Positions 1 to 64,000 of a DNA stretch of 64,000 nucleotides are shown in pieces. The translations under genes and the position numbers were made by a program. The notes beneath the pieces were generated by a model. It had not been told where the DNA came from. It ran no database searches and worked only from the letters and a program-made list of their open reading frames with translations. This DNA comes from Clostridiales bacterium (GTDB lineage Bacteria; Bacillota; Clostridia; Oscillospirales; CAG-272), in assembly GCA_022793655.1 (NCBI GenBank), contig JAAWDG010000013.1:128230-192229 (forward strand). Reading direction: 5' to 3'. Positions within the stretch are counted from its first letter, which is position 1; each line of letters begins with the position of its first letter.

Positions 1-44
1 GCCGGCTGACTGAAGAGAAACTGGCAGAAGAAAAAAAGGCGAAA

Positions 45-416
45 ATGCCTCGCATTAATGGAGAAATGGTGGCACTGACACCAGATGATGAAGGAACCTT
101 TATGGGTTATGTTACTGATCGGAAATGGAACGGGTGGGAGTGTCCGCTGTTCCCGAAATCCTCTGCAGATAAAATTATGGAATATATTAACAGCAGTGTC
201 GGCGATATGAACTATGATATCGAGAATGACAGCTACACCATGAAGTACTTTGAGGGCGAAGAGGTAGAATGTTTCGAGGGTGAGGACTATCTGATAAACG
301 GTAATATTGAGCGTCTCTATCCTATCGGCAGTTACTCATGGATATGGGAGCGGGAGCGTGCGCCGGAGGAAAATGAAAATATAGATGAAGATAACTCCCC
401 AATAATGGGAATGTAG
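45..416 (+). CDS. Hypothetical ICE protein (123 aa)
   Basis: ATG ORF co-oriented with the ICE genes. No domain recognised by eye. Confidence 0.5.
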   Translation: MPRINGEMVALTPDDEGTFMGYVTDRKWNGWECPLFPKSSADKIMEYINSSVGDMNYDIENDSYTMKYFEGEEVECFEGEDYLINGNIERLYPIGSYSWIWERERAPEENENIDEDNSPIMGM

Positions 417-550
417 GAGGACTGTGTTTTTGGAAATATCGTTTAAGATATCGGAGTCGCAGTAGGAACAGCTTCTGATATATGCTTCCGAAATAGAACT
501 CTCCGCAGAGGAAATCATCATAAGAGCAATTCAAAATTTTATTAAACGAG

Positions 551-1108
551 GTGAGAATATTGTCTGAAGAAATGAAAGGCATTACAGTAAAAATTGACGC
601 TGAACTTCATGCAGAGGTACGGCAATATTTAGAAGAACACAGTATGACAATGGCAGAGTTCGTTGCGCAGGCTTTGTACAACGAGCTTCATCCAAAATAT
701 CAAACGAAGGAGCAAAACAATATGGAAAACATGAGAACTGTAGCGTTTCAGGTCCCAGAGGATCTGTTTCAGAAAATTAAGGATTATTTGCGGCGCAACA
801 ATATGTCGCAGAAGCAGTTTATTCTCGGTCTGATTGAAGACGAGCTGGAGCGAGAACAAGCCGAGTGTGAGCGCCTATCGGCGGATTGTGAAGACTTTGC
901 GGCAGAGGACGAGGAAGTAACCGCTGAGGAAGAAACGACCGCTACAGACGATTTTGAGGCGGGTTGTGAGGACAACAAGGATGAAGAACGAGTTGACGAG
1001 AATGAAGACACAGAATACTCCGATGACTTCGAAGATGAGGACGAATCCCTTGACGAATCGGATGATGAAGATGAAGACGAGGATGCCGGATTTTGTATGA
1101 AGATGTGA
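551..1108 (+). CDS. Tandem ribbon-helix-helix-like protein with a polyacidic C-terminal tail
   Basis: Two RHH-like segments (ITVKIDAELHAEVRQYLEEHSMTMAEFV and VAFQVPEDLFQKIKDYLRRNNMSQKQFILGLI) followed by a ~70-aa D/E-rich tail. The start is GTG 551 or ATG 572. Confidence 0.55.
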   Translation: MRILSEEMKGITVKIDAELHAEVRQYLEEHSMTMAEFVAQALYNELHPKYQTKEQNNMENMRTVAFQVPEDLFQKIKDYLRRNNMSQKQFILGLIEDELEREQAECERLSADCEDFAAEDEEVTAEEETTATDDFEAGCEDNKDEERVDENEDTEYSDDFEDEDESLDESDDEDEDEDAGFCMKM

Positions 1109-1199
1109 GGTGATACGGGCAACGCAATTAGCGTACCCGTCATTTCTGCTATCGGGCAGAAAATCAAAAAAATTTTTAAAGAAATAGAGATGAACAATC

Positions 1200-2732
1200 A
1201 TGCCAAAACAAATGACTGTTGAAATAATGAATGAACATCCCGGACCAGACGGCATATTTTATGCCAATCTGGATTTACCGGCAATGGATTACGAAATCCA
1301 CGATGTTTCGCAGAGATTGCGAGGCATTTGGCAAAAAAACAGAGTTCGTGAAGCTTCCGTTTTGAACTGCAGTCTTTTCCCGTCGCTTGTGGGCGTGCGG
1401 ATGGGTTCTCCGACACTTGACGAGCTGAACTTTTTCGCAAAAAGACTGGATAGCCTAAGTGAGGAAGAACAACTTGTGTTTCGCGCTGCAAGCCAACACT
1501 TCCTTCCTGACAATCCCAAAGGTGAATTTGTTAGCATAAAAGACCTTATCAACTGCACCTACGGACTGGATCAGGTAATGATCGCCTCGAATGTGGCAAA
1601 CGATGAGCAACTTGGTCAGTTCGTTATCGAAAACAATCTTCATGAGGATGTCGCAGACGTCCCCGACAACGCCCGGTATTTGCTGGATAAAAATCTGATC
1701 GGAAAGATACAGAGGGGAAATGACAGTGGCATATTCATAGACGGTTTCTATGTAGCAGTTGGAGATTATGAATTGCCGGAGACTTACAATGGCAGAATAC
1801 TGCCGGAAAAGATGGAAACGACAGAGTATATTTTTAGACTGCGTCTCAGCGGGAATGAAACCGACGATCCGCATGATCAGCAGGAATGGATTAACCTACC
1901 TTTAACGGGAGCGCGAATGAAAGCGTTTAAAGAAGCGCATGGCAAGCGAGATATTACTGATTTTTACTGCCACGCGTTTTTATCTGTCATCCCGCAGCTT
2001 CAATTTCTTACAATTTCACATTTGCAGGATTTCGATATGCTCAATACCCTTGCGCAACGCATAGCGGAGATGGATTCTCTTGATCATATCATATTTAAAT
2101 CGGCGCTGTTTGCCGAGCAGACGGATAACGTCTCCGATGCAATGGATATTGCAGCACACCTGCATGAGTATGAAATATCCTACGCCAATTCCGCTGGTTC
2201 TTTTTTCAAAGATTATCTGTCCAATTTTATGATCAATGAGTTTGACTGCGTATGGCTGAATACCCTGTCAGCACAGAATGGGGGGAAGCGGTTGCTCGAA
2301 CGGATTGGCGCAACAGAAACGCCTTACGGAATAATCTCCACAAGAGGCTGTTCGCTGTATGATCCGATCTCATATGACGAGTCAGAACTGACCTTACAGG
2401 ATATGACCGATGAAAAGCTGGATGTGATTGAAGTTCTTGACCGAAAGGCACTGTTTGCAAACGGCAGACTGCTGCCCGAAGAAATCCCAGAAGGACTGTA
2501 CGCCTATAATCTCCGGGAAAGCGATAACGGCAACCGCTTTATCTCTATTGAACCGAAGGTCGGTGTCAACCACGGCGGTACCGTACTCATGAAGGAGATA
2601 CTCGACTTCGGTGAAAGCGGGTTTATTGAATTCGATGAGGACAACGAGCCAAACTTTCTCGGTTATACCATGACGCCGCAGGAATTTGCAAATGAGGAAC
2701 AGAATCAAGGATTCGGAGGGGTGCGCCTATGA
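1200..2732 (+). CDS. ArdA-like antirestriction protein with two ArdA-like modules (510 aa)
   Basis: TLDELNFFAKRLDSLSEEEQLVFRAASQHF and DEQLGQFVIENNLHEDV...IFIDGFYV resemble the ArdA motif order (ELNRL..L.EE.., then an Y.IE..G segment). A second similar module lies at MLNTLAQRIAEMDSLDHIIFKSALFAEQ. Family assignment is from memory only. Confidence 0.45.
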   Translation: MPKQMTVEIMNEHPGPDGIFYANLDLPAMDYEIHDVSQRLRGIWQKNRVREASVLNCSLFPSLVGVRMGSPTLDELNFFAKRLDSLSEEEQLVFRAASQHFLPDNPKGEFVSIKDLINCTYGLDQVMIASNVANDEQLGQFVIENNLHEDVADVPDNARYLLDKNLIGKIQRGNDSGIFIDGFYVAVGDYELPETYNGRILPEKMETTEYIFRLRLSGNETDDPHDQQEWINLPLTGARMKAFKEAHGKRDITDFYCHAFLSVIPQLQFLTISHLQDFDMLNTLAQRIAEMDSLDHIIFKSALFAEQTDNVSDAMDIAAHLHEYEISYANSAGSFFKDYLSNFMINEFDCVWLNTLSAQNGGKRLLERIGATETPYGIISTRGCSLYDPISYDESELTLQDMTDEKLDVIEVLDRKALFANGRLLPEEIPEGLYAYNLRESDNGNRFISIEPKVGVNHGGTVLMKEILDFGESGFIEFDEDNEPNFLGYTMTPQEFANEEQNQGFGGVRL

Positions 2733-3023
2733 GTAACAAAGCAATAATCACAGATGATCTTCGGGAAATGAAGGGATGGTGATCACGTGACGGGGTTTCA
2801 TCTGCCCACTTGTGTGGGCGTTGCTCGGCGGGTGCGCTGAAAAAACACTACTCTGCTGTAGGCAGATAAACCGCATTAACTGCTATAAACAGGAAGTCCG
2901 CAAACTACAAAGGCAAACTGAACGAAATTTCATTAACAAGATCGATATTAATCGCTTTGAGAAACGATTGGTATCGGTCTTTTTTGTTTCCGGGGCGATT
3001 GATCCGGTTATCAATCAAAGGAG

Positions 3024-4016
3024 ATGATGACTATCAAGACCCCTGTAAGCTGGCTGGGCAACAAGACATCCATCCTGCATATCCTTTATTCGCTATTTCC
3101 AGTAAGCTACGGACGGTATATCGAACCCTTCGGCGGCTCTGGAGCTGTCCTCTTAGGCAAGCCTGTCCCCGACAAGTTTGAAATATACAACGATTACAAT
3201 GCAAACCTTGTCAATCTTTTTCGCTGTATGCGGGACAGACCGCTGGAATTTATTCGAGAACTCGGCTTCCTAAATCTGAACGCCAGGGACGATTTTGTGG
3301 CGCTGAAGCATTTTTTTAAGCATGAAGAATTTACCGACGAATTTCTGCACCAGGAACTGGAACTGACAAGTATTCTGCTCCCTGAACTGCAGGCTGCCGA
3401 GTTGTGTGAACTGTATCGAAAGGCGAAAGAAGATCACGACCTGCGTCGGGCTGTCATGTTCTTAAAGCTTATTCGATACAGCTATTCCAGTGGCGGTAAA
3501 TCCTATGTCTGCCAGCCCTTTAATGTGGCGAATTTGTTCTCGCTCATTGAGCAGTTTGGAAAACGAATGGCAAATGTTGTTGTTGAAAATCAGGATTTTG
3601 AGATGCTGATCCGGCACTACGACCGCAGCGATGCTTTCATCTACTGCGATCCCCCATATTTCAAGAGTGAGTACGTGTACAAGTGCGGCTTCACATGGGA
3701 TGATCATTTGCGGCTGAAACATGTTCTTGGGGAAGCTAAAGGCAAATGGCTTGTATCCTACAACGACTGTGCGGAAATCCGTGAATTGTATCGGAACTAT
3801 AACCAATTCGGATTTACACGTGTTCACAACATGGTACAAAAATATGAAGTGGGCAAGGAGTTTCCCGAGCTGCTCATCGGCAACTACGACTTTTATGAAC
3901 GAGAACAGCAGAATGCAAGGCAGCTCACAGTTTTTGAAATGGAAAATGAGCTGAGTCCCAAAGAAACTGAAAAAATCTTAAAGGAGTGTATCATTCAATG
4001 CAAGATAAGAAGATAA
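3024..4016 (+). CDS. Orphan N6-adenine DNA methyltransferase (Dam / D12 class)
   Basis: SAM-binding motif EPFGGSGAV and catalytic DPPY (IYCDPPYFKSEY). RBS aaaggag. No restriction-endonuclease partner is adjacent. Confidence 0.85.
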   Translation: MMTIKTPVSWLGNKTSILHILYSLFPVSYGRYIEPFGGSGAVLLGKPVPDKFEIYNDYNANLVNLFRCMRDRPLEFIRELGFLNLNARDDFVALKHFFKHEEFTDEFLHQELELTSILLPELQAAELCELYRKAKEDHDLRRAVMFLKLIRYSYSSGGKSYVCQPFNVANLFSLIEQFGKRMANVVVENQDFEMLIRHYDRSDAFIYCDPPYFKSEYVYKCGFTWDDHLRLKHVLGEAKGKWLVSYNDCAEIRELYRNYNQFGFTRVHNMVQKYEVGKEFPELLIGNYDFYEREQQNARQLTVFEMENELSPKETEKILKECIIQCKIRR

Positions 4017-4261
4017 GAACAGAAATGGCGCTGCTGTCCGTGCCGCTTGAACTGCTGTCCGAGGCTGGTATTATAACAGATGGCATTTTGGAAATGTACA
4101 CAGATGGAAATTGTCTTGTCATTCAGAATGCGGACGCTCATGGTGAATTTGTCTGCGACGGCAGCTGCGTAAACTGCCCCATGAGCGAGATTGACTGTAC
4201 AGGCGATTGTGAAGGCTGCCCATGTAGTGAGAATTGCGATGATGAAGAGGTAGACATATGA
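3998..4261 (+). CDS. AbrB/SpoVT-like protein with a cysteine-rich tail (87 aa)
   Basis: The N-terminal part (LLSVPLELLSEAGIITDGILEMYTDGNCLVI) looks like a swapped-hairpin fold. The tail CDGSCVNCPMSEIDCTGDCEGCPCSENC carries 9 Cys in 28 residues. SD aaggag lies 11 nt upstream, and the ORF overlaps the methylase 3' end. Confidence 0.6.
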   Translation: MQDKKIRTEMALLSVPLELLSEAGIITDGILEMYTDGNCLVIQNADAHGEFVCDGSCVNCPMSEIDCTGDCEGCPCSENCDDEEVDI

Positions 4262-4572
4262 ATACCATGTACCGAATCTTAGGCAAACGGGGCCGCATCA
4301 CGATCCCTTTTGAAATACGCCAACGAGTGGGCTTTTCCTGTAACGATGTGCTGTCCTTCGCCGAAGCAGCGGACGGTATAAGCGTAATCATTAAACGAGA
4401 AAAAATCTGCGACAACTGTAAAGGAACGAATTTTCCCGTCCGGTGCGATGACGAGATGACGCTCCTTGATTTTCTCAATGGTCTTTCAGAAGCCGAACAG
4501 CGTGCGGCACTCATTCATTTGTCAGTCAAATGGGCAGAAAAGCAAGAAGGTAATCTCAATGGCAGAGCATAA
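4258..4572 (+). CDS. AbrB/MazE/SpoVT-family DNA-binding protein (104 aa)
   Basis: N-terminus YRILGKRGRITIPFEIRQRVGF is a typical AbrB-fold motif. The start overlaps the previous stop (ATGA). Confidence 0.65.
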   Translation: MNTMYRILGKRGRITIPFEIRQRVGFSCNDVLSFAEAADGISVIIKREKICDNCKGTNFPVRCDDEMTLLDFLNGLSEAEQRAALIHLSVKWAEKQEGNLNGRA

Positions 4573-5284
4573 ACCACTTTACCGTTGGTCATTGGATAAT
4601 GCTATTCATAATAATGAGCGTGACTTGTGGCGTGACAGCTACAAAGAAAATTGCGACTGTGCAAGAGCCATCAGCCAAACAATCTCAGAAGCTTATGATC
4701 ATGACACCTTGCATTTGAACGATTGTGCGAAGCTGATGATTGAAAAATACGGATTTAACCGTGTCAACTATGTTTTAGCAAATACGATTCAGTTATCTCA
4801 CAATGACAGGCGGTATTCAGAGACTAACCGAGTATGGGCAAGAGGGTTTCATATTCCTTATGATAAACAGCGCCATGATTTTGTCGTAACTGCCCATCCG
4901 GGATTGACGGATATTTTTACGAGGCAAGTTCTCTGTGAATGGCGGGCACTCGGCTTGTTCGATGTCTCTCATTGCGAGGAAAACGATTCGGAACAGGACT
5001 ACACCGGCAAGGTTGTAGTGATTCGTCCGGAATTTCTAAAGGATGAATATAAAACGCCGGAGGATCAGCTGTTCTATATCAGCGGCGGTAACGGAGCAAG
5101 ACCAGGCGCCATCGGAAGAAAAGTATATGGAGAGTTTCTCAAGGACAGTGAAAAAACACACTATTTCCGTGATGAGATTATCGGTGTGCTAAAAGAAGAA
5201 TATCTGCCTGAATGGGCGGCTGCAAAGCTCGCTAACAAACAAGAGCCGAAGGAAGATGAAAGCTCCGGCATGACCATACAATAA
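4559..5284 (+). CDS. Conserved conjugative-element protein (possibly DUF3849-like), 241 aa
   Basis: ATG at 4559 overlaps the end of the previous gene. The family name is recalled from memory and is low confidence. Confidence 0.45.
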   Translation: MAEHKPLYRWSLDNAIHNNERDLWRDSYKENCDCARAISQTISEAYDHDTLHLNDCAKLMIEKYGFNRVNYVLANTIQLSHNDRRYSETNRVWARGFHIPYDKQRHDFVVTAHPGLTDIFTRQVLCEWRALGLFDVSHCEENDSEQDYTGKVVVIRPEFLKDEYKTPEDQLFYISGGNGARPGAIGRKVYGEFLKDSEKTHYFRDEIIGVLKEEYLPEWAAAKLANKQEPKEDESSGMTIQ

Positions 5285-5299
5285 GGGAAGGAGTAATTT

Positions 5300-5689
5300 A
5301 TGGAAGCAACCAAGAAAGACTCTGCGCCTAAAGCGGCAAAGAAAAAGAACACTCCCTCTATCCAAGTGCGGATAAACAGGATTTGTGATTATGAGGGTAG
5401 CAACATCCGTGCTTTCGCCAGCGCCAATATTGGTGGTGCATTCGCCATTCATGGCATCCGTGTGCTGGATTCGCAGAAAGGCTTATTCGTCTCTATGCCG
5501 CAGAGCAGCTACAAGGATTCGAATGGCAATAAAAAATACAGTGAAATCTTTCATGCTGTAACCGCTGAGGCGAGAAATGAGTTGAACGATAAGGTGCTTG
5601 CTGCCTATGAACAGGCGCAAAGTAAAGTGCAAGACGAAGCAGAAGCCGAACCAGAGAATAAGGAAAACAGCATGGAACCGAGTCTGTGA
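5300..5689 (+). CDS. SpoVG-like nucleic-acid-binding protein
   Basis: IRAFASANIGGAFAIHGIRVLDSQKGLFVSMPQ...FHAVTAEARNELNDKVLAAY matches the SpoVG core pattern (..A.asitld..f.ihdirvi.g..GlFVaMP....hpi....r..i...v...y). Strong RBS ggaaggag. Confidence 0.7.
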   Translation: MEATKKDSAPKAAKKKNTPSIQVRINRICDYEGSNIRAFASANIGGAFAIHGIRVLDSQKGLFVSMPQSSYKDSNGNKKYSEIFHAVTAEARNELNDKVLAAYEQAQSKVQDEAEAEPENKENSMEPSL

Positions 5690-5770
5690 CTTTTTTGATA
5701 AATTCGTAAAAAAGGTCTGGACTTTTGAGATTTTAGTGGTATTGTTGTGTTGTGAAGGACGGTGTCAACT

Positions 5771-6463
5771 ATGAAAAATAAAATACTATCTGCGATCCTT
5801 TTCGGACTACTGCTCATAACAAGCCTTACAGGATGTGTTTCCACACCGCCGATTGAATCGAAAGGCGAAGCAAAAGGCACGGTATCGGCAGGTGCAACAT
5901 CGGTTACTGAAACAAGCGATATTAAAAATGCTGAATCTGTCCCACAGACCGACGAACAAGAAGCCGCTACTCAATCCGATCCCGCCGAAACACAGCAACC
6001 AGCAGAAAAAATAAAATCCGAAATGCCTACGCAGCAAAGTGAAAAACTTGTAATGCAGGAATCTCAAAAAACTGCGGAACAGCCGAAGCCGATTAAAGAA
6101 TCAGAAGCAACTGCGCCTGTGCGGACTGAACCTTTTATACAAACTGAACCGGAGACTGAGCCTACGAAACTGAGTGAACCTACCGAGACGGAATCTCAGC
6201 AGCCTGCAGAATCGGCATTCAACATAGCCTATTGGGTATCCTACGCCAAAAATTATGCGGTAGGTATTGGCTTGGAACTTGACAGCGAAGCAGTATCCTG
6301 TTGGGATAATCCAATCAGAGCACATGCAAGATGCACTTACCTTGAGCGAGATATTCAAGACAGACTCAATTTTTATGTACAGAGTGGGGATATCACATGT
6401 GTGTGGATTTGGGCAGAGCCTCTTGGGAACGAACAATATGATATCTTTATTGGATACGCTTAA
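5771..6463 (+). CDS. Lipoprotein with a P/E/T/Q-rich linker (230 aa)
   Basis: Signal peptide plus lipobox LLITSLTGC, a low-complexity linker, then a globular C-terminal domain. Confidence 0.65.
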   Translation: MKNKILSAILFGLLLITSLTGCVSTPPIESKGEAKGTVSAGATSVTETSDIKNAESVPQTDEQEAATQSDPAETQQPAEKIKSEMPTQQSEKLVMQESQKTAEQPKPIKESEATAPVRTEPFIQTEPETEPTKLSEPTETESQQPAESAFNIAYWVSYAKNYAVGIGLELDSEAVSCWDNPIRAHARCTYLERDIQDRLNFYVQSGDITCVWIWAEPLGNEQYDIFIGYA

Positions 6464-6540
6464 ACAAAAAATAAAACTTGCCTAAAGGCACATCGTAAAT
6501 CGATGTGCCTTTTATTTATGTAAAAAGGAGATATGCTCAA

Positions 6541-9500
6541 ATGAATTTTAAAAGAAGCATAGCGGTAGTATTGACTTTTATATTGTGCCTTTCTACCTTG
6601 ACCGGATTGGGGAAAAACGCCTCTGCCGCCGGAGAAGAAGATCAGGCATTATTGATTGGTTTTCCGCGCGCGGGAGATGCAAATCCTGAAAATTGGGTAC
6701 ACGGAGAACTCCATTTCATGAATGGCTGGGTATCGCCGGAAGTGCGGAAGTATTCTGTTTACACCATCGGCTCCTATACCGGAAATATTTGCTATTGTAT
6801 TGAGCCGGGTACTCCGCTTAGCCCCGGCGATTCATTCACACAAAATAAGGACGAGTCCTTTTGGGACAACTATCCGTCCGATTACAATCATACCATTCGC
6901 GCGGATATGATTAAGATTTTTATAGGAAGAATTCTGCAGTATGGCTACACAGGCACTGTATCACCATACTGGGTATCGCAGAATCCCGAAGAAGCAAATT
7001 GCATAGCGGAAGTGATTGCGACACAACTGCTCATATGGGAAACGATTGTGGGAGAACGGGACAGCGATTTCAACCATGTCAGTTCAGGTGAGTATGATGC
7101 GGTGTTGGACTGTATCTCGGATGCCCATCCTCTCCGTAACAAAATTTTAGGCTACTATAACAGCATTGCGGCAAGCGTACAGAGCCATGGCAAAGTCCCT
7201 TCTTTTTGTACGAGAAGTACGGGAGCGAAAGTTTACGAGTTGGAGTGGAATGGCAGCGAATACACAACAACACTGACTGATTCCAACAATGTACTCGGCA
7301 ATTATACCTTTTCTGCTGACAATGCCAATGTGAAGTGCAGTGTCAAAGGAAATCAATTGACGCTGACTGCGTCCTCCGCACCGAGTGCTCCGATAACCAT
7401 AACAGCAAGCAAGACCACTGGATCAAGAAAAGGATTGATTGTATGGAGCGATGGCATTTATAAACCCAGCGAAGGGTTACAAGACCTTGTCAGTTATACC
7501 CAGTCAATCACTGACCCAGTATCAGGCTTTATAAAGGTCAAAGTTTCCTATGGTTCTGCTAAAATTGTAAAAACTTCTGAGGACGGTAAGGTAGATGGTG
7601 TGTCGTTCCATATACAAGGCAATGGTATAGATACAATCGTGCAAACGAAAAACGGCGGACAGATTCAGATCGACAACCTCACGCCTGGCGTCTATACCGT
7701 GACCGAGCTGACAGAAGAAAAATACGCGCCACAGGAAGTACGCCGTGTTACTGTAGTCAGCGGTCAGACGGCAACTGTTACTTTCAGCAATGTGTTAAAG
7801 CGCGGTGATCTCGCGGTTACCAAGACCAGCGAGGACGGACTCAGCGAGGGTGCAAAATTCCACCTCTACGGAACCTCGCTCTCCGGATTGGCTGTAGACG
7901 AGTACGCCGTTGCCGACAGCACAGGAGTTGCGACCTTTGAAGATGTCCTCATCGGAACTGGATATACTCTCGAAGAAATGGATACGGCGATCCGCTATGT
8001 CGTGCCCGAAAAGCAGGCCGCAGCCATTGAGTGGAATAAGGTGACGAACAAGTCCTTTGATAATATCCTCAAGAAATGGCAGATCACCGTCACCAAAAGT
8101 GATTCCGAAACCGGAACTGCACAAGGCAACGTTTCTCTCGGCGGGGCTGTCTATGGCATTTTTAAGGGCGATCAGCTCGTGGACACCTATACCACCGATA
8201 CAAATGGCCAGTTCATCACCAAGTTCTATATCTGTGATTCTGATTGGAGTTTGCGCGAACTGTCAGCCTCCGAAGGATATCTCGTAACTTCCGGCAGCGA
8301 GCATATCGGCGCTGAACCGAAACTCTATACAGTAGAGTACAACAGCACGGCGCTGGATGTTCTCGAAACCGTTCAAAAAGGCAAGATAGCTGTCATTAAG
8401 CACCGCGATGACGGCGAAACGCAGATTGAAACGCCCGAAGCAGGTGCTGAATTTGAGGTGTTCCTCAAATCCTCCGGCAGTTATGACGCCGCAAAGGATT
8501 CCGAGCGAGATATTCTCGTCTGTGATAAATTTGGATTTGCTGAAAGCAAAGATTTGCCGTACGGCATCTATACCGTCAAACAAACAAAAGGCTGGGAGGG
8601 CAACGAGCTGATGGAACCCTTCGATGTGTTTGTAAAAGAGGACGGCGAAATCTATCGCTACCTGATCAACAATGCCACCTTTGAAGCGCTCATTGAAATC
8701 GTGAAAAAGGATATCGAGACAGGCAAGGTGATTCCTGCATCCGGTATAGGCTTTAAGGTGCGAAACACCGATACTGGAAAGTATATCGTGCAGCATATCA
8801 ACTATCCAACGCCGGTGGATATTGACATCTACTATACCGATAGAAGCGGGAAACTTATGATGCCTGAAGCGCTCCCTTATGGAAATTACGAAATCATTGA
8901 GCAGAATACCTGTTACGGATATGTTCTTGACCCAAGTCCCGTCCCCTTCACAGTAGACGGCAGCAAGACAACTATCACAGTAGAAAAATACAATATCGCG
9001 CAAAAAGGCACAATTACCGTAACCAAGACTGGCGAAGTGTTCGCCTCTGTGGTCGAATCGGGCGAAATCTATCAGCCTGTGTATTCGGTGCAGGGGCTTG
9101 CAGGTGCAGTTTATGAAGTAAGTGCCGCTGAAGATGTTTCTACCTTAGACGGCACACTCCGATACAGCAAAGGCGAAGTTGTGGCGATGATTGAGACTGA
9201 CAGCACAGGGATAGCGACCACAGAACCACTGTATCTCGGAAAATTCGATGTGCGGGAAATCAAAGCGCCTGATGGCATGCTTGTCAGCGATGAAGTGCAT
9301 TCTGTCGAACTGACCTACTCCGGACAGGAGGTTGAAATCACAGAAACGGAGACAGCATTCTATAACGAGCGCCAGCGTGTGCAGATTGATCTTGCTAAGA
9401 TCATGGTGCAGGATGAAAAATTTGAGATTGGCATGAATGGCGAAATCCTCTCTGTGCAGTTCGGACTGTTCGCTGCCGAGGATTTGACCGCCGCAGACGG

Positions 9501-10908
9501 CAGCGTGATCCCGGCAGACGGACTACTGGAGATTGTATCCTGTGATGAGAACGGTAAAGCGGCCTTTATCACGGATGTTCCCGTAGGTGCCAAGTTGTAT
9601 GTGAAAGAGGTTGCAACCAACGAACAATATATGCTCTCAGCTGAAAAATATCCTGTAACCTTCGAGTATGCGGGCCAGAATGTGGCAGCGGTCAACATTA
9701 CTGTAAATAAGGGCGAAGCTATTGAAAACGACATCATCTACGGCAATATTAAGGGACTAAAAATTGACCGTGAAACAGAGGAAACCATCGCAGGAGCTTT
9801 GTTCGGATTATTCCGTGCGGATGTGACCGAGTTTACAGAGGAAAATGCGATCCTTACGACAGAATCCAGTGTGGACGGCGTCTTCATCTTTGAGAATGTG
9901 CCCTTCAGCAATTGGATCGTCAAGGAATTGGTCCCCGCAGAAGGATTCCTGTCCAATGAGGAACTATATCCTGTAACTGTTTCTGAGAACGAGGAAATCA
10001 TTGAAATTACTGTAGTCAACGACCGCATTCCCGAAATTGGTACGACTGCTACAGTAGACGGCGAAAAGGAAATTTGTGCTACTGAAATCTTTACGCTTAC
10101 CGACACTGTGACATATAAGCATCTGATTCCTGGCAAGGAATATGTGCTGAAGGGCATCCTTATGGATAAAACTTCAAGCAAACCGCTTGTGATCGACGGG
10201 CAGGAAATCCATTCTATAGCAGTCTTCACTCCCGAAGCACCCACAGGAAAGGTAATCGTTAAATTCACCTTTGATTCCAAGTATATAAAGGCTGATACCG
10301 ACATTGTGGTGTTTGAACGCCTGTATAGAGACGGCAAAGAACTTGCCGTTCATGCGGATATTGAGGATGAAAGTCAGACCGTCAAAGTGAAAGTTCCCAA
10401 AATCGGAACACAGGCAACGGCAGAAAGAGAAAAGGAAATCACCACAGACGGCAGAGTGGTCATTGAGGACATTGTGTCTTACTTCAACCTAACCCCCGAC
10501 AAAGAATATATGCTAAAAGGGATACTCATGGACAAGACAGTCAATCAACCTTTGCTGATAAATGGTGAGGAAATTCGAAGCTCTTTCACCTTTAAACCAC
10601 AGGCATCCTCTGGCGAAATTACAGTATCCTTTGTATTTGATGCTGGCAGTCTTATGAAGGAAACAGAAATCGTTGTTTTTGAAACACTCTATCGGGAAGG
10701 CGTAGAGGTCGCTTTTCATACGGATATCGAGGATCAGGGACAAACAGTGAAAATCATACCACCAACGCCGCCTGTTTCTGACAATCCACAAACCGGTGTT
10801 AACAGCAATCTTGGTTTATGGCTTGGACTTGGCGCTGTTGCTGCCGGCGGACTGATCGCCTTGTGTGCTATATATTGGAAACAAAAAAAGGATGACGATG
10901 ACAAATGA
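6541..10908 (+). CDS. Cell-wall-anchored adhesin with a thioester domain, Cna-B-type repeats and two VaFE ester-bond repeats (1455 aa)
   Basis: Signal peptide. Thioester-domain motifs NICYCIEPG (Cys, ~6790) and TQLLIWE (7021-7041). Repeated SpaA/Cna-B-like modules (KTSEDG...GV/AxFxL/I). Two ~120-aa repeats end IVVFERLY and IVVFETLY. The C-terminal NPQTG (10783-10797) is followed by a TM helix and the basic tail KQKKDDDDK. Confidence 0.85.
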   Translation: MNFKRSIAVVLTFILCLSTLTGLGKNASAAGEEDQALLIGFPRAGDANPENWVHGELHFMNGWVSPEVRKYSVYTIGSYTGNICYCIEPGTPLSPGDSFTQNKDESFWDNYPSDYNHTIRADMIKIFIGRILQYGYTGTVSPYWVSQNPEEANCIAEVIATQLLIWETIVGERDSDFNHVSSGEYDAVLDCISDAHPLRNKILGYYNSIAASVQSHGKVPSFCTRSTGAKVYELEWNGSEYTTTLTDSNNVLGNYTFSADNANVKCSVKGNQLTLTASSAPSAPITITASKTTGSRKGLIVWSDGIYKPSEGLQDLVSYTQSITDPVSGFIKVKVSYGSAKIVKTSEDGKVDGVSFHIQGNGIDTIVQTKNGGQIQIDNLTPGVYTVTELTEEKYAPQEVRRVTVVSGQTATVTFSNVLKRGDLAVTKTSEDGLSEGAKFHLYGTSLSGLAVDEYAVADSTGVATFEDVLIGTGYTLEEMDTAIRYVVPEKQAAAIEWNKVTNKSFDNILKKWQITVTKSDSETGTAQGNVSLGGAVYGIFKGDQLVDTYTTDTNGQFITKFYICDSDWSLRELSASEGYLVTSGSEHIGAEPKLYTVEYNSTALDVLETVQKGKIAVIKHRDDGETQIETPEAGAEFEVFLKSSGSYDAAKDSERDILVCDKFGFAESKDLPYGIYTVKQTKGWEGNELMEPFDVFVKEDGEIYRYLINNATFEALIEIVKKDIETGKVIPASGIGFKVRNTDTGKYIVQHINYPTPVDIDIYYTDRSGKLMMPEALPYGNYEIIEQNTCYGYVLDPSPVPFTVDGSKTTITVEKYNIAQKGTITVTKTGEVFASVVESGEIYQPVYSVQGLAGAVYEVSAAEDVSTLDGTLRYSKGEVVAMIETDSTGIATTEPLYLGKFDVREIKAPDGMLVSDEVHSVELTYSGQEVEITETETAFYNERQRVQIDLAKIMVQDEKFEIGMNGEILSVQFGLFAAEDLTAADGSVIPADGLLEIVSCDENGKAAFITDVPVGAKLYVKEVATNEQYMLSAEKYPVTFEYAGQNVAAVNITVNKGEAIENDIIYGNIKGLKIDRETEETIAGALFGLFRADVTEFTEENAILTTESSVDGVFIFENVPFSNWIVKELVPAEGFLSNEELYPVTVSENEEIIEITVVNDRIPEIGTTATVDGEKEICATEIFTLTDTVTYKHLIPGKEYVLKGILMDKTSSKPLVIDGQEIHSIAVFTPEAPTGKVIVKFTFDSKYIKADTDIVVFERLYRDGKELAVHADIEDESQTVKVKVPKIGTQATAEREKEITTDGRVVIEDIVSYFNLTPDKEYMLKGILMDKTVNQPLLINGEEIRSSFTFKPQASSGEITVSFVFDAGSLMKETEIVVFETLYREGVEVAFHTDIEDQGQTVKIIPPTPPVSDNPQTGVNSNLGLWLGLGAVAAGGLIALCAIYWKQKKDDDDK

Positions 10909-11240
10909 TGAAAAAAGTATATATTTGTGCTCCCCTTGGCGGTGATGTCAAAGGAAACATTGAAAAAGTCAAACAATATACTCGATATGCGCTACTATGC
11001 GGTACAGCTCCGGTTGTGTCACATTTCTACGCGCTTTGCCTCGATGATTGCATCCCGAAGGAACGAGAGCTTGGCATGGCGGCAGGCTTGAGCCTTCTGT
11101 GGTTCTGCGACGAGCTATGGATTTTCGGGGATACCATCACCACAGGGATGCAGAGTGAAATCGATTTTTGCAAAAAACTCAATATCCGAGTCCGGCATAT
11201 CAAGGAGTCGGAGGTTATGAAAACAATTGGAGGTAACTAA
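10905..11240 (+). CDS. Nucleoside 2-deoxyribosyltransferase-like (DUF4406-like) small protein
   Basis: KKVYICAPLGG...CDELWIFGDTITTGMQSEIDFCKKLNIRV resembles the NDT-like fold pattern. The start overlaps the adhesin stop (ATGATG/TGA). Confidence 0.4.
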   Translation: MMKKVYICAPLGGDVKGNIEKVKQYTRYALLCGTAPVVSHFYALCLDDCIPKERELGMAAGLSLLWFCDELWIFGDTITTGMQSEIDFCKKLNIRVRHIKESEVMKTIGGN

Positions 11241-11243
11241 GCC

Positions 11244-11576
11244 ATGAAAAAGAAAACCTTACGCCTCACCCTCTGCGTCATGATGATGGCGCTTTTGTTC
11301 ACCGTTTCCACCATGTCGGCATTTGCCGCTGGCGATGTGGCAGGAGCCATAGAGAACACATGGACTGACGCGCAGGATCAGATCAAAACCGTTGTAGATA
11401 ACGTGGTGTTTCCAGTTATCGATATGATTCTGGCTATCCTGACTTTTGTGAAATTGGGGACTGCATATTTTGACTACCGCAAGCACGGGCAGTTTGAATT
11501 TACTGCCCCGGCAATTCTGTTTGCCTGCCTTATTTTCACGTTGACCGCTCCGCTGTATATCTGGACAATTCTATAA
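11244..11576 (+). CDS. Small secreted two-TM protein, candidate T4SS pilin-like subunit (VirB2/Maff2-like)
   Basis: Signal peptide (AFAAG cleavage region) plus two hydrophobic helices, 110 aa, sitting immediately upstream of the VirB6-like gene. Confidence 0.45.
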   Translation: MKKKTLRLTLCVMMMALLFTVSTMSAFAAGDVAGAIENTWTDAQDQIKTVVDNVVFPVIDMILAILTFVKLGTAYFDYRKHGQFEFTAPAILFACLIFTLTAPLYIWTIL

Positions 11577-11630
11577 TTAGTTAAGCAAGGCTGCCCCGCA
11601 AAAAGGGCAGTCTGATTGGAGGTGAACGCG

Positions 11631-12563
11631 ATGTTTGACTGGTTAGGAGACATTTTTTCGGGGATTGGTGATACCATAGGAGGTACCTTTGAATTGCTCG
11701 GAGAACAAATATCCAATGTGATATTTGATACGATCCTTCAGTGGTTCTATAATATCATCTATGATGCTGTTGCAGACTTTTTTACCATGATGGGCGATAT
11801 GGGTGCAGATATCTTTGAGCTCGATTGGATCAAAGCAACCATTATGCTGTTCACGTTTTTAGGATGGGCGCTCTTTACTGCCGGAACGGTGGTCGCTGTT
11901 TTTGATACGGCGATAGAATACCAAAACGGCAGGGCTACCATCAAGACCACTGCGCTAAATGTATTAAAAGGCTTCTTCGCCTGTTCCTTGATCGGCATTC
12001 TGCCCATAGAACTGTACAAATTCTGCATCAGCTTGCAGAATACCTTTGCAGGCGATTTAACCCGCATCCTGTCAGGGCAGCAGAGTATCGGATTATCCGG
12101 CACCAGTACTGCTGTATGGGAGGGCTGCTTTGCCGTATCCTCACAAGTATCATTCGGGCTGCTCAATTTGCTTTGTATGGTTGCCTTTGCTTATTGCGTA
12201 ATTAAGATATTTTTCGCCAATATCAAGCGAGGCGGTATTCTGCTGATTCAGATGGCGGTGGGAAGCCTGTATATGTTCTCCGTTCCGAGAGGATATTCGG
12301 ACGGCTTCAACCAATGGTGCAAGCAGGTGGTCGCCATTTGTCTTACCGCTTTTATGCAGACAACGCTGTTGTTCCTTGGACTTTTGACTTTCCCGGAAAA
12401 TATGCTGCTGGGACTTGGTATTATGCTTGCTGCAAATGAAGTGCCGCGAATCGCCCAGCAATTCGGGCTGGACAGTTCGGTGAGAGTCAACATGATGAGT
12501 GTTGTACACGCAACGACAATGGCAGTCAATTTGACGCGCAGCGCAGCAAGGGCTGCAAAATAA
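11631..12563 (+). CDS. Polytopic membrane protein, VirB6/TrbL-like T4SS channel component
   Basis: Several predicted TM helices, placed between the pilin-like gene and PrgI/VirB4. Confidence 0.6.
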   Translation: MFDWLGDIFSGIGDTIGGTFELLGEQISNVIFDTILQWFYNIIYDAVADFFTMMGDMGADIFELDWIKATIMLFTFLGWALFTAGTVVAVFDTAIEYQNGRATIKTTALNVLKGFFACSLIGILPIELYKFCISLQNTFAGDLTRILSGQQSIGLSGTSTAVWEGCFAVSSQVSFGLLNLLCMVAFAYCVIKIFFANIKRGGILLIQMAVGSLYMFSVPRGYSDGFNQWCKQVVAICLTAFMQTTLLFLGLLTFPENMLLGLGIMLAANEVPRIAQQFGLDSSVRVNMMSVVHATTMAVNLTRSAARAAK

Positions 12564-12573
12564 TGGAGGTAAA

Positions 12574-12789
12574 ATGGAGAGTAAGGAAAAACAATACGAA
12601 ACCGGGCTGCCCGAAAATTTGCAGCACGATCTGGACGCATACAAAGAGGGGTTGAAAAACAACTCTCCCCTGCTTGACTGTCTTTGGGGCAAGTTGTATA
12701 ACAGCATCAACAGCGCCGAAATTAATGACGGCGTGATCACGGCGAACCACGCCGACTATCTTCGTAGAAAATATCTGGCGAGGGTATGA
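12574..12789 (+). CDS. Hypothetical small T4SS-operon protein (71 aa)
   Basis: RBS ggaggt and co-oriented with the operon. No motif recognised. Confidence 0.4.
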   Translation: MESKEKQYETGLPENLQHDLDAYKEGLKNNSPLLDCLWGKLYNSINSAEINDGVITANHADYLRRKYLARV

Positions 12790-12870
12790 GCGACAGGTAG
12801 AGGATGGCTGCTCGCTCAAAGAACTGTATGAACAATATAACAACGACATTACGATGGGAGGAATGATGCA

Positions 12871-13131
12871 ATGACAACCTATCTCTACCCGCAGAACCTC
12901 AAAGCCACAGCCAATCTGTGGCTGTGGGGATTGCGGGATTTTTGTATTCTTGGCATTGTCGCGCTGCTTTCGGTGGTGGCGCTGGTACAGCTTAGGATGA
13001 TTATTCCCGCTGTGGCAACACTCTGCTACGGATTCTTAACGATCCGCCTGGAGGATACTACCGTGTTGGATTTTATAAAATATGCGGTGCGCTACTTTAT
13101 ATCCACTCAGCAATATTTTGAATGGAGGTGA
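12871..13131 (+). CDS. PrgI-family (VirB3-like) membrane protein
   Basis: 86 aa with two TM helices and the N-terminus YLYPQNLKATANLWLWGLRDF. It sits immediately before VirB4, as in Gram-positive T4SS operons. Confidence 0.6.
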   Translation: MTTYLYPQNLKATANLWLWGLRDFCILGIVALLSVVALVQLRMIIPAVATLCYGFLTIRLEDTTVLDFIKYAVRYFISTQQYFEWR

Positions 13132-13136
13132 GCAGT

Positions 13137-13745
13137 TTGGGTAAACAGAAAGATAACCAGCAGAAAAGAAAAGGTTACTCCGTGCAGGAATTAATCGGGA
13201 TCAAGACATTTACCAAATATGGACTCGCCACGAACAAGGGCGAGCTTTTGTTTTTCCTTGTATCTCCGACCAATATCTCGGTGCTGTCATCCGTAAATAT
13301 CGAGATCAAAATCCGCCATTTGATGATAGTGCTGTCGGCAATCCCGAACATCGAAATTTCCTGTACAGACTCCTGCGAATGCTTTGACGATAACAAGAGC
13401 TATTTGCAGACGCGGCTTGACGAGGAACAAAACGCAAAGGTACGGAAGATTCTCAAAAAAGATGTGGAAATGCTCGACCATTTGCAGACGGAGATGGCGA
13501 CTGCCAGACAATTCCTGTTCCTTATGCGGTGTAAGAATATGAAGCCAGAGCAGGTGTTTCAGACGGCCAACCGTGCCGAGAAGACCATTTCCGAGCAGGG
13601 CTTCGAGGTACAGCGCATGAAGAAAGCGGATATCAAGCGCTTCCTTGCTGTGTACTTTGGCGCCAGCATGAACGGCGATCAGATGCCGGACACGGACGGC
13701 GAACAGTTTTATGAAGTGGATGAGGACGGTGAAATAGAATGTTAA
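13137..13745 (+). CDS. Stand-alone N-terminal-domain-like piece of VirB4 (202 aa from TTG 13137; ATG 13122 also possible)
   Basis: VQELIGIKTFTKYGLATNKGELLFFLVSPTNISVLS...ARQFLFLMRC resembles the first ~200 aa of ~800-aa Orf16/ConE-type VirB4 proteins. SD GGAGGTGA precedes the TTG. The stop overlaps the VirB4 ATG (ATGTTAA). Confidence 0.5.
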   Translation: MGKQKDNQQKRKGYSVQELIGIKTFTKYGLATNKGELLFFLVSPTNISVLSSVNIEIKIRHLMIVLSAIPNIEISCTDSCECFDDNKSYLQTRLDEEQNAKVRKILKKDVEMLDHLQTEMATARQFLFLMRCKNMKPEQVFQTANRAEKTISEQGFEVQRMKKADIKRFLAVYFGASMNGDQMPDTDGEQFYEVDEDGEIEC

Positions 13746-15571
13746 CGAGAAAACCAAAGGTACTCACGCCGGAACAGATAGAAGAAATCCGCACAAAGGA
13801 CTTTTTTGACTGCATTCTGCCTGGTACCGTCAAATTCATGTCCGACCACTATATCCTCGGCGATAGCTACTGCTGCGTGTGGGCAATTCGGGAATACCCG
13901 CCCTCTACCGAAGAACAGGCGATCTTGTCCCAGCTTGCCGACCGCACCGGCGTGACACTCCGCATCTATCACAGACTGGTGGAAAGTATGGAACAGCGGA
14001 AAATCATTCAGAATGCCACCCGCAAAAATAAGCTCATGTCCGGCGGCAATGACGTTACCGAAACCATCGAAGCCGAGGGGAATTTACAAGATGTGGTGGA
14101 GCTGCTCGCCAACCTCAGAAAAAACAAAGAGCCGCTGCTCCATTGCTCAGTGTTCATAGAGCTGAAAGCCAAGGATATGGATGCACTGAAGGAATTGCAG
14201 TCGGAGATTGCTATGGAGATTACCCGTTCCAAGATGTCAGTGGATCGATTGACCTTACGGCAGAAAGAAGGATTTCTCTCTGTTCTGCCCGTGGGCGCGA
14301 ATCAGTTCGGCGCGCAGTATGAGCGCGTGTTGCCCGCAAGCTCAGTAGCCAATATGTACCCCTTCAACTTTTCCGGCAAGACCGATCCGCAGGGCTTATA
14401 TATCGGTCGGGATAAGTACGGCACGAACATCCTCGTGGACTTCGACCGTCGCAGCGAGGACAAGACCACAAGCTGTATCCTCATCCTCGGCAACAGCGGT
14501 CAGGGTAAGAGCTATCTCATGAAGCTGATCCTGACCAACCTGCGTGAATCGGGCAAACGCATCATTTGCCTTGATCCCGAAGCGGAGTACGAGGATCTGA
14601 CCGCCAACCTCGGCGGCTGTTATATCGATTTTATGTCCGGCGAGTACACCATCAATCCCCTTGAACCCAAGGCATGGTCTGACGGCACAGGCGACACCGA
14701 TCCTGACGCGCCTGCGGCATTCAAAAAGGTGACAAGGCTGAGCCAGCACATCGCTTTTCTAAAAGACTTCTTCCGCAGCTACAAGGATTTTTCTGATGCT
14801 CAGATCGACACCATCGAAATCTTGCTCATGAAGCTGTACGCGCGGTTCGGCATTACCGACAGCACCGACTACAGCATGAAGAAACCATCGGACTTTCCCA
14901 TTATGTCGGATTTCTATGAGCTGTGCGAGGAAGAATTCATGACCTATGATAAGCAGCGCAAATACCTCTACACAGAGGAAATGCTCCAAGCTGTCTGCCT
15001 CGGCGTCCACTCCATGTGTGTGGGAGCGGAAAGAAAATATTTTAACGGGCATACCAATATCACCGATGACGCATTCCTCTGCTTTAGCGTAAAGGGCTTA
15101 ATGGATACCAATAAGCGACTTAAAGACGCTATGCTGTTCAACATCCTTTCGTATATGTCCAACGAACTGCTGGGCAAAGGGAATACGATGGCTTCAATAG
15201 ATGAGCTTTATCTCTTCCTTACCAACATGACGGCGATTGAGTATATCCGAAACGCCGCTAAAAGAGCGAGGAAGAAGGAGTCAGGAGTCATTATGGCTTC
15301 GCAGAACATTGAGGACTTCTTGATCCCGTCCATCAAGGAATTTACAAAGCCGCTGTTCTCCATCCCGACACATCAGTTCCTGTTCAATGCCGGGCAGATC
15401 AACCCGAAGGAGTATATGGATGCTTTGCAGGTAGAGCCGAGCGAATTCGAGCTGATCAAGTATCCGGAGCGCGGCACCTGCCTGTACCGATGCGGTAACG
15501 AACGGTATCTTCTACAGGTCATTGCGCCCGATTACAAATCGGCATTGTTCGGAAAGGCCGGCGGACGGTGA
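13739..15571 (+). CDS. virB4: VirB4-family conjugal transfer ATPase (610 aa)
   Basis: Walker A ILGNSGQGKS at about residue 250. Conserved VirB4 N-domain pattern (YCCVWAIREYPPST...LSQL) and a Walker B region (IDELYLF). Confidence 0.9.
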   Translation: MLTRKPKVLTPEQIEEIRTKDFFDCILPGTVKFMSDHYILGDSYCCVWAIREYPPSTEEQAILSQLADRTGVTLRIYHRLVESMEQRKIIQNATRKNKLMSGGNDVTETIEAEGNLQDVVELLANLRKNKEPLLHCSVFIELKAKDMDALKELQSEIAMEITRSKMSVDRLTLRQKEGFLSVLPVGANQFGAQYERVLPASSVANMYPFNFSGKTDPQGLYIGRDKYGTNILVDFDRRSEDKTTSCILILGNSGQGKSYLMKLILTNLRESGKRIICLDPEAEYEDLTANLGGCYIDFMSGEYTINPLEPKAWSDGTGDTDPDAPAAFKKVTRLSQHIAFLKDFFRSYKDFSDAQIDTIEILLMKLYARFGITDSTDYSMKKPSDFPIMSDFYELCEEEFMTYDKQRKYLYTEEMLQAVCLGVHSMCVGAERKYFNGHTNITDDAFLCFSVKGLMDTNKRLKDAMLFNILSYMSNELLGKGNTMASIDELYLFLTNMTAIEYIRNAAKRARKKESGVIMASQNIEDFLIPSIKEFTKPLFSIPTHQFLFNAGQINPKEYMDALQVEPSEFELIKYPERGTCLYRCGNERYLLQVIAPDYKSALFGKAGGR

Positions 15572-15657
15572 GCCAATTCCCACAATACACATAAAAATAC
15601 TAAAAGCCGTAGGTTTTATGCCTGCGGCTTTTATTTTGGCAGAAAGGAGGGCTTGAT

Positions 15658-17298
15658 ATGAGTGTAACAGTTGGTGCGGCGCTCAAAAAAATAGCTGTTG
15701 CACTGCTGACCAATCCGAAGGTACTGAAAACTATCGGCGGTATTGTGCTTGGAATTATTATCATAATTATTATGCCTATCGTGGCGATTGTTTCTATTTT
15801 TAACGGCGGTATCGAGATCGACACGAATGAACTCCAGCAGATGGTGGTGCAGAACCTATCTGCTGAGGAACAGGCGAAACTCCAGTTTGTGGAGAATACC
15901 ATGTACGCCATTGAGGACGGGATGACTGCGGCAGGCTTTTCTGATCAAAGAGTTACGGAAGCGCAGGTACTGTATGTGCTTGCGCTTTCCAATTATACAG
16001 AGCAGTCGGATTTTGTTTCTAAGCTGGTGGACTGCTTTGCGAAAAATCAAACGGACGTACAGCTCATCAACGCCGTCAACTCCGCTTTCGGAACGGATCT
16101 GTCTGCCGGGGATTTCACGAATGTCATGGGCAGCATCCGGGCTGTGTATATCGACACCTCCGGATATATTGATCCATCGATCAAGAACAATCTCGACCTT
16201 GTGGAGTGGGCAAGACAGGCACAGTCCCACGGATGGGGCTATGTATGGGGGACTTACGGCGAGGTACTGTCACGGAGCCGCTACAAAGACAAAGCCCAGC
16301 AGTACCCGGACGAGGTTGGCGGCTATGCGGATTTTATCGAGAGCCATTGGATTGGCGGCAGGACATCGGACTGTGTTGGACTCATCAAAGGCTACGGCTG
16401 GCTCAACGCAGACACCCATCAGGTGGAATATGGGACAAATGGGATGCCTGATATCGATGCGGATACCATGTATAGAAATGCTTCAGAGAAAGGCACGGTT
16501 GACACCATCCCAGAAATCCCTGGACTTGCCGTGTGGTATGAAGGTCATATCGGAATTTATATCGGAGGCGGGAAGGTCATCGAAGCGATGGGAATACAGT
16601 ACGGCGTGGTGGAAACGGATCTCGCCGGACGGGGCTGGACGCACTGGCTGAAGATATCGTATATCACTTACCTCGAAAACGATATGGCATCCTCGCCTAA
16701 TGAGAGGAAGATATGGGATGCCCTTTATACTAAGATCGGCAATCCCTATGGCGTGGCGGGATTAATGGGAAATCTGTATGCGGAAAGCGGCCTGCAGCCG
16801 GACAATCTTCAGGATAGCTATGAAAGCAGCCTTGGCCACACCGATGCATCCTACACCAGCGCAGTAGACAGTGGCGCATATGCAAGATTCCCCACTGACA
16901 GCGCCGGATACGGTTTGGCGCAGTGGACGGTGCAGGCTCGAAAGGAAAAACTGCTTGCATATAAAACCGCACAGGGCTGTTCCATTGCTGACCTGAATAT
17001 GCAGCTAAATTTTTTAATGAACGAGATGGAAACAAAATTTCCAACCGTCCTTGCCAAGCTAAAAACCGCCACATCTGTCAGAGAAGCATCCGATTATGTG
17101 CTGATTCACTTTGAAGCGCCAATAGATCAGAGCGAATTCGTTCAGAGAGAACGTGCCGTTTACGGCAATGCGTACTATACGAGATATGGCCGGACTCTTA
17201 ATACAAATGGAGTACCATTCCAAATGGCTTGCAATGACGCCGCAGACAGATGCGCCGCGAATGAAGAAGCCGAAGTTCTCTTCTGTCGTGGGCACTGA
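15658..17298 (+). CDS. T4SS-associated peptidoglycan hydrolase (N-terminal TM helix, NlpC/P60-like domain, C-terminal lysozyme-like domain)
   Basis: NlpC/P60-type segment GWGYVWGTYG...SDCVGLIKGY...GHIGIYIGG. The C-terminal GNPYGVAGLMGNLYAESGLQPDN...YGLAQWT is lysozyme-like. Confidence 0.8.
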   Translation: MSVTVGAALKKIAVALLTNPKVLKTIGGIVLGIIIIIIMPIVAIVSIFNGGIEIDTNELQQMVVQNLSAEEQAKLQFVENTMYAIEDGMTAAGFSDQRVTEAQVLYVLALSNYTEQSDFVSKLVDCFAKNQTDVQLINAVNSAFGTDLSAGDFTNVMGSIRAVYIDTSGYIDPSIKNNLDLVEWARQAQSHGWGYVWGTYGEVLSRSRYKDKAQQYPDEVGGYADFIESHWIGGRTSDCVGLIKGYGWLNADTHQVEYGTNGMPDIDADTMYRNASEKGTVDTIPEIPGLAVWYEGHIGIYIGGGKVIEAMGIQYGVVETDLAGRGWTHWLKISYITYLENDMASSPNERKIWDALYTKIGNPYGVAGLMGNLYAESGLQPDNLQDSYESSLGHTDASYTSAVDSGAYARFPTDSAGYGLAQWTVQARKEKLLAYKTAQGCSIADLNMQLNFLMNEMETKFPTVLAKLKTATSVREASDYVLIHFEAPIDQSEFVQRERAVYGNAYYTRYGRTLNTNGVPFQMACNDAADRCAANEEAEVLFCRGH

Positions 17299-17321
17299 TA
17301 CAAAACCGGAGGTAAACTCAT

Positions 17322-17990
17322 ATGAACGATATTGACATCACGCTGTATCTGAACGAGTATCGAGTCAAAGCATTGGCAGACGCTCTCGCACAGCGAACCG
17401 CCAATACGGTCGAGGATGAACTGCATAAAGCGTTTGATGCGCTTTATCTGGAATATGTTCCTGGAGAACGGAGAGCAGATATCGAAGCGCAAATTGACCG
17501 GGAAGAAATTGCAGAGCAAGCGAGATATGACGGCAAGCACCGCTTTGCCGTTTACCACATCAGGGAAAACGGCGAAAATTATCATTTCACAAGTGAGCAT
17601 TTTGTCAGTCCCATGCAGGCGGCCTACCGTTACCGCCTCTATGCAAGAGAACAACTGAGCGCCAAGCCGCAGACATTTGCGCATGCGTTCATTGAAACCG
17701 ATCCGATCCCCGTAGAAAAGTTTGCCGAGATCTGTGAGGACATGAATTCCGATTCGCGCGTGACGGCGCTGATTGAATTTGATCTGGACAACGACGCCGT
17801 CAGCGTATGCGAAAGCAGCGACAACGCATGGCAGACATACAGCTGCCACGATTTCTCCGTGGCGGCGTTCAAGGCGTACCGTTCGGATTACAGGGATGAT
17901 GATTGCCGCCGCGAGATTTTCGAGGGCAGTCTCGCCGGAAAAGAGATCGACATGGATAAGAACGAGAATCACAGCATGGCGATACAGTAA
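17322..17990 (+). CDS. Hypothetical conserved ICE protein (222 aa)
   Basis: Good RBS (ggaggt). The longer antisense ORF 17175..17972 is judged spurious. Confidence 0.5.
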   Translation: MNDIDITLYLNEYRVKALADALAQRTANTVEDELHKAFDALYLEYVPGERRADIEAQIDREEIAEQARYDGKHRFAVYHIRENGENYHFTSEHFVSPMQAAYRYRLYAREQLSAKPQTFAHAFIETDPIPVEKFAEICEDMNSDSRVTALIEFDLDNDAVSVCESSDNAWQTYSCHDFSVAAFKAYRSDYRDDDCRREIFEGSLAGKEIDMDKNENHSMAIQ

Positions 17991-18001
17991 GGAGAATAAC
18001 C

Positions 18002-18502
18002 GTGGAGAAAAACTACGAAGAATATATTACCTCAAAACAGTTTGCTCAAAATTGCTTTATGAAATTGCTATCGGACGGAAAGCCACACGCCTATAAAGAA
18101 ATCGTTGCCTATATCAATAAAACGAGAATTGAAGAAAATAGACCAGAAGTACACTCGTTATTAAATAATGCAGTATCTTTCATAAAGCCACTCGTTGACG
18201 ATGAGAATTCTCCATACACCCACATTCGGCACGGCTGGTATCAAATGACAGTACAACCGTCAATAGCAAGGTGGACACACATTTTGGATAAAGCTACAGA
18301 ACTGCAGTGCCTTATTCAAATAGAAACTAATATGACTTTAAATATCTTGAGTAACAATGATCGTCAGGAATTTGAACATATGATCTCTTTAGAATATGAC
18401 ACTACTGATTTGTTGATAGATTATATTTCCGTCTGCCTTGCCAAGTTGGAGGACATTGATAACGACATAAATGAGGATGGAGTTCCGACCATACAGATAT
18501 GA
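18002..18502 (+). CDS. Hypothetical protein in an AT-rich islet (166 aa, GTG start)
   Basis: RBS aaggag. The N-terminal part (KLLSDGKPHAYKEIVAYINK) may be winged-helix-like. Confidence 0.45.
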   Translation: MEKNYEEYITSKQFAQNCFMKLLSDGKPHAYKEIVAYINKTRIEENRPEVHSLLNNAVSFIKPLVDDENSPYTHIRHGWYQMTVQPSIARWTHILDKATELQCLIQIETNMTLNILSNNDRQEFEHMISLEYDTTDLLIDYISVCLAKLEDIDNDINEDGVPTIQI

Positions 18503-18513
18503 GGTGTAATAAT

Positions 18514-18936
18514 ATGACAAAGGAAGAATTTATACACTGTCTCAATGCGATTAAGTCAAACAGCGAACAGACTGCTAAGAAATGGATTGAATGGGCAGAG
18601 GAACAGGAAGATTACGATAGCTGTCAGCACACATTGCCAGAGAATGAATATGCAACTGCTGATATGTTCCTGGATGAATTTGCTTCTATGTTTGATCGCA
18701 TTGCAGAGAAACATGGCGCAGAAATTGCCGCCAAGATGATCGGTCTTGCTGACATTCCAGCTTGCCCATATCCGTGGGAGATAATGAGGGCCGCAGAGTA
18801 TCTTGCAGGTGGCGGTGATCTGAATAAGATCACTGAGATGGAAACAGAAGGTGTATTTGAGGATGGCAGCTACCGCCTTCCAAGAAAGATGTCAAGCGAG
18901 GAAGGTGAGCACGAAGCACCCACCATGCAGATGTGA
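18514..18936 (+). CDS. Hypothetical acidic protein in an AT-rich islet (140 aa)
   Basis: RBS tgaggtg upstream of ATG 18514, overlapping the end of the previous gene. Confidence 0.45.
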   Translation: MTKEEFIHCLNAIKSNSEQTAKKWIEWAEEQEDYDSCQHTLPENEYATADMFLDEFASMFDRIAEKHGAEIAAKMIGLADIPACPYPWEIMRAAEYLAGGGDLNKITEMETEGVFEDGSYRLPRKMSSEEGEHEAPTMQM

Positions 18937-19008
18937 ACGCCGTATCAGGCAAGTGTCCGCCCACTGTGAAATCGAGATGTAAAAGCGGATAACACAAGGC
19001 AGATGTGT

Positions 19009-19244
19009 GCTTTTCGACCTCGGACGAAAAATTCGACACGAGGTCGAAAAGCAAGCAGGAGAAAGAGAGGTGGGTTGCGATGCACCCACCTCTCGATTCA
19101 CAGCGGACGGCAACGCCGACCGCAAGGGACTTTTTGCAGTTTATCCTCTAATTTTTTAGGGTGGGTTGCTGTAGATGAAAAAATGAAACAGATGGGTTGC
19201 AAGCGAGACAAACGCCGAAAGTACGGCCGTTTGACAATGGTTGC
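19009..19244 (+). other. Candidate origin of transfer (oriT)
   Basis: Non-coding gap directly upstream of the RHH accessory gene and the relaxase. It holds a perfect 14-bp inverted repeat (GCTTTTCGACCTCG 19009-19022 / CGAGGTCGAAAAGC 19039-19052) and an 11-bp inverted repeat (GAGAGGTGGGT 19065-19075 / ACCCACCTCTC 19084-19094). There are three exact TGGGTTGC copies (19071, 19162, 19193) plus ATGGTTGC (19237). Confidence 0.5.
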
Positions 19245-19276
19245 AATATATTTGCAGATGAAACGGAGGTGGTAGG

Positions 19277-19684
19277 ATGTCTGCACCGAAGGACAAGAAA
19301 AAGTTCCTGCTATGGGCGTATCCGTCTACGCTGGAACTGGTCAAGAACAACTACAGAAAAGACAAATGTAAGAGCCAGTCGGAATTCATTGAGCGAGCCA
19401 TTCAGTATTACGTCGGTCATGTCAACGCAGACGATGACACCTCGTATCTGCCTAACGCTTTCCTCTCAAATATGAAAAGCATTGTGGTCGAGAGTGACAA
19501 CCGCATCAGCCGCCTACTGTTTAAACTGGCGGTAGAGCTTGCAGTCACCATGAATGTGGTGGCTGCAACTAATGAGATTGATAAACAATCGCTGGATCGG
19601 CTGCGCGGCGAGTGCGTGAAAGAACTGAAACGACTGAACGGTCAGTTTTCCTTCGACGATGCTGTTGACTGGCAAAGCGAATAA
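19277..19684 (+). CDS. Ribbon-helix-helix relaxosome accessory protein (MobC-like role)
   Basis: KKFLLWAYPSTLELVKNNY...SQSEFIERAIQYYV is RHH-like. It sits 3 nt upstream of the relaxase gene. RBS GGAGG. Confidence 0.55.
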   Translation: MSAPKDKKKFLLWAYPSTLELVKNNYRKDKCKSQSEFIERAIQYYVGHVNADDDTSYLPNAFLSNMKSIVVESDNRISRLLFKLAVELAVTMNVVAATNEIDKQSLDRLRGECVKELKRLNGQFSFDDAVDWQSE

Positions 19685-19687
19685 CTC

Positions 19688-21862
19688 ATGGCACGGCTGA
19701 TAACTAAATTCAAATATTTAAAGCCAAATGACCGCATGCGTGTCGGCGGCTACGCAAAATATATCGCCACCCGTAAAGGCGTGGATAAGATTGACGATTC
19801 AAAGAAATATGCTCCGGCAACTGTTCGGCAAAAGAAACTGATTGAGAAATTGCTCAAAGATTTTCCCGACTGCAAATCCATGCTCGAATACGAAGACTAT
19901 ATACAAAAGCCAAATATGGAAAATGCCTCCGAGTTTATCTCCCGCGCTGTTGAAAACAACGCGGACGAAACGAAGGACGCAAAAACCTACGCCGACTACA
20001 TCGCTACCCGTCCGAGAGCGCAGCGGTTTGGATCGCATGGGCTGTTTACGGACGACGGCGTTCAGGTGCAGCTCTCCAAAGTGTCGAAGGAACTGAATCT
20101 CCATGAAGGCAATGTGTGGACGGCAATCCTCTCCCTGCGCCGTGAAGATGCGGAGCGACTTGACTATAATACCGGCGTACGGTGGCGAGATATGCTGCGG
20201 ACGCAGACCGAAGCTCTATCAACGAACCTCCATATCCCTATGCAGAACCTCAAATGGTTTGCCGCTTTCCATAACGAGAGCCATCATCCCCATGTGCATC
20301 TGATTGTCTACTCGACAAAGCAAAGCGAAGGCTATCTCTCCAAAGAAGGAGTGAACAGTCTGCGTTCTTCCTTTGCGAAAGACATCTTTGCTGGAGACTT
20401 CATCAGTGTTTATGAGAAGCAGAGCGAGCATCGGGATACGCTAAAAGACCAGAGCCAGAGTGTTATGGCTGAAATTATCTCGCAGATCAATACTGGAGTC
20501 TATGACAATCCGAAGCTCGAATCCATGCTGACCGAGCTTGCCGATAGACTGGCAAAGAGCTCCGGCAAAAAGGTGTACGGCTATCTGAAAGCGGACGTCA
20601 AAGATTTAATTGACCGCATCGTGGATGAGCTTGCAGCCGATGAACGAGTCGCAAGGCTCTATGACTTGTGGTACGAGCAGCGGGAAAATGTCATCCGCAC
20701 CTACACGGAAGCATTGCCGGAGCGAGCGCCGTTATCACAGAACAAGGAATTCAAATCGATCAAGAACGCTGTCATACAGGAAGCGATGAACATTATCGCC
20801 GACCGTATTCCCATAGAAGATGCGGAGGAACAGCCTGCTCCCGATCCCGAACCGAGTGATATTGAAACAGAACCGATACTGACAGACGAAGAAAAGAATC
20901 CTCTCATGTGGAAGTATTATCGACAAGCCAAATATTTGCTTGATAAAGACAGCGAAGCCTATGATCCGAATACTGCCGTCGAATTCTTAATTGAGTCTGC
21001 AAAGCTTGGCTGCGGCGCCTCTAAATACCGTCTCGGCAAGATGTTCCTACGCGGCGATGAGGTGGTGAAAAATATCGACTACGCCCTGCTCTGGCTGGAA
21101 GAATCGGCAGCGGAGCAAAATCCGTATGCCGAATATCTGCTCGGCAAGACGCTTCTCAAAGGCGAAGATGTGGAACAGGACTTTCTCCGCGCGGAGGATT
21201 TGCTGCGGCGGTCATCGGCACAGGGCAACCGATACGCGAAATATACGCTCGGCAAGACTCTGCTTGACGGTGAACTGTTCCTGCAAAATATTCCCGAAGC
21301 AATCAAGCTGATTACCGAATCGGCTGACGATGGCTTCGCTCCTGCACAGTATCTCCTCGGAAAGCTATTGTACAAAGGCGAAGTCATGTCACAAAATTTG
21401 GAAAAAGCAATTGCCTATCTTGAACAGGCAACTGCGCAGAAGAATCCCTACGCCGCCTACCTTGCCGGAAAACTGCGGCTCACCGAAGACGCAGTCAAGG
21501 ATATACCAAAAGCAATCCACAACTTTGAGATCGCTGCAGAGAACGGAAATGACTACGCAGAATATCAGCTCGGTAAGATTTATCTCTACGGAAAAGATAC
21601 CGAGCGTAACTATGATAAGGCGATAGCGTACCTCACAGCCTCCGCCGAACACGGCAATCAGTACGCCGCACAGCTTCTCCACAGTATCAAATCAAACCGC
21701 AACTACTCGGCGGCACTCGGCTCGCTACGCCTGCTTGGTCAGATCAGCCGTGCGATACAGAATCGCCTGGAGGATGAGCGAAAAGACAAAGCGGGCGCTA
21801 TCGACCGCAAGCTGAAACGAATCATCGATGAGAAGAAGCAGGCGCATGGTTTGAAGCCATAA
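19688..21862 (+). CDS. MobP3/MobL-type relaxase fused to C-terminal Sel1-like repeats (724 aa)
   Basis: N-terminus KYIATRKGVDKI and histidine triad HNESHHPHVHLIVYS. The C-terminal half has at least 6 Sel1-type repeats (YRLGKMF..G, AEYLLGKTLLKG, AKYTLGKTLLDG, AQYLLGKLLYKG, AAYLAGKL, AEYQLGKIYLYG). Confidence 0.85.
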   Translation: MARLITKFKYLKPNDRMRVGGYAKYIATRKGVDKIDDSKKYAPATVRQKKLIEKLLKDFPDCKSMLEYEDYIQKPNMENASEFISRAVENNADETKDAKTYADYIATRPRAQRFGSHGLFTDDGVQVQLSKVSKELNLHEGNVWTAILSLRREDAERLDYNTGVRWRDMLRTQTEALSTNLHIPMQNLKWFAAFHNESHHPHVHLIVYSTKQSEGYLSKEGVNSLRSSFAKDIFAGDFISVYEKQSEHRDTLKDQSQSVMAEIISQINTGVYDNPKLESMLTELADRLAKSSGKKVYGYLKADVKDLIDRIVDELAADERVARLYDLWYEQRENVIRTYTEALPERAPLSQNKEFKSIKNAVIQEAMNIIADRIPIEDAEEQPAPDPEPSDIETEPILTDEEKNPLMWKYYRQAKYLLDKDSEAYDPNTAVEFLIESAKLGCGASKYRLGKMFLRGDEVVKNIDYALLWLEESAAEQNPYAEYLLGKTLLKGEDVEQDFLRAEDLLRRSSAQGNRYAKYTLGKTLLDGELFLQNIPEAIKLITESADDGFAPAQYLLGKLLYKGEVMSQNLEKAIAYLEQATAQKNPYAAYLAGKLRLTEDAVKDIPKAIHNFEIAAENGNDYAEYQLGKIYLYGKDTERNYDKAIAYLTASAEHGNQYAAQLLHSIKSNRNYSAALGSLRLLGQISRAIQNRLEDERKDKAGAIDRKLKRIIDEKKQAHGLKP

Positions 21863-21918
21863 TAGTTTGCCATGATTTACCGATAGAATAAAGGTGCGAT
21901 ATGCGATATAATAGATAC

Positions 21919-21932
21919 GAAACATTTGTTCG
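21919..21932. promoter_or_regulatory. Candidate LexA (SOS) operator upstream of dinB
   Basis: AAACATTTGTTC (21920-21931) has the reverse complement GAACAAATGTTT, which fits the Firmicutes GAAC-N4-GTT(C/T) SOS box. It lies between a TATAAT hexamer (21907-21912) and the dinB RBS. Confidence 0.5.
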
Positions 21933-21952
21933 TTGCTATTTTGGAGAGGTTT

Positions 21953-23194
21953 ATGGAAAGAATCATACTGCATTCGGATTTGAATAATTTTTATGCCTCG
22001 GTAGAGTGTTTATATAATCCGTCCCTGCGAGGAAAGCCTATTGCTGTGTCCGGCAATCCCGAAGAGCGTCACGGGATTGTACTTGCGAAAAATTACGCCG
22101 CCAAAGCCTGCGGTGTTGCTACGGGAAATCCGCTGTGGATGGCAAAACAGAAATGTCCGGATATTGTTTTTGTGCCTCCGCACTACGATCTGTATATGAA
22201 ATACTCGCAGATTGCGCGTGAGATTTACAGCGAATACACCGATCAGGTGGAGTCATACGGACTTGACGAGTGCTGGATGGATGTAACCGGCAGCACGCAT
22301 CTGTTCGGCGACGGAAAGGCGATCGCGGACAAACTGCGTGAGAGAATCAAATTTGAGCTTGGCGTGACCGCATCGGTCGGAGTCAGCTACAATAAAATTT
22401 TTGCCAAGCTCGGCAGCGATATGAAAAAGCCGGACGCGACCACCGTTATTACAAGCGACCGCTTCCGTGAAATTGTATGGCCGCTGTCTGTAAATGATCT
22501 TCTCTATGTAGGACGGGCAACGCATAACAAATTGAAGCGATACGGCATTCAGACGATCGGCGATCTTGCACAGTCGGATCAGAATTTTCTGAAAAGTCTG
22601 CTCGGGCAAAACGGAGTCATGCTGTGGATGTTCGCAAACGGGCTGGATACTTCTCCGGTATCTAATATCGACGCGAAATCCTTAATTAAATCCATCGGAA
22701 ACAGCACGACCGCACCGCGCGATCTTGTTACCGATGAAGATATTCGTATTACACTTATGGTATTGTGCGAGAGCGTATCCGCACGTATGCGGGAGTACGG
22801 CTTTGTCTGCAACACCTTACAAATCGGCGTGCGTGACAACGAGCTGCACAGCTACGAAAGACAGGGTAAGCTGTACTATCCCAACCGCACAGCAAAAGCA
22901 TTGCTTGATAAATCGTTTGAATTGTACAAGCGTCATCACACATCGGGTAAGCCTGTGCGTTCGCTCAGTGTCCGTGCCTGCAATCTGTCGCTGAATGAGA
23001 ATGAACAACTGTCACTGCTTCCGGAGATTTCGAACATTCAAAGGCAGGAGACACTGGAGAGTACCGTGGATCATATCCGAAAACAATTCGGCCACTTCTC
23101 CATTCAGAATGGATTGCTGCTCTCCGATAGACAGTTATCTTCCCTCAATCCTAAAGACGACCATGTGATTCACCCAGAGTCTTTTTTAAAATGA
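21953..23194 (+). CDS. dinB: Y-family DNA polymerase IV (DinB/ImpB type)
   Basis: ILHSDLNNFYASVE, GLDECWMDVTG and SVGVSYNKIFAKLGSDMKKP are canonical Y-family motifs. RBS ggagag. Confidence 0.9.
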   Translation: MERIILHSDLNNFYASVECLYNPSLRGKPIAVSGNPEERHGIVLAKNYAAKACGVATGNPLWMAKQKCPDIVFVPPHYDLYMKYSQIAREIYSEYTDQVESYGLDECWMDVTGSTHLFGDGKAIADKLRERIKFELGVTASVGVSYNKIFAKLGSDMKKPDATTVITSDRFREIVWPLSVNDLLYVGRATHNKLKRYGIQTIGDLAQSDQNFLKSLLGQNGVMLWMFANGLDTSPVSNIDAKSLIKSIGNSTTAPRDLVTDEDIRITLMVLCESVSARMREYGFVCNTLQIGVRDNELHSYERQGKLYYPNRTAKALLDKSFELYKRHHTSGKPVRSLSVRACNLSLNENEQLSLLPEISNIQRQETLESTVDHIRKQFGHFSIQNGLLLSDRQLSSLNPKDDHVIHPESFLK

Positions 23195-23247
23195 TAATGC
23201 ATATAGAAAAAAGTACAGCATATAGTTCATTTGAGTGAGGTGATTCT

Positions 23248-23709
23248 TTGAAAATACAATGGAAAAAATTGATTTTATGTATTGTACTCCCGCTTGCGGT
23301 CGGCGGTTTGTCCGCACTTTTAACACGCGGCGGAATGGAAGTTTTCCAGTCGTTAAATAAACCGCTGCTTTCTCCTCCGGGATGGCTGTTTCCGGTCGTA
23401 TGGACGATCTTATACATTCTGATGGGGATTGCTTCATATCTTGTGCTTACATCGGGAAAACCGAACCGTGCTGCCCTGACTGTATACGGAATACAGCTTG
23501 CTTTTAATTTCTTTTGGTCTATCATTTTCTTTAACCTTGAAGCCTATTTGTTCTCCTTTATCTGGCTTGTGATCTTATGGATTCTTATATTTGTAACCAT
23601 GATCCTGTTTTACGGAATATCGAAGCCAGCAGGATATCTTTTGCTTCCGTATTTACTGTGGGTGACATTTGCAGGATACCTTAACTTTTATATTTATCTT
23701 CTCAACTAA
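23248..23709 (+). CDS. tspO: TspO/MBR tryptophan-rich sensory protein
   Basis: Five TM helices with LNKPLLSPPGWLFPVVWTILY, YGIQLAFNFFWS and LLPYLLWVTFAGYLN. TTG start. Confidence 0.85.
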   Translation: MKIQWKKLILCIVLPLAVGGLSALLTRGGMEVFQSLNKPLLSPPGWLFPVVWTILYILMGIASYLVLTSGKPNRAALTVYGIQLAFNFFWSIIFFNLEAYLFSFIWLVILWILIFVTMILFYGISKPAGYLLLPYLLWVTFAGYLNFYIYLLN

Positions 23710-23710
23710 A

Positions 23711-23747
23711 AGAAAACCATTGTCTGACAAAGAGACAATGGTTTTCT
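23711..23747. terminator. Bidirectional intrinsic terminator
   Basis: 15-bp perfect stem AGAAAACCATTGTCT / AGACAATGGTTTTCT with a 7-nt loop, between convergent genes. Confidence 0.75.
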
Positions 23748-23751
23748 TCTC

Positions 23752-24186
23752 TTATAGAAACTTACGGATATCAATCGCCAGTTTTTCTTCCAGATTTATA
23801 AGCCGCTTTGCAATATCCTTACTTTTCTCATCAGCGGCTTCGTATTGGTTCAGATATCTGTTCAGGGATTTTACGCCCATGTTGCATCCGTCTGTGATCA
23901 GATCGGCAACGGTTTTATCCGACTCGTCGATGCCCAGCTTTACATTTGTTTTTATCCATGACATACCTTTTGCCATAGGGTTTGGTTCTTTACCCTCGTC
24001 ATGAAATTCATCAAGCAGTGTCTGAATTTCCGTGTTTAATTTCTCATGTTCGTTTCTGCAATCCGCCAAATAGTTCCGCAGGGTATCGTCATGAACATAG
24101 TTCATAACATCATCAATGGATGAAATTCCCATTTTAATTCCGGCGTCGCATTCACGAAGCAACTTTATTGTATCCTGCTCAATCAT
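23752..24186 (-). CDS. Helical (four-helix-bundle-like) protein of unknown function (144 aa)
   Basis: ATG at 24186 with RBS aaaggagaaa. All-helical heptad-like sequence. Confidence 0.4.
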   Translation of the reverse strand: MIEQDTIKLLRECDAGIKMGISSIDDVMNYVHDDTLRNYLADCRNEHEKLNTEIQTLLDEFHDEGKEPNPMAKGMSWIKTNVKLGIDESDKTVADLITDGCNMGVKSLNRYLNQYEAADEKSKDIAKRLINLEEKLAIDIRKFL

Positions 24187-24263
24187 TTTATTTCTCCTTT
24201 TAAGTCTTTGATACAGAATAGTGTACCCGAAAAAAGGAATACTATTTGTATTGAGGTGTGCAT

Positions 24264-24503
24264 ATGGCAAGAAAAGTTTTTGTGGAAGTTATGGCGAGGT
24301 TTGATACCGAAGGAAAGATAACGCCGCTGTCCCTTTTGTGGGAGGATGGAACGGTGTATGAAATAGACCGAGTGATTGATGTGCGCCGTGCGGCTTCTCT
24401 GAAAGCGGGCGGCATGGGAATACGGTATACGGTCAGGATAAACGGAAAACAAAGTTATTTATTTTATGAAGAACCGAAATGGTTTGTGGAGGCAAAAGTC
24501 TGA
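24264..24503 (+). CDS. Small hypothetical protein (79 aa) upstream of the SRAP gene
   Basis: RBS gaggtg. No motif recognised. Confidence 0.4.
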   Translation: MARKVFVEVMARFDTEGKITPLSLLWEDGTVYEIDRVIDVRRAASLKAGGMGIRYTVRINGKQSYLFYEEPKWFVEAKV

Positions 24504-24599
24504 AAGATAATGACAGCAAGAAGCGTGAGCACACCTCTTTCACACACGATTTGCACCTCATGCCGAGGCACAAATCCAAAGAAAGGCAGGATTATAATT

Positions 24600-25166
24600 A
24601 TGTGCGGACGGTATTCATTATTTGATGATCAAGATAATACGGAGATACGGCAGATCATTGCGGAAGTGAATCAGCGATATCCCGACCGACCGATTCGGAC
24701 AGGCGAGATATTTCCGACGAACACCGTGCCTGTATTGACAGCGGACAAATTGAATTTGTCTCCGAAACCGCTTGTATGGGGTTTTCCGAAATTTACGGGC
24801 AGTGGAGTTATCATCAACGCCCGCGTGGAAACGGCAGGGGAAAAGAAAACATTTCGAGAAAGCCTTCTCACAAACCGATGCATCGTACCGAGTACAGGAT
24901 TTTATGAATGGAATGCACAAAAGAAAAAATATCTGTTCCGGCTGCCCGGTGAACAGGTATTGTATATGGCAGGAATTAGTAAGGAGTATGATGGGACACA
25001 AAGATATGTAATTCTCACAACCTCCGCTAACGAGTCCATGAAGGATGTGCATCACCGAATGCCGGTGATCCTGCCGAAAGATAAATTACAGATGTGGACG
25101 TCAGACACCGATGCAGCGATGAATTATCTGCACAGCGATATGCCGCAACTTGTAAGGACAGAATAA
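24600..25166 (+). CDS. SOS-response-associated peptidase (SRAP/YedK family; abasic-site DNA-protein crosslinking)
   Basis: Begins MCGRYSL (catalytic Cys2), with conserved FYEW and HHRMPVIL motifs. Confidence 0.85.
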   Translation: MCGRYSLFDDQDNTEIRQIIAEVNQRYPDRPIRTGEIFPTNTVPVLTADKLNLSPKPLVWGFPKFTGSGVIINARVETAGEKKTFRESLLTNRCIVPSTGFYEWNAQKKKYLFRLPGEQVLYMAGISKEYDGTQRYVILTTSANESMKDVHHRMPVILPKDKLQMWTSDTDAAMNYLHSDMPQLVRTE

Positions 25167-25178
25167 TGCTATTGTTTA

Positions 25179-25219
25179 CCCCTGATTAAGTTTAAACTTA
25201 ATCAGGGGATTTTTTATTT
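25179..25219 (+). terminator. Intrinsic terminator (30-bp perfect palindrome plus T-run)
   Basis: CCCCTGATTAAGTTTAAACTTAATCAGGGG (25179-25208) followed by ATTTTTTATTT. Confidence 0.8.
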
Positions 25220-25234
25220 ATGAAAGGAGTTACC

Positions 25235-26155
25235 ATGTCAAGCTATATTCATTTTACAGACGAGCAGAAAGAACAAGCGCGTCAGACCGACCTCGCCGAT
25301 CTGCTTCGCAGACAGGGCGAAACGCTGAAACGCTCCGGTTCGGAATGGGAATGGCGTGACGGATCGCAGAAGGTGACCGTCCGGGGAAATCTGTGGTTTC
25401 ATCAATATGAACAGAAAGGCGGCGATGCCATTGCATTCGTCCGCCGCTTTATGGGCAAGACCTACACGCAGGCAATGGAATATTTGATCGGCGGCTGCGA
25501 AGGCACACTCGCCGTATCATCGCCTATCGTTAAAGAACGAAAGCCGTTTGTATTGCCGAATAGGAACGATACGATGCGCCGAGTCTATGCCTATCTTGTA
25601 AACCATCGCGGCATTGACCGCGATGTACTGTATGCATTTGTGCAAAAAGGATTGATTTATGAATCGGCACAATATCACAATGCGGTATTTATCGGGAAGG
25701 ATCAGGCAGGCGTTCCCCGTCATGCGCATCTGCGAGGCACAGGACAGACAAGCACCTTCAAAGGAAATACTGATAGCTGCGATCCGATGTACAGTTTTCA
25801 CTGGCGTGGAGCAAGCGACAAGCTATATCTGTTCGAAGCGCCCATCGATATGCTCAGTTTCATATCCATGCATTTAAAAGACTGGCAAAAGCACAGCTAC
25901 GCTGCCTGCTGCGGAGTGTCCGATTATGTGCTATGGCAGATGATAAAGGATAATCCTCGAATCGATACCGTCTATCTCTGCCTCGATAATGACGAGGCAG
26001 GATGCAAAGCGAACAAACGAATATCCGATGCCCTTTATAAAAAGGGCATAAAACACGAAATCCTCATTCCAAACCGAAAGGACTGGAATGAGGATTTACT
26101 ATATCTGGCAGAAGAACAGAAGGTGGAAGAACCATGTCAGGCGTTACAGCTTTAG
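25235..26155 (+). CDS. Toprim-domain protein (DUF3991/primase-like) of conjugative elements
   Basis: LYLFEAPIDMLSF and YLCLDNDEAG (Toprim acidic motif). RBS aaaggag. Confidence 0.7.
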   Translation: MSSYIHFTDEQKEQARQTDLADLLRRQGETLKRSGSEWEWRDGSQKVTVRGNLWFHQYEQKGGDAIAFVRRFMGKTYTQAMEYLIGGCEGTLAVSSPIVKERKPFVLPNRNDTMRRVYAYLVNHRGIDRDVLYAFVQKGLIYESAQYHNAVFIGKDQAGVPRHAHLRGTGQTSTFKGNTDSCDPMYSFHWRGASDKLYLFEAPIDMLSFISMHLKDWQKHSYAACCGVSDYVLWQMIKDNPRIDTVYLCLDNDEAGCKANKRISDALYKKGIKHEILIPNRKDWNEDLLYLAEEQKVEEPCQALQL

Positions 26156-28035
26156 TGTTTGTAGGGGTTATTATGTTTGCTGTCCTCGGCGGCGTGACGC
26201 TTCTTGCCCATATCTATACGCTAAATAATATTAAAGCCAAAACAGTCGGCGACGGCCAGCACGGTACGGCGCGATGGGCAAACAAAGCGGAAATACGAAA
26301 GACTTATCAGCACATTCCCTTTACGCCGGAGCGATGGCGTAAGCAGGCACAGAACGAAAAAACGCCGACCACCGAGGATGGCAAGGAGCTTCCACAAGGC
26401 ATTGTTGTGGGATGTACCGGCAATACCACTGCAATGGTGGACACCGGCGATGTCCATGCGCTGATGATCGGTGCGGCCGGTGTCGGCAAAACCGCCTATT
26501 GGCTGTATCCCTGCATCGAGTATGCCTGCGCCTCCGGCATGAGCTGGCTCTCAACAGACACCAAAGGAGACATCATGCGAAACTACGGTCAGATCGCCAA
26601 AGACTACGGCTATCATGTATCGGTAATTGATTTGCGTAATCCGACAAGGAGCAACGGCAACAACCTCCTGCACCTGGTCAACAAGTATATGGACTTGTAT
26701 CAGGCACATCCCGACCAGCTCGTCTACAAGGCGCGGTGTGAGAAGTATGCCAAGATTATTTCCAAGACCATCATCCTCTCCGGCATGGATGCGGCGAGTT
26801 TTGGTCAGAACGCATACTTCTATGACGCCGCCGAAGGACTGCTGACCGCAACGATCCTGCTTGTGGCTGAATTCTGCAATCCGGAGCAACGGCACATCGT
26901 CTCGGTGTTCAAGATTATTCAGGAATTGCTCGCTCCCTCCGGCAAAAAAGGCAAGAATCAGTTCCAGCAGCTCATGGAATTACTGCCGAATGACCATAAG
27001 GCAAAATGGTTTGCGGGAGCTGCGCTCAATACCGCAGAACAAAGCATGGCAAGCGTTATGAGTACGGCACTGTCCCGCCTTAATTCCTTCCTCGACTCGG
27101 AGCTGGAGCAAATCCTCTGCTTCGATACTGAGATTGATGCGGAAAAGTTCTGTAAGGAAAAATCGGCGCTGTTTATTATTATGCCAGAAGAAAATCCGGC
27201 AACCTTCTTCATGATCTCGTTGATCATTCAACAGCTCTACCGGGAAATCCTTGCCGTTGCGGATGAGAACGGCGGTAAGTTGAAAAAACGCTGTATCTTC
27301 TTCTGCGACGAGTATGGAACGCTGCCGAAGATTGAAAGCGCAGAGATGATGTTCTCTGCCTCACGTTCAAGGCGATTGCAGATTGTGCCAATTATCCAGT
27401 CCTTCTCGCAGCTTGAAAAAAACTATGGCAAGGAAGGCTCGGAAATAATCATTGACAACACCCAGCTAACCATCTTTGGTGGCTTTGCCCCTCAGTCAAA
27501 TTCTGCAGAGGTTCTGTCAAAAGCACTCGGCTCAAGAACGGTCATGAGTGGATCGGTCAGTCGTTCAAGGAATGATCCGTCAGAATCCCTACAAATGATT
27601 GAGCGTCCGCTGATGACAGCCGATGAGCTGAAATCCATGCCCAAAGGGCAATTTGTGGTGATGAAAACAGGCTTCTATCCCATGAAGGTCAAGCTGAAGT
27701 TGTTCTTCAATTGGGGCATCAAGTTCGATGAAAAGCATCCCTATGCTGTACCTGATCAGGGAAACCGTAAAGTGGAGTACGCAGAGAAAAAGGCAATCAT
27801 TGATGGCATCATCAGAAAATACCATCCGGAGCTGTTAGAACCGCCTACGTTAGCAGAGAACGCTCCCGCGGGCGGTCAAGAGCAACCCATGAGCGAAAAA
27901 AATCAACAGCAGTCGCAGGATAAAGGCAAACGAAACGGCGGAGCATCTCTACAAACAGCACCGAAGCCCCGTCGGCTGGAGGCTCCTGCGCCTGCCGATA
28001 AGAAAGCGAAGGTGACAAGCGATGGGCAGGCTTGA
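26134..28035 (+). CDS. virD4: Type IV coupling protein (VirD4/TraG family)
   Basis: N-terminal TM helix, Walker A GAAGVGKT, a Walker B-like FFCDEYG, and a basic/Pro-rich C-terminal tail. Confidence 0.9.
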   Translation: MSGVTALVFVGVIMFAVLGGVTLLAHIYTLNNIKAKTVGDGQHGTARWANKAEIRKTYQHIPFTPERWRKQAQNEKTPTTEDGKELPQGIVVGCTGNTTAMVDTGDVHALMIGAAGVGKTAYWLYPCIEYACASGMSWLSTDTKGDIMRNYGQIAKDYGYHVSVIDLRNPTRSNGNNLLHLVNKYMDLYQAHPDQLVYKARCEKYAKIISKTIILSGMDAASFGQNAYFYDAAEGLLTATILLVAEFCNPEQRHIVSVFKIIQELLAPSGKKGKNQFQQLMELLPNDHKAKWFAGAALNTAEQSMASVMSTALSRLNSFLDSELEQILCFDTEIDAEKFCKEKSALFIIMPEENPATFFMISLIIQQLYREILAVADENGGKLKKRCIFFCDEYGTLPKIESAEMMFSASRSRRLQIVPIIQSFSQLEKNYGKEGSEIIIDNTQLTIFGGFAPQSNSAEVLSKALGSRTVMSGSVSRSRNDPSESLQMIERPLMTADELKSMPKGQFVVMKTGFYPMKVKLKLFFNWGIKFDEKHPYAVPDQGNRKVEYAEKKAIIDGIIRKYHPELLEPPTLAENAPAGGQEQPMSEKNQQQSQDKGKRNGGASLQTAPKPRRLEAPAPADKKAKVTSDGQA

Positions 28036-28282
28036 TTATTTATACCGCATGGAGTTGCCACACCGTGCGATATCCGTTTATATCTATCTCATGGATAGAG
28101 CGAATAAGGACGGACAATGCTGGCCGGCAATACCGACCATAGCGTTGGATCTGAAACTGTCGCAGTCCACGGTTCGACGAGCCTTGCAGGATTTGCGAAA
28201 AGTTGGACTTCTTAAAACCGAACAGCGATACCGCACTAAAGGCGGCAAAAGCAGTTTACTTTACAAAATCCAAAATTACTGA
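28022..28282 (+). CDS. Winged-helix DNA-binding protein (86 aa)
   Basis: IPTIALDLKLSQSTVRRALQDLRKVGLL is an HTH segment. The ORF overlaps the virD4 3' end. Confidence 0.55.
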   Translation: MGRLDYLYRMELPHRAISVYIYLMDRANKDGQCWPAIPTIALDLKLSQSTVRRALQDLRKVGLLKTEQRYRTKGGKSSLLYKIQNY

Positions 28283-28544
28283 CGAAATAAAAAAAGCCCT
28301 ACCCTGTCGCCAAGGGGGGGCTATACCCATTTGGTGACAGGTGCCTCCTGTCATAGCGGTAGGAGAAAGTGAACTATACCCACTGTAAGATTAACTACAG
28401 CAGAAAGAAAACAAATTATATAAAATATATCATTTTGTCAAAATATGTAATCGCAATACTCCTATACTAATCGAATTACTTTCTTAATAAATAATTGTAA
28501 TTTGATTATACTAATAATATCGAAAGGTATGGGGGCTATTATAG

Positions 28545-28874
28545 ATGGTGGAAAAGAGTATTGGAAAACGCATTCAAGAATTCAGAAAAAGAAAAGGACT
28601 GACGCAAGATGACCTCGCTGAAATGATTGATATCAGCCCAAATTATCTGTCTGCATTAGAGAGAGGCGTTTATAATATCAGTATCGACTTATTAATTAAA
28701 ATAATGAATTGTCTGGATTGCACCGCCAATGATCTTTTTTGTGATGTAATGCATTCGGGTTATGAAATAAAGGCTTCGCGGCTTTCTGACATGATCGAAA
28801 ATTTGCCGCCTAAAGAACAAAGCCGCATATTCAGCGTAGTGGAAGCAATGGTAAAAACTTATCTAAAACAATAG
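28545..28874 (+). CDS. XRE-family HTH regulator
   Basis: IGKRIQEFRKRKGLTQDDLAEMIDISPNYLSALERG. Confidence 0.75.
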   Translation: MVEKSIGKRIQEFRKRKGLTQDDLAEMIDISPNYLSALERGVYNISIDLLIKIMNCLDCTANDLFCDVMHSGYEIKASRLSDMIENLPPKEQSRIFSVVEAMVKTYLKQ

Positions 28875-28893
28875 AATTTAAATAATGCAAAAC

Positions 28894-28930
28894 AAAGAAT
28901 CCGCTTTTTACGGATTCTTTATTTTTTTTC
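28894..28930 (+). terminator. Intrinsic terminator
   Basis: AAAGAATCCG / CGGATTCTTT stem, 7-nt loop, then a T8 run. Confidence 0.75.
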
Positions 28931-28939
28931 TGTAAGTGG

Positions 28940-28968
28940 TAGACAACCATTATAAATCGTGCTATAAT
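28940..28968 (+). promoter_or_regulatory. Sigma-A-type promoter (TAGACA, 17-nt spacer, TGcTATAAT)
   Basis: -35 TAGACA at 28940-28945 and -10 TATAAT at 28963-28968, with TGn immediately upstream. It is followed at once by the palindrome GTAATGCGATT-ATTCA-AATCGTATTAC (28973-28999). Confidence 0.5.
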
Positions 28969-28974
28969 AGCAGT

Positions 28975-29195
28975 AATGCGATTATTCAAATCGTATTACA
29001 AGTAATTCGTGGAATGGTTGATGAACTCGGGCGTGTTGTGCTTTTTGTATTTTGGTAAGTTTCTCAATTGTTGATAACAGGATTATAATTGAAAATGAAA
29101 AGCCTTACTAACTCACTTGTAAAAGCACTGAAAACATTAGAAAAAATGAAACATAAATAACTTAAAAAGGTTCTTCAAAGAATCTTTTTAAGTTA
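28975..29195 (+). ncRNA. Candidate ~220-nt transcript (sRNA or micropeptide RNA) convergent with the XRE gene
   Basis: Bounded by the promoter above and the 14-bp hairpin at 29161-29192. It contains only 14- and 20-codon ORFs without good SD sequences. Confidence 0.25.
29161..29192. terminator. Bidirectional AT-rich hairpin terminator
   Basis: 14-bp stem (CTTAAAAAGGTTCT / AGAATCTTTTTAAG) directly after the stop of the - strand XRE gene, with U-rich flanks on both strands. Confidence 0.55.
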
Positions 29196-29510
29196 TTTAT
29201 GAAGTTGCTTTATGTCAGCGATGATGCCACGAATAATATTAAGTTGACTTGGCGATAGGGTTTTAAGTTCTGCTATCACTTCGTTGAGAAGCATTGGATT
29301 TTCAATGTCTTGTCGAAAAAACTCCTCCGGCGTAACTTTAAGGTATTCACAAATATATAAAAACCCTTGCATAGAAGGCATAGCTTTTCCATTTTCAATT
29401 CTATTTATATAGCTGGAATTTTGCCCTATGTCTAAAGACATTTCTCTACCGCTGACACCTTTCGCTTCACGCAGTTGTGTTAATCTCTTTGCAAATAGGT
29501 CTTCATACAT
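29193..29510 (-). CDS. XRE-family HTH regulator (cI-like position)
   Basis: LTQLREAKGVSGREMSLDIGQNSSYINRIENG. Divergent from the AbrB-like operon. Confidence 0.75.
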   Translation of the reverse strand: MYEDLFAKRLTQLREAKGVSGREMSLDIGQNSSYINRIENGKAMPSMQGFLYICEYLKVTPEEFFRQDIENPMLLNEVIAELKTLSPSQLNIIRGIIADIKQLHK

Positions 29511-29882
29511 ACCAACACCTTCTTATTATATAACATTCATATTAGATATTATATGTCATACGAATGCCGATAATAGGATATCAGGTGTTTTATTTAACGT
29601 ATTGTGCGTCATACAATATCTCGTTTTATCAAATTAAGGATTTTTTATATCCAACAAAGCGTTGTTATAAAATTTTTGATAATAAAAAGTCAAAAATTTG
29701 CCTGCATCGGCAAGCGGACTTTATTAGTTTTTTTAAAAATAATTATCAATCGTGTTTATTGGCATTCGGCGCAACAATGGCGACAGTAAGGACATTATCA
29801 GATATTAGAATTGAAAAAGACTAAATCGAAGTAGACAAAGCGAAACCAAAAGATAATATAAATAAAAAACGGAGAAAACATA

Positions 29883-30143
29883 ATGTTAAAATGTTTAAAG
29901 CGACTTGATGATGTTGGTAGATTAGTTCTGCCGAAAGAACTACGGAAGGCATTAGAGCTTACTCCTAAAGATTGGATAACAATTAAGCTGTCTGGTGAGG
30001 AGATGGTTATAAAAAAATTAGTGGATTCATGCGCATTTTGTGAAAGCAAGCAAAAACTAATAAAAATAAAAGAAAAGTTTGTTTGTGAGCACTGTCGTAA
30101 AGATTTGTGTAGAATTTATGATGAATTAAAACAAAAAATATAA
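29883..30143 (+). CDS. AbrB/SpoVT-like protein with a C-terminal CxxC...CxxC zinc ribbon
   Basis: KRLDDVGRLVLPKELRKALEL (AbrB-fold motif) plus CAFCE...CEHC. Confidence 0.6.
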   Translation: MLKCLKRLDDVGRLVLPKELRKALELTPKDWITIKLSGEEMVIKKLVDSCAFCESKQKLIKIKEKFVCEHCRKDLCRIYDELKQKI

Positions 30144-30167
30144 ACTAATAAATTTATGAGGTGAAAA

Positions 30168-30623
30168 ATGCAATATTTACTTAGGGATGTATTTAGTTTT
30201 GAGTGCGGAAGATGTCTTATTTCCGTGCCGGGAAATTATTATTTTTTCTCGGAAAGCTCAGAATACTTCATATTTACACCTGTTGACGACAAGGATATTA
30301 AGATAACCTATGAAATCAATAATTATGAAAACGATTGGGATATTACCGACGAAGATATCTATGAGGATATAAAGCAATCGATACATAACCATCAGCGAGA
30401 TACCTACGAAACGGAGGCACCTATTGAAGCTTTTGAAAATAATAACCTAAAAGGCTATTGTTCGACCTATAGTGATGATGAGGAGGATGTATATGAAGCA
30501 GGTATGTTACTTGGTAATAGTATAGCCTTAACAGTTACAATCTACGACCAAACCCATTCAATTGAAGAAATAAAGAACTCGACGGAATTTAAGGCACTCT
30601 TTAACGGCATAAAGAAAATTTAA
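30168..30623 (+). CDS. Acidic hypothetical protein (151 aa)
   Basis: RBS gaggtga. D/E-rich (for example DWDITDEDIYEDI and YSDDEEDVYE). Confidence 0.5.
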   Translation: MQYLLRDVFSFECGRCLISVPGNYYFFSESSEYFIFTPVDDKDIKITYEINNYENDWDITDEDIYEDIKQSIHNHQRDTYETEAPIEAFENNNLKGYCSTYSDDEEDVYEAGMLLGNSIALTVTIYDQTHSIEEIKNSTEFKALFNGIKKI

Positions 30624-30934
30624 GCTATTAGAATATTTATTAAGATTGTACAGCACGTGATCTCATAGTACATGCTTTTATAAAATAATCCAATCATTCT
30701 AAAAAGTAACATTTTTCTAATGTATTTTCCGATATAATGTAATTAATTATAAGAAATATCTACTAATTAATTTAAGGGTAATACAAATATATACCGATGA
30801 AAAAGCCAAAAAAGATATGAAAATGTCCGCGCATAGGTTTTAATAGGAAAAAGATATATTCGTTTTTCTGAAAGGTTTTAGAAAATGAAGGATATAAAAA
30901 GAATACTATTACCATCACTGTATATGTGCGTTAG

Positions 30935-30978
30935 AGCGCCCGATTTGCTTTTTGCAAATCGGGCGCTATTTGTTTTTT
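30935..30978 (+). terminator. Intrinsic terminator T1
   Basis: 14-bp GC-rich stem AGCGCCCGATTTGC / GCAAATCGGGCGCT, followed by ATTTGTTTTTT. Confidence 0.75.
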
Positions 30979-31326
30979 ATCTCGACAAAAAATAAAGGTA
31001 AAGAATATAAACTTTATTTTTTTGACGGCGAATTTAAAAAGAAAGGTGACATGTTTTGCCATTTAGTGAAGAACGACCTCGGATGTGTGTTCACATAAAA
31101 AATATAGTTTGTTTGACGTAGCAGGATTGCCTCGTGTAATGCTCTGACCGTGTGGCAATGCTGCCGTGTGTTGGAGTGATGTTTTTTGAACGCGAACCAA
31201 TACATAATCGTTAGGGTTGTCTTTCCTGCTATCCGTAGGAAAAGACAACATCATTGTGCGAAGAACAATGGTGCGGAGAAAAGGCCGCAAAAGGACAAGC
31301 CTCTGTGCTACATTCTTCATCGTACA

Positions 31327-31372
31327 GCCAAATTTGCCCGTGATTTTTCAAGGAGCAAGTTTGGCTTTTTTT
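31327..31372 (+). terminator. Intrinsic terminator T2
   Basis: 11-bp stem GCCAAATTTGC / GCAAGTTTGGC (one G-U pair), 17-nt loop, then a T7 run. Confidence 0.6.
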
Positions 31373-31488
31373 ATGATGCGCAAACTATAAAAATTTTTAC
31401 TACAAAACCGGTAGGCATCGGTTGTCGTGACCCGCCTTCAATCAATCGTTTTGATTATTTTCAAATTCATTGATTGGAGGATAGCAGC

Positions 31489-31944
31489 ATGAATGCTGAT
31501 AATAAGAAAATATGGGTAGATGGGAAATCTGTTGAAGTAACAGATGAAGTTTATGATGCCTATATGAAAGGTGATCGAAAAATACGCTACTTTGAAATAG
31601 ATTTAAAAACAGAGAGGATGCACATCAAAGGATGTGATAGAATCGCTGTTGTTCCAAGCCGTGAGGATTCATTGGACAGGCTAATGGACGATCAAGCCTA
31701 CCAGTTTTCTGATGACAGCGAAGGAGTGGAAGAATTTGTACTCCGCAAAGTTTCTTATGAAACACTCTACGAAGCATTGGACAAGCTGTCAAAGGATGAG
31801 CAGACTTTTGTCTTTGCAATGTTCTTTGAGAATAAAACGGAAAGGGAATTGGCTGCACTTATGGGTATTACACAGCCGGCGATCCACAAGAGAAAAATAA
31901 AAATACTTGATAAGCTAAAAAATTTTTTAAAAAATAGTATTTAG
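31489..31944 (+). CDS. Sigma-70 region-4-type (Tn916 Orf7-like) small sigma/HTH factor
   Basis: C-terminal LSKDEQTFVFAMFFENKTERELAALMGITQPAIHKRKIKILDKLK. RBS GGAGG. Confidence 0.7.
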   Translation: MNADNKKIWVDGKSVEVTDEVYDAYMKGDRKIRYFEIDLKTERMHIKGCDRIAVVPSREDSLDRLMDDQAYQFSDDSEGVEEFVLRKVSYETLYEALDKLSKDEQTFVFAMFFENKTERELAALMGITQPAIHKRKIKILDKLKNFLKNSI

Positions 31945-31953
31945 CGGTTATCA

Positions 31954-31997
31954 GCCCCTTCACTCAACGGCAAATAGAGTGAAGGGGCATTCTTATT
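31954..31997 (+). terminator. Intrinsic terminator after the sigma-like gene
   Basis: 12-bp stem GCCCCTTCACTC / GAGTGAAGGGGC, followed by ATTCTTATT. Confidence 0.65.
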
Positions 31998-32446
31998 GCC
32001 TCTGGTGATCATTGAAAACTGAATAGCACAGCGCATTTTTTACCTTCCTTCTGCTGTCGGGAAACCGGCAAGCCACAAGAGATCATCTCAGACGGTGCGG
32101 GGCATCCGTACCGAAGGTCATGACAGGCAGGAGGGACAATGATACTTGCGTCCAGTCACAGGTCGAGCGTTGAAGCAGAGTGTAATGCTAACCGAGCAAA
32201 TATGCGAAAGCATATTTGACCGCAAAGCTATGCTTTGCGTGCCGTCGCAACCAATGAGGGCGCCTCGGAGAGTTCCTCGGAGGGGTGAGATTCCCATGAG
32301 GTCTGAAAGGCTTTGCCTTTCATCTGCACAGACCGGAAAATGCGTTCCCGTGTATCCGAGGGGCGGCGAGGATCGAATATCGGTAAAGAACAAAACGATT
32401 GATACGAATACAAGGCGGCTGTTTCCAGAATGCAAACAACCGCCTT
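31998..32446 (+). ncRNA. Candidate large structured non-coding RNA / leader upstream of mazF (class unknown)
   Basis: Stacked hairpins: 32053-32073 (GAAA loop), 32091-32119, 32166-32189, 32197-32218 (9 bp, GAAA loop), 32221-32239, 32300-32334 and 32412-32446 (13 bp). More GC-rich than its flanks. The ORFs crossing it lack an RBS and look non-protein-like. Confidence 0.4.
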
Positions 32447-32467
32447 TTACTTATGGAGGAAAATATC

Positions 32468-32821
32468 ATGGAAAAAATCAAAAGAGGGCAAATCTACTAC
32501 GCCGAATTATCTCCAATAATCGGCAGTGAGCAAGGCGGCAACCGTCCCGTTGTTATCCTACAAAACGATAAAGGAAATCTCTACAGTAATACCACGATTG
32601 TAGCGGCAATCACAAGTGAGCTGGATAAAACCCATCTGCCCACGCATATCATTTTCACAGCGAACTGTATGGAAAAAACCTCTATGGTTTTGCTTGAGCA
32701 GATTAGGACGCTGGACAAATCTCGTCTTAACAATTGTATTGGGATAATGGATGATAGAACAATGCAGCGAATTGACCACGCAGTTGCAATCAGCTTGGGA
32801 CTTGAACATTTGGGGGATTAA
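32468..32821 (+). CDS. mazF: MazF/EndoA-type endoribonuclease toxin
   Basis: KRGQIYYAELSPIIGSEQGGNRPVVILQND...LPTHI...[14 protein letters not shown] closely resembles Bacillus EndoA/MazF. RBS GGAGGA. No antitoxin ORF lies upstream. Confidence 0.9.
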   Translation: MEKIKRGQIYYAELSPIIGSEQGGNRPVVILQNDKGNLYSNTTIVAAITSELDKTHLPTHIIFTANCMEKTSMVLLEQIRTLDKSRLNNCIGIMDDRTMQRIDHAVAISLGLEHLGD

Positions 32822-32823
32822 AA

Positions 32824-33162
32824 ATGAATGAAAAAAAGGGGTGGATGTATATCCGAAAAACACATCAACCGGTTATAAGTCTTGACGAACAAAAAGTGCA
32901 GCTCAGAAAATGGAGTGAATATCAGGGATACAAGATTGTTGGAGAAACGGCTATACTTGGCGGCAACGAAAAATCAAAGAATACTATAGTGAATATCCTC
33001 CACCAAGAGCCTCCAGCAAACGGTGCAACATATCTTATTACACCGTCTTTTTCTCACCTTTCCCGCAGCTTTTTCCAAACAGTTGAAATACTGAAAGAGC
33101 TGAATGAATACGGAATAGGCATTATTACGGCAAACAATCCAGTTGCTCCTAATCTAAAATAG
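32824..33162 (+). CDS. Stand-alone, probably inactive resolvase catalytic-domain protein (112 aa)
   Basis: WMYIRKTHQPVISLDEQ...YKIVGE...YLITPSFSHLSRSFFQTVEILKELNEYGIGIIT aligns to the serine-recombinase N-domain pattern (YxRVSTxxQ..SLxxQ...DRLSR...). The nucleophile Ser is Thr, and there is no DNA-binding domain. Starts 3 nt after the mazF stop. Confidence 0.6.
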   Translation: MNEKKGWMYIRKTHQPVISLDEQKVQLRKWSEYQGYKIVGETAILGGNEKSKNTIVNILHQEPPANGATYLITPSFSHLSRSFFQTVEILKELNEYGIGIITANNPVAPNLK

Positions 33163-33251
33163 AAAATATACAGTAGCCAGAAATAGAATTAGAAGATAAC
33201 GAAACAAATTGCGCTAATGCATCACAGTTTATAATATGAGGTGAAGAAACA

Positions 33252-33404
33252 ATGAATCAGACCGATCTAAATAACGCATCTTTTGCTTACAGCGTGAGCA
33301 TGCTTCGAATGCTGCTCAGAATGAAGCTTATTACCAAAGAAGAATACGATCAAATCGCGCATATCAGCGCAGAGTTTTATGGCGTAGAAGTTTATTGTGT
33401 CTGA
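33252..33404 (+). CDS. Possible 50-aa ORF
   Basis: ATG ORF MNQTDLNNASFAYSVSMLRMLLRMKLITKEEYDQIAHISAEFYGVEVYCV with a weak SD (gaggtgaag). Too short for the ORF track. Confidence 0.3.
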   Translation: MNQTDLNNASFAYSVSMLRMLLRMKLITKEEYDQIAHISAEFYGVEVYCV

Positions 33405-33542
33405 AGTGATAATTTTTCAGTTTAGCGCTGGATATATTTGTACTTCTGTGGTATTGTTAGTGCTACCCAAAGGGTAACACAGTTGCCGCAGAACAAGCGG
33501 TAATATAAAAGCAGGCAGCAAGCCTGCGGAAAGGAGAAAGAA

Positions 33543-35102
33543 ATGCAAATAACGGAAATTGCTGCTGAACGAAAGCAAAATACAAACGATATTCGCTTGG
33601 CAGCCTATTGCCGGGTATCAAGTGATTCCACCGACCAGCTCCACTCCTTTGCCACACAGATTCGGTACTACAAGGATTATGAAAAGAAGCATCCGCAGTA
33701 CAAGCTGATAGACATCTATGCAGATGAAGGGCTGACAGGCACGGATATAAAAAAGCGCGATGAGCAAAACCGATTGATCCGTGATTGCAAGAAAGGCAAA
33801 ATTGACCGCATCATCGTCAAATCTGTATCCCGCTTTGCCAGAAACACGCGGGAGCTTCTCGTCACACTGCGAATGCTGAAGGAAATCGGCGTGAGCGTGT
33901 ACTTCGAGGAACAAGGCATTGATACTGACAAAATCAATATGGAAATGATTGTAGCATTCCCCGGTATGGCGGCTCAACAAGAGTCGGAAACCATATCGGG
34001 GAATATGCGTTGGAGTTACCAGAAAAGGATAGGATCGGGCGAGTTTAATTGCACCTATCCGGCATATGGATTCAGCCTTGTAAAAGGAAAGCTGGAAATC
34101 AACGAATCGGAAGCGTATGTGGTGCGGAGAATATTTAATTTGTATCTTCAAGGAATTGGGATGCAACGGATTGCCAATCTGCTCAATGAAGAAAACATTC
34201 CCCGCAGAAAAGAAACGCAGAAATGGCACTGCTCAACTGTTAAATATGTTTTGAATAACGAGAGATACATGGGTGACGCTATTCTCCAAAAGAGTTATAC
34301 AACTGAAACCCTGCCGTTTCGCAAGCGCAGGAACAACGGCGAATTTCCAAAGGTCTATGTGGAAAACAGTAATCCGCCTATCGTTAGTAGAGAGGTATAT
34401 CAAACGGCACAGAAGCTGCAAGAAGAACGGGCTGTTCACAGGTGCAGTCGACATTCTACCTATCCGCTGTCAAAGATGCTTCGTTGTCCCGACTGCGGCA
34501 GAGCTTTCCGACGACAATTTGTAGCCGGCAAAGCTTATTGGCTATGCGCAGGCAAAGCGGCAGGATCAACTGACTGTAAAAATAGGCGCGTGAAAGAGGA
34601 TAAAGTTTATGAATCCTTTAATCAGATGGTATGGAAACTAAAGGCTTATCGAGACCAGCTTCTCACCCCCCTGATTCGTCAGATGGAATCTATGCAGAGC
34701 CAATCCAGTCATTTACAGGAACCAATCCGAGCCATTGATAAGGAAATCGCTGATCTTAGCGCACAGAACCTTGTAGTTGCAAGATTTCATACTAAAGGTA
34801 TACTGAATGCCGCAGACTTCTCCGCACAAGCAGATGCGTTAAGCAGTAAAATCCGTGAGCTTCGCGCAAAACGCCATAAATTGCTTGCTATGGATGAAAC
34901 GAACGAACTGATCAATACCTTGTGCGACCTGAACAAAAAAATACGAGAGTATGAACCTACTGGCGGCTTTGATGAGGAACTATTTGAGCAGATCGTTGTT
35001 TCCGTCGTCGTGAACGATAACGCCTCGCTCACCTTTAAGTTGCTCGGCGGTGTAGAATTAACTGAAGAAATCCCATTGAAAGGAAGGTGTAAATCCACAT
35101 GA
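33543..35102 (+). CDS. Large serine recombinase 1 (519 aa)
   Basis: Catalytic motif AAYCRVSSDSTDQ, resolvase domain, recombinase domain, zinc ribbon (CPDCG...C..GK...C), and a coiled-coil tail. Confidence 0.9.
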   Translation: MQITEIAAERKQNTNDIRLAAYCRVSSDSTDQLHSFATQIRYYKDYEKKHPQYKLIDIYADEGLTGTDIKKRDEQNRLIRDCKKGKIDRIIVKSVSRFARNTRELLVTLRMLKEIGVSVYFEEQGIDTDKINMEMIVAFPGMAAQQESETISGNMRWSYQKRIGSGEFNCTYPAYGFSLVKGKLEINESEAYVVRRIFNLYLQGIGMQRIANLLNEENIPRRKETQKWHCSTVKYVLNNERYMGDAILQKSYTTETLPFRKRRNNGEFPKVYVENSNPPIVSREVYQTAQKLQEERAVHRCSRHSTYPLSKMLRCPDCGRAFRRQFVAGKAYWLCAGKAAGSTDCKNRRVKEDKVYESFNQMVWKLKAYRDQLLTPLIRQMESMQSQSSHLQEPIRAIDKEIADLSAQNLVVARFHTKGILNAADFSAQADALSSKIRELRAKRHKLLAMDETNELINTLCDLNKKIREYEPTGGFDEELFEQIVVSVVVNDNASLTFKLLGGVELTEEIPLKGRCKST

Positions 35103-35953
35103 AGAACCGTAATATCCCATTCGGATATCAGTATCAAAACGGAGTTGTAACGCTGCATCCGATAGAAGAACAGGTACTCCGGCAGATTGCCAGAGATTAC
35201 CTGGCCGGTCAGTCGCTACTGAAAATTGCAGAGGGTTTGAATGCTAATCAGGTTGAATATCAGCCCGGTATTATTGGCTGGAACAAAGCGAGGATCATGC
35301 GTCTGCTTGAAGATAAGCGCTATCTTGGTGACGGCGGATATCCCGCCATTATCGATGCGGATACTTTTGCTTCGATTCAAATTAAGAAGTACAACCGAAA
35401 CAAATTGAAAAATATAGACAGGCAATCAGACATTTTCCAAATTACCGTCCCTGTCCTGTGTCCCGACTGTGGCACAGAGATGCACCGCAGACACGACAGT
35501 CGATGCAAATGCACCGAGCGGTGGTTTTGTCGCAATAAGGATTGCAAAACCCTGATTAAACTATCAGACCACGATCTGCTCTCACAGATCACAGCAATTC
35601 TCAATCAGCTCGTCGTTCATCCCGAACGGATAAAAGGCGATAAATTGCAGGAATTGGCTCCAACCACTGAACAGAGAAGGCTTGACAATGAAATCGGCAG
35701 GATGATAGATACCAAAGTGCACGAGAAAGAAACACTACAAAAGAAGATGTTAGAGATGGTTTCCCTCAAATACAAATTGATTCCGTCAACTGTCGGAACT
35801 GCATACAGATTAAAAGCGGACTTCGAGCAATCGGGTCCGCTTTCTGTATTCTCAGCTGAACTTTTTGGAAATACAGTAAACGCCATTTATCTAAACAGGG
35901 ATAGCACTATTGAACTTAAACTGCTGAACGGTCAGCGAATCGGAAAGGAGTAA
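35099..35953 (+). CDS. Recombinase-domain/zinc-ribbon protein lacking the catalytic resolvase domain (284 aa)
   Basis: Starts directly with the recombinase-domain pattern IPFGYQYQNGVVTLHPIEEQVLRQIARDYLAGQS...WNKARIMRLLEDKRYLGDG, followed by CPDCG...C zinc-ribbon cysteines. No YxRVS motif. ATGA overlap with the previous gene. Confidence 0.75.
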   Translation: MKNRNIPFGYQYQNGVVTLHPIEEQVLRQIARDYLAGQSLLKIAEGLNANQVEYQPGIIGWNKARIMRLLEDKRYLGDGGYPAIIDADTFASIQIKKYNRNKLKNIDRQSDIFQITVPVLCPDCGTEMHRRHDSRCKCTERWFCRNKDCKTLIKLSDHDLLSQITAILNQLVVHPERIKGDKLQELAPTTEQRRLDNEIGRMIDTKVHEKETLQKKMLEMVSLKYKLIPSTVGTAYRLKADFEQSGPLSVFSAELFGNTVNAIYLNRDSTIELKLLNGQRIGKE

Positions 35954-35957
35954 AAGT

Positions 35958-37595
35958 ATGTCAGAAACAACAGTACAACCACCGAGGGTAGTTCGGGTAA
36001 TTCCTGCAACTATTGATGTGGCAAAGGAAATAAAGGAAGCCTACCGTCAGATTCGGGTAGCCGCCTACTGCCGAGTATCTACTAATCAGGAAGAACAACT
36101 CAATAGCTACGAAGTGCAGAAAAACTACTACGCCGAGAAAATCAATAGCGAGCCGAAATGGACACTGGTGGATATCTTTGCCGATAAGGGAATCACTGGC
36201 ACCAGCGTCAAGAAGCGGGATGAATTCAACCGCATGATTCGAATGTGCAAGCGTGGTAAAATCGATATGATTATCACCAAATCCATCAGCCGTTTTGCAA
36301 GAAACACAGTAGACTGCCTTACTTATGTGCGAAAACTAAAGGATATGAATGTGGATGTCTTTTTTGAAGAACAGGGCATTCACAGCACACAGCCTGGCGC
36401 TGAATTCTATATTACTATTTACGGATGCATCGCACAAAGCGAATCAGAGAACATAAGCGCTAATGTCAAATGGGGCAAAGCACAGAGCGCTAAGGAAGGT
36501 AACGTATCATTTCACTACAAAAACTTCCTTGGCTACCGCAAGGGCGCAGACGGCAAACCGGAAATTGTTCCCGAAGAAGCGGAGATCATTCGCACTATTT
36601 ACAAACGCTTCCTTGCGGGAGACAGCTTTGGAAGTATTATAGCGTATTTGGAGGAACGCCGCATCCTGTCGCCAAGCGGAAAAGAGAAATGGCAGTATTC
36701 CACCATCCAATCAATTCTCTCAAATGAACGCTATAAAGGTGACGTTATTATAAACAAGACTTATATAGTAGACTGCATCAGCAAGAAAGTGAAGGTCAAC
36801 AATGGCGAACGGACTAAATACTATGTCAAGAATAATCATCCCGCCATTATCGATGCTGGCACATTCGGCAGAGTTCAGGAAGAATTGGCAAGACGATCCG
36901 GCAAAAGAAAAGTCAAGATGGTCGGCACGAAAACCGAACAAGGAAAATACTCCGGTAAATATGCGTTAACTGAACTGCTGGTCTGCGGAGAGTGCGGAAC
37001 ACCCTATCGCCGATGCACATGGACGGTCAAAGGACAAAAGAAAATTGTGTGGCGTTGTATCAACCGGTTGGACTTCGGCAAGAAATACTGTCATACATCC
37101 CCGACCATAGAAGAAAGCGTCCTGCATAGCGCCATCATGACCGCAATCATGGAACAAGCACAACAGAACGTCGAAGTATTAAAAATGCTTAAACTGCACA
37201 TTGGCATGGGAATCAAAGCAGATGATACAGAAGACAAGAGCCTTGATATGCAAATCCGTATAGCAGAGATTGACGCTGAATTCAAGCAAATGCTTCAAGC
37301 AATTTCTTCCGAAAATTTAGAAACCTACGATGAAACAAAAATGACAGAGCTAATGTACGAAAAGCAAAGCCTGCAACAGCAGCTTTCGCAGATCGCAGAC
37401 AGACAACAAAAGCGAGAGAATGCAAAATCCCGATTAGCCGAAATCGTCACCATCCTTGACGGATTGAAAAATCACCCGATGGATTACGATGATACCCTCG
37501 TCCGCCAAATACTCGAATGCGTGGTAGTCGAGAACAAAGAACGAATTAAAGTAGTATTCGTCGGCGGTCTTAAAGCGGAACAGGAACTTCAATAA
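35958..37595 (+). CDS. Large serine recombinase 2 (545 aa)
   Basis: AAYCRVSTNQEEQ catalytic motif, recombinase domain, CGECGTPYRRC...WRC zinc ribbon, and a coiled coil. Confidence 0.9.
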   Translation: MSETTVQPPRVVRVIPATIDVAKEIKEAYRQIRVAAYCRVSTNQEEQLNSYEVQKNYYAEKINSEPKWTLVDIFADKGITGTSVKKRDEFNRMIRMCKRGKIDMIITKSISRFARNTVDCLTYVRKLKDMNVDVFFEEQGIHSTQPGAEFYITIYGCIAQSESENISANVKWGKAQSAKEGNVSFHYKNFLGYRKGADGKPEIVPEEAEIIRTIYKRFLAGDSFGSIIAYLEERRILSPSGKEKWQYSTIQSILSNERYKGDVIINKTYIVDCISKKVKVNNGERTKYYVKNNHPAIIDAGTFGRVQEELARRSGKRKVKMVGTKTEQGKYSGKYALTELLVCGECGTPYRRCTWTVKGQKKIVWRCINRLDFGKKYCHTSPTIEESVLHSAIMTAIMEQAQQNVEVLKMLKLHIGMGIKADDTEDKSLDMQIRIAEIDAEFKQMLQAISSENLETYDETKMTELMYEKQSLQQQLSQIADRQQKRENAKSRLAEIVTILDGLKNHPMDYDDTLVRQILECVVVENKERIKVVFVGGLKAEQELQ

Positions 37596-37813
37596 TACCA
37601 AGATTCAAACCCCTCTGTAAAAACGCCTAAAAACGCCATCGCAATCTGAACCCCTGTGGTTTGGACTGGGTGGTGTTTCACTTTATAACTCCAGTATTTA
37701 AGCGGCTTTTCAAGGTCGTTTTTCTTTTTAATCATTTGGACTGATAAAGAAGAAAAATGTGAATTTTGAAATAAGATCATCTAAAACGAATGAATCCGAA
37801 CTCGTCAGTCCAT

Positions 37814-37962
37814 TTAATTATTCCGATTTTCCCTTCGTTTTAAGGCGTATTCTATCTCTTTCTATTCAGGAGTTTTGTATTGTAAAAAATAATATACTTG
37901 TCCACTGCATCACGAAAATCCTTTTCTGGTTTATTATTGTGTAGAAGAAAAGTCACTCCAAA
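37814..37962 (-). pseudogene. Possible decayed C-terminal fragment of an rve-type transposase/integrase
   Basis: Minus-strand frames read ...KPEKDFRDAVDKYIIFYNT, then after a frame change KTPE*KEIEYALKRRENRNN*. This is reminiscent of the ..YN..R....KTP.EY.. transposase C-terminus. It is broken by stops and a frameshift. Confidence 0.25.
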
Positions 37963-38031
37963 TCATTGCAGTTCTTTGAGAGTGGTTATAAAAACAACCT
38001 TAATTATGTCTTTTAAGTTGATATATATACT

Positions 38032-38529
38032 TTATCTGTTATTTACTGTTTCAGGATAAATATCATGATGCGCAAGACGCTCCCATGCAACCTGCTCCCA
38101 TTTTGTACCTGGTCTGCCGTAATTGCAGTACGGATCAATAGAAATTCCTCCCCGCGGCAGGAACTTTCCCCATACCTCTATATATGCAGGTTCCATAAGT
38201 TGAATCAGATCATTCATAATTATGTTTACGCAATCTTCATGGAAATCTCCGTGATTGCGGAAGCTGAATAAATATAGTTTTAATGACTTGCTTTCAACCA
38301 TAAGCTCTCTTGGAACATAGGATATATACAGCGTTGCAAAATCCGGCTGCCCGGTAATCGGACAAAGGCTGGTAAACTCAGGACAATTAAATTTGACAAA
38401 ATAGTCGCGTCCGGGATGCTTGTTTGGAAATGTCTCAAGAATCTCAGGCGTATAATCTGATGCATACTGTGTGTGCTGATTGCCAAGCAGTGTTATACTT
38501 CCTTTTTCATGCTCGTTTCTTTCATTCAT
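38032..38529 (-). CDS. queF: NADPH-dependent 7-cyano-7-deazaguanine (preQ0) reductase
   Basis: 165 aa type-I QueF with [23 protein letters not shown] and [20 protein letters not shown]. Confidence 0.95.
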
Positions 38530-39217
38530 ATCTTTTTCCCTCCATTGCCGGATCTTCTATTCCATTTGCTGCAAACGCCGCGGCGCGGTCACGGCATGTA
38601 CCGCAAACACCGCAGGGTATATCCCCCCCCTCATAACAACTCCACGTCAATGCATATGGCACACCAAGCGCAAGTCCTTTTTGTATAATCTGCGCTTTGT
38701 TCATTTTAACAAATGGGGCTTCAATGTGCAGTTGCTGTCCGCTTCCTAAATACACGGCGCGGTTCATGGAATCATTGAAAGCGTCACTGCAATCCGGATA
38801 AGCATTGCCTGCTGCATCGTCGCTGTGAGCGCCATAATAGATTGCCTCACAACCATGTGAAAGAGCAATGCTTGCCGCCGATGCAAGAAACAACCCATTT
38901 CGGAAAGGAACATATGTAGATACCGGGTTCCCATCTGTATGCGCCAACTGCTCCGCGTAGCTTTCCTTTGGAATTTCATCTGTTGATTTGGAAAGCAGCG
39001 CGCAGTTTGAATCTGCAAAGATCAGCGCAAGATCAAGCTGCTTAAAAGTAACTCCGTAATATTCTGCTATTCTCCTTGCCGCTTCAAGTTCCTTGTTATG
39101 GGTTTGCCCGTAAAAAACAGAAAGCGCAAGAACCTCTCCCACACCATACTTTTCAATAGCTAATCCAAGGCAGGTTGTACTGTCAACTCCACCGCTGAAA
39201 AGAACTAATGCTTTCAT
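38522..39217 (-). CDS. queC: 7-cyano-7-deazaguanine synthase
   Basis: [16 protein letters not shown] (PP-loop) and C-terminal zinc-binding cysteines [18 protein letters not shown]. Confidence 0.95.
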
Positions 39218-39783
39218 TTGTTTTCCTCCAATAAATTTTGTAATTGTATATCCGTTTTAAATGCACCACGAAATGTTTTGGTCACCGTTTGTGCCGAAAC
39301 ATTTTTTATTCCACGCGCTGTCATACAGCTGTGGGATCCGATGATACGAACGCCTATATCCTGCGTCCCCGCAGCTTCCGATAGGATTTCTACAATATCC
39401 TGTCCCAACCGTTCCTGTAGTTGAAGCCGTTTGGCTGCCATATCACAAATTCGGGCAATCTTGCTAAGCCCAAGAACACGCCCACAAGGAATATAGGCGA
39501 TATTTACTTTTATATCGTACATCAACGCCATATGGTGTTCACAATAGCTGAACACGCTGATATCCTTCATCACAACAGCACTGCGGCTCTCACTATCTGC
39601 CACCGCAAAGGTCTTTCCAAACATTTCTGCAATTTCATGATTCGAATACTGCGTTCCCGCAAGCACTTCTTCATACATTTTGGCAACTCGTCTGGGCGTT
39701 TCGCGAAGCCCCTCTCGGTCAGGATTTTCGCCAATTGCTTTCAAAATTCCGCGCACATGATATTCAATCGCTTTTGTATCCAT
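39214..39783 (-). CDS. folE: GTP cyclohydrolase I
   Basis: GLRETPRRVAKMYEE, SYCEHHM and QLQERL motifs. Confidence 0.95.
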   Translation of the reverse strand: MDTKAIEYHVRGILKAIGENPDREGLRETPRRVAKMYEEVLAGTQYSNHEIAEMFGKTFAVADSESRSAVVMKDISVFSYCEHHMALMYDIKVNIAYIPCGRVLGLSKIARICDMAAKRLQLQERLGQDIVEILSEAAGTQDIGVRIIGSHSCMTARGIKNVSAQTVTKTFRGAFKTDIQLQNLLEENK

Positions 39784-39814
39784 ATTTATGACCGTACCTT
39801 TCTAACTTGAAAAC

Positions 39815-40486
39815 CTAAACGCCGCGCCGTGTCGGATTCCAGATATATTTATGAAGTTGCAGCTGCAATCTAACCTGATTCAGCATATGTTCTTTCATGA
39901 AGGATACAATCGTATCCGGATGAATTTCTCCGAATACCGGACTGAAATAAACGCAGCAGCGTGAAGTAAGATCAAATTTGCGAATAATCTCCGTCGCACG
40001 TTTTAAATCCTTAAGATCGCTAACAACAAATTTAACAGTATCCTTTGCAGTGAGATAAGAGAAATTTTCCGTACACATGTATTTCTCCATTTCGCTTCCC
40101 GGAAGTTTATAATCCATGGTTACGCTTGTATGTTCTGAAAACGGAGCAAATGTTTTCAATGGCACACTGCCGTTAGTCTCTATTTCCACATATAAACCAT
40201 GCATATTCAGCGCAGCAATCAAATTTCCTATATTCTTCTGTAAAAGGGGTTCACCACCTGTCAGAGTAACATTTTGAACGCCTGTAGATATAACATAATC
40301 GGTAAGCTGCCCGACTGTCATTTCTTCAGCAATGGCGTCATCGGAATTGGCCCAGCGTGTATCACAGTAGCTGCAATGCAAGTTACACGTACAAAAACGC
40401 AAAAAAACAGCAAGTTCGCCTGCACGTCTTCCTTCGCCGTTAATACTGACAAATTTCTCTGCTACAGATAAGCTGCACATACTCAC
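39815..40486 (-). CDS. queE: 7-carboxy-7-deazaguanine synthase (radical SAM)
   Basis: FLRFCTCNLHCSYCDT cluster motif, 223 aa. Confidence 0.9.
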   Translation of the reverse strand: MSMCSLSVAEKFVSINGEGRRAGELAVFLRFCTCNLHCSYCDTRWANSDDAIAEEMTVGQLTDYVISTGVQNVTLTGGEPLLQKNIGNLIAALNMHGLYVEIETNGSVPLKTFAPFSEHTSVTMDYKLPGSEMEKYMCTENFSYLTAKDTVKFVVSDLKDLKRATEIIRKFDLTSRCCVYFSPVFGEIHPDTIVSFMKEHMLNQVRLQLQLHKYIWNPTRRGV

Positions 40487-40902
40487 ACCTCGTAAACTGC
40501 GCAGTTATCCGGCGTTTCATAAACGGTTACTCTGTAAATCGGCAGTCCCTTCTCATATAGTTTTTCAAAGAAGCAACGGGCAAAATTTTCGGCCGTGGGG
40601 CGGAAATCAACTGAAATCGAGTGAAAATTTTCAGATAAAAGCGCCGCTTCCGTGTCCGGTTTCAAAGAATTTTTTTCGTAAATCAGCGTATGATCAAAGC
40701 GGTTGGCAAGTTCTCTAACAGCTTGCTTCAAATCACCGAAATCAACTAGCATACCGTTGCAACTTCCATTTTTTTGCAATTGATCACCCGAAATCTCTAC
40801 TTCAATCACCCAATGATGCCCATGCAGGTTAGCGCACTTTCCATCATACCCCTGCAAAAAATGTGCACTGTCAAATGATGCGGATGTTTTTAAATAATAC
40901 AT
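40483..40902 (-). CDS. queD: 6-carboxy-5,6,7,8-tetrahydropterin synthase
   Basis: FDSAHFLQGYDGKCANLHGHHW (PTPS-family motif). Confidence 0.9.
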   Translation of the reverse strand: MYYLKTSASFDSAHFLQGYDGKCANLHGHHWVIEVEISGDQLQKNGSCNGMLVDFGDLKQAVRELANRFDHTLIYEKNSLKPDTEAALLSENFHSISVDFRPTAENFARCFFEKLYEKGLPIYRVTVYETPDNCAVYEV

Positions 40903-40930
40903 AGTCTCCCTCTCTTTTTTCTGTCTTTAT

Positions 40931-41045
40931 AAAAAAAGCAGCCGATAAAAACCGGCTGCATCTGCAAAACAAAATTCCCGTAAATAGTTTTACTGGATGC
41001 CCTGGTTTTGTTTTTCGACAGGATGGCGCAAACGAACTGTCGTTA
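40931..41045 (-). promoter_or_regulatory. preQ1-I-like riboswitch with a terminator expression platform
   Basis: Minus strand reads CGACAG-UUC-GUUUGCGCCAUC-CUGUCG-AAAAACAAAACCAGGG (~41001-41042): P1 stem, UUC, a C just before the 3' P1 strand, and an A-rich tail with GGC able to pair the loop GCC. Then comes the terminator GCAGCCG-GUUUUUAU-CGGCUGC plus U7 (40931-40959). Located in the queD leader. Confidence 0.6.
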
Positions 41046-41058
41046 TTTAGTTTTGGTT

Positions 41059-41087
41059 ATTGTATCATGACCCGATATATATGTCAA
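41059..41087 (-). promoter_or_regulatory. que operon promoter (TTGACA, 17-nt spacer, TACAAT)
   Basis: On the minus strand: TTGACA (41087-41082), a 17-nt spacer, then TACAAT (41064-41059). Confidence 0.65.
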
Positions 41088-41195
41088 GTGAAATCCTTAT
41101 TATTCTCTGAAGCTTTTGTTGGGGATTTAGCGGTGTGTTCCACTGCTCACATTTTAAAAATTTCATGCATATTCTTATACGAGAGGAATTAGCCT

Positions 41196-42092
41196 ATGAA
41201 TCAAAACAATCGTTATAATAACGCAAATCACTGTAATTTCCCGGTTGGATTTCCGCCTCAGCATCAGGACGAACAACCGGGACTTGAATATATTATGACA
41301 CCGATACCTATGAGTGAGTGCTGCAAATCCCGTCCAAAACTGACAAATAAAATTGCACTGATAACTGGAGGTGACAGCGGAATAGGGAGAGCCATTGCAT
41401 ATGATTTTGTGAAGGAAGGCGCAAAAGTTGCAATAGTTTATTTTGATGAAGATCGTGACGCCAACGAAACTGCAAACCGAATCAGACAGCTCGGCGGAGA
41501 ATGTATTCTCTTACAGGGTGATTTAAAGAATCCTGAATTTGCCAAACACTGTGTAGAAAAAACAGTGCAATGTTTCGGTACATTAGATATCCTTATCAAT
41601 AATCATGCATTTCAGTTTGTACAGAGAAGCATAATGGATATTTCACATGAACAGCTGGAATTTATATTCAGAAATAATGTGTTCTCTTTTTTCTATTTAA
41701 TTCAGCATGCATTGCCTTATATGAAGAAAGGAAGTTCAATTATCAATACAACGTCTGTTACCGCATATGAAGGAAATAAAGATCTGATTGATTACAGCGC
41801 GACTAAAGGTGCGATTGTAGCCTTGACAAGATCTTTGTCGATCTCTCTTGCCGAAAAAGGAGTCAGAGTTAATGCTGTTGCTCCGGGACCTATCTGGACA
41901 CCGCTTATCCCTGCATCTTATTCGGCAGAGGAAGTAAAAACTTTCGGAACAAAGACTTCACAGGTTCCGATGATGCGTGCCGGACAGCCGTGTGAGGTGT
42001 CTCCCTGCTATGTTTTTCTTGCTTCTGAAGACGCAAGCTATATGACAGGTCAGGTGCTTCATCCAAACGGAGGGACAATTGTCGGATCATGA
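41196..42092 (+). CDS. SDR-family oxidoreductase (YdaD/YhdF general-stress type)
   Basis: ALITGGDSGIGRAIA, NNHA, and YSATKGAIVALTRSL (YxxxK). Confidence 0.8.
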   Translation: MNQNNRYNNANHCNFPVGFPPQHQDEQPGLEYIMTPIPMSECCKSRPKLTNKIALITGGDSGIGRAIAYDFVKEGAKVAIVYFDEDRDANETANRIRQLGGECILLQGDLKNPEFAKHCVEKTVQCFGTLDILINNHAFQFVQRSIMDISHEQLEFIFRNNVFSFFYLIQHALPYMKKGSSIINTTSVTAYEGNKDLIDYSATKGAIVALTRSLSISLAEKGVRVNAVAPGPIWTPLIPASYSAEEVKTFGTKTSQVPMMRAGQPCEVSPCYVFLASEDASYMTGQVLHPNGGTIVGS

Positions 42093-42376
42093 CGAGATAA
42101 TTAAGTATTTTTCTTATGGATATTTTGTTTTATAACCCCAGTAATTATGCAACTTTTCAAAGACTTTGTTTATTTTCTTCATTATTCGCAAATTTATATT
42201 GCAAGAAAATTCCCCAAACGAATAAATCTGAACCAATTGGTTTATTTGATCATCCTCAATCTACTTGCTTATTTTAAAGTATATTCTTTCTGTCATTGTT
42301 CAATAGTCTTGTATTACGTGAGTTCAAATCCACCACCAAAACCGCAAAAATATCTTTTTTATAGTGCTTAGACAGA

Positions 42377-42414
42377 AAAGCGACAAGCTAATGCTTGTCG
42401 CTTTTTCCTTTTTT
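42377..42414. terminator. Intrinsic terminator (usable on both strands)
   Basis: 12-bp stem AAAGCGACAAGC / GCTTGTCGCTTT, TAAT loop, and T-rich tail. Confidence 0.65.
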
Positions 42415-42435
42415 CGCATTTTGCTGTTGCCGTTT

Positions 42436-43017
42436 TCAGTTTGCATCCACATTGTCTAACCCGCATCTGGTATCCGGCGCGTCGCTATGTGTCGGAAGCC
42501 ATTCAATGATATTGGCGATTGTGTCAACTTGTTCTTGTGTTAAGTCGGCTTGGCCTTTTTCACAGCGGGCGTAACTGTCATGCAGGTTGACCCCGTAGCC
42601 TGAGCCAAATTCGGTATCTACGTTATATTCGCATTCGCATTTACAAACCTTGTCGGGATCATAGTCTAAATTAATCAGAATGTCCGTGAGTTCAACCGAC
42701 TTGCCGCCCATAAAGGTGTATGAAAAAGAGTCTGTATCGGTCACTGTTGTAAAAAAATTAGTTGTTGAGACAGTGGTTTGGGTGTTGCCGCAGTATCCGG
42801 TGATGGGGTCGGCGACTGTCTGCTTTTCTTCGGCGGGCGTGTGGGCGTGATTATCTTGATCAGCCGGTTTATTCTCAATTTTATCGGACTGGGCTTGAAC
42901 TGAAGCGGTTTCGTCAGTCGGCGCAGTGCTTCTCATTTCAGATGCATTTGCTTGCCGACAGGCAACAAGCGTGCCTAAAAGCAATAGACATAGTATAAGT
43001 AAGATGATTTTTTTCAT
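42436..43017 (-). CDS. Lipoprotein of unknown function
   Basis: Signal peptide plus lipobox LGTLVAC. Last gene of the ECF sigma operon. Confidence 0.6.
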   Translation of the reverse strand: MKKIILLILCLLLLGTLVACRQANASEMRSTAPTDETASVQAQSDKIENKPADQDNHAHTPAEEKQTVADPITGYCGNTQTTVSTTNFFTTVTDTDSFSYTFMGGKSVELTDILINLDYDPDKVCKCECEYNVDTEFGSGYGVNLHDSYARCEKGQADLTQEQVDTIANIIEWLPTHSDAPDTRCGLDNVDAN

Positions 43018-43631
43018 TTTTCGGTTTCCTTCTTTGCTGTGATCAAGTCAAGCAGCTTTTGCAGTTCAGCTTGCAGTTCATCGGTTAACAGAATTTCTTG
43101 ATTTGTTGATTCGTCGATAAGTTTGTTGCCGTCAAGCGTATAGACAACCTGCTCTCCCTCCGGCGTGATGCATGTGATCGTTTGAGTGTCCGGCGGGAGC
43201 ACGCGGTCGGTCGTGGTTGGTATGCCGAAGCTCTGTTCTTCATTCTGACCATAGGTGTCTGCATCTTTGGTTTGGCTGCCTTCGTTCTGGAAAGTATCTT
43301 GGATGATAGCCAAAAGTTGATCGGCCGTTTCCTCTCCGGTTCCCTTGTTTTTATTTGTCAAGGATTGATCGGCGTCCGGCAGTTCTGTGATGATCCCTTG
43401 AGGGTTGTTAGTGTCCGAATCGGGCAAATCCGTGCCGATTCCTCCGGCCGGAGAACTCATTTTGTGATTCATGGTGGTGATCATTGGCAGATAGGCGGCA
43501 GAAAGAACGACAAGACCAAAACAAAATGGCGCTAAACTGATAAGAAGGCGTTTGCGATGTCTTTTTCTTTCTTTGATACGATTCTCGCTGCGGCGAAAAA
43601 CCTCGGCTTTGCATTCTTTTAATTCTCTCAC
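43014..43631 (-). CDS. Single-pass membrane protein, putative anti-sigma factor
   Basis: Basic N-terminus and one TM helix (LISLAPFCFGLVVLSAAYL). Overlaps both neighbouring genes. Confidence 0.45.
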   Translation of the reverse strand: MRELKECKAEVFRRSENRIKERKRHRKRLLISLAPFCFGLVVLSAAYLPMITTMNHKMSSPAGGIGTDLPDSDTNNPQGIITELPDADQSLTNKNKGTGEETADQLLAIIQDTFQNEGSQTKDADTYGQNEEQSFGIPTTTDRVLPPDTQTITCITPEGEQVVYTLDGNKLIDESTNQEILLTDELQAELQKLLDLITAKKETEK

Positions 43632-44179
43632 GATAAAAATAAATCCTCCTCTCCTAATAGGATGCGAAGTTCTTTTTTTGCGCGATACAGAAGATTATCC
43701 ACCTGCTTGCGTTTTTTCTTCATGATTTTGGCCGCTTCTTCATAAGTCATTTGCTCAAAATAAATCAAGTGAATGACCACACGCATATCCTCCGGCAGTT
43801 TTGCAACGGCCGCGTTTACCATGCGCTTGCGTTCATCAGACAGCACCATCTCTTCTAATGTTTTTTCATCGCTATGCAGTGGCTCGGCGAAAGACAGTTC
43901 GGTAAAGCTTATCACTTTGTGATGCTTGATGTAGTCAAGCGCCCGGCTTCGGCCCAGCATGAAAAGATATGTTTTCAGTGTAACGCCAAAATGGTATCGA
44001 TGTTTGTGTACAATTAAATCAGAAAAAACATCAATCGCAATATCTTCGGCGGCGTGGTCATCATGCACATAACGATCGATGAAGAATACAAGACTGTGGA
44101 ACAGCTCTTCCATAATCTCATCAAAAGCACTTTCATCACCCTCCAGGAAACGGCGGTAGCTACGGGCACCGTTATCCAT
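43628..44179 (-). CDS. ECF-type sigma-70 family RNA polymerase sigma factor
   Basis: Region 2 (DHAAEDIAIDVF, LKTYLFMLGRSRALDYIK) and region 4 (IYFEQMTYEEAAKIMKKKRKQVDNLLYRAKKEL). Confidence 0.85.
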   Translation of the reverse strand: MDNGARSYRRFLEGDESAFDEIMEELFHSLVFFIDRYVHDDHAAEDIAIDVFSDLIVHKHRYHFGVTLKTYLFMLGRSRALDYIKHHKVISFTELSFAEPLHSDEKTLEEMVLSDERKRMVNAAVAKLPEDMRVVIHLIYFEQMTYEEAAKIMKKKRKQVDNLLYRAKKELRILLGEEDLFLS

Positions 44180-44320
44180 TAATTTCCTCCTTGCCTGTCG
44201 GGATCACGTCTGACCCCTTCACTGATTATACGATTGAACCTGTTTACATTCCTTATGAATATTGAAAAACCGGCTTGCTTTTTGAAAAACGGAAGCAGGG
44301 CAAATTTCATAAAACAAAAC

Positions 44321-44351
44321 AGCGGCAAGGAGCCTTGTACTCTTTGCCGCT
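44321..44351 (-). terminator. Terminator of the AraC-family gene
   Basis: Minus strand: AGCGGCAAAGAG-uacaagg-CUCCUUGCCGCU, followed by GUUUUGUUUU. Confidence 0.6.
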
Positions 44352-44408
44352 ATGATTTAGCTTTCTTATCAAGTAAAATCATTAAACTATGAAAAAAGTA
44401 AAGATTGT

Positions 44409-45248
44409 CTAATGTGAATTTGTGTTATTTTCTTTATCTTGGCTTGGACTCACATTAAACTTTAATTTATAAGCCCGATAAAATGAGGAATAGTCGTTAA
44501 ATCCGCAGGAAATACAAGCGTTTTGCGCCGAATGGCCAGACAAGATCATTTCCCTTGCCGCCATGAGACGCTTAATGGATATATATTCCCATACCGAGGT
44601 GCCTGTTGTGTTTTTGAAAATTTTGCCTAACTGTGATTTGCTTAAGTAAAAATGAGCGCTGATGGTTTCAAGCGATAAGTCGTTAAATAATTCATCATTG
44701 ACATACCGCAAAATGCGGTTGGGCAGCGGATCGTTTGGCAAATCGGTTTCCTTTTTTGTGCCGTAGACGCGGGCCATCTCTGACAACAGATATACAAATC
44801 GGCTCATAACGGCCAGCCGCAAAAGGCCGGACTCTTGCTCGTGATAATAGGTCAGTTCTTCTAATGATTCCCAAGCTTTCTTCGAGTAATCAGCCGCATG
44901 AAAGCAGTTCTGCTGCCCTAAGGGACGCTCATATACTAAACGCAGCAAAAGACCTGAGGGATCAACTCTTTCTAAAAAAGAGGGCCGCACATTGAATACC
45001 ATTCTGCCGTAAGGCTCGTGTGGACTTATTTTGGGCATATGCGCTTCTGCATTGCGCATGATGAGGATATCCTTTGGGGCCAGTTGGTACTCAGTGCCTT
45101 CTATAATGTAACTGCCGCTGCCTCTGCAAAAAGCAAAGAACTCAATATCTTCATGTGCATGCATTTTGTAAGTGTCGGGGCAGAGACTTTGATCGACCGC
45201 ATAGCGAAAATAGAAATCATCGCCTTGATATTCGAGCAGGTTTGGCAT
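44409..45248 (-). CDS. AraC-family transcriptional regulator (cupin domain plus HTH)
   Basis: C-terminal AraC HTH (LSLETISAHFYLSKSQLGKIFK...GFNDYSSFYRAYKLKF). ATG 45248 with RBS agggagaa. Divergent from uxaC. Confidence 0.85.
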   Translation of the reverse strand: MPNLLEYQGDDFYFRYAVDQSLCPDTYKMHAHEDIEFFAFCRGSGSYIIEGTEYQLAPKDILIMRNAEAHMPKISPHEPYGRMVFNVRPSFLERVDPSGLLLRLVYERPLGQQNCFHAADYSKKAWESLEELTYYHEQESGLLRLAVMSRFVYLLSEMARVYGTKKETDLPNDPLPNRILRYVNDELFNDLSLETISAHFYLSKSQLGKIFKNTTGTSVWEYISIKRLMAAREMILSGHSAQNACISCGFNDYSSFYRAYKLKFNVSPSQDKENNTNSH

Positions 45249-45475
45249 AATTTTCTCCCTAACAAAAAGAGCCCTGTGGGTCTTCTTTATAGCCAATAGG
45301 ATCATCAAAAAAATGATGTTTGGTTTAGTTCATTAAAATATACGCAAGTTAATCGGAAATTTACTTGTATTATACCGCAGAAGCATTCGATTTGCAATAT
45401 ACATAACCCATAATGCAATTGTATTGTCAAGGCAGTTGCACTATAATAAATTAAGTTCATTGTAGAGAGGTGTAT

Positions 45476-46846
45476 ATGGATAAATTTTTATTGTTAGAAA
45501 GCGACGCAAGTCTGACACTGTATGAGACAGTGAAGGAACTGCCCATTCTTGATTATCACTGCCATTTAGATCCGAAAGAGATTTACGAGGATCGCCCCTT
45601 TGAGAATTTAGGCGCTATGTGGCTGCACCATGATCATTATAAATGGCGGCTCATGCGCGCCGCCGGCGTTCTGGAAGACTTAGTGACAGGCAGCGGAGGA
45701 GACCAGGCCAAGTTTGATGCCTATGCGGGTGCAATTGCCCTTGCAGCGGGCAATCCGTTATATCATTGGACAGCTATGGAGCTTTCACAGTTTTTTGGCA
45801 TTGAACAGCCGTTAAATGCCGACACGGCCCCGTCCATTTGGCAAAGGGCCAATGAGATTATCCGCGCGCAGGCCCTTTCACCACGGAAATTGATTGAAAG
45901 GTCCCGCGTGCAGTATATTGCCACGACCGATGATCCGGCTGATTCGCTTGTGTATCATGACAAAATCAGACAAGATGCATCATTTGCCTGCCAAGTGGTA
46001 CCTTCGTTTCGCACCGACCGGGTGTTGAGCATTCAGGCAGAGGGTTATGCCGACTACATAGCCAAATTATCCGCCGCGGCGGACATTGATATTAAAAACC
46101 TTAGCACTCTTAAAGACGCTTTGTGCCGCCGTATGGACTTTTTTGTGGATCGTGGGTGCCGGTTTTCGGATATTGGCATTCCCGCTTTTCCGGAAGGCGT
46201 GCTAAACAATCAGGCAGCGGGCGCGGTGTTTGAGAGGGCTTTGGCTGGTAAATACATTGGCGAGGACGAATATCGTGGCTTCTTAGGGCATATGTACGTC
46301 TTTTTAGGCGGTGAGTATAAAAAACGGGAGATGGTCATGCAGCTGCATATGGCGGTGCGCCGCAATACCAATACGCGTTTATACGAAAGGGTTGGTGCGG
46401 ATGCCGGCGGCGACTGCATGGATGACAGCATACCAATGGGTTCGCTCTTGCTTTTACTCGACGCCATGGCGAAAGAAGATAGCTTACCAAAGAGTATACT
46501 CTATGCGCTGAATCCGGCCATGATTCCTGCGCTTTGTGCGGCGGCCGGCAGCTTTTCTGATGTCAGATGCGGTGCTGCCTGGTGGTTTTGTGATCATAAG
46601 CGGGGCATTCGTGAGGTGCTTGAAACAGTGGCGGAAATCGGTCACTTAGCTGCTTTTCCGGGTATGTTGACCGACAGCAGGAGCTTTTTATCCTATGCCA
46701 GGCATGATTATTTCCGAAGGATTGTTTGCAGTCTGCTGGCTGGCTGGGTAGAAAAAGGCGAGTTTGACAAAGGGGCGGCGCCGCTTTTGGCGCGTAAGCT
46801 TTGCTATGATAACACAAAAGAGTTGATTGGAGGTGGGGAACTATGA
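45476..46846 (+). CDS. uxaC: Glucuronate (uronate) isomerase
   Basis: [10 protein letters not shown] and [15 protein letters not shown] are UxaC motifs. Confidence 0.9.
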
Positions 46847-47904
46847 AAATGTCGTTTCGATGGTATGGAAAAGATGATCCAGTAACACTCGCACAGATTC
46901 GGCAAATTCCCGGTGTTGTCAACATCGTATCAGCGGTCTATGATGTGCCGCCAGGACAAGTGTGGAGCGAGAAAAGCATCCAAGATCTGTGCGGTGTCAT
47001 CGAGCATGCGGGTCTTGCTTTTGAGGTGGTCGAAAGCGTGCCGGTGCCTGAATCAATTAAACTGGGCGACGAGAGGGCCGAGGCGTGTATCGCTGCTTAT
47101 TGCGAAAATGTTCGCCGCTTGGGCAAAGCGGGCGTCAAATGCATTTGTTATAACTTTATGCCTGTTTTTGACTGGTTCCGCAGCGAAATGGCACGCTCGC
47201 AAGCCGATGGCGCCAACGCACTGGCCTATGAACATGAAGCAGTGATCGCCATGAATCCGCAAGAGAATGAGATCTCGTTGCCAGGCTGGGATGAGAGCTA
47301 TACCCGCGCCGAACTGCGTACGTTGTTAGCTGCTTATGATAAGATCACCGAAGAAGATTTGTGGTCTAATTTAGAGCGTTTTTTAAAAGCAGTTGTGCCA
47401 GTGGCCGAAGAGGTGGGTATCAACATGGCCATTCATCCGGATGACCCGCCGTGGGGTCTCTTCGGGCTGCCTCGTATTATTACAGACAGGGAGAATATCA
47501 GACGGTTTTTAAAGTTAGTAGACCGGCCGGCAAACGGGCTTACCTTTTGTACTGGCTCGCTGGGTGCAAGCCAAGAAAATGATTTGGTCGCTATGGCGGG
47601 TGAGTTTGCAGACCGCATTCATTTTGCCCATTTGCGCAATGTGCGGCACACGGGCGAGCGTTCGTTTGAAGAAGTGGGGCATTTATCCGCTTGTGGATCG
47701 TTTGACATGTATGCCATTGTCAAGGCGTTGGTAAAAGGTGGCTTTGATGGTTATGTCAGGCCGGATCATGGCCGTATGATTTGGGGTGAAACTGGCCGGC
47801 CTGGCTATGGTCTATATGACCGTGCCTTGGGGGCGACGTATTTAAACGGTCTGTTTGAAGCTTGCTATAAAGAAGAAATGATAGAAAAAGGAGAAACGAT
47901 ATGA
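46843..47904 (+). CDS. uxuA: Mannonate dehydratase
   Basis: [17 protein letters not shown]-terminus and a 353-aa TIM-barrel UxuA pattern. Confidence 0.9.
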
Positions 47905-48722
47905 AAACAGCGGTCATTACAGGGGGCGGCGGCGTATTGTGTTCGGCCTTCGCCAAGGCGCTGGCGGCCGATGGTTATGCGGTAGCGCTTCTTGATTTAG
48001 ATGGAGAAGCAGCCGCAAGCGTAGCCGATGAAATTTGCGCCGCCAGTTTCCAGGCAGAGGGCTTTAAGGCCAATGTTTTAGTTAAAGAAGAACTAATCGC
48101 CGTGCGAGAGGAGATTCATGCCCGCTTTGGCCCATGCGATTTGTTGATTAATGGCGCCGGCGGTAATCATCCTTCTTGCACGACGGCCCATGAGACCTAT
48201 GGCCAGGGGGATGCAGAAAGAGAGGATATACTTACTTTTTTTAACATACCCAAAGAACAATTTTCGTTTGTGTTTGACCTTAATATATTGGGAACGCTTT
48301 TGCCATCCCAAGTATTTTGCGCCGATATGATTGGCCGAAGCGGCTGTAATATCGTCAATATATCTTCGATGAATGCTTATCGACCGCTGACCAAAATTCC
48401 CGCTTATAGCGCGGCAAAAGCGGCGGTTTCCAATCTGACCCAGTGGATGGCCGTGCATTTTGCCGAGGCAGGCATTCGCGTCAATGCGTTGGCGCCTGGT
48501 TTCTTTGTCACCAAACAAAATAAAGATATGCTGTACGATGCGAAGGGCAACCCAACTCCCAGAACTGATAAAATTTTGCGGGCTACCCCGATGGGCCGCT
48601 TTGGCAAGCCTGAGGAACTGTTAGGCGCGCTGCGTTTTCTCACCGACGAGAGCAAAGCCGGTTTTATCACCGGCGTGGTGCTGCCGATTGACGGTGGATT
48701 TTCGGCCTATTCGGGTGTGTAG
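47901..48722 (+). CDS. SDR-type D-mannonate oxidoreductase (fructuronate reductase)-like
   Basis: ITGGGGVLC glycine motif, YSAAKAAV (YxxxK), and its position after uxuA. It resembles the YjmF/UxuB SDR subfamily. Confidence 0.65.
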
Positions 48723-48794
48723 AAGAAGTTTTTATAATGGTATGAAAAAAACATGCAAATCGTTTAGCGATTTGCTTTGGGGAGGATGGTAAAT

Positions 48795-49655
48795 ATGTCA
48801 TTTTTGATTAGTGCGTTTTCGGATGAGGCAGGTGTGTCACTGTCCGAGCAAATGGACGCGCTTACCCGCAACAAAATGGCTGGTATGGAAATACGCGGCG
48901 TAGATGGCAAAAATGTTTCTAAGCTGTCAGAAAAAGAGGCCGAGAATATTCGAGCGGCGCTTGCCGCGCAAGGACTTTCCATCTGGTCGGTGGGCTCACC
49001 AATTGGCAAGGTTTCGATTGAGGAACCTTTTGCACCGCATTGGGAGGCTTTCTTGCATACGCTTGCGATCGCGAAAAGTCTTGGCGCCGAGGTGATTCGC
49101 ATTTTCAGTTTTTATATGCCCAAAGACAAACCGGCAGAAACCTATCGTTTAGAGGTAATGGAGCGTCTTTCCCGCATGGTGGATAAAGCTGCATCGGTTG
49201 GCCTTATGCTTTGCCATGAAAACGAAAAAGGCATCTATGGAGAAAGCGCCGACTGCTGTTTCGATATAACCGAAACGGTGGAAGGTATGGGTCTTGTGTT
49301 TGATCCGGCGAATTTTATACAAGCCGGCGAGCCGGTGCTGCCGGCATGGCAAAAGCTGAAGCGGCATGTGCGCTATTTGCATATTAAGGACGCTCTGGCC
49401 AACGGGTGCATTGTTCCGGCTGGCAAGGGTATTGGATGTATCGATACACTGCTTCGGGAATATGCTGAGCTGGGCGGCCGCCGGCTGACACTCGAGCCGC
49501 ATTTGAGCGTTTTTGATGGCTTTAACGGATTAGAGCGAGAGGTCGATGCGGCTTCTAAATTAGGATTGTATGCTTATGCTTCGCAAAATGAGGCATTCGA
49601 CGCGGCGGCTGATGCACTGAGAGAACTGATTGCCAAGGTGAACGCATCAATTTAA
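48795..49655 (+). CDS. Sugar phosphate isomerase/epimerase (xylose-isomerase-like TIM barrel) 1
   Basis: IRIFSF...LCHENEKGIYG...DPANFIQAG pattern. RBS ggagga. Confidence 0.7.
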   Translation: MSFLISAFSDEAGVSLSEQMDALTRNKMAGMEIRGVDGKNVSKLSEKEAENIRAALAAQGLSIWSVGSPIGKVSIEEPFAPHWEAFLHTLAIAKSLGAEVIRIFSFYMPKDKPAETYRLEVMERLSRMVDKAASVGLMLCHENEKGIYGESADCCFDITETVEGMGLVFDPANFIQAGEPVLPAWQKLKRHVRYLHIKDALANGCIVPAGKGIGCIDTLLREYAELGGRRLTLEPHLSVFDGFNGLEREVDAASKLGLYAYASQNEAFDAAADALRELIAKVNASI

Positions 49656-49687
49656 AATATATTTTGAAATAGGAAGGAGTGATCCAT

Positions 49688-50437
49688 ATGATTATAGGCG
49701 CACAGTTGTATACAGTACGGGAGTTTTGCAAAACGCCCGAAGATTTGGCTCAAACGCTAAAAAAGATAGCGGATATTGGTTATCGAACGGTACAGGTGTC
49801 GGGCACATGTGCCTATGAGCCAGCATGGCTGCAAGAGCAGCTGTCTGCTAATGGCCTTTCCTGTGTAATCACACATACCGATCCAGCGCGCATTGCGGCC
49901 GAACCAGAGGTGATTTGCCGGGAACATTGTGTATTTCATTGTGACTATATTGGCATTGGCTATTATGAACTGCATGCAGAGGGAGCCGTTGATCGTTTTG
50001 TCAACAATTTTACCAAGGCGATGCAGGTGATTCACGCACAGGGGAAAAAACTGATGTATCACAACCACGACTTGGAATTTGCGAAAATAGACGGCCGTAC
50101 CGCCTTAGAATGGCTTGCCATGCGCACCTCGCCCGAACAGCTTGGTTTTACGCTTGACACCTATTGGGTGCAGGCGGGCGGCGGGGATCCAGCCTATTGG
50201 CTGCGCAGTCTTAAAGGCCGGGTTTCTTGTGTACATTATAAGGATATGGGCTATGGGCGCAAGATGCTGCCGATTGGCTCGGGCAATATGAATTTTGATG
50301 AAATATTGAAGGCAAGTGAAGAAGCAGGCGTCAAATATGCGCTTGTCGAGCAGGATGACTGCAATGGAGAGGATCCATTTGCTTGCTTGGCTGAAAGTTT
50401 TGCATTTCTTACATCGCGCGGACTGCGTGCAGAATAA
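49688..50437 (+). CDS. Sugar phosphate isomerase/epimerase (TIM barrel) 2
   Basis: IGAQLYTVRE...YHNHDLEF...DTYW...HYKD pattern. Confidence 0.7.
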   Translation: MIIGAQLYTVREFCKTPEDLAQTLKKIADIGYRTVQVSGTCAYEPAWLQEQLSANGLSCVITHTDPARIAAEPEVICREHCVFHCDYIGIGYYELHAEGAVDRFVNNFTKAMQVIHAQGKKLMYHNHDLEFAKIDGRTALEWLAMRTSPEQLGFTLDTYWVQAGGGDPAYWLRSLKGRVSCVHYKDMGYGRKMLPIGSGNMNFDEILKASEEAGVKYALVEQDDCNGEDPFACLAESFAFLTSRGLRAE

Positions 50438-50453
50438 ATGAGGAGGAACAGAA

Positions 50454-51611
50454 ATGGATAAGGTAAAGATAGGCATTATCGGCATCGGCAATATGGGTAC
50501 ACAGCATTACTACCATATCAACGATGGCAGATGTCCTGAACTTGAGGTTGGTGCCGTAGCCGATATTAGTGAAGAGAGACGCGCATGGGCGAAAGAGACG
50601 ATGCCCGAATCGGTCGCCGTGTTTGCTACGGCAGATGAATTGATGGAAAGTGGTCTTGTGCAGGCGGTGATCATTGCTGTGCCGCATTATTCGCACCCCG
50701 AACTCGCCATGAAGGCAATGCGCCATGGGCTGCATGTCATGGTGGAAAAACCGGCCGGTGTTTACACGAAGCAGGTGCGTCAGATGAATGAAGCAGCGGC
50801 TGAAAGCAACGTGGTTTTCGGCATGATGTTTAACCAGAGAACTAACCATATTTACCGCAAAATGAGAGAAATCATTCAAAGCGGCAAATACGGAAATATT
50901 CGTCGGACCAACTGGATCATTACCGACTGGTATCGTTCACAGGCTTATTATAATTCGGGCGGATGGCGCGCTACTTGGAGCGGCGAGGGGGGCGGCGTGC
51001 TGCTCAACCAGTGTCCGCACCAGTTAGATTTATGGCAATGGATTTGCGGTATGCCGAAGAAGGTGAGCTGCTACATGCAGTTTGGCAAATGGCATGATAT
51101 TGAGGTTGAGGACGATGTAACTGCCTATGTTGAATATGAAAACGGTGCCACAGGCGTGTTTATTACGACTACGGGTGACGCGTTTGGTACTAACCGCTTT
51201 GAGGTGCAGATGGACGGCGCCAAATTAGTGGCAGAGAACAATCAGCTTCGCATATGGGAATTTAACACGCCTGAGCCCGAATTTACTCGCACGAATACGG
51301 TGCCGTTTGGCAATCCCGGCGCGACCGAACTGTCTTTTGAAACCGATGGCCAGAATCCACAGCATGTGGGTGTGTTAAATGCGTTTGCCGGCGCGATTTT
51401 GAGAGGAGAACCGTTAGTAGCAAGGGGAGAGGAAGGTATTAACGGCCTGACTCTTTCGAACGCCATGCATCTTTCACAGTGGCTTGGCCGTCCTGTTGAG
51501 CTGCCGTTGGATGAAGATTTATATTATGAAGAGTTAGCAAAGCGTGTGAAAACTTCTCGCCGCAAAGACAATGCGATATCGACTTTCGCCGATGTAGACG
51601 GAACTTATTGA
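50454..51611 (+). CDS. Gfo/Idh/MocA-family oxidoreductase 1
   Basis: KIGIIGIGNMG Rossmann motif, EKP motif (MVEKPAG) and GGGVLLNQCPHQLDL. Confidence 0.85.
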   Translation: MDKVKIGIIGIGNMGTQHYYHINDGRCPELEVGAVADISEERRAWAKETMPESVAVFATADELMESGLVQAVIIAVPHYSHPELAMKAMRHGLHVMVEKPAGVYTKQVRQMNEAAAESNVVFGMMFNQRTNHIYRKMREIIQSGKYGNIRRTNWIITDWYRSQAYYNSGGWRATWSGEGGGVLLNQCPHQLDLWQWICGMPKKVSCYMQFGKWHDIEVEDDVTAYVEYENGATGVFITTTGDAFGTNRFEVQMDGAKLVAENNQLRIWEFNTPEPEFTRTNTVPFGNPGATELSFETDGQNPQHVGVLNAFAGAILRGEPLVARGEEGINGLTLSNAMHLSQWLGRPVELPLDEDLYYEELAKRVKTSRRKDNAISTFADVDGTY

Positions 51612-51639
51612 TGAATCCATGAAAAGAGAGGGCGAGAGT

Positions 51640-52818
51640 ATGGAAACCGTTCGCTTCGGCATCATTGGCATTGGCAATATTGGGTCGGCTCATGCCAATT
51701 GTTTGACGCATGGTCAAATTCAAGGGGCAGTTCTTACCGCTCTGTGCGACTGGGATGCCGACAAAGAAAAAATACTAAGAGAAAAATATCCGCACATTGC
51801 TTTTTATGACCAGGCAGAAGCGCTATTGCAAAGCGGCTCTTGTGATGCGGTGATCATTTCGACGCCGCATCCATCTCATGTGGCGCTCGCCATGCAGGCT
51901 TTTGAGAACGGCCTGCATGTGTTAGTTGAAAAACCCGCCGGCGTTTGTGTGAGCGATGTTTATCGCCTCAATGATATAGCCGAGCAAAGCGGACGTGTTT
52001 TTGGCATTATGTTCAATCAGCGAACAGAGCCTTTGTATCAAAAGGCAAAGGCTTTGCTTCGCGCGGGTGCCATTGGCGAGATGAAAAGGGTTCATTGGAT
52101 TATCACAAATTGGTATCGCACTCAGCAATATTATGATTCAGGCGGGTGGCGTGCTACTTGGCGGGGTGAGGGCGGCGGTGTGTTGCTTAACCAGGCACCA
52201 CACAATTTAGATCTTTTGCAGTGGATCTGCGGTATGCCAACGCGCCTTCGCGCTTTTTGCTATGAAGGTAAGCATCATCATATAGAGGTAGAGGATGAGG
52301 CCACCCTCTATATGGAGTATGAAAACGGTGCTACCGGATTATTTGTGACGTCGACTGGTGAATTTCCCGGTACAAACCACTTGGAAATTACAGGAGATTG
52401 TGGTAAAATAGTAGTCGAGGAAGGCCACATTAAATTATGGACAATAGAAGAAAGTGAAAGACACTATTGTTTCCATGCGAAAAGCGGTGATCCTTTACCG
52501 GCTGTTACCACCGAAATCATTGAGCCGGAAGGACCGCCTGGCACTCACGCGGCGATTATCCAAAATGTAACGAATGCGATTCGGTTTGGGCAGCCGCTCT
52601 TAGCGCCTGGATCGGATGGAATTTATGAGCTTTCACTATCCAATGCAGCGTATCTTTCCTCATGGCAGGATCGCTGGGTGTCGCTTCCTATGAAAGGAGA
52701 TGAGTTCGACACGGCTTTTGCGCAAAGAGCCGCTGCTGCTTCATACAATAAGCAAAAATCAAGTCCATTGGACAGCGAGATGGGACAGTATAAGAAAAAA
52801 TGGCAAGTTAACTGGTAG
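51640..52818 (+). CDS. Gfo/Idh/MocA-family oxidoreductase 2 (paralogue)
   Basis: RFGIIGIGNIG, LVEKPAG and GGGVLLNQAPHNLDL. Clearly paralogous to the previous gene. Confidence 0.85.
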   Translation: METVRFGIIGIGNIGSAHANCLTHGQIQGAVLTALCDWDADKEKILREKYPHIAFYDQAEALLQSGSCDAVIISTPHPSHVALAMQAFENGLHVLVEKPAGVCVSDVYRLNDIAEQSGRVFGIMFNQRTEPLYQKAKALLRAGAIGEMKRVHWIITNWYRTQQYYDSGGWRATWRGEGGGVLLNQAPHNLDLLQWICGMPTRLRAFCYEGKHHHIEVEDEATLYMEYENGATGLFVTSTGEFPGTNHLEITGDCGKIVVEEGHIKLWTIEESERHYCFHAKSGDPLPAVTTEIIEPEGPPGTHAAIIQNVTNAIRFGQPLLAPGSDGIYELSLSNAAYLSSWQDRWVSLPMKGDEFDTAFAQRAAAASYNKQKSSPLDSEMGQYKKKWQVNW

Positions 52819-52831
52819 TGGAGGAATAAAA

Positions 52832-53473
52832 ATGGAAAAAATGATTCAAAGCTTAGAGGCCTATGGGGTTGTTCCGGTCATTCAAATTAACCGGACTGAG
52901 GATGCAATTCCGCTTGCAGAAGCGCTGATCGAGGGGGGACTGCCTTGTGCGGAAATTACCTTTCGTACACCGTGCGCGGCCGAAGCGATTGAAACGATAG
53001 CAAAGCGTTATCCTGACATGCTGTTAGGCGCGGGTACGGTGTTGACAACTGAGCAGGCCGACCGGGCCATAGACGCTGGGGCAAGCTTTCTTGTCAGCCC
53101 AGGATTGAATGAAACAACCGTTCGTTACAGCATTGAAAAAGGATATAAAATGGTACCTGGCGTGTGTACGCCGAGCGATATTGAAAAAGCGCTCATGCTT
53201 GGGCTTTCTTATTTGAAATTTTTTCCAGCCGAGGCGGCAGGCGGCATTCCTATGTTAAAGGCGATGTCTGCACCTTATGGCGCTATCCGGTTTATGCCGA
53301 CGGGCGGCATTAAAGAAAATCAGTTAAGCGAATATCTTGGTTTACCCTTTGTCTTTGCCTGCGGAGGCAGCTTCATTGCACCGGCCAGCGATATTGAAAA
53401 CGGACATTTTGATAAAATTAGTCAAACAGCGCGTCGGGTAGCTGATGCAGTAAAACAGATAAAAACAAAGTGA
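52832..53473 (+). CDS. eda: 2-dehydro-3-deoxy-phosphogluconate (KDPG) aldolase
   Basis: VVPVIQINRTEDAIPLAEALIEGGLPCAEITFRT and KFFPAEAAGG. Confidence 0.9.
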   Translation: MEKMIQSLEAYGVVPVIQINRTEDAIPLAEALIEGGLPCAEITFRTPCAAEAIETIAKRYPDMLLGAGTVLTTEQADRAIDAGASFLVSPGLNETTVRYSIEKGYKMVPGVCTPSDIEKALMLGLSYLKFFPAEAAGGIPMLKAMSAPYGAIRFMPTGGIKENQLSEYLGLPFVFACGGSFIAPASDIENGHFDKISQTARRVADAVKQIKTK

Positions 53474-53487
53474 AGGGGAGATAAAAC

Positions 53488-54510
53488 ATGAAACGAATTG
53501 TTACTTTTGGAGAAATTATGGTGCGCTTAGCACCCGAAGGATACCGTCGGTTTACACAAGCTGATCGTTTTGAAGTTACTTATGGCGGCGGTGAGGCAAA
53601 TGTAGCGGTTTCGCTGTCTCATTTTGGCATGGACGCGGCGTTCGTTACAAAACTGCCTGCGCATGAGATTGGGCAAGGGGCGGTCAATTCGCTGCGCCGG
53701 TTTGGCGTGGATACCGCTTCTATTGTTCGCGGCGGCGCACGGGTAGGTATTTATTATTTGGAAAAAGGCGCCTCACAGCGGCCCTCTAAGGTCATTTATG
53801 ACCGGGCTGGTTCGGCGCTGGCTGAGGCTGAATCTTCTGATTTTGACTGGGCGCGTATTTTAGAAGGAGCCGATTGGTTCCATTTTACAGGCATTACACC
53901 CGCGTTAGGCGCGAATGTGGCAGCGCTTTGTTTAGAAGCGGTCAAAACAGCAAAACAAATGGGCATCACTGTCAGCTGTGACTTAAATTATCGTAAAAAT
54001 CTGTGGACAAAAGAGGAAGCGGGGCGCTGCATGGGTGAGTTAATGCCTTATGTAGACGTGTGCATTGCGAACGAAGAGGACGCCAAGGACGTATTTGGCA
54101 TTGCAGCCAGAGATACCGATATTACCAGCGGCAAGGTCAGTGCAGATGGGTATATTGACGTAGCGAAACAGTTAAAAGATCGGTTTGGATTTTCGCGCGT
54201 GGCTATAACACTGCGCGAATCAATTAATGCGAGTTTAAATGATTGGTCAGCGCTCTTATACAGTGGTGATTCTTATCATTTTAGCAAAAAGTATCGTATT
54301 CACATTGTGGACAGAGTCGGCGGCGGGGACAGCTTTGGCGCCGGATTGATTTACGCATTATCGCAAAATCAGTCAGATGCAGAGGCGATTGAGTTTGCCG
54401 CGGCTGCTTCTTGCTTGAAGCATACGATCGAAGGGGATTACAATCTTGTTTCAGCCGATGAGGTATTAAAACTTGCGGGCGGCGATGGCAGCGGCCGGGT
54501 TCAGCGATAA
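53488..54510 (+). CDS. kdgK: 2-dehydro-3-deoxygluconokinase (PfkB family)
   Basis: IVTFGEIMVRL, GGGEANVAV and DRVGGGDSFGAGLIY. Confidence 0.9.
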   Translation: MKRIVTFGEIMVRLAPEGYRRFTQADRFEVTYGGGEANVAVSLSHFGMDAAFVTKLPAHEIGQGAVNSLRRFGVDTASIVRGGARVGIYYLEKGASQRPSKVIYDRAGSALAEAESSDFDWARILEGADWFHFTGITPALGANVAALCLEAVKTAKQMGITVSCDLNYRKNLWTKEEAGRCMGELMPYVDVCIANEEDAKDVFGIAARDTDITSGKVSADGYIDVAKQLKDRFGFSRVAITLRESINASLNDWSALLYSGDSYHFSKKYRIHIVDRVGGGDSFGAGLIYALSQNQSDAEAIEFAAAASCLKHTIEGDYNLVSADEVLKLAGGDGSGRVQR

Positions 54511-54610
54511 GTTTTTCTTACATGATCTGCCAATATAACTTTTTATAAAGTGAACAAAACACGCTGCATTTGTTTTCGATGACAGCGTGTTGTTGTTTGG
54601 GGAGAAAAAT

Positions 54611-55429
54611 ATGATTGAAATCAAAAAACATGAGTTGTCCGACCATATATATCGGTTCGCAGAAAAGGGCAATGTTTCGGTAGACGCGTATCTTGTTTGC
54701 GGCAGAGAGCGTGCCGTGGTTATCGATGGCCTTCATCAGGCGAAGGGTCTATATGATATGGTTCGCAAAATAACCAATAAACCGGTGAGTTTACTGTTGA
54801 CGCATGGGCATTTTGATCATGCGGGAACGGGTTTTTGTGAGTTTTTAGTGGCAGGCTGCGATTGTTATGTTTCTTGCCAGGATTTACCTTTGCTTATCGA
54901 AATGTATGGAGAGGAATTTTGCCAAAATCCACATCTGCACAACGTAAAAGAAGGCATGCATTTTGATTTAGGGGATGATGTGCTTACGGTTATTTCAATG
55001 GCTGGTCATACACAGGGTTCGATGCTGTTCTTTTTAGAGGAAGAAAAGAAACTGTTCACTGGTGATGCCATAGGCTCTGGTGCTTTATGGATGCAGCTAA
55101 AAGAGAGCAGCCCGCTGATTGATTACATAAAGGAACTAAGGCGTTTAGCATCCTTTTTGTCAGACCAAGGGACTGTTTCTATTTATCCGGGACATTCTTG
55201 TCAGATTGTGCCTTATTTGCAGACCGGCCAAGATTATTTGGATATAGCCTATGTCAATTCGCTCATACAGCTAACACAGGATATTATAGCGGGAAATGTG
55301 CGGGGCAAAGAGGCAAATATGTCGGCCGCCATGTTTACTGGTATTCAGATTTTAAGCGCAAGCGGACCCTATATCACCGATTATTGTTATGATGGACAAC
55401 ATGTAACAGAAGCTAAAGATAATCATTAA
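54611..55429 (+). CDS. MBL-fold metallo-hydrolase
   Basis: LLTHGHFDHAG (HxHxDH). Confidence 0.8.
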   Translation: MIEIKKHELSDHIYRFAEKGNVSVDAYLVCGRERAVVIDGLHQAKGLYDMVRKITNKPVSLLLTHGHFDHAGTGFCEFLVAGCDCYVSCQDLPLLIEMYGEEFCQNPHLHNVKEGMHFDLGDDVLTVISMAGHTQGSMLFFLEEEKKLFTGDAIGSGALWMQLKESSPLIDYIKELRRLASFLSDQGTVSIYPGHSCQIVPYLQTGQDYLDIAYVNSLIQLTQDIIAGNVRGKEANMSAAMFTGIQILSASGPYITDYCYDGQHVTEAKDNH

Positions 55430-55435
55430 AAATCA

Positions 55436-55468
55436 AAACATCACCCAGCTTTTCAACGGGTGATGTTT
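55436..55468. terminator. Bidirectional terminator
   Basis: 11-bp stem AAACATCACCC / GGGTGATGTTT between convergent genes. Confidence 0.65.
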
Positions 55469-55492
55469 TCGTTTTGCAGGATTTTTATGTAA

Positions 55493-56155
55493 TCATTTAG
55501 ATTTATGTTTTGATGCAGGGCTACGGCGGGATTCCTTTATTTTTCGCAGAGCTAATTTTCGTATCTCAGACGGCAGTGTGTCTAAGTAAGGTTCACTTTG
55601 TTTGGGATAGCAAATCATACATTCAGCAAAGAGCCAAGCGGCGGCCATATTAAAATAATATTCTCGGTCAGAAAGGCCTTGTATAATGGTAAGAACCGTT
55701 TCGATCCATGCTTCTGTCACATAATATTGCAACAGAGAAACCAAACCAAAACGCGCCGTATATTCATGCGAAGCGTCAATCCATTCTTTGATATAGATGA
55801 GACTGCGTTCCTTTTCTTGTCCTAAAAACTTTAAGGTGCCGCATACGCAGTCACAGACAGCCCAGTTATCAATATAGGGCAGAAAAAACTGAGTAACCTT
55901 CATTTTTTCATCGTAGGGCATTGCCGCATAGCCGATGACCATGCCAAAAAGCATGGTGCTTTCGTAAGTGGAAAAATCGGCTGTCTGCAAAAAGGTTTCG
56001 CTATCTTTTTTAGCAAGTTCTTTCGCGGTTTTACGCAATATTGGCATGCGCACACCCAGCATGCGCTCGGGCGCATAGTTCGGAATGAGTTTTAGATTAA
56101 ATTGTTTATATTTTTCATCAATATGGTCTTTTAAAAGATCGTAAACGCGGTTCAT
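55493..56155 (-). CDS. DNA alkylation repair protein (AlkD-like HEAT-repeat family)
   Basis: LIPNYAPERMLGVRMPILRKTAKEL and IDNWAVCDCVC motifs. Confidence 0.7.
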   Translation of the reverse strand: MNRVYDLLKDHIDEKYKQFNLKLIPNYAPERMLGVRMPILRKTAKELAKKDSETFLQTADFSTYESTMLFGMVIGYAAMPYDEKMKVTQFFLPYIDNWAVCDCVCGTLKFLGQEKERSLIYIKEWIDASHEYTARFGLVSLLQYYVTEAWIETVLTIIQGLSDREYYFNMAAAWLFAECMICYPKQSEPYLDTLPSEIRKLALRKIKESRRSPASKHKSK

Positions 56156-57492
56156 TCTTTACTGTCCTTATTGTTAATTTCCGCAATCCACTTTTGGGTG
56201 TCTTTATAATCGCCAAGCGCCTCAAATAATGCTAATGCTTCGTCATATTTACCATCATGGTAAGCATACAGCGCGGCTTTATATTTTTCGTTTTTAAATT
56301 CTTCGGTGGCTTGTTCTAATTGCTTTTCGCTATCCTGATAATCGCCCAGTTTACGGAATAGTTCGATGGCCTTTTCGTACTCACCCTTACTTAAATAATC
56401 AGAAGCGATTTTGTATCGACAAGCCAAAACTTGGTCGGCGCTGTCTAAAAATGATTCTAATTTTTCAAAATCAGCGGCGGCTTTCTCATATTCACCCTTT
56501 TCCTGTTTCAGCATAGCTGAACAATAGGCGGCATATCGTTCGGATTCGCTGTAAGAGCCGAGTTCTGTAAATGCAGTGTATGCTTCGTTAAAGTGACCCC
56601 AAGTAAAACTGTGTTTAGCCTTTTCATATTTTTCGGCTAATTCGTTTTCTTGTTTGGTATCTTCTATATCGGCTAGCCTTTGCTTGGCGTCTTTATAGTC
56701 GCCTAACGATTCAAAGAGTTCCTTCGCTTTGGTAAAATTGTTGGCTTGTTGTGCGCGGACTGCCTCTGCATAGATCGCGTCAAGAGAAGCGGTTTTTGCT
56801 TGGGCCGCTTTTTCCTTGCTGTCTTTGTAATCGCCAAGAGCTAAGAAAGCTTTTTCTGCTTCGGTATAATCGCCCTTTGCTAAATAAGCGGCCGCTTTTG
56901 TATAATCTTTTTCCAAAATGGCTGAAGAGGTTTGTTGGTTGGCTGTTTCGCTTTTATCTTTGCTGTCTAAAAATCCATCTAAAGAATCGAACAGGCGGAC
57001 CGCCTCATCATAATTCTCATCCTGCATAGCTAAAATGCCGCGAAGATAGATAGTATATTTCTCGCTGTCTTTATAGTCGCCAAGATCTTCAAAAAAAGAC
57101 AAAGCCGCTTTGTAATTTTGCGCTTCAAAGCGCTGTTTGGCTTTATTATATTGGTTGGCAGGACGAATGGCAAACAGATAAACCAGCAGCAGGGTAGTCA
57201 AAAGAACAACGCCCGCTGCGATGGGGATGATTTTTTTTAGCAATGCTTTGCGTTTTAGACGCTTCATTTCTTCAGGCGAAACTTTTCGATGCCCTTTTGA
57301 TTCAAAGGCGGATAAATCTGCGTATTTACCATGATTGATCTGCTCTGGCGTTGCTTTCAGAGAATACAGCTGCTCATCGCGCGTCATTTTTTGCCGCATA
57401 GATTCGTCGACCATTTCTTCATAGCGTTCTTCAAATGCATCGCTTTGGTCAGACATTTTCTGATTTTGAAAATTTGCATTTTTGTTATTCAC
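56152..57492 (-). CDS. Membrane-anchored repeat protein (six or more F.xLGDYKDS repeats, TPR-like)
   Basis: GTG start, one TM helix (IIPIAAGVVLLTTLLLVYLFAI), then repeats LGDYKDSEK, LGDYKDSKEK, LGDYKDAKQR, LGSYSESER, LGDYQDSEKQ and LGDYKDTQKW. Confidence 0.7.
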   Translation of the reverse strand: MNNKNANFQNQKMSDQSDAFEERYEEMVDESMRQKMTRDEQLYSLKATPEQINHGKYADLSAFESKGHRKVSPEEMKRLKRKALLKKIIPIAAGVVLLTTLLLVYLFAIRPANQYNKAKQRFEAQNYKAALSFFEDLGDYKDSEKYTIYLRGILAMQDENYDEAVRLFDSLDGFLDSKDKSETANQQTSSAILEKDYTKAAAYLAKGDYTEAEKAFLALGDYKDSKEKAAQAKTASLDAIYAEAVRAQQANNFTKAKELFESLGDYKDAKQRLADIEDTKQENELAEKYEKAKHSFTWGHFNEAYTAFTELGSYSESERYAAYCSAMLKQEKGEYEKAAADFEKLESFLDSADQVLACRYKIASDYLSKGEYEKAIELFRKLGDYQDSEKQLEQATEEFKNEKYKAALYAYHDGKYDEALALFEALGDYKDTQKWIAEINNKDSKE

Positions 57493-57593
57493 TGTAAATG
57501 ATCTCCTTTCTTCACCAAGTTCGTTGTATTATAAACATTGGTCTGTATAATTTTCATGGTAACCCACAATTGGATGGTATTGAAAACTATTAA

Positions 57594-57852
57594 GCTGTTC
57601 TTACTTATATCATAAAGTTTTCAGCTCTCTCAAAGTTTATCGTTTCCGGCATTGCTGGAATGCAGCCTTGCAGGCTGCAAGATAAACTTTCTAAGAACAA
57701 GCCATACGGCTTGTTCTTATTATATCGTATCTATTCAACTACCTTGAAATTTAACGGTGCCGGTTTATCCGGCAGGACGTGCAAGCGTACCTGCACGGCC
57801 AGTTAAATTTCTTAAGAACAAGCTGCAAAGCTTGTTCTTATTATATCGTATC
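57594..57852. repeat. Two and a fraction tandem ~121-bp units, each a three-way-junction module plus an 11-bp hairpin plus a TTATATCGTATC box
   Basis: Conserved boxes GCT(T)GTTCTTA(c)TTATATC(a/g)TA at 57594, 57709 and 57830. Hairpins AAGAACAAGCC/GGCTTGTTCTT (57693-57718) and TAAGAACAAGC/GCTTGTTCTTA (57813-57840). Closing stems AAAGTTTATC/GATAAACTTT (57632/57681) and GAAATTTAAC/GTTAAATTTC (57746/57802), each enclosing two unrelated hairpins. Confidence 0.7.
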
Positions 57853-57916
57853 GTTTCAAGATATGCAAGGACAATAGAAATAATCCTTAATTTATTTGTT
57901 TTTTCAAAATTTGTAT

Positions 57917-59359
57917 TTACAACAAATGGCGAATAAGCGGTGAAATGATTCGCAAAAGTGTGTATTTGATCTTAGCCGATGTAGAGAGCGTATGTTCTTG
58001 AAACAGCGGACCGTATTCATATTGACCGTCTTTTTGCATGACGCGGCTGGCCTGTATATTTTCTTCTGCGCTTTCTCTTAGCTGTTTGTTCAGTGCTTCA
58101 CAGTCTACCGCAAGCATCAGTTCTGTGTCAAGATAGGCGCTTCTCATATCCATGTTAAAGGAACCGACAATACTCATTCTTTGATCAATTAAAATCGTCT
58201 TGGTGTGCAGCGAATGCTGACCGGCATATTCATAGACGTTGGCACCGGTTTTCCATATCTTTTGTTTTTGATTAAGATAATCACAACAGCCGAATGGATT
58301 TGCGCCCGATTCAGCGGCATTGGTAATGATTTTAATTTCTCGCTCTCCAGCACATAAATCTGTTAAATCTTGATACATGCGTTTGCTGCAAATAATATAG
58401 GGGGTTATACATACAATTTGTTCGCCCTGCGACATTAATTCAACCATAGAATACCAAAGTTCTGGCTCTTTGTTAATGGGTTTCGGCGGATTGGACAGCA
58501 GTGTTATTTTATTGGCCGGCATGGTGATGGCCTCCCAGTTGGGTGTTTCAAATGCTTCTGCGTAATCGATTTTTATTTGCTTATAGCGGGCCAAAAGCGA
58601 TTCTTTGGCTTTTTTTATTTCGTCATTTTCTTTACAGGAATAGGGTTTGCAGCAGTCAAGCGACCAAATCTCATCAAAATAGTTTCTTAGTTGATTCATC
58701 GAACTATGTTCGTTTTGCTCTGTTTGGTAAACAAGGAGTTCTCTATCCATATTTTTCGTGTCACTATAGTTACCCAGAAACAAATCATAAGTGTTACGGC
58801 CGCCGAGCAGATAGGCTGTGTGGTCAATCACAAACGTTTTGTCATGCAGTCTAAGAAGTGCTTTCCATGGGAGAAAAAGTTGGACCGGGTTGTATCGTTT
58901 GATTTGGATATTGGGGTGGCTCGCTAACGCTTTGAAATAGTTGCTTTTGGAAAGGTGAACGATAGATGTGGCGTGGTCGACCAGCAGTTTAATTTGTACC
59001 CCGCGTTCGGCCGCTTGCAAAAGGGCCGCCATGATGTCTTTTCCGCTTTCGTCGTCCATCATATCAAAGGTGGAAAATAGAATTTCTTCTTTTGCGGTTT
59101 CAATTAACATGAGTCGATACAAGAGTGCATCCTGATTATCGTCAATACAAGCCACCCGATCTGTGCCCGGTGTGTCGCTGTAACAATCTGCCGGATTGAA
59201 CGATGCTTGATAATCTTGGCTCACTTCTTTGTGATGAAGCAGCGGTAAAATGGAAGCTAAAACAAGCCAAAGCAAAATGACAGCAAGTACAGCGCAAGTA
59301 ATTTTGATGCCTGTCTTACCTTTGCTTGTAGTGTGTTTTATGTTTTTTTCTTTTTTCAT
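57917..59359 (-). CDS. Phospholipase D / cardiolipin synthase-like protein (two HKD motifs, N-terminal TM helix)
   Basis: LHDKTFVIDHTAYLLGGRN and LHTKTILIDQRMSIVGSFNMD. Confidence 0.8.
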   Translation of the reverse strand: MKKEKNIKHTTSKGKTGIKITCAVLAVILLWLVLASILPLLHHKEVSQDYQASFNPADCYSDTPGTDRVACIDDNQDALLYRLMLIETAKEEILFSTFDMMDDESGKDIMAALLQAAERGVQIKLLVDHATSIVHLSKSNYFKALASHPNIQIKRYNPVQLFLPWKALLRLHDKTFVIDHTAYLLGGRNTYDLFLGNYSDTKNMDRELLVYQTEQNEHSSMNQLRNYFDEIWSLDCCKPYSCKENDEIKKAKESLLARYKQIKIDYAEAFETPNWEAITMPANKITLLSNPPKPINKEPELWYSMVELMSQGEQIVCITPYIICSKRMYQDLTDLCAGEREIKIITNAAESGANPFGCCDYLNQKQKIWKTGANVYEYAGQHSLHTKTILIDQRMSIVGSFNMDMRSAYLDTELMLAVDCEALNKQLRESAEENIQASRVMQKDGQYEYGPLFQEHTLSTSAKIKYTLLRIISPLIRHLL

Positions 59360-59521
59360 AACTTAAGGACTCTTTTCTATTTGTTAAATAGTGGCTGCGC
59401 AATGAACGACACCAGCATTTTTGAAAAAGCGAATCAATAATGAACCATTATTATATAGCATAGTTGTGAACAACTTGCTAATATCGTCGGCTTTTATGTA
59501 TGCGCGAACAAAATGGCAAAT

Positions 59522-59551
59522 AAAAACAGACTGCAAAAGCAGTCTGTTTTT
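59522..59551. terminator. Bidirectional terminator
   Basis: ACAGACTGC-AAAA-GCAGTCTGT flanked by A4/T4+ runs. Confidence 0.65.
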
Positions 59552-59553
59552 GG

Positions 59554-59934
59554 TTAGGCTGTGCCAGCATCGGATACCTGTTGGTCGTGCAGACCGAAGG
59601 AAACGCCGATGGCACTGTTCACTTGTTCCATAATTTCGCCGTCAATATGGCCCATTTTTTCTTTGAGCCGTTTTTTATCAAGAGTCCGAATTTGCTCAAG
59701 CAGAATAACCGAATCTTTTGCAAGACCAAATTCCTCGGCACAGCCGATAATGTCTATATGAGTGGGAAGGCGGGTTTTAGACATCTTGCTGGTTATGGCC
59801 GCGGCAATGACCGTTGGACTATATCGGTTGCCAATGTCATTTTGTACAATGAGAACGGGTCTCACGCCTCCCTGTTCGCTGCCTATAACGGGACTGAGGT
59901 CCGCATAATAAATATCGCCTCTTTTTATGTTCAC
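59554..59934 (-). CDS. mazF: MazF/EndoA-type endoribonuclease toxin (chromosomal copy, GTG start)
   Basis: [47 protein letters not shown]...LPTHI...[25 protein letters not shown]. Confidence 0.9.
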
Positions 59935-60199
59935 GATTTTTCCATCTCCTCGCTTTTAGTGTTGTCCCGTACTGCGCTTTTTAGTCACAGTCAATTTCAT
60001 TTTATGAAAATTACCATGGATAGTGAAAGACTGGATTTTCATGTTTGTTTATGGTAAAATAGGCAATGATAAATCTTGAAGAAGATAAAGCGAAAACGAA
60101 GAGAAAACTTATACACTATGCGCGATTAACCTATTTTTACGCTTAGCAGAAATATTGGATTGCGGGAATTGGCGCGGGTAAGAAAGGTGAACTGATTGT

Positions 60200-62008
60200 A
60201 TGAAAATGATCTGGCAGTATTTAAAGCAATATAAAAAGGAGTGTGTTTTATCGCCTCTATTTAAAATGTTGGAAGCGGCGTTTGAACTCTTGGTGCCTCT
60301 GGTAGTGGCTTCTGTTATTGACAGGGGACTTTCCGGGCCTGACCGTGCGCACATCTATCGTATGTTTGCCATATTGATTGGCCTTAGTGCGCTTGGTCTT
60401 ATCTGTTCGATTACAGCGCAGTTTTTTTCAGCAAAAGCGGCGGCTGGGTTTGCCGCTAAATTAAGACATGCGCTGTTTGCCCACATACAGTCTCTTTCTT
60501 ATGCTGATCTCGATTCGTTCGGCACACCCCGCTTAATCACACGCATTTCCAGTGATGTGACGCAGGTGCAGACAGGGGTCAACTTGTTCTTAAGGCTTAT
60601 CATGCGCGCTCCGTTTGTGGTGTTTGGCGCCATGATCATGGCCTTTACAGTTGATGTTAAAAGCGCGCTGGTATTTTGCGTGGTGATTCCGCTGTTATTG
60701 TTGGCTGCTTTTGCGATTATCGTTGGCTGTATTCCTCTCTATAAAAAAGTGCAGGATCATCTTGACGCGGTGACAATCTCTGCCCGCGAAAATTTAACGG
60801 GTGTGCGTGTCATTCGCGCATTTGCGAAAGAAGAGCAGGAGCGAAAAGCATTTGATCAAAAGAATGATGCTCTTTGCGCGGTGCAGAAATTTACCGGTAA
60901 AATATCAGCGCTTTTGAATCCCATCACGTATTTGATTATTAACATTGCCATTGCTGCCCTTATCTATACGGGTGCGCTTCGCGTGGACAGCGGCGTGTTA
61001 ACACAAGGGGAGGTTGTGGCGCTTTATAATTATATGGCGCAAATTTTGACCGAACTGATTAAAATGGCGAATTTAGTGATTACGATGACGCGGGCGGCGG
61101 CTTCCACCGGTCGAATTCAGGAAGTATTTGCCGCGAGATCTTCCATGGAGAATGGAATCGATCAACACTTTGACGGGGCAGAGGTGTCTTTTCATGATGT
61201 TTCTTTGACCTATCGCGGTGATACAGCCCCCTCTTTATCGAATATTACGTTTACGGCAAAAGAAGGACAGACGATTGGTATTATCGGCGCGACCGGCTCG
61301 GGCAAAAGCACATTGGTGCATTTGATTACTCGTTTTTATGACGCGACAAAGGGCGAGGTGTTCGTCGGCGGAAAACCGGTTCAGTCGTATGATACAGCGG
61401 TGCTTCGTGATGCGATTGGCATTGTGCCGCAAAAGGCGGTATTGTTTAAAGGAAGTATCCGAGCGAATCTGGTAAATGGTGCGCCTGATGCAACCGAAGA
61501 AGATATTCATCATGCTTTAGAACGGGCGCAAGCGCTTGAATTTGTAGAAAAAAAGACACATGGCATGGAAGAAATGATCGAACAGGGCGGGCGCAACTTG
61601 TCAGGCGGCCAACGACAGCGCCTAACTATTGCCCGTGCTTTAGTCAAAAAGCCGCGCATATTGATTTTAGACGATTCATCATCGGCGCTCGATTATGCGA
61701 CTGAAGCTTCTTTACGAAAATCCATACAAACTTGTGATTTTCATCCGACGGTGTTTATTGTTTCGCAGCGGGCTTCTTCGGTCATGCATGCCGATCAGAT
61801 TATCGTGCTCGAAAATGGTGAGATGGTGGGCTTGGGCCAACATGAAGAATTGTTAAAAAACTGTCCGGTTTATGCAGAGATCTATGATTCTCAATTTGCT
61901 CCGCAGGAGCAAGGGGCTTCGCAGGAGCAAGGGGCTTCGCAGGAGCAAAGGGCTTCGCAGGAGCAAGGGGCTTCGCAGGAGCAAAGGGCTTCACAAGAGG
62001 AGTCTTGA
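60200..62008 (+). CDS. ABC exporter half-transporter A (TMD-NBD) with a degenerate catalytic site and a repeat tail
   Basis: Walker [10 protein letters not shown] and signature LSGGQRQR. Walker B is ILILDDS (Asp in place of the catalytic Glu) and the H-loop is IVSQR (Gln in place of His). C-terminal (QEQ[GR]AS)x5. Confidence 0.9.
61903..61992 (+). repeat. Five tandem copies of an 18-bp unit (GCAGGAGCAARGGGCTTC) inside the ABC gene 3' end
   Basis: Copies start at 61903, 61921, 61939, 61957 and 61975, with a single A/G polymorphism between them. They encode [12 protein letters not shown]. Confidence 0.95.
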
Positions 62009-62100
62009 TCGCAATGCTGAGGATCAGGTTTTAGCTCTGGTCTTTGGTTTGTTTTCCAGTAATTCTGAAACAGCTATCCATTCTATAGAAAGGTTGCATT

Positions 62101-63828
62101 ATGAAAACAATACAAAAAATATTATCGATTATAAAACCCTATTCTGTTTTTATCGTCTTTTCACTTTTGTTTGCGGCGGCTTCTGTTTTATTTACGCTAT
62201 TGATTCCTGTTTTAGCAGGTGATGCGATTGATTTGCTTGTGGGCGCCAATCAAGTTTCCTTTTCTTTGTTAGGACCTAAACTTGTTTATATTATTGTTTG
62301 TGCGGTGGGACTTGCTCTTTCACAGTGGCTGCTTGGGGTGATCAACAATAAGTTGGTTTTTCATACTGTGCATGATTTGCGTGCCAAAGCATTTGCTAAA
62401 ATTACGGTTCTGCCACTGTCTTATTTAGACGCGAATCCGTCAGGCAAGACGGTGAATCGCATGATTGCTGACGCAGATCAGCTGGCTGATGGACTGCTCA
62501 TGGGCTTTTCGCAGTTGTTTACAGGTGTTTTGACAATTGTGGGGACCTTGGTGATTATGTTCATGAAAAGTGTGTCGGTTGCTTTTGTTGTGGTTTTGGT
62601 CACGCCGCTTTCTTTGTTTGCGGCTTCGTTTATAGCCAAACGGGTATACAAATACTTTACAGAGCAGACCAAAACCCGTTCTGAGCAAACGGCGGTTATT
62701 GATGAAATGATCGGTGAAAAAAAGACGGTGACAGCGTTGGGACTTGAACAAGAAGCCATTGCCGTATTTGATGCTTCTAATGAAGCATATCGCAGGGCTA
62801 ATTTATTAGCAACTTTTTATTCTTCTATTATTAATCCGACCACGCGTTTTGTGAATAACCTGGTGTACGCTGGTGTGTGTTTGTTTGGCGCCTTAGCCGT
62901 TTTGTCCGACGGCGGTTTCACTATTGGGGCGCTCAGCGCTATGTTAGCTTATGCGATTCAGTATACAAAGCCTTTTAACGAGATTTCTGGAGTAGTGACC
63001 GAATTACAGAATGCGCTTGCCTGTGCCGAAAATATTTTTGAGTTAATCGACCAGCCGGCCGAGCCTGCGAATGCTGCGGGCGAGTTATCGGATGTTGCGG
63101 GGACAGTTTCGATTGAACATGTTTCGTTCTCCTATGATAAAACTAAACCGCTCATTGAGAATTTGAATGTGCAGGCAGCCGCAGGACAGCGAGTCGCAAT
63201 TGTAGGGCCGACAGGCTGCGGCAAAACAACCATTATCAATTTGCTGATGCGCTTTTATGATATTGATGAGGGGCGTATTTTAGTGGATGGCATTGATGTA
63301 AGAGATGTTACTCGTCAATCGCTGCGGCGTTCGTATGGCATGGTGCTGCAGGAAACCTGGCTGAAAGCGGGCACTATTCGGGAAAATATTATGTTTGGTA
63401 AACCAGACGCAACAGAGCAAGAGGTAGTTGCTGCGGCTAAGGCTGCGCATGCACATTCATTTATCAAACGCTTGTCGAATGGTTATGATACAAAGATTGG
63501 CGAGGATGGTGGCAGCTTATCGCAGGGGCAAAAACAGTTGTTATGTATTGCAAGGGTCATGCTTTCACTGCCGCCGATGCTGATTTTGGACGAGGCAACC
63601 TCTTCGATCGACACGAGAACCGAAATCAAGATTCAAAAAGCATTTGCCACAATGATGGAAGGACGTACTTCATTTGTGGTTGCTCATCGTTTGTCTACCA
63701 TTAAAAATGCAGATATTATATTGGTTATGAAAGACGGACATATTATTGAGTCGGGTTCGCATCAGGAACTGCTTGAAAAAGGCGGATTTTATCATCATTT
63801 ATATCATTCGCAGTTTGCCAAGGCTTAG
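62101..63828 (+). CDS. ABC exporter half-transporter B (TMD-NBD), consensus catalytic residues but a deviant signature
   Basis: Walker [10 protein letters not shown], Walker [10 protein letters not shown]-loop VAHRLST, and signature LSQGQKQ instead of LSGGQ. Confidence 0.9.
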
Positions 63829-63854
63829 CATCAATTTTATGTACAAAACAAAAA

Positions 63855-63879
63855 AGACGCTTATAAAGCGTCTTTTTTT
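63855..63879 (+). terminator. Intrinsic terminator after the ABC pair
   Basis: GACGCTTATAAGCGTC palindrome followed by a T7 run. Confidence 0.7.
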
Positions 63880-63880
63880 G

Positions 63881-64000
63881 TTATCCTTCAAAATCGACTG
63901 TATTGCTTGATACAGCGCCTTCATAGGTGACATAATCGAGCGGGTCGACGGTTTGTTCATCCATTGTCATGGCGAAATGCAGGTGGGGGACTTCAGCACA
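63881..64000 (-). CDS. 3' end of an M23-family (LytM-type) peptidase gene (partial; runs off the window)
   Basis: The minus-strand frame ends ...AEVPHLHFAMTMDEQTVDPLDYVTYEGAVSSNTVDFEG*. PHLHF is the M23 HxH motif. Confidence 0.45.
   Translation of the reverse strand, partial: CAEVPHLHFAMTMDEQTVDPLDYVTYEGAVSSNTVDFEG

Follow-up and report, generated by a model that had tools for sequence, protein, structure and literature searches.

What lies between the sigma-like regulator gene and the mazF toxin gene of this ICE from a Clostridiales bacterium, and what might it do? The window, which is the whole 64,000-nucleotide stretch of DNA that was analyzed, was recognized as an ICE by genes for TrbL, a VirB4-like ATPase, a MobL relaxase, and a coupling protein, and its genes are co-directional. 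An earlier note, made from the letters alone, had described about 450 nucleotides at 31998-32446 as structured, non-coding sequence, either an RNA antitoxin or regulator of MazF or a checkpoint on read-through into the excision module. The following features frame this stretch.

31474..31944, plus strand: gene for a sigma-70 region-4 protein, a Tn916 Orf7-like regulator (Pfam Sigma70_r4, 26.3 bits; NCBIfam sigma70-ECF superfamily)
31954..31988, plus strand: terminator-like hairpin closing the sigma-like gene (from the sequence; hairpin at the same position in homologues)
32468..32821, plus strand: mazF/pemK toxin gene (Pfam PemK_toxin, 102.1 bits; ribosome-binding site GGAGG at 32455-59)
32824..37595, plus strand: recombination module (Pfam Resolvase, Recombinase, Zn_ribbon_recom, SHOCT_2), with a 112-aa resolvase-N-domain ORF, a 50-aa SHOCT ORF, and recombinases of 519 aa, 284 aa, and 545 aa

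The order in the window is sigma-like gene, RNA, mazF, and recombinases, with no orf8-like gene. BLASTP similarity of the sigma-like product to Tn916 Orf7 (E 1e-4) and to the sigma protein of a Tn1549-like element (E 8e-6) was weak. No similarity was found between the SHOCT ORF and the TnpW protein of a Monoglobus element.

The stretch at 31998-32446 is a real non-coding structured RNA, as the earlier note had observed. GC content was 0.52-0.54 across 32000-32400 versus 0.37-0.45 in the flanks. The minimum free energy (MFE) of 31998-32468 was -164.3 kcal/mol, compared to a mean of -141.9 ± 6.1 for shuffled sequences (z = -3.65), and none of 100 shuffles was as good. A degenerate or frameshifted protein-coding gene could be suspected, since two ORFs, each longer than 100 codons, span the RNA region (32146..32529 on the plus strand and 32118..32435 on the minus strand). 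Both had been held to be non-coding, and the comparison with homologues agreed. Substitutions showed no codon periodicity, with flat rates at the three codon positions (0.20, 0.21, and 0.25 for the plus-strand ORF; 0.20, 0.20, and 0.22 for the minus-strand ORF), and at least half of the indel runs were not multiples of three in 25 of 25 homologues. A Pfam search with the two ORFs gave no match, and conservation across 31998-32446 tracks base pairing. These data effectively refute the coding explanation.

The RNA belongs to a catalogued family. A cmscan search placed RF02913, the pemK RNA, at 32136-32299 with 61.2 bits versus a gathering score of 34.8 (E 1.6e-10), covering model positions 1-61 of 61. 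The stretch had been said to fit no known class, and a confident Rfam match had been named in advance as evidence to the contrary; such a match is what was found. In the Rfam search of the leader, no family except pemK reached its gathering score and no riboswitch family appeared at E values up to 10. The stretch ACAAUGAUACUU at 32136-47 is identical to the single-stranded 5' consensus stretch AUAAUGAUACUU at 11 of 12 positions. Like other pemK RNAs, this copy has P1-P3 and a pemK/mazF gene directly downstream on the same strand. The RF02913 motif was found just upstream of the gene at 19 of 20 MazF-homologue loci, with further matches beyond these, and a scan of viral contigs with a junction pattern gave 0 matches. 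Rfam classes the family as Cis-reg with no further function. Weinberg et al. are said to have presented the motif in 2017 as a candidate cis-regulatory RNA.

Next, a structure model was built by comparing 26 non-redundant homologous leaders (alignment A1) using RNAalifold and pair counts. The Rfam model is a mere core of this structure. A covarying long-range helix, H1, closes a domain of about 320 nt, with a hairpin and then an intrinsic terminator between its 3' side and the mazF ribosome-binding site. The copy in the window therefore differs from the 61-position Rfam model in that the motif is embedded in a closed, covarying domain with a 3' hairpin and terminator. The features of the leader, all on the plus strand, are listed below.

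32012..32025, plus strand: conserved 5' box TTGAAAACTGAATA, nearly invariant in A1 and also found in Tn916 (L080 2166-2179)
32030..32041, plus strand: 5' strand of H1, the long-range closing helix, pairing with 32335-32346 (covariation)
32048..32133, plus strand: 5' multi-helix junction domain (RNAalifold, pair counts)
32048-54 / 32127-33, plus strand: H2, closing the 5' junction
32055-70, plus strand: H3, GAAA hairpin, stem 32055-60 / 32065-70 (covarying)
32072-74 / 32116-18, plus strand: H4
32079-81 / 32087-89, plus strand: H5, with a variable loop
32093-100 / 32106-113, plus strand: H6
32136..32299, plus strand: pemK RNA core, RF02913 (cmscan)
32136-47, plus strand: conserved single-stranded ACAAUGAUACUU, the start of the pemK core
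32148-58 / 32255-63, plus strand: P1 (covarying)
32159..32254, plus strand: lineage-specific P1-loop insertion with hairpins at 32166-89, 32197-218, and 32221-39
32264-70 / 32276-82, plus strand: P2 (covarying)
32283-85 / 32293-95, plus strand: P3 (covarying)
32300..32334, plus strand: H10 hairpin with a covarying base and a variable tip
32335..32346, plus strand: 3' strand of H1 (covariation)
32354..32385, plus strand: H12 hairpin, stem 32356-59 / 32380-83, with a conserved loop of about 20 nt, GGGGnnnCGUGGnUnAAAUA
32399..32413, plus strand: conserved single-stranded box CAAAACGAUUGAUAC, nearly invariant in A1
32412..32448, plus strand: intrinsic-terminator hairpin followed by UUUU, core 32414-24 / 32434-44 (6 compensatory pairs in the close group)

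The whole model has 78 pairs in 13 helices, with both-side changes in 45 pairs. In the alignment, 93.8% of cells were paired versus 80.2% in shuffles, a level reached by 0 of 500, and 41-47% were paired when the partners were slid. The 49 pairs outside the Rfam model behaved alike (94.0% paired versus 81.7%; covariation 0.433 versus 0.208). For H1, compensatory changes were found in 6 of 11 pairs, and 95.3% of cells were paired versus 81.4% in shuffles (0 of 500 reaching this level) and 36-60% with the partner slid. H2-H6 and the 5' junction had 94-99% of cells paired and both-side changes in 13 pairs. The corresponding values for P1, P2, and P3 were 98.3%, 99.4%, and 100%, with both-side changes in 5, 5, and 1 pairs. 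In H10, one pair occurred as UA (14), CG (9), and GC (2) and another as CG (16) and UA (8). H12 had compensatory changes in all 6 of its pairs with only 82% of cells paired, a value that is partly due to alignment register. A scan for additional stacked covarying columns, which could reveal pseudoknots or tertiary pairs, found only 3-bp stacks with one covarying pair each, which is the noise level.

H1 is absent from the single-sequence MFE fold of the window and was not the best duplex in the window in an energy-only search, so the case for H1 in the window is one of covariation alone. The energy-only search also did not recover it in a Tn1549-like element; it did recover the long-range helix in Tn916, a Tn5397-like element, and Monoglobus, with weak significance.

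The earlier note had listed seven local helices, and these were compared with the 26 homologues. Its GAAA-loop helix at 32053-73 is H3, which covaries, and its helix at 32300-34 is H10. For 32091-119, the 8-bp stem (H6) stood, while the proposed GAC/GTC extension did not, since 32116-18 pairs with 32072-74 in H4. Three further helices are present, but all lie in the P1-loop insertion: 32166-89 is confined to the window and its closest relatives, 32197-218 is common only to the window and L034, and 32221-39 occurs, with compensatory changes, in 3 sequences only. This insertion, which is predicted to be dispensable and is about 103 nt in the Rfam alignment, is the largest P1 insertion seen, and the RF02913 match is 164 nt long here versus 81-138 nt in relatives. 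The last helix, 32412-46, is the terminator hairpin, and the mazF ATG at 32468 lies 22 nt past it, as described. Thus, the overall layout, a large conserved structured RNA in leader position with a terminal hairpin adjoining the mazF ribosome-binding site, was confirmed. H1, H2, H5, the P1-P3 core, and H12 were absent from the earlier list.

The surroundings of the RNA are also shared. Sigma-like gene, optional HTH gene, RNA, and recombination module stand in the same order in Tn916, the Tn1549-like element of pMG2200, a Tn5397-like element with tndX, and a Monoglobus element, and the order of sigma-like gene, RNA, and recombination module is the same in loci L080-L083. The pemK matches in syntenic elements scored 57.8-68.9 bits. 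Tn916 carries canT, which experiments have defined as a cis-acting processive antiterminator RNA (Wirachman and Grossman 2024, PMC11658703). canT works in only one orientation and in cis, and its effect is processive and extends to heterologous terminators; it does not complement in trans, and Tn916 excision does not need it (PMC11658703). Expression in a canT mutant came back when the terminator T1 was inactivated, which the authors took as a sign that canT brings about read-through and does not act as a strong promoter, and secondary-structure prediction was unable to explain their mutants (PMC11658703).

To place canT relative to the pemK motif, the published coordinates (PMC11658703) were converted to the Tn916 copy on pCF10 (L080) via the orf8 stop at L080 2040. 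The active 452-bp canT fragment corresponds to L080 2166-2617 and begins at the shared 5' box. Within this fragment, RF02913 matched at 2323-2423 (55.0 bits, E 6.4e-9). A nucleotide profile (nhmmer) made from 20 leaders found the same stretch at E 9e-16 as well as the 5' box at 2155-2179. The motif coincides with the loss-of-function sites of canT: canT(delta162), which is L080 2269-2430, removes the whole motif, and the inactivating change canT(S3), ATA to TGC, falls on L080 2323-2325, which are RF02913 model positions 1-3. An old Tn5 insertion in orf5 codon 41 (L080 2395-2397) lies in the P2 loop. At the S3 triplet, Tn916 has AUA and the window has ACA, with ACA, AUA, and AUU found across A1, and the surrounding stretch is conserved. 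Both the MFE and the centroid fold of the Tn916 canT fragment, each from the single sequence, show a long-range helix.

The two RNAs therefore have in common the pemK core, the 5' box, and a long-range closing helix, as well as a similar size (341-452 nt are active in Tn916) and the same position and orientation between a sigma-like regulator and recombination genes. They differ in that the sequence of the 5' domain is unlike, the RNA follows the sigma-like gene of the window with no orf8-like HTH gene in between, and the window has H12 and an intrinsic terminator before the first gene. This first gene is mazF in the window and xis in Tn916, and the recombinases of the window are of the serine type. 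Homology to canT is firm for no more than the core, about 100 nt long, and the 5' box. The equivalence of H1 and H2 between the Tn916 type and the window type is predicted from complementarity within each sequence and not from a joint alignment. The sequence matches indicate that the pemK RNA family is the conserved core of Tn916 canT. No paper joining pemK RNA with canT or Tn916 was found in the literature searched.

These findings make it probable, though well short of certain, that the RNA is the leader of a Tn916/Tn1549-like ICE recombination module and a canT-type antiterminator that lets polymerase read on into mazF, the serine recombinases, and further downstream. Antitermination activity, processivity, and action in cis would be expected of the window copy by analogy with canT. 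The RNA would be made by transcription arriving from the regulatory module, and the nascent RNA would fold into the domain closed by 32030-41 / 32335-46, with the 5' multi-helix junction, P1-P3, H10, and the single-stranded AAUGAUACUU stretch inside it. If it works like canT, this RNA would remain with the elongating polymerase, which would then no longer stop at intrinsic terminators. Such a polymerase would first come to the hairpin plus U-tract at 32412-48, and we therefore propose that mazF and the serine recombinases are transcribed only by polymerase modified in this way. Once the element has excised and circularized, this polymerase could also pass terminator-like sites along the co-directional transfer genes. 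Strong terminator-like sites in the window, which are pattern matches only, are 6484-6512 and 25179-25208 within the transfer genes, 30935-30967, and 37700-37721 after the recombinases. Against the antiterminator reading stand the terminator-like hairpin 5' of the RNA (31954-88), the failure of promoter scans to find a start for the RNA, the S3 triplet that differs from that of Tn916, and the dispensability of canT for Tn916 excision. The suggested checkpoint on read-through into the excision module comes close to this best-supported reading, a canT-type antiterminator with an intrinsic terminator behind it.

Similar arrangements are found in other systems. The conAn1/conAn2 system of pLS20 (PMC8191782) likewise has a structured leader of several hundred nucleotides, in a Gram-positive conjugative element, that allows terminator bypass in a long operon. 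It is likened here by description, and it differs in that conAn2 acts over long range only with the ConAn1 protein and heads the conjugation operon (PMC8191782), whereas the gene upstream of the RNA in the window encodes a sigma-70 region-4 protein. Neither Tn916 nor Rfam nor pemK comes up in that paper. The put RNA of phage HK022 and the EAR RNA of the Bacillus eps operon are RNA-only cis-acting processive antiterminators as well (PMC11658703, PMC8191782), and both are much smaller than conAn2 (PMC8191782).

The conserved box just 5' of the fold contains a TTGACA-like hexamer, and the RNA is flanked by a terminator-like hairpin on its 5' side and a terminator on its 3' side. Another possible explanation is thus an independent, stable, trans-acting sRNA of about 430 nt, with its promoter at the 5' box, its end at 32412-48, and its target elsewhere. 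No -10 element was found at 16-18 nt from the TTGACA-like box, consensus scans for a promoter were at chance level, and the sequence where a -10 element would lie covaries as the RNA helix H1. In addition, Tn916 canT fails to complement in trans, and inactivation of T1 restores expression in a canT mutant (PMC11658703). We regard the sRNA explanation as very improbable.

Only the MazF subfamily has a terminator directly behind the RNA. A hairpin plus T-tract precedes the first gene in every member of the subfamily, the terminator module is duplicated in L019-L021 with one copy before each gene, and no comparable terminator was seen from canT to xis in L080. This terminator could fit a local conditional attenuator equally well. 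The domain would sense a ligand, a protein (the sigma-like protein or MazF), or an RNA, and would switch only 32412-48, non-processively. The layout of a large conserved fold, intrinsic terminator, and ribosome-binding site would suit an attenuator, as would the Cis-reg class of pemK RNA in Rfam, the restriction of the terminator module to the MazF subfamily, and the long conserved single-stranded stretches (AAUGAUACUU, the H12 loop, and CAAAACGAUUGAUAC), which are candidate binding sites. However, the terminator showed no conserved alternative pairing, no covarying stacks were seen beyond the model, no riboswitch family was matched, and the homologous Tn916 RNA acts on heterologous, distant terminators, unlike a local switch. 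A local attenuator therefore seems unlikely, if less so than the sRNA. One candidate antiterminator, AAAACGA (32400-06) pairing with UCGUUU of the terminator 5' strand, was rejected, as L051 and L052 alter the stem and leave the box unchanged.

The canT-type antiterminator does not explain the strict linkage to MazF in the subfamily. Wherever the contig reaches far enough, the subfamily leader has a MazF homologue 0-600 nt behind it. An extra gene, SpoVG-like or a 144-aa ORF, may intervene between the RNA and mazF, and MazF was found beyond the 144-aa ORF at about 15 metagenome loci (tblastn). The earlier description of mazF as antitoxin-less holds for the usual upstream position, but an ORF with an AbrB/MazE fold lies 2.3 kb upstream (29883-30143). 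This ORF was rejected as a conserved antitoxin, since a search of up to 3 kb upstream of mazF at related loci did not find it.

In type III ToxIN systems, a structured RNA, an intrinsic terminator, and an endoribonuclease toxin gene stand in that order, which the window mirrors. The leader could thus be an RNA antitoxin or decoy in the type III manner, an abundant terminated RNA that binds MazF, with the terminator keeping the RNA in excess of the toxin mRNA. This would suit a toxin gene that has no protein antitoxin gene at the usual place upstream and that follows all subfamily leaders with long enough contigs. However, the pemK/mazF neighbor is not universal in RF02913. In Tn916 and the Tn1549-like, Tn5397-like, and Monoglobus elements, the fetched 1.5-2.5 kb on either side of the match gave no MazF homologue, and these Tn916-type elements are the evidence that the RNA family occurs independently of MazF. 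The toxin is of the PemK/MazF type and not ToxN/AbiQ, and the SpoVG-like gene or 144-aa ORF can separate the RNA from mazF. Tandem repeats like those of ToxI are also lacking: TRF and a direct-repeat search of 31950-32480 turned up nothing but a trivial near-repeat of 12 nt (1.9 copies) at the ribosome-binding site and start codon. The earlier guess at an RNA antitoxin is thus weakened by the family members without MazF in the fetched stretches and by the lack of repeats, although the empty antitoxin position still speaks for it, and we consider it improbable. UACAU, the site of EndoA-type MazF, was considered as a conserved decoy site in the leader and rejected, since it is not conserved.

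The MazF subfamily leader might instead have a second job besides antitermination. The terminated RNA of about 430 nt could neutralize MazF or be its preferred substrate, or MazF could cut the leader and so end antitermination. This would explain why, in the subfamily, the RNA is invariably followed by MazF as the first or second gene, and why an intrinsic terminator stands between the RNA and the first gene in this subfamily only. We give it as slim a chance as the type III antitoxin. If true, an antitermination switch would have a toxin-RNA pair built into it, and growth arrest of the donor cell would be tied to the transcriptional state of the element.

By itself, the locus adds just an ordinary member to an RNA family that was already catalogued, and its value lies in joining two matters kept apart in the literature searched. 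The pemK motif, a candidate cis-regulator in Rfam since 2017, coincides with the functional core of canT, described in 2024. If this link is true, the orphan pemK motif would gain an experimentally supported function. canT, in turn, would gain a covariation-based architecture (the closing helix, 5' junction, single-stranded AAUGAUACUU, P1-P3, and H10) that predicts inactivating mutations and compensatory rescue mutations. The MazF subfamily offers a testable variant, with a toxin gene behind the RNA and terminator. Should the link be true, antitermination by pemK/canT RNA would also be a general feature of Tn916-, Tn1549-, and Tn5397-type elements, which spread tetracycline and vancomycin resistance.

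The whole window was scanned at Rfam gathering thresholds, and the sole match was the pemK RNA, RF02913, at 32136-32299 on the + strand (61.2 bits vs. a gathering score of 34.8). It lies in the leader, the structured stretch between the sigma-like gene and mazF. In a permissive Rfam scan of the leader region, the match had an E of 1.6e-10 and no other family reached its own gathering score. The earlier note could not fit the RNA by eye to a list of known classes and had named a confident Rfam match as a refutation; this is such a match. The leader is a member of RF02913, and the locus adds to a known family without founding a new RNA class. The alignment spans model positions 1-61, with ~103 nt inserted into the first hairpin's loop. 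The hairpins drawn earlier at 32166-89, 32197-218, and 32221-39 are present, but they belong to this lineage-specific insertion in the P1 loop.

Other parts of the earlier description held. GC content was 0.52-0.54 over 32000-32400, compared to 0.37-0.45 in both flanks. The 31998-32468 RNA had a folding energy of -164.3 kcal/mol vs. -141.9 +/- 6.1 for dinucleotide shuffles (z = -3.65), and 0/100 shuffles matched the native energy. Two long ORFs do cross the leader, but they are not genes. Substitution rates by codon position among the homologues were 0.20/0.21/0.25 for the + strand ORF and 0.20/0.20/0.22 for the - strand ORF, with no third-position excess in either. Among the 25 homologues, every one had half or more of its indel runs in lengths not divisible by three, and a Pfam search of both ORFs gave no match. 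The flat rates, frame-breaking indels, and lack of a Pfam match effectively exclude a coding sequence. The flanking genes were also as the earlier note had named them. The layout, in window coordinates, is as follows.

31474-31944: small sigma-70 region-4 protein, upstream of the leader
32012-25, + strand: conserved 5' box TTGAAAACTGAATA
32030-41 / 32335-46: H1, long-range closing helix
32048-54 / 32127-33: H2, closing the junction domain
Inside the H2-closed junction domain: H3 (GAAA loop), H4, H5, and H6
32136-47: single-stranded ACAAUGAUACUU
3' of ACAAUGAUACUU and before H10: P1, P2, and P3, the helices of the Rfam core
32300-34: H10
32354-85: hairpin H12 with a conserved 20-nt loop, 3' of the closed domain
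32399-413: box CAAAACGAUUGAUAC, between H12 and the terminator
32412-48: terminator hairpin and UUUU, then the RBS
32468: start of the PemK/MazF toxin gene, downstream of the leader
After mazF: resolvase-N-domain ORF, SHOCT ORF, and serine-recombinase module (519, 284, and 545 aa ORFs)

The conserved 5' box, TTGA(A/C)AAnnGAATA, directly precedes the RNA fold and is identical in Tn916 (2166-2179 of L080, the copy on pCF10). It contains a -35-like hexamer with no -10 element at the proper distance; promoter and terminator calls here are pattern matches. The box may serve in pausing or in protein binding, with the sigma region-4 protein encoded just upstream as a possible partner. The terminator-RBS spacer (32444-32452) reads UUUUACUUA in most of the aligned leaders and UAUACAUAA or UUUACAUA in others. 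The UAUACAUAA and UUUACAUA forms contain UACAU, the cleavage motif of EndoA-type MazF, and UACAU is not conserved across the family. One rumen Clostridiales contig (L012, 1928-2024) carries a 55-nt tandem duplication of GAUGACAGGCAGAGGGGACAAUGAUACUU...CACGC, which comprises the H2 3' strand and the 5' half of the pemK core.

Relatives were drawn from 41 loci encoding MazF homologues on genome contigs, one unverified 'phage' record, and 37 metagenome stretches matching a DNA pattern across the junction just 5' of the motif. A pemK match lay just upstream of the mazF homologue in 19 of the first 20 MazF loci, where it was 81-138 nt long vs. 164 nt in the window. Profile searches found the entire intergenic region, beyond the motif alone, to be homologous in ~50 loci. 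The set is mostly gut Clostridia MAGs, and many metagenome loci were near-identical and were reduced, leaving 26 non-redundant leaders. All alignments were made with MAFFT and are not structure-aware; in H12 and the terminator, some of the 'broken' cells stem from register errors. RNAalifold on the 26 leaders gave 67 pairs, of which 39 are maintained by two-sided changes in one or more sequences.

Pairing and covariation in the alignment of 26 leaders, with shuffled and slid controls
All 78 pairs, 13 helices including the terminator: 93.8% of cells paired (shuffled 80.2 +/- 0.5%, 0/500 reach; slid 41-47%); covariation 0.447 (shuffled 0.201, slid at most 0.119); 45 pairs changed on both sides
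49 pairs outside the Rfam model: 94.0% of cells paired (shuffled 81.7%, 0/500 reach; slid 36-41%); covariation 0.433 (shuffled 0.208); 28 pairs changed on both sides
Long-range helix H1 alone: 95.3% of cells paired (shuffled 81.4%, 0/500 reach; slid 36-60%); covariation 0.418 (shuffled 0.176)

Pair swaps in H1 included GC:12/AU:9, CG:14/UA:10, and UA:13/GC:5/AU:4. Related sequences can exceed shuffles even without structure; the results of the slid controls and the variety of pair types speak against that here. What is conserved is a closed fold of ~320 nt plus 3' modules, and the Rfam model covers only its core.

The window is an ICE, with co-directional genes for TrbL, a VirB4-like ATPase, a MobL relaxase, a coupling protein, and ArdA. 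Its other contents include a 1467-aa surface protein (cargo; 6505-10908, + strand) that combines thioester (TED) and T-Q ester domains with repeated SpaA domains, an ImpB/MucB-type polymerase (21926-23194), and an ArdA/LPD28 protein (1200-2732). In the MazF subfamily, gene order is constant: usually a sigma-like gene (detected upstream in ~half of the MazF-derived loci), the leader, a MazF homologue 0-600 nt 3' of it, and a recombination module. Most loci have a serine-type module, and some metagenome loci have a trio of tyrosine recombinases instead. The RNA was mostly absent with more distant homologues of the window MazF.

Some loci have one extra gene between the RNA and mazF. In L019 (2555-2941), L020, and L021 this is a SpoVG-family gene (Pfam, 95.1 bits), and the leader's terminator-hairpin/RBS module is duplicated, with one copy before the SpoVG gene and one before mazF. 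In L044, L045, L059-L061, L064, L069, and others, it is a 144-aa ORF (for example, L059 5440-5874) with no Pfam family; these are human-gut metagenome contigs with a tyrosine-recombinase-like trio downstream (about 380, 585, and 500 aa) and no serine recombinases. In the window, 2.3 kb upstream of a mazF that appears to lack an antitoxin, there is an 86-aa AbrB/SpoVT/MazE-fold ORF (29883-30143, + strand; PF04014 at 25.5 bits, barely over the cut-off), and a strong terminator and the sigma-like gene lie between the two. Such an ORF was not found within up to 3 kb upstream of mazF in related loci. Two bases after the mazF stop codon, a 112-aa ORF (32824-33162, + strand) has a resolvase N-terminal domain only. 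It looks like a recent insertion or recombinase remnant, since ~15 relatives have a ~50-aa SHOCT-like ORF right after mazF.

The pemK RNA family is wider than the MazF-linked loci. Scores above threshold were obtained in a Tn5397-like tndX element (L082, 68.9 bits), a Monoglobus element with TnpW and a serine recombinase (L083, 60.1 bits), and the Tn1549-like vanB element of pMG2200 (L081, 57.8 bits). In all three, the gene order is sigma, HTH gene, RNA, and recombination genes, and no MazF homologue was found within the 1.5-2.5 kb covered on each side of the match. The neighboring sigma-like proteins share ~22% identity over region 4, and the RNA is much better conserved. The strict linkage to MazF and the order, which resembles that of type III ToxIN systems, would fit an antitoxin or decoy RNA for MazF. 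This is improbable, however, as the family occurs where no MazF was found nearby, a repeat array was not found, and the toxin is not ToxN-like. L082 also carries, at 319-548 between orf9 and orf7, Rfam RF03532 (SQ2397, 'cis-regulator of HTH transcription factor'; 229.8 bits). RF03532 was not found by the Rfam scan of the window, and thus the window has a different regulatory module 5' of its sigma-like gene.

In Tn916, the RNA between orf8 and xis is canT, which is orientation-specific and cis-acting and lets polymerase pass Tn916 and heterologous terminators processively (Wirachman and Grossman 2024, PMC11658703). Conjugation-gene expression after excision needs canT, and excision does not require it. 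That paper does not mention Rfam or pemK, and its canT mutants are not explained by structure prediction (PMC11658703). Its distances from the orf8 stop codon were converted to L080 coordinates.

1391-1813: orf7 sigma
1810-2040: orf8
2166-2617: active 452-bp canT fragment, the minimal fully active one, which happens to start at the conserved 5' box
2269-2430: canT(delta162), entire motif removed
2323-2423: pemK match, 55.0 bits, E 6.4e-9 (Rfam)
2323-2325: canT(S3), ATA to TGC, Rfam model positions 1-3
2395-2397: classical Tn5 insertion, 'orf5' codon 41, in the P2 loop
2501-2704: xis
2786-4003: int

L080 reads ATA at 2323-2325, confirming the conversion. An nhmmer profile of the leaders matched the same stretch as Rfam (E 9e-16) and also TTGTTCTTTGAAAACTGAATA at 2155-2179. 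A long-range helix, formed by AGUAAUCGAAUA with a partner after an H10-like hairpin, appears in both predicted folds of the Tn916 fragment (MFE and centroid); it is equivalent to H1 although its sequence is different. By sequence comparison, the core and 5' box of the window RNA are homologous to the functional canT region, and synteny is common to both. The 5' domains of the two subfamilies were equated by architecture, not alignment. A terminator like that at 32412-48 was not seen between canT and xis in L080.

By analogy with Tn916, we consider it fairly probable that the window RNA is a canT-type antiterminator licensing transcription of mazF and the recombinase genes and, after circularization, of the transfer genes. 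The nascent RNA would modify its own transcribing polymerase, which would pass the intrinsic terminator directly downstream of the fold (32412-48) and then later ones. Such read-through would license expression of mazF and the recombinases, and transcription would cross the joint of the circle into the transfer genes. The fold-terminator-RBS layout also fits a local attenuator or riboswitch-like switch, but this is unlikely given that no alternative pairing covaries and the homologue in Tn916 is active on heterologous terminators. A separate trans-acting sRNA is very improbable; no promoter was identified for the leader, and canT is inactive in trans (PMC11658703).

A terminator-like hairpin also lies upstream of the RNA. 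Five strong ones on the + strand (6484-6512, 25179-25208, 28894-28920, 30935-30967, and 37700-37721) have 9-14 bp stems followed by T-tracts and lie inside the ICE gene array or at its ends. Such sites would be expected in an element that relies on processive antitermination.

In the literature searched, we did not find the identification of the pemK motif as the canT core, the full-length architecture supported by covariation, or the MazF-plus-terminator variant. The canT link, the architecture, and the MazF variant are probably useful to specialists in conjugative elements and RNA antitermination, for whom they are directly testable.

What the first reader, a model, noticed from the sequence alone, without database searches (positions are those of the whole stretch)
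32468..33162. MazF toxin translationally coupled to a degenerate stand-alone resolvase domain instead of a MazE antitoxin
The ICE mazF (117 aa) is a clear EndoA/MazF orthologue, but no MazE/RHH/AbrB ORF precedes it. Its stop is followed 3 nt later by a 112-aa ORF that aligns to the catalytic N-domain of serine recombinases (YIRKT.Q..SLDEQ, YKIVGE, SHLSR...VEILKELNEYGIGI). In that ORF the nucleophilic Ser is replaced by Thr (YxRVS becomes YIRKT), DRLSR is replaced by SHLSR, and there is no DNA-binding domain.

A toxin followed by a small, catalytically doubtful domain protein in reverse gene order is the layout of several type II toxin-antitoxin (TA) families. I do not know of a resolvase-fold antitoxin for MazF. 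Alternatively, the small protein is a regulatory subunit of the adjacent recombinases and MazF is neutralised by the upstream RNA.
Basis: partly seen in the sequence, partly recalled or inferred. Interest (0 to 1): 0.7.

Follow-up and report, generated by a model that had tools for sequence, protein, structure and literature searches.

The report
MazF with truncated dead resolvase gene
An intact MazF RNase gene at the head of a conjugative element's recombinase operon is followed by a truncated, catalytically dead resolvase-domain gene that related elements often lack, so it is probably a decaying accessory gene and not the toxin's antidote.

Summary
mazF (32468-32821, EndoA-type, catalytic Arg and Thr intact) is followed 2 nt after its stop by a 112-codon ORF. 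That ORF has a serine-recombinase catalytic fold, Thr at the nucleophile position, His at the R68 position and no DNA-binding domain.

The pair is not a self-contained toxin-antitoxin (TA) cassette. It heads a conserved operon: sigma-like gene, ~400-nt leader (Rfam pemK RNA) ending in a covarying hairpin, mazF, pseudo-resolvase, SHOCT_2, then three recombinase genes.

Among 78 species-level loci with this leader, 40 carry mazF. Only 7 of those carry the pseudo-resolvase. The closest MazF (89% identical) has none.

The window's copy is also a relic. A 16-nt deletion and a nonsense codon removed the alphaE helix and the acidic tail that most relatives keep. The antitoxin reading is therefore poorly supported here, though it is not excluded for full-length relatives.

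The upstream RNA also occurs without mazF, so it is not a dedicated antitoxin.

MazF does look active and controlled at the RNA level. A UAC[AU]UA site sits before the ribosome-binding site in 35/37 mazF-bearing leaders against 4/33 others. The EndoA site UACAUA is depleted in the recombinase genes only where mazF is present.

Interest is moderate.

The parts
31474..31944 (+). Gene for a sigma-70 region-4-like protein (156 aa). This is the constant upstream partner of the leader.
   Evidence: Pfam Sigma70_r4 5.6e-6. Homologues are encoded in 88 of the fetched loci.
31953..31997 (+). GC-rich hairpin plus T-rich tail after the sigma-like gene, terminator-like.
   Evidence: Read directly from the sequence: AGCCCCTTCACTC...GAGTGAAGGGGC then ATTCTTATT. 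The simple scan did not call it.
32044..32467 (+). Conserved structured leader RNA of the recombinase operon. Approximate extent; the 5' limit was not mapped.
   Evidence: Blocks of identity with the leaders of L012, L014, L020 and L024. A 28-nt signature at 32120-32147 found 118 genomic stretches.
32136..32299 (+). Rfam RF02913 pemK RNA core, with an insertion of about 100 nt in its first hairpin.
   Evidence: 61.2 bits against a gathering score of 34.8. The same model hits all 16 tested loci, including 9 without mazF.
32412..32446 (+). Terminator-like hairpin at the 3' end of the leader.
   Evidence: -15.4 kcal/mol, z -2.3. In 25 leaders, 12 pairs are predicted and 8 show compensatory changes.
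32448..32453 (+). UACUUA, a near-cognate EndoA-type site between the hairpin and the ribosome-binding site (GGAGG, 32456-32460).
   Evidence: A UAC[AU]U[AU] site is present in 35/37 mazF-bearing leaders and 4/33 leaders without mazF. The sites are UACUUA x29, UACAUA x5 and UACAUU x1. B. subtilis EndoA cuts U/ACAUA (PMC11780869).
32468..32821 (+). mazF (pemK/endoA type), 117 aa, apparently active.
   Evidence: The catalytic Arg is kept in 51/51 and the Thr in 49/51 operon MazFs. dN/dS is 0.12 against the nearest relative.
32824..33162 (+). Truncated pseudo-resolvase ORF, 112 aa: the core of a serine-recombinase catalytic domain only.
   Evidence: A 16-nt deletion relative to L008-L010 creates the stop. 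dN/dS is 0.43. Net charge is +3, against -8 to -14 for full-length relatives.
33163..33239 (+). Decayed relic of the alphaE and acidic-tail coding region of the pseudo-resolvase gene.
   Evidence: The DNA still aligns with the tail-coding part of L008-L010. It reads EIELEDNETNCANASQFII* in another frame, behind a CAG-to-TAG change.
33252..33404 (+). Gene for a small SHOCT_2 protein (50 aa).
   Evidence: Pfam SHOCT_2 6.6e-7. It is present in most serine-recombinase triplet operons with or without mazF.
33543..35102 (+). Large serine recombinase 1 (519 aa).
   Evidence: Resolvase, Recombinase and Zn_ribbon_recom domains.
35099..35953 (+). Recombinase-domain protein without a catalytic domain (284 aa).
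   Evidence: PF07508 and a weak Zn ribbon only. The same architecture is seen in all related operons.
35958..37595 (+). Large serine recombinase 3 (545 aa), the last gene of the element before the host queuosine genes.
   Evidence: The flank carries QueF, QueC and related genes.
29883..30143 (+). 86-aa AbrB/MazE-domain plus zinc-ribbon protein. Considered as a remote antitoxin and judged unlikely.
   Evidence: PF04014 1.3e-5, 25.5 bits against a cut-off of 24.7. Homologues occur only in copies of this same element, in none of 118 other leader loci.

Best explanation
Shown:
- The mazF/112-aa-ORF pair is the head of the recombination operon of an integrative conjugative element (ICE) from Clostridia.
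- The gene order is: sigma-like gene; a ~400-nt structured leader (core = Rfam pemK RNA) ending in a covarying terminator-like hairpin; mazF; pseudo-resolvase; SHOCT_2; large serine recombinase; a recombinase lacking its catalytic domain; large serine recombinase.
- Across related elements the leader and the recombinases are the constant parts. mazF is present in about half of the operons. The pseudo-resolvase is present in about a sixth of the mazF-bearing operons and has been lost or gained repeatedly.
- The window's pseudo-resolvase is a truncated allele. It keeps only the beta-alpha core of the catalytic domain, has Thr and His at two catalytic positions, and has lost the alphaE helix and the acidic tail with its conserved C-terminal motif.

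Inferred:
- This ORF is a decaying accessory gene and is not what keeps this MazF harmless.
- MazF is instead held silent behind the leader hairpin. It is made only when the operon is switched on for excision or transfer.
- It is then an active EndoA-type RNase. It recognises a UAC[AU]UA site in its own 5' UTR, giving negative feedback by cleavage or by occluding the ribosome-binding site.
- The co-transcribed recombinase mRNAs have been purged of UACAUA, so they escape cleavage. The result would be a transient, self-limiting growth arrest or host-mRNA shut-off coupled to excision, not classic antitoxin-buffered killing.
- Full-length pseudo-resolvases in other elements are probably optional modulators. 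They may damp MazF through the acidic tail or bind the recombinases through alphaE.
For: Anatomy and fold.

ICE context: MobL relaxase, VirB4-like ATPase, TraG coupling protein and ArdA.

The module is conserved down to about 25-30% identity of the small protein.

Leader:
- RF02913 is present in every tested locus, with or without mazF.
- The hairpin has 8 of 12 pairs with compensatory changes.

The small gene is dispensable:
- Among 78 loci the counts are MazF-SHOCT-recombinase 18, MazF-small-SHOCT-recombinase 7, MazF-recombinase 6, p133-MazF 6, MazF alone 3.
- The two types interleave on the MazF tree, and the catalytic Arg is kept in 51/51.
- The 89%-identical MazF of L082 joins SHOCT_2 directly.

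Truncation of the window's copy:
- A 16-nt deletion plus a nonsense codon.
- Of 82 relatives, 72 have the C-terminal motif and 70 have an acidic tail; the window copy has neither.
- In the AF2 model of P0023 the alphaE helix spans residues 161-184 and the tail is disordered; the window copy stops before this region.
- dN/dS is 0.43, against 0.12 for MazF.

MazF is active and linked to the RNA:
- A UAC[AU]U[AU] site follows the hairpin in 35/37 mazF-bearing leaders and 4/33 leaders without mazF.
- UACAUA in recombinase coding regions: 4 observed against 15.4 expected with mazF, and 25 against 17.8 without.
- UACAU observed/expected is 0.58 against 1.06, per-locus Mann-Whitney p = 0.005, with flat controls.
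- EndoA specificity is U/ACAUA (PMC11780869).
Against: - No binding or toxicity test was possible.
- The small gene is almost never found without mazF (13 of about 14 lineages, against a base rate of about 61%). This points to some functional or historical link to MazF.
- The 112-codon core is still an open frame with dN/dS below 1, and the exact allele is found in more than 200 metagenome blocks. It may retain a function.
- The motif statistics treat loci as independent although they are related.
- Most leader sites are UACUUA and not the proven UACAUA. The specificity of this MazF clade is assumed from about 60% identity to EndoA.
- The U-tract after the hairpin is short, so its action as a terminator is not proven.
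Confidence: 0.6

Rival explanations
1. One reading: the 112-aa pseudo-resolvase is a reverse-order type II antitoxin that binds and neutralises MazF.
For: - The ORF starts 2 nt after the mazF stop and has its own ribosome-binding site.
- Relatives overlap the mazF stop by 4-8 nt.
- The family is nearly always found next to mazF.
- Full-length members are acidic, with a disordered acidic tail and a conserved C-terminal motif, as in MazE-type antitoxins.
- An unrelated acidic 133-aa protein sits next to mazF in tyrosine-recombinase operons.
Against: - MazF keeps its catalytic residues and persists without the small gene in 33 of 40 operons, including the closest relative.
- The window copy lacks the tail and alphaE and is net basic.
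- No MazF alignment column separates partnered from unpartnered toxins after multiple-test correction.
Confidence: 0.12
2. The pseudo-resolvase is a regulatory or decoy subunit of the adjacent large serine recombinases. It would act like a directionality factor or a dominant-negative partner through the catalytic-domain and alphaE interface. Its position after mazF would be historical.
For: - It is homologous to recombinase catalytic domains; its profile hits the third recombinase type best.
- Full-length members keep an alphaE-like helix.
- They also carry an N-terminal peptide that copies the recombinase N-terminal motif Y-x-R-V-(G/A/S).
- The family is found only in operons with the SHOCT and serine-recombinase triplet.
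Against: - It is rare in triplet operons without mazF (1 of about 20).
- The window copy lacks alphaE, the main dimer interface of serine recombinases.
- Most triplet operons work without it.
Confidence: 0.15
3. The upstream pemK RNA is a type III-like RNA antitoxin that sequesters MazF.
For: - The RNA is always upstream of these mazF genes.
- No protein antitoxin is consistently present.
- A near-cognate UACUUA site is conserved only in mazF-bearing leaders.
Against: - The same RNA, scoring above the Rfam cut-off, precedes operons with no mazF (9 of 16 tested loci).
- It is a single copy, not a tandem array.
- It ends in a terminator-like hairpin typical of a cis-acting leader.
Confidence: 0.08
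4. A conventional antitoxin acts in trans: the 86-aa AbrB/MazE-domain protein at 29883-30143 neutralises this MazF, which allowed the small gene to decay.
For: Pfam MazE_antitoxin hit just above the cut-off, in the same element.
Against: - It lies 2.3 kb away behind two other genes.
- It has a C-terminal zinc ribbon instead of an acidic tail.
- It is absent from all 118 other leader loci, including L082 with the closest MazF.
- AbrB domains are common transcription regulators.
Confidence: 0.05

Closest known systems
B. subtilis EndoA/EndoAI (MazF/MazE, ydcDE; PDB 4MDX, 4ME7), a type II toxin-antitoxin system
   Same: The toxin is a close homologue (E 6e-34, catalytic Arg and Thr conserved). 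The sequence-motif signals fit the EndoA site U/ACAUA.
   Different: No mazE gene lies upstream. The only adjacent small gene is downstream, unrelated to MazE, optional across relatives and truncated here. The toxin sits inside a recombinase operon behind a structured leader.
Rfam RF02913 pemK RNA motif (cis-regulatory candidate found by comparative genomics; Weinberg et al. 2017, PMC5737381)
   Same: It is present upstream of this mazF with a score well above the cut-off.
   Different: Here it proves to be the core of a longer leader (~400 nt) that also precedes recombinase operons with no pemK gene. The paper's main text does not discuss the motif and its supplement was not available.
Catalytic domains of large serine recombinases (TP901-1 integrase 3BVP; C. 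difficile conjugative-transposon recombinase 3G13)
   Same: Same beta-alpha fold (TM 0.63-0.76) and a Pfam Resolvase match.
   Different: It stands alone, with Thr in place of the Ser nucleophile and His in place of R68. It has no alphaE helix and no recombinase or zinc-ribbon DNA-binding domains.
Triplet serine-integrase modules of streptococcal ICEs (Ambroset et al. 2016, PMC4701971)
   Same: Three adjacent recombinase genes at one end of an ICE.
   Different: There all three carry the catalytic domain; here the middle one lacks it. No mazF, leader RNA or pseudo-resolvase is described there.
C. difficile 023_CTn2 (PMC6814731, Table 1)
   Same: The listed gene order is sigma-70 factor, PemK/MazF, hypothetical protein, serine recombinase.
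   Different: It has a single recombinase. The module is only listed, not analysed. The identity of the hypothetical protein was not checked here.
Reverse-order type II toxin-antitoxin systems (higBA, hicAB, mqsRA) and the type III system ToxIN
   Same: The toxin gene comes first with a coupled downstream gene, or an RNA partner serves a Kid/MazF-fold RNase. This comparison rests on general knowledge and was not tested here.
   Different: The consistent co-occurrence of toxin and partner that defines those systems is not seen here for the protein. The RNA is not a repeat array and is not toxin-specific.

Membership tests
MazF/PemK endoribonuclease (PF02452) | Full-length match to the family profile and to solved MazF structures | tested here: met
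   PF02452 2.5e-29, profile positions 1-109 of 109; 4MDX/4ME7 at 6e-34.
MazF/PemK endoribonuclease (PF02452) | Catalytic Arg (EndoA R25) and Thr (T48) present | tested here: met
   GGNRPV and AAITS in the window. Arg is kept in 51/51 and Thr in 49/51 operon MazFs.
MazF/PemK endoribonuclease (PF02452) | Sequence-specific RNA cleavage | not testable with these tools
   Indirect only: UACAUA is depleted in co-transcribed genes.
Type II toxin-antitoxin module (toxin plus cognate protein antitoxin) | The toxin gene is consistently accompanied by the same adjacent antitoxin gene | tested here: not met
   The small gene follows mazF in only 7 of 40 mazF-bearing operons, and the closest MazF lacks it.
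Type II toxin-antitoxin module (toxin plus cognate protein antitoxin) | The antitoxin binds and neutralises the toxin | not testable with these tools
Type II toxin-antitoxin module (toxin plus cognate protein antitoxin) | The antitoxin has a toxin-neutralising, usually disordered and acidic segment | tested here: not met
   The window copy ends before the alphaE helix and tail and has a net charge of +3. Relatives do have such a tail.
Serine recombinase (resolvase/invertase/integrase) | Catalytic-domain fold | tested here: met
Serine recombinase (resolvase/invertase/integrase) | Nucleophilic Ser and the Arg residues of the active site (R8, R68, R71 in gamma-delta resolvase numbering) | tested here: not met
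   Thr13 replaces the Ser and His78 replaces R68. The R8 and R71 equivalents are kept.
Serine recombinase (resolvase/invertase/integrase) | AlphaE helix and a DNA-binding domain | tested here: not met
   The Pfam match stops at profile position 101 of 145. The model ends after beta4 and no further domain is present.
Rfam RF02913 pemK RNA | Covariance-model score above the curated gathering score | tested here: met
   61.2 bits against 34.8.
Rfam RF02913 pemK RNA | Located in the 5' UTR of pemK genes, as the family name implies | tested here: inconclusive
   This holds in the window. Nine of 16 tested loci have the RNA and no pemK gene.
Integrative conjugative element | Relaxase, coupling protein, type IV secretion ATPase and an integrase module on one contiguous element | tested here: met
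   MobL relaxase, TraG/VirD4, an AAA_10 VirB4-like ATPase and two large serine recombinases. The element ends were not mapped.

The most novel reading that the evidence does not exclude
Two linked readings remain open.

1. Full-length members of this pseudo-resolvase family are a previously undescribed, optional MazF partner. They would use a dead recombinase catalytic domain as scaffold and an acidic tail with a conserved C-terminal motif as the neutralising peptide, possibly tying MazF activity to the serine recombinases.

2. The mazF genes behind the pemK leader form an antitoxin-less, self-limiting toxin circuit. The toxin is attenuated by a leader hairpin, targets its own 5' UTR, and spares recombinase mRNAs that have lost its site. 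The circuit would arrest the donor cell while the element excises.
Probability: 0.3. Interest if true: 0.75.

Novelty: new variant of a known kind. Interest (0 to 1): 0.5.

Why it matters
If the main reading holds, hundreds of gut Clostridia mobile elements carry an active MazF RNase with no obligatory protein antitoxin. The toxin would be wired into the excision and integration operon and controlled through RNA.

This would change three things:
- It would re-annotate the Rfam pemK RNA as a leader of recombinase operons.
- It would offer a testable example of toxin-site avoidance shaping co-transcribed genes.
- It would show how an element could couple host growth arrest to its own excision.

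For the specific ORF in the finding, the value is mostly corrective. It is a truncated member of an undescribed family of dead resolvase-domain proteins, not a demonstrated new antitoxin.

Tried and rejected
- Word-index protein search with the 112-aa protein found only itself. A genome scan with its peptides found nothing. The family alignment was too divergent for back-translated patterns. The exhaustive representative search and a profile search were what opened the family.
No interface test exists.
- The Weinberg 2017 main text does not mention pemK and no supplement is held. The original description of the motif could not be read.
- The simple terminator scan did not call the leader hairpin because its loop is longer than 8 nt. 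Folding and covariation were used instead.
- The AbrB/MazE-like 86-aa protein was rejected as a general antitoxin because it is private to this element.
- ORFs inside the leader (127 aa on the + strand, 105 aa on the - strand) were rejected as genes. Their frames are broken at different places in related leaders.
- SHOCT_2 was considered as a universal MazF partner. It is equally present in operons without mazF. Rare MazF-SHOCT_2 fusions may be stop-codon losses or assembly errors.
- A column-by-column test for MazF residues that track the presence of the small gene gave nothing after Bonferroni correction.
- Raw motif densities were confounded by base composition, since control motifs also differed. 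They were replaced by synonymous-codon shuffles.
Full report
**1. Observation**

The window holds a 117-codon mazF at 32468-32821. It matches PF02452 at 2.5e-29 over the whole profile and B. subtilis EndoA structures 4MDX/4ME7 at 6e-34, with GG-x-RPV and AAIT intact.

Its TAA stop is followed by two bases and the ATG of a 112-codon ORF (32824-33162). A G-run lies 7 nt upstream of that ATG.

The ORF matches the Pfam Resolvase N-domain at 2.4e-9, but only over profile positions 4-101 of 145. An AF2 model built on 39 relatives is confident (pLDDT 87, pTM 0.81). Its best structural matches are catalytic domains of large serine recombinases: TP901-1 integrase 3bvp_B (E 2e-6, TM 0.74), 3guv and 3g13.

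In an alignment with gamma-delta resolvase and the window's own recombinases, Thr13 sits at the nucleophile position and Ser77/His78 sit at D67/R68.

The 523-nt gap upstream of mazF has no credible ORF. It carries Rfam RF02913 pemK RNA at 32136-32299, 61.2 bits against a cut-off of 34.8.

The surrounding genes make this an integrative conjugative element (ICE): MobL relaxase, VirB4-like ATPase, TraG coupling protein and ArdA. Its recombinase end abuts host queuosine genes.

**2. The small protein's family and its neighbours**

The 112-aa protein is rare. An exhaustive search of 1.84 billion representatives gave 14 hits at E <= 1e-3. A profile search gave 69 clusters of 130-220 aa.

Wherever enough context was available, relatives down to about 25% identity sit in the same place. 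The order is a sigma70_r4-like or HTH gene, a 400-540-nt gap with the pemK RNA, a PemK/MazF gene whose stop overlaps the small gene's start, SHOCT_2, a large serine recombinase, a ~290-aa recombinase-domain protein without a catalytic domain, and a second large serine recombinase. The pair is therefore part of a conserved six-gene module and not a chance juxtaposition.

**3. The window's copy is truncated**

Most relatives have two features the window protein lacks.
- An N-terminal peptide that copies the recombinase N-terminus (V-A-V-Y-M-R-V-G-N-x-E-Q-L) is present in 67 of 82.
- An acidic C-terminal region ends in a conserved P-x-hydrophobic-x-M type motif. The motif is present in 72 of 82, and the tail is acidic in 70 of 82.

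In the AF2 model of the 201-aa member P0023, the core is followed by an alphaE-like helix (residues 161-184) and a disordered tail.

A DNA alignment with the nearest relatives (65% protein identity, L008-L010) shows a 16-nt deletion in the window that creates the stop at 33160. A CAG-to-TAG change lies further on. The tail-coding DNA is still recognisable in another frame (EIELEDNETNCANASQFII*).

The window protein is net basic (+3), whereas full-length members are -8 to -14. Against the nearest relative, dN/dS is 0.43 for the small ORF, 0.12 for MazF and 0.29 for SHOCT_2.

**4. Is the small gene needed by MazF?**

I scanned one genome per species with a 28-nt signature of the leader and obtained 118 stretches. 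I then classified what follows the leader, using my own ORF calls and HMMs.

Counts for the 78 loci with enough downstream sequence:

| Gene order after the leader | Loci |
|---|---|
| MazF - SHOCT - recombinases | 18 |
| MazF - small - SHOCT - recombinases | 7 |
| MazF - recombinase | 6 |
| 133-aa protein - MazF - tyrosine recombinases | 6 |
| MazF followed by other genes | 3 |
| SHOCT - recombinases (no MazF) | 14 |
| recombinases directly | 5 |
| small - SHOCT - recombinases (no MazF) | 1 |
| other, mostly single serine or tyrosine integrases | 18 |

So 33 of 40 mazF-bearing operons lack the small gene.

On a MazF tree the two kinds interleave. The catalytic Arg is kept in 51/51 and the Thr in 49/51.

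The MazF closest to the window's (P0080 = L082, 89% identical) is joined directly to SHOCT_2 with a clean junction.

No MazF alignment column distinguishes partnered from unpartnered toxins after multiple-test correction.

Conversely, the small gene is almost never seen without mazF: about 13 of 14 lineages, against a base rate of about 61%. It is therefore linked to mazF historically or functionally, but mazF does not depend on it. This is the reverse of what a toxin-antitoxin pair predicts.

**5. The RNA**

RF02913 scored above its cut-off in all 16 loci I tested, nine of which have no mazF. It is therefore the core of a general leader of recombinase operons and not a MazF-specific antitoxin.

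The leader ends in a hairpin directly before the first gene. In the window the hairpin is at 32412-32446, at -15.4 kcal/mol. Across 25 leaders, 8 of 12 pairs show compensatory changes. It is followed by a short U-run.

A homologue of the sigma-like protein is encoded in 88 loci.

**6. Signs that MazF is active and tied to the RNA**

- Right after the hairpin and 5-15 nt before the ribosome-binding site, mazF-bearing leaders keep a UAC[AU]U[AU] site: 35 of 37, against 4 of 33 leaders without mazF. The sites are UACUUA x29, UACAUA x5 and UACAUU x1. The window has UACUUA at 32448.
- B. subtilis EndoA cuts U/ACAUA (PMC11780869).
- Against synonymous-codon shuffles, UACAUA in the recombinase coding regions is 4 observed against 15.4 expected in mazF-bearing operons, and 25 against 17.8 in operons without mazF.
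- The 5-mer UACAU has observed/expected 0.58 against 1.06, per-locus Mann-Whitney p = 0.005. Reverse-complement and neighbouring motifs do not differ between the groups.

Caveats: the loci are related, so these p-values are optimistic, and the specificity of this MazF clade is inferred from homology.

**7. Interpretation**

The best-supported reading is that the 112-aa ORF is a decaying allele of an optional accessory gene and not the antidote of this MazF.

MazF appears to be an antitoxin-independent or only optionally buffered RNase. It would be kept silent behind the leader, expressed together with the recombinases, fed back on its own 5' UTR, and avoided by the recombinase messages. That would fit a transient arrest coupled to excision or transfer. 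The anatomy and the comparative counts are shown. The attenuation, the self-targeting and the arrest are inferred.

The rivals are as follows.
It is still possible for full-length relatives because of their acidic disordered tails, and because an unrelated acidic 133-aa protein sits next to mazF in tyrosine-recombinase operons.
- A recombinase decoy or regulator acting through alphaE.
- An RNA antitoxin.
- The private 86-aa AbrB/MazE-like protein at 29883-30143, which is absent from all 118 other loci.

**8. Comparison with known systems and novelty**

MazF, resolvase domains, the pemK RNA and triplet serine integrases are all known kinds (PMC4701971).

A gene list for C. difficile 023_CTn2 shows the order sigma factor, PemK/MazF, hypothetical protein, serine recombinase, without comment (PMC6814731).

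I found no paper describing the pseudo-resolvase family, the leader's association with recombinase operons irrespective of pemK, or the motif avoidance.

The finding is best filed as a new variant of known kinds. The specific ORF is ordinary to the point of being a relic. The operon logic around it is the more interesting part.

Noticed in passing
window 32044-32467; loci L026-L143: The Rfam pemK RNA is the core of a ~400-nt leader. This leader precedes recombinase operons (serine-recombinase triplets, single serine recombinases, tyrosine integrases) of many Clostridia mobile elements whether or not a pemK/mazF gene is present. A sigma70_r4-like gene lies upstream in 88 loci.
   Followed up: partly
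window 32448-32453; recombinase genes 33543-37595 and homologues in L026-L143: A UAC[AU]UA site between the leader hairpin and the ribosome-binding site is nearly specific to mazF-bearing leaders. The EndoA site UACAUA is about 5-fold depleted in recombinase coding regions only when mazF is in the operon.
   Followed up: yes
window 35099-35953: The middle gene of the recombinase triplet has the Recombinase and zinc-ribbon domains but no catalytic domain. This holds in every related operon seen, unlike the streptococcal triplets described in the literature.
   Followed up: partly
L037, L055, L084, L086, L092, L098, L119, L120, L134 (first gene after the leader): Operons without mazF often begin with a ~47-aa hydrophobic DUF3789 peptide. 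L037 has mazF followed by this peptide. The first position of these operons may generally hold a growth-affecting gene.
   Followed up: no
L026, L043, L057, L069, L101, L140: A strongly acidic ~133-aa protein with no Pfam match (C-terminus ...VTAAELGMQL) lies between the leader and mazF in operons that continue with tyrosine recombinases. It is a candidate upstream partner of MazF.
   Followed up: partly
proteins P0115, P0137: MazF fused in frame to a SHOCT_2 domain. These cases are rare and could be a real fusion, a stop-codon loss or an assembly error.
   Followed up: no
window 29883-30143: An 86-aa protein with an AbrB/MazE-type domain and a C-terminal CxxC...CxxC zinc ribbon. It is found only in copies of this same element.
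   Followed up: partly
small-protein family (P0003-P0074; L076, L087, L115 and others): Between subfamilies whose globular cores are only about 20% identical, the N-terminal peptide (K-K-x-x-x-Y-x-R-V-G-N-x-E-Q-L) and the C-terminal end (D-E-S-P-H-I-Q-M or P-T-M-S-M-G-G-G-M) are much better conserved than the core. This suggests that short linear motifs carry the function.
   Followed up: partly
window 6505-10908: A 1467-aa surface protein with thioester, SpaA and T-Q ester-bond domains, carried as ICE cargo or as a mating adhesin.
   Followed up: no
L089 7264-7446: Two adjacent Rfam Gut-1 RNA hits on opposite strands, downstream of a related recombinase operon.
   Followed up: no

Follow-up and report, generated by a model that had tools for sequence, protein, structure and literature searches.

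Large serine integrases are major tools of genome engineering, and structures that bear on the control of their direction are only now emerging, for single enzymes with unrelated small directionality factors. The SprB-type factors are small proteins without relation to the domains of large serine recombinases (LSRs), and we know of no sequence signature by which the directionality factors of these enzymes can be recognised. Two different LSRs encoded side by side are found in SCCmec, where CcrA and CcrB act heteromerically and take an unequal share in DNA binding. Both are full-length, catalytic proteins that target rlmH and, to our knowledge, no third member without a catalytic domain accompanies them. 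The closest described arrangement comes from streptococcal integrative and conjugative elements (ICEs) of the Tn5252 and Tn1549 superfamilies, which end in triplets of serine integrases (Ambroset et al., 2016; PMC4701971). The proteins of these triplets cluster by position (external, middle and internal), which implies an ancestral three-gene module; all 42 integrases carry the Resolvase domain PF00239, and the triplets insert into the protein-coding genes mutT, traG and hsdM (PMC4701971). For the region upstream of the recombinases, the Clostridium difficile element 023_CTn2 offers a parallel: a sigma factor, a pemK RNA, PemK and a small ORF, followed by a serine recombinase (PMC6814731).

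The locus described here lies in a window of 64,000 nucleotides, the whole stretch of DNA that was analysed, from a Clostridiales bacterium. The presence of a MobL relaxase, a VirD4 protein and a VirB4-like ATPase in its context bears out the proposal of an earlier note on this DNA that it holds the multi-LSR module of an ICE. The five consecutive ORFs of the + strand on which that note was built (112, 50, 519, 284 and 545 aa) were all recovered at the same positions and with the same domains by ORF listing and Pfam. Together with their surroundings, the features are as follows:

31474..31944, + strand: Sigma-70 region-4 regulator, heading the module (Pfam Sigma70_r4, E 5.6e-6)
32136..32299, + strand: pemK RNA motif, a cis-regulatory leader (Rfam RF02913, cmscan 61.2 bits)
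32468..32821, + strand: PemK/MazF-family toxin gene, 117 aa from the ATG at 32468 (PemK_toxin, E 4.4e-29)
32824..33162, + strand: R112, a truncated degenerate resolvase-fold protein of 112 aa (Pfam Resolvase, 37.9 bits)
33163..33251, + strand: remnant of R112, its lost C-terminal helix and acidic tail, out of frame (comparison with locus L010)
33252..33404, + strand: SHOCT_2 small protein, 50 aa (Pfam SHOCT_2, 29.8 bits, cut-off 24)
33543..35102, + strand: LSR_I, the inner complete LSR, 519 aa, AAYCRVSS (Resolvase, Recombinase and Zn_ribbon_recom)
35099..35953, + strand: M, an LSR paralogue without catalytic domain, 284 aa (recombinase domain, zinc ribbon, short coiled coil, C-terminal beta element)
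35958..37595, + strand: LSR_E, the outer complete LSR, 545 aa, AAYCRVST (Resolvase, Recombinase and Zn_ribbon_recom)
37596..37650, + strand: partial degenerate copy of the terminal region of the element (comparison with the right-end consensus of 43 related elements)
42318..42374, + strand: P arm, the true right end of the element as integrated (identical to the family consensus)

Upstream of the recombinases, the genes follow one another as in C. difficile 023_CTn2, which differs in that a single serine recombinase, not a trio, is listed after the small ORF (PMC6814731). A Sigma70_r4 homologue occupies the equivalent position in many related loci. The pemK RNA motif, located 169 nt upstream of pemK, passes the Rfam gathering score (61.2 against 34.8 bits), and the PemK gene is kept directly upstream of SHOCT_2 in 45 related loci. 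SHOCT_2 itself, an ORF of 45–53 aa in nearly all related loci, is a constant part of the module and precedes the first LSR.

The description of the 519-aa (YCRVSS) and 545-aa (YCRVST) proteins as two complete LSRs was confirmed by Pfam, which found all three LSR domains in both and scored PF00239 at 92.6 and 113.6 bits, respectively. The Y-x-R-V-S and S-R-F-A-R-N motifs are invariant across 45 orthologues of each enzyme and, as the nucleophilic Ser and the conserved Arg residues are in place, both are large serine recombinases by sequence. The protein encoded between them is of a different kind. M begins at the first strand of the recombinase domain, of which Pfam detects only a part (PF07508, 31.9 bits); its zinc ribbon stays below the Pfam cut-off (16.7 against 25.3 bits, E 0.0096), and no match to PF00239 was obtained with Pfam. 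Alignment of 38 homologues showed that the four cysteines of the ribbon (C121, C124, C144 and C149) are invariant, in agreement with the earlier reading of M as a protein that starts at the recombinase domain and keeps the zinc-ribbon cysteines without a catalytic domain. The M profile aligns end to end with the C-terminal regions of both LSRs and, like them, M has a recombinase domain and a zinc ribbon with an embedded coiled coil.

The structural comparison led to the same picture. The AlphaFold model of M (pLDDT 86.5) matches the DNA-binding regions of LSRs alone, and its top 19 matches in the PDB are all LSR–DNA complexes (SPbeta, LI, PhiC31 and Bxb1). It matches the recombinase domain, zinc ribbon and coiled coil of the LI integrase C-terminal region on an attP half-site (PDB 4KIS), and the integrase chains, from recombinase domain to coiled coil, of the SPbeta integrase complexes with SprB (9DXD, 9DXH and 9Y66); the SPbeta integrase is also the best sequence match of M among the solved structures that are recombinases. 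Whereas these structures come from catalytic enzymes, as parts of them or as truncations made in the laboratory, M is encoded by a natural gene of its own; its recombinase domain has a deletion of 29 residues and its coiled coil is much shorter than those of LSRs.

M belongs to a large family, from mobile elements in Clostridia of the gut, of stand-alone proteins of about 273–340 aa (218–337 aa among the 120 matches listed) that comprises at least 689 protein clusters, and a Resolvase domain was absent from every homologue examined. The 38 aligned homologues start at a conserved MKNRNIPFGY, with a short called extension upstream in nine. A survey of sampled Clostridia found a match to M in 19 of 399 species genomes and in 16 of the 217 genera. 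Outside the window, 17 matches were uncut, and they lie in open frames of 287–344 aa, except for one of 161 aa at a contig end. The order LSR (~519 aa), M, LSR (~545 aa) was present in 73 of 80 genome loci, the remaining seven being contig ends, decayed copies, a start-codon artefact of the filter (L078) and a locus in which no upstream LSR was called (L037). The ATGA overlap of the 519-aa and 284-aa genes seen in the window (CACATGAAG), as the earlier note had described it, recurs between M and the upstream LSR in 55 of these 73 loci, and the ribosome-binding site of LSR_E (AAGGAG) lies within the last codons of M. A programmed frameshift joining LSR_I to M was considered and set aside because no slippery heptamer occurs at CCACATGA. 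The values of dN/dS among M proteins (median 0.18, range 0.10–0.41, 239 pairs) indicate that M is under purifying selection.

The possibility that M has an unnoticed catalytic exon upstream finds no room in these loci: at most 54 in-frame codons precede its start in the 73 loci, because LSR_I fills the space. Neither was a fused relative carrying Resolvase and M found among 5.8 billion proteins with a length-shifted query (candidates of 442–1405 aa); what came back were four unusual C-terminal fusions and an ordinary LSR of 25% identity. Because PF00239 is absent, the upstream space is taken and no fused relative was found, M is an LSR paralogue and not a recombinase.

In the phylogenetic tree, the inner LSRs, the M proteins and the outer LSRs each form one clade (SH-aLRT 81, 98 and 99, respectively). 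The internal branching of the three clades matches, three distant trios included, such as that of Ruminococcus albus 7 pRUMAL02, and the branches of M are longer than those of the enzymes, reflecting faster evolution. Because the clades are separate and branch in parallel, the catalytic domain and the alpha-E helix of M appear to have been lost once, in the common ancestor of the module family, and the inner LSR, M and the outer LSR represent an old three-gene unit that has been inherited together. Compared by published description, the streptococcal triplets share with this trio the three adjacent co-oriented genes of the LSR family, the setting in a Firmicutes ICE and the clustering by position, and differ from it in that all three members carry Resolvase, which the middle protein M never has, and in that the targets are protein-coding genes and not the CCA end of a tRNA gene. 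CcrA/CcrB resembles it in the adjacent LSR pair and departs from it in having no known M-type member and in the use of rlmH instead of a tRNA end. Full-text literature searches retrieved the streptococcal triplets and no description of a middle member without catalytic domain. In the phage collection, streptococcal prophages had single LSRs only. A scan of IMG/VR with the outer LSR returned only six distant loci, a sample too small for a frequency, but some of these viral contigs have LSR pairs without M, so that an M-type partner is apparently not needed for two enzymes to work.

The reading that best accommodates these observations, to which we give a probability of about 0.7, is that the genes form the control and recombination module of an ICE located at tRNA-Tyr, built around an LSR–M–LSR unit, in which R112 is not the missing half of M. 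Judged from its domains and its model, M is most likely a non-catalytic DNA-binding subunit or regulator of both enzymes. On this reading, what it has kept comprises the recombinase domain, a zinc ribbon with four Cys, a coiled coil that has become shorter and, in common with its neighbours, the C-terminal beta element; it would be made alongside both enzymes through translational coupling. M may then bind DNA, as a non-catalytic subunit, at the attachment sites or next to them and touch the catalytic subunits through its coiled coil or its C-terminal element, and these contacts could help to set which site is chosen or in which direction recombination runs. A contact made by the coiled coil is uncertain, because that of M is much shorter than those of the enzymes. 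As regards a directionality factor, M and the 50-aa SHOCT_2 protein are both candidates, by position only. Such a system would retain, as a lasting companion to two active enzymes, a copy of the integrase DNA-binding region that is catalytically empty, in about 5% of the sampled Clostridia species, and the partnership suggests a form of control or of site selection not described before.

The module belongs to a conjugative element of ~44.9 kb inserted at the CCA end of tRNA-Tyr. The left end adjoins the CCA of the tRNA gene (G000 C24:125730), and the right end matches the family consensus GAGTTCAAATCC...AAAATATCTTTTTTATAGTGCTTAGACA exactly, with the crossover CA at 42373–42374 and a terminator hairpin following it; the two ends form an inverted repeat at about 20 of 28 positions (hand count). 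A right end just after the last recombinase gene was rejected, since the junction there is the degenerate partial copy, which has a pseudo T-arm GATTCAAACC and AAAAACGCC twice and lacks the crossover-proximal arm. A short-word BLAST of 37590–37760 against the whole genome gave nothing useful, the DNA of 37700–39300 and the QueC protein had no match in genomes of the same genus, and the ORFs to the right of 42374 had none in short empty-site loci. Because the right flank is without matches in congeners, the empty site rests on the tRNA-Tyr side and the form of the joined flanks. A conserved box that resembles a tRNA T-arm, GAGAGTTCAAATCC, is located 46–58 nt inside the right end of these elements, at 42320–42333 in the window. 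It allows a more specific and tentative proposal, on the unlikely side, in which M is a third, non-catalytic integrase subunit that binds GAGAGTTCAAATCC and decides between integration and excision at generic tRNA CCA ends. M would bind beyond the palindromic core of roughly 50 bp on which the two enzymes sit and, from the box, would steer its coiled coil to choose between the two reactions. If true, M would be a subunit for directionality and targeting that is built into the system and derives from the recombinase itself.

The 112-aa protein upstream, R112, has a different history. As the earlier note recognised, it is a catalytic-domain-only protein with Thr in place of the nucleophilic Ser (WMYIRKTH); Pfam finds Resolvase only (cut-off 23.3 bits, profile positions 4–101 of 145). 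In addition, it is the truncated form of a protein of 145 aa: the ATG codon of L010 (Met114) is TAG in the window, a 16-nt deletion follows, and the remnant can still be read in another frame (EIELEDNETN... against EIELEDEKTN... in L010). The equivalent of SRFARN is SHLSRS, its first Arg being replaced by His. Among relatives, the nucleophile position is T, N, S, G or A and the second motif is SHLSRS, EHLSGN, TAISRK or DKIMRV, so R112 is predicted to have the resolvase fold without the conserved Ser nucleophile and active-site Arg. Only 14 relatives were found among 1.84 billion representatives; the 13 that were retrieved are stand-alone proteins of 112–198 aa and the 14th has 1892 aa. Intact 145-aa relatives carry an alpha-E-like C-terminal helix, and the AlphaFold model of one matches the catalytic domains of the TP901-1, Sin, IS607-type and C. 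difficile transposon recombinases. R112 is thus a truncated copy from a family of its own, which is sparse and consists of degenerate proteins of 145–198 aa with the resolvase fold. The version in the window has lost the C-terminal helix and is probably impaired in function.

Relatives of 145–193 aa hold the same slot in L009–L011, L067, L075, L089, L112 and L113. In the window, L010, L067, L075, L112 and L113, the gene starts at the pemK stop, either overlapping or directly adjoining it; no pemK was seen upstream of it in L012, L089 and L111. The family therefore appears as an optional slot, translationally coupled to the PemK gene and placed upstream of SHOCT_2. This coupling raises the possibility, which we regard as rather improbable, that the family serves PemK and plays no part in recombination, its members being, for example, antitoxins encoded downstream of the toxin and ending in an acidic tail. 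Intact members do end in such a tail, and Pfam annotation of the window shows no MazE-type gene before pemK. However, the family has the fold of recombinase catalytic domains, the tail has been lost in the window although pemK is intact, and the family cannot be a general PemK antitoxin because most modules have pemK without an R112-type gene.

For M itself, a built-in negative regulator or immunity factor, blocking recombination by occupying att half-sites or capping coiled coils, is an unlikely alternative to the role of partner. Dominant-negative proteins are classically DNA-binding domains without chemistry, truncated transposase inhibitors act in this way, and M has kept precisely such domains and evolves faster than the enzymes, as judged by branch lengths. 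Nevertheless, a stoichiometric partner accounts better for its tight translational coupling between the two enzyme genes and for its strict co-inheritance with both over the history of the family.

Far less probable is the proposal of the earlier note that R112 and M are the two halves of a former third LSR, now reassembling into an active or regulatory enzyme. Their domain contents are complementary, and the helix of the intact R112 relatives is the piece that M lacks. Against this, about 95% of the modules have M without any such partner: only two of the 45 loci showing both pemK and SHOCT_2 have a resolvase-only gene between them, and M is present in 80 loci. The nearest relatives of R112 are not LSR N-termini but stand-alone proteins of 122–198 aa, its profile matches the N-terminal domains of the neighbouring LSRs weakly (probability 64–84%, 14–17% identity), its family does not conserve the catalytic residues, the copy in the window has no helix and the gene is coupled to pemK, not to M. 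Descent of the two fragments from one ancestral gene is not supported by the tree either, in which M is an old clade of its own that diverged in parallel with both enzymes. The related suggestion of a heteromeric partner or recombinase-derived regulator is a reasonable inference for M because M is a genuine conserved paralogue and not a recent pseudogene.

The missing catalytic domain and the partial Pfam match might suggest that M is a decaying fragment, either a recent pseudogene of an intact fused gene or a full LSR distorted by errors of sequencing or assembly, a notion that can be practically dismissed given hundreds of homologues of the same length with a conserved start, a dN/dS of 0.18, four invariant cysteines, the lack of a fused orthologue, LSR_I occupying the upstream space in 73 loci and the old monophyletic clade. 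In RefSeq, all three genes of the trio are labelled ‘recombinase family protein’, so pipelines that find elements by counting integrases will over-count them.

The ORF listing returned exactly the coordinates that the earlier note had given for five consecutive plus-strand ORFs, and a Pfam check bore out the Resolvase, Recombinase and Zn_ribbon_recom contents claimed for four of the encoded proteins. Two of these are large serine recombinases (LSRs) that flank a shorter relative; the names LSR_I (inner), M (middle) and LSR_E (outer) were modelled on Ambroset et al. 2016, and R112 denotes the 112-aa resolvase-fold protein.

Genes of the recombinase module, with Pfam domains
32824-33162, + strand, R112, 112 aa; Resolvase only, profile positions 4-101 of 145, 37.9 bits
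33252-33404, + strand, SHOCT_2 protein, 50 aa; SHOCT_2, 29.8 bits
33543-35102, + strand, LSR_I, 519 aa; Resolvase, Recombinase and Zn_ribbon_recom
35099-35953, + strand, M, 284 aa; Recombinase and a sub-threshold zinc ribbon, without Resolvase
35958-37595, + strand, LSR_E, 545 aa; Resolvase, Recombinase and Zn_ribbon_recom

The stop codon TGA of LSR_I falls within the start ATG of M (CACATGAAG), and the ribosome-binding site of the LSR_E gene lies within the final codons of M. Just 5′ of the five ORFs are a gene for a sigma-70 region-4 protein, a pemK RNA motif (RF02913, 61.2 bits) and the PemK/MazF toxin gene (pemK). A terminator scan found no plus-strand terminator-like site in the spacers from pemK to the end of LSR_E, which suggests that this stretch is likely to be one transcription unit; its two plus-strand matches there fall within coding sequence, with weak T tails. 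Between SHOCT_2 and LSR_I, the 138-nt spacer (33405-33542) carries a GC-rich hairpin (GCAGGCAGCAAGCCTGC) whose end is 3 nt ahead of the ribosome-binding site and which may control transcription or translation.

Analysis of M indicated what this protein has retained. Its alignment with the C-terminal part of each neighbour begins at the first recombinase-domain strand and runs to the last residues (20-26% identity); 29 residues of that domain are deleted in M, and its coiled coil is much reduced in length. Profile-profile comparison matched it end to end with LSR_I (score 183) and LSR_E (128). At E <= 0.001 its AlphaFold model (pLDDT 86.5) matched no structures other than those of LSRs, namely SPbeta integrase complexes, the C-terminal region of LI integrase on an attP half-site, PhiC31 and Bxb1; SPbeta integrase is also the solved recombinase nearest to M by sequence. 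Both the recombinase domain (pI 9.6) and the zinc ribbon (pI 8.7) are basic. Alignment, model and basic domains together indicate that M is predicted to keep what an LSR needs for binding a half-site, without the means of cutting DNA or of helix E dimerisation.

M belongs to a family with at least 689 homologues in a search of 5.8 billion proteins, and the 120 listed are 218-337 aa long and about 50% identical to it. The 38 aligned sequences share the start MKNRNIPFGY, upstream of which nine have a short called extension, and 29 invariant columns that include four Cys. Among species-representative genomes, M is flanked immediately on each side by an LSR gene in 73 of 80 loci; the remaining seven comprise contig ends, decayed copies, L078 (a start-codon artefact of the filter) and L037, with no LSR called upstream. 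The ATGA overlap with the upstream LSR recurs in 55 of the 73. The possibility of an unnoticed upstream catalytic exon, raised in the earlier note, founders on lack of room, as the M frame extends at most 54 codons upstream of the start in these 73 loci. Nor were intact fused Resolvase and M orthologues returned when the query length was set so that only proteins of 442-1405 aa qualified. This search returned one fusion of M with an LSR_E tail (a deletion derivative), three M proteins extended at the C terminus by unrelated sequence, and an ordinary LSR (25% identity); of the four fusions, the three that were retrieved (all except P0138) begin at the M start K[NK]R..P[FY]GY. A fusion of the first kind, the metagenomic P0135 (467 aa), arose by natural deletion and carries M in frame with the last 170 residues of the outer LSR. 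In the class Clostridia, 399 species genomes from 217 genera were sampled, and M matches (E <= 1e-20) occurred in 19 of these genomes and 16 of these genera. Outside the window, the 17 matches uncut by contig ends have open frames of 287-344 aa; one more, which a contig end truncates, has 161 aa. The median dN/dS of M was 0.18 (range 0.10-0.41; Nei-Gojobori, 239 pairs with usable dS). By these comparisons, M represents a conserved stand-alone family.

Other arrangements were also seen. Locus L051 (293-6788) has five consecutive recombinase-family genes: LSR, M, LSR, a more distant M-like gene (258 aa) and LSR. In L030 and L049 (836-5004) the inner LSR is reduced to 284 aa and two further unrelated LSR genes lie ahead, which looks as if another recombinase element had inserted into the recombinase gene. 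Distant relatives of the enzymes on the IMG/VR contigs L114, L115 and L117 form overlapping pairs (about 440 aa and 530 aa) without an M-type gene between them.

The history of the trio was addressed with a maximum-likelihood tree of the C-terminal regions of the three proteins from 15 related trios and three distant ones, the latter from two human-gut contigs deposited as bacteriophage and the 352-kb plasmid pRUMAL02 of Ruminococcus albus 7, whose M is 25-28% identical to that of the window. The I, M and E proteins each formed one clade (SH-aLRT 81, 98 and 99), with identical internal order. The trio, short M included, is accordingly older than the divergence of these element lineages, and M lost its catalytic domain a single time. 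In the tree M has evolved two to three times as fast as LSR_E. The motifs Y-x-R-V-S and S-R-F-A-R-N were present without exception in both enzymes of 45 trios. The pRUMAL02 trio (261306-270145; 512, 289 and 545 aa, each a 'recombinase family protein' in RefSeq) adjoins a P4-type primase on a conjugative megaplasmid, in a cultured, fully sequenced strain that might serve as an experimental system.

At the level of sequence, these results establish two apparently catalytically intact enzymes and one intact non-catalytic paralogue that are co-inherited, translationally coupled and under selection. M would bind DNA and work with the two enzymes. It could instead inhibit recombination, a reading that we favour less because translational coupling and strict co-inheritance fit a subunit or regulator better. 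The SHOCT_2 protein, constant in the module, could equally be a small directionality factor.

The nearest described system is that of the serine integrase triplets of streptococcal ICEs (integrative conjugative elements; Ambroset et al. 2016, PMC4701971), in which, as here, the proteins cluster by position. All three streptococcal proteins are reported to have a catalytic domain, whereas M has none, and those elements insert into protein-coding genes, whereas the present ICE lies at the CCA of tRNA-Tyr. No description of a middle member without a catalytic domain turned up in full-text literature searches. The window itself adds an optional resolvase-fold slot and a displaced right end.

The first of these additions is occupied by R112, which a word-based protein search matched to nothing except itself. 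An exhaustive HMMER search of 1.84 billion representatives matched 14 proteins; the 13 retrieved are stand-alone (112-198 aa) and the 14th has 1892 aa with four short matched stretches. Eight of the nine relatives with a readable neighbourhood lie directly upstream of a SHOCT_2 or LSR gene, and six of the eight immediately follow pemK; they belong to trio modules or to short contigs that fit such modules. The only visible neighbour of the L012 relative (165 aa, 1.2-kb contig) is a downstream ORF, and the L111 relative has a different gene context.

R112 relatives in the slot
L009-L011, 145 aa, 65% identical
L067 and L075, 164 aa
L089, 193 aa; SHOCT_2 present, no pemK seen
L112, 175 aa; L113, 169 aa

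Catalytic residues are not conserved in this family. In most members (P0124, P0126, P0128, P0131, P0133, L012, L067, L075) an extra, degenerate N-terminal mini-copy of the catalytic motif (YMRVGNKEQ; VAVYMRVGNKEQL), with Gly or Ala for Ser, sits 15-30 residues before a second motif (KAWxYIR), the only one in R112. The predicted fold of the 145-aa relative (pLDDT 78.9) is that of a serine-recombinase catalytic domain to which a long C-terminal helix is added, its best structure matches being TP901-1, Sin, IS607-type and C. difficile transposon recombinase domains. R112 has no such helix: TAG stands where L010 has ATG (Met114), the next change is a 16-nt deletion, and what was the acidic tail can still be read out of frame. 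dN/dS was 0.12 between L067 and L075, indicating purifying selection, and 0.41 between the window and L010. The proposal that R112 and M are the halves of one third recombinase did not hold, since an R112-type gene occurs in only 2 of 45 genome loci with both pemK and SHOCT_2 and its profile resembles the N-terminal domains of LSR_I and LSR_E weakly (probability 64-84%, identity 14-17%). Taken together, position, rarity, residues, truncation and distance from the LSRs mark R112 as a damaged representative of an optional, pemK-linked accessory family whose distribution does not depend on M.

The ICE, about 44.9 kb, includes within window 1-37.6 kb a conjugation apparatus (MobL relaxase, VirD4 coupling protein, VirB4-like ATPase, cell-wall hydrolase, thioester adhesin, ArdA-like protein). 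Its left end adjoins the CCA of tRNA-Tyr at G000 C24:125730, 2.5 kb left of the window, attL being the CA of this CCA (G000 C24:125700-125775 region). In the same-genus genomes G002 and G004 the empty site is the tRNA followed by a terminator, G003 and G006 have related left ends at the same tRNA, and the joined ICE flanks resemble the unoccupied tRNA-Tyr sites of two congeners. A right-end consensus of about 60 nt (GAGAGTTCAAATCC, about 8 variable nt, CAAAACGCCAAAATATCTTTTTTATAGTCCTTAGACA) recurs downstream of LSR_E in 43 distinct related elements, which diverge beyond it, usually into a terminator. In the window only a degenerate partial copy follows LSR_E (37596-37650); the full consensus, then a terminator, is at 42318-42374, which places the true attR (region 42318-42410) at 42373-42374, 4.8 kb past the last recombinase gene. 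Around the central CA, the crossover-proximal right arm repeats the left end in inverted orientation (ATAAAAAAGATATT box) at about 20 of 28 positions (hand count, corrected coordinate; a scripted count offset by 2 nt gave 15 of 30). In L023 and L087 the right-end arm runs directly into a left-end-type arm (…CTTACACATCAAAGGGCTACAAAAAAGATAT…), an attP-like junction, and these contigs therefore contain either elements in tandem or circular forms that were assembled.

The interval from the trio to attR contains queF, queC, folE, queE and queD, queuosine-precursor genes named by inspection of translations, and a short-chain dehydrogenase gene (38032-42092). Their location inside the element makes them ICE cargo; QueC had no match in five same-genus genomes. 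A tRNA T-arm-like box (GAGAGTTCAAATCC and an acceptor-like stretch) at 42320-42333, 46-58 nt inside the right end, is strongly conserved at the same position in 43 related loci (e.g. L013, L015, L060). It lies outside the palindromic core of about 50 bp, on one arm only, and could either serve as an accessory binding site or be a relic; in L001 and L003 its acceptor-like part is identical to that of a genuine tRNA nearby.
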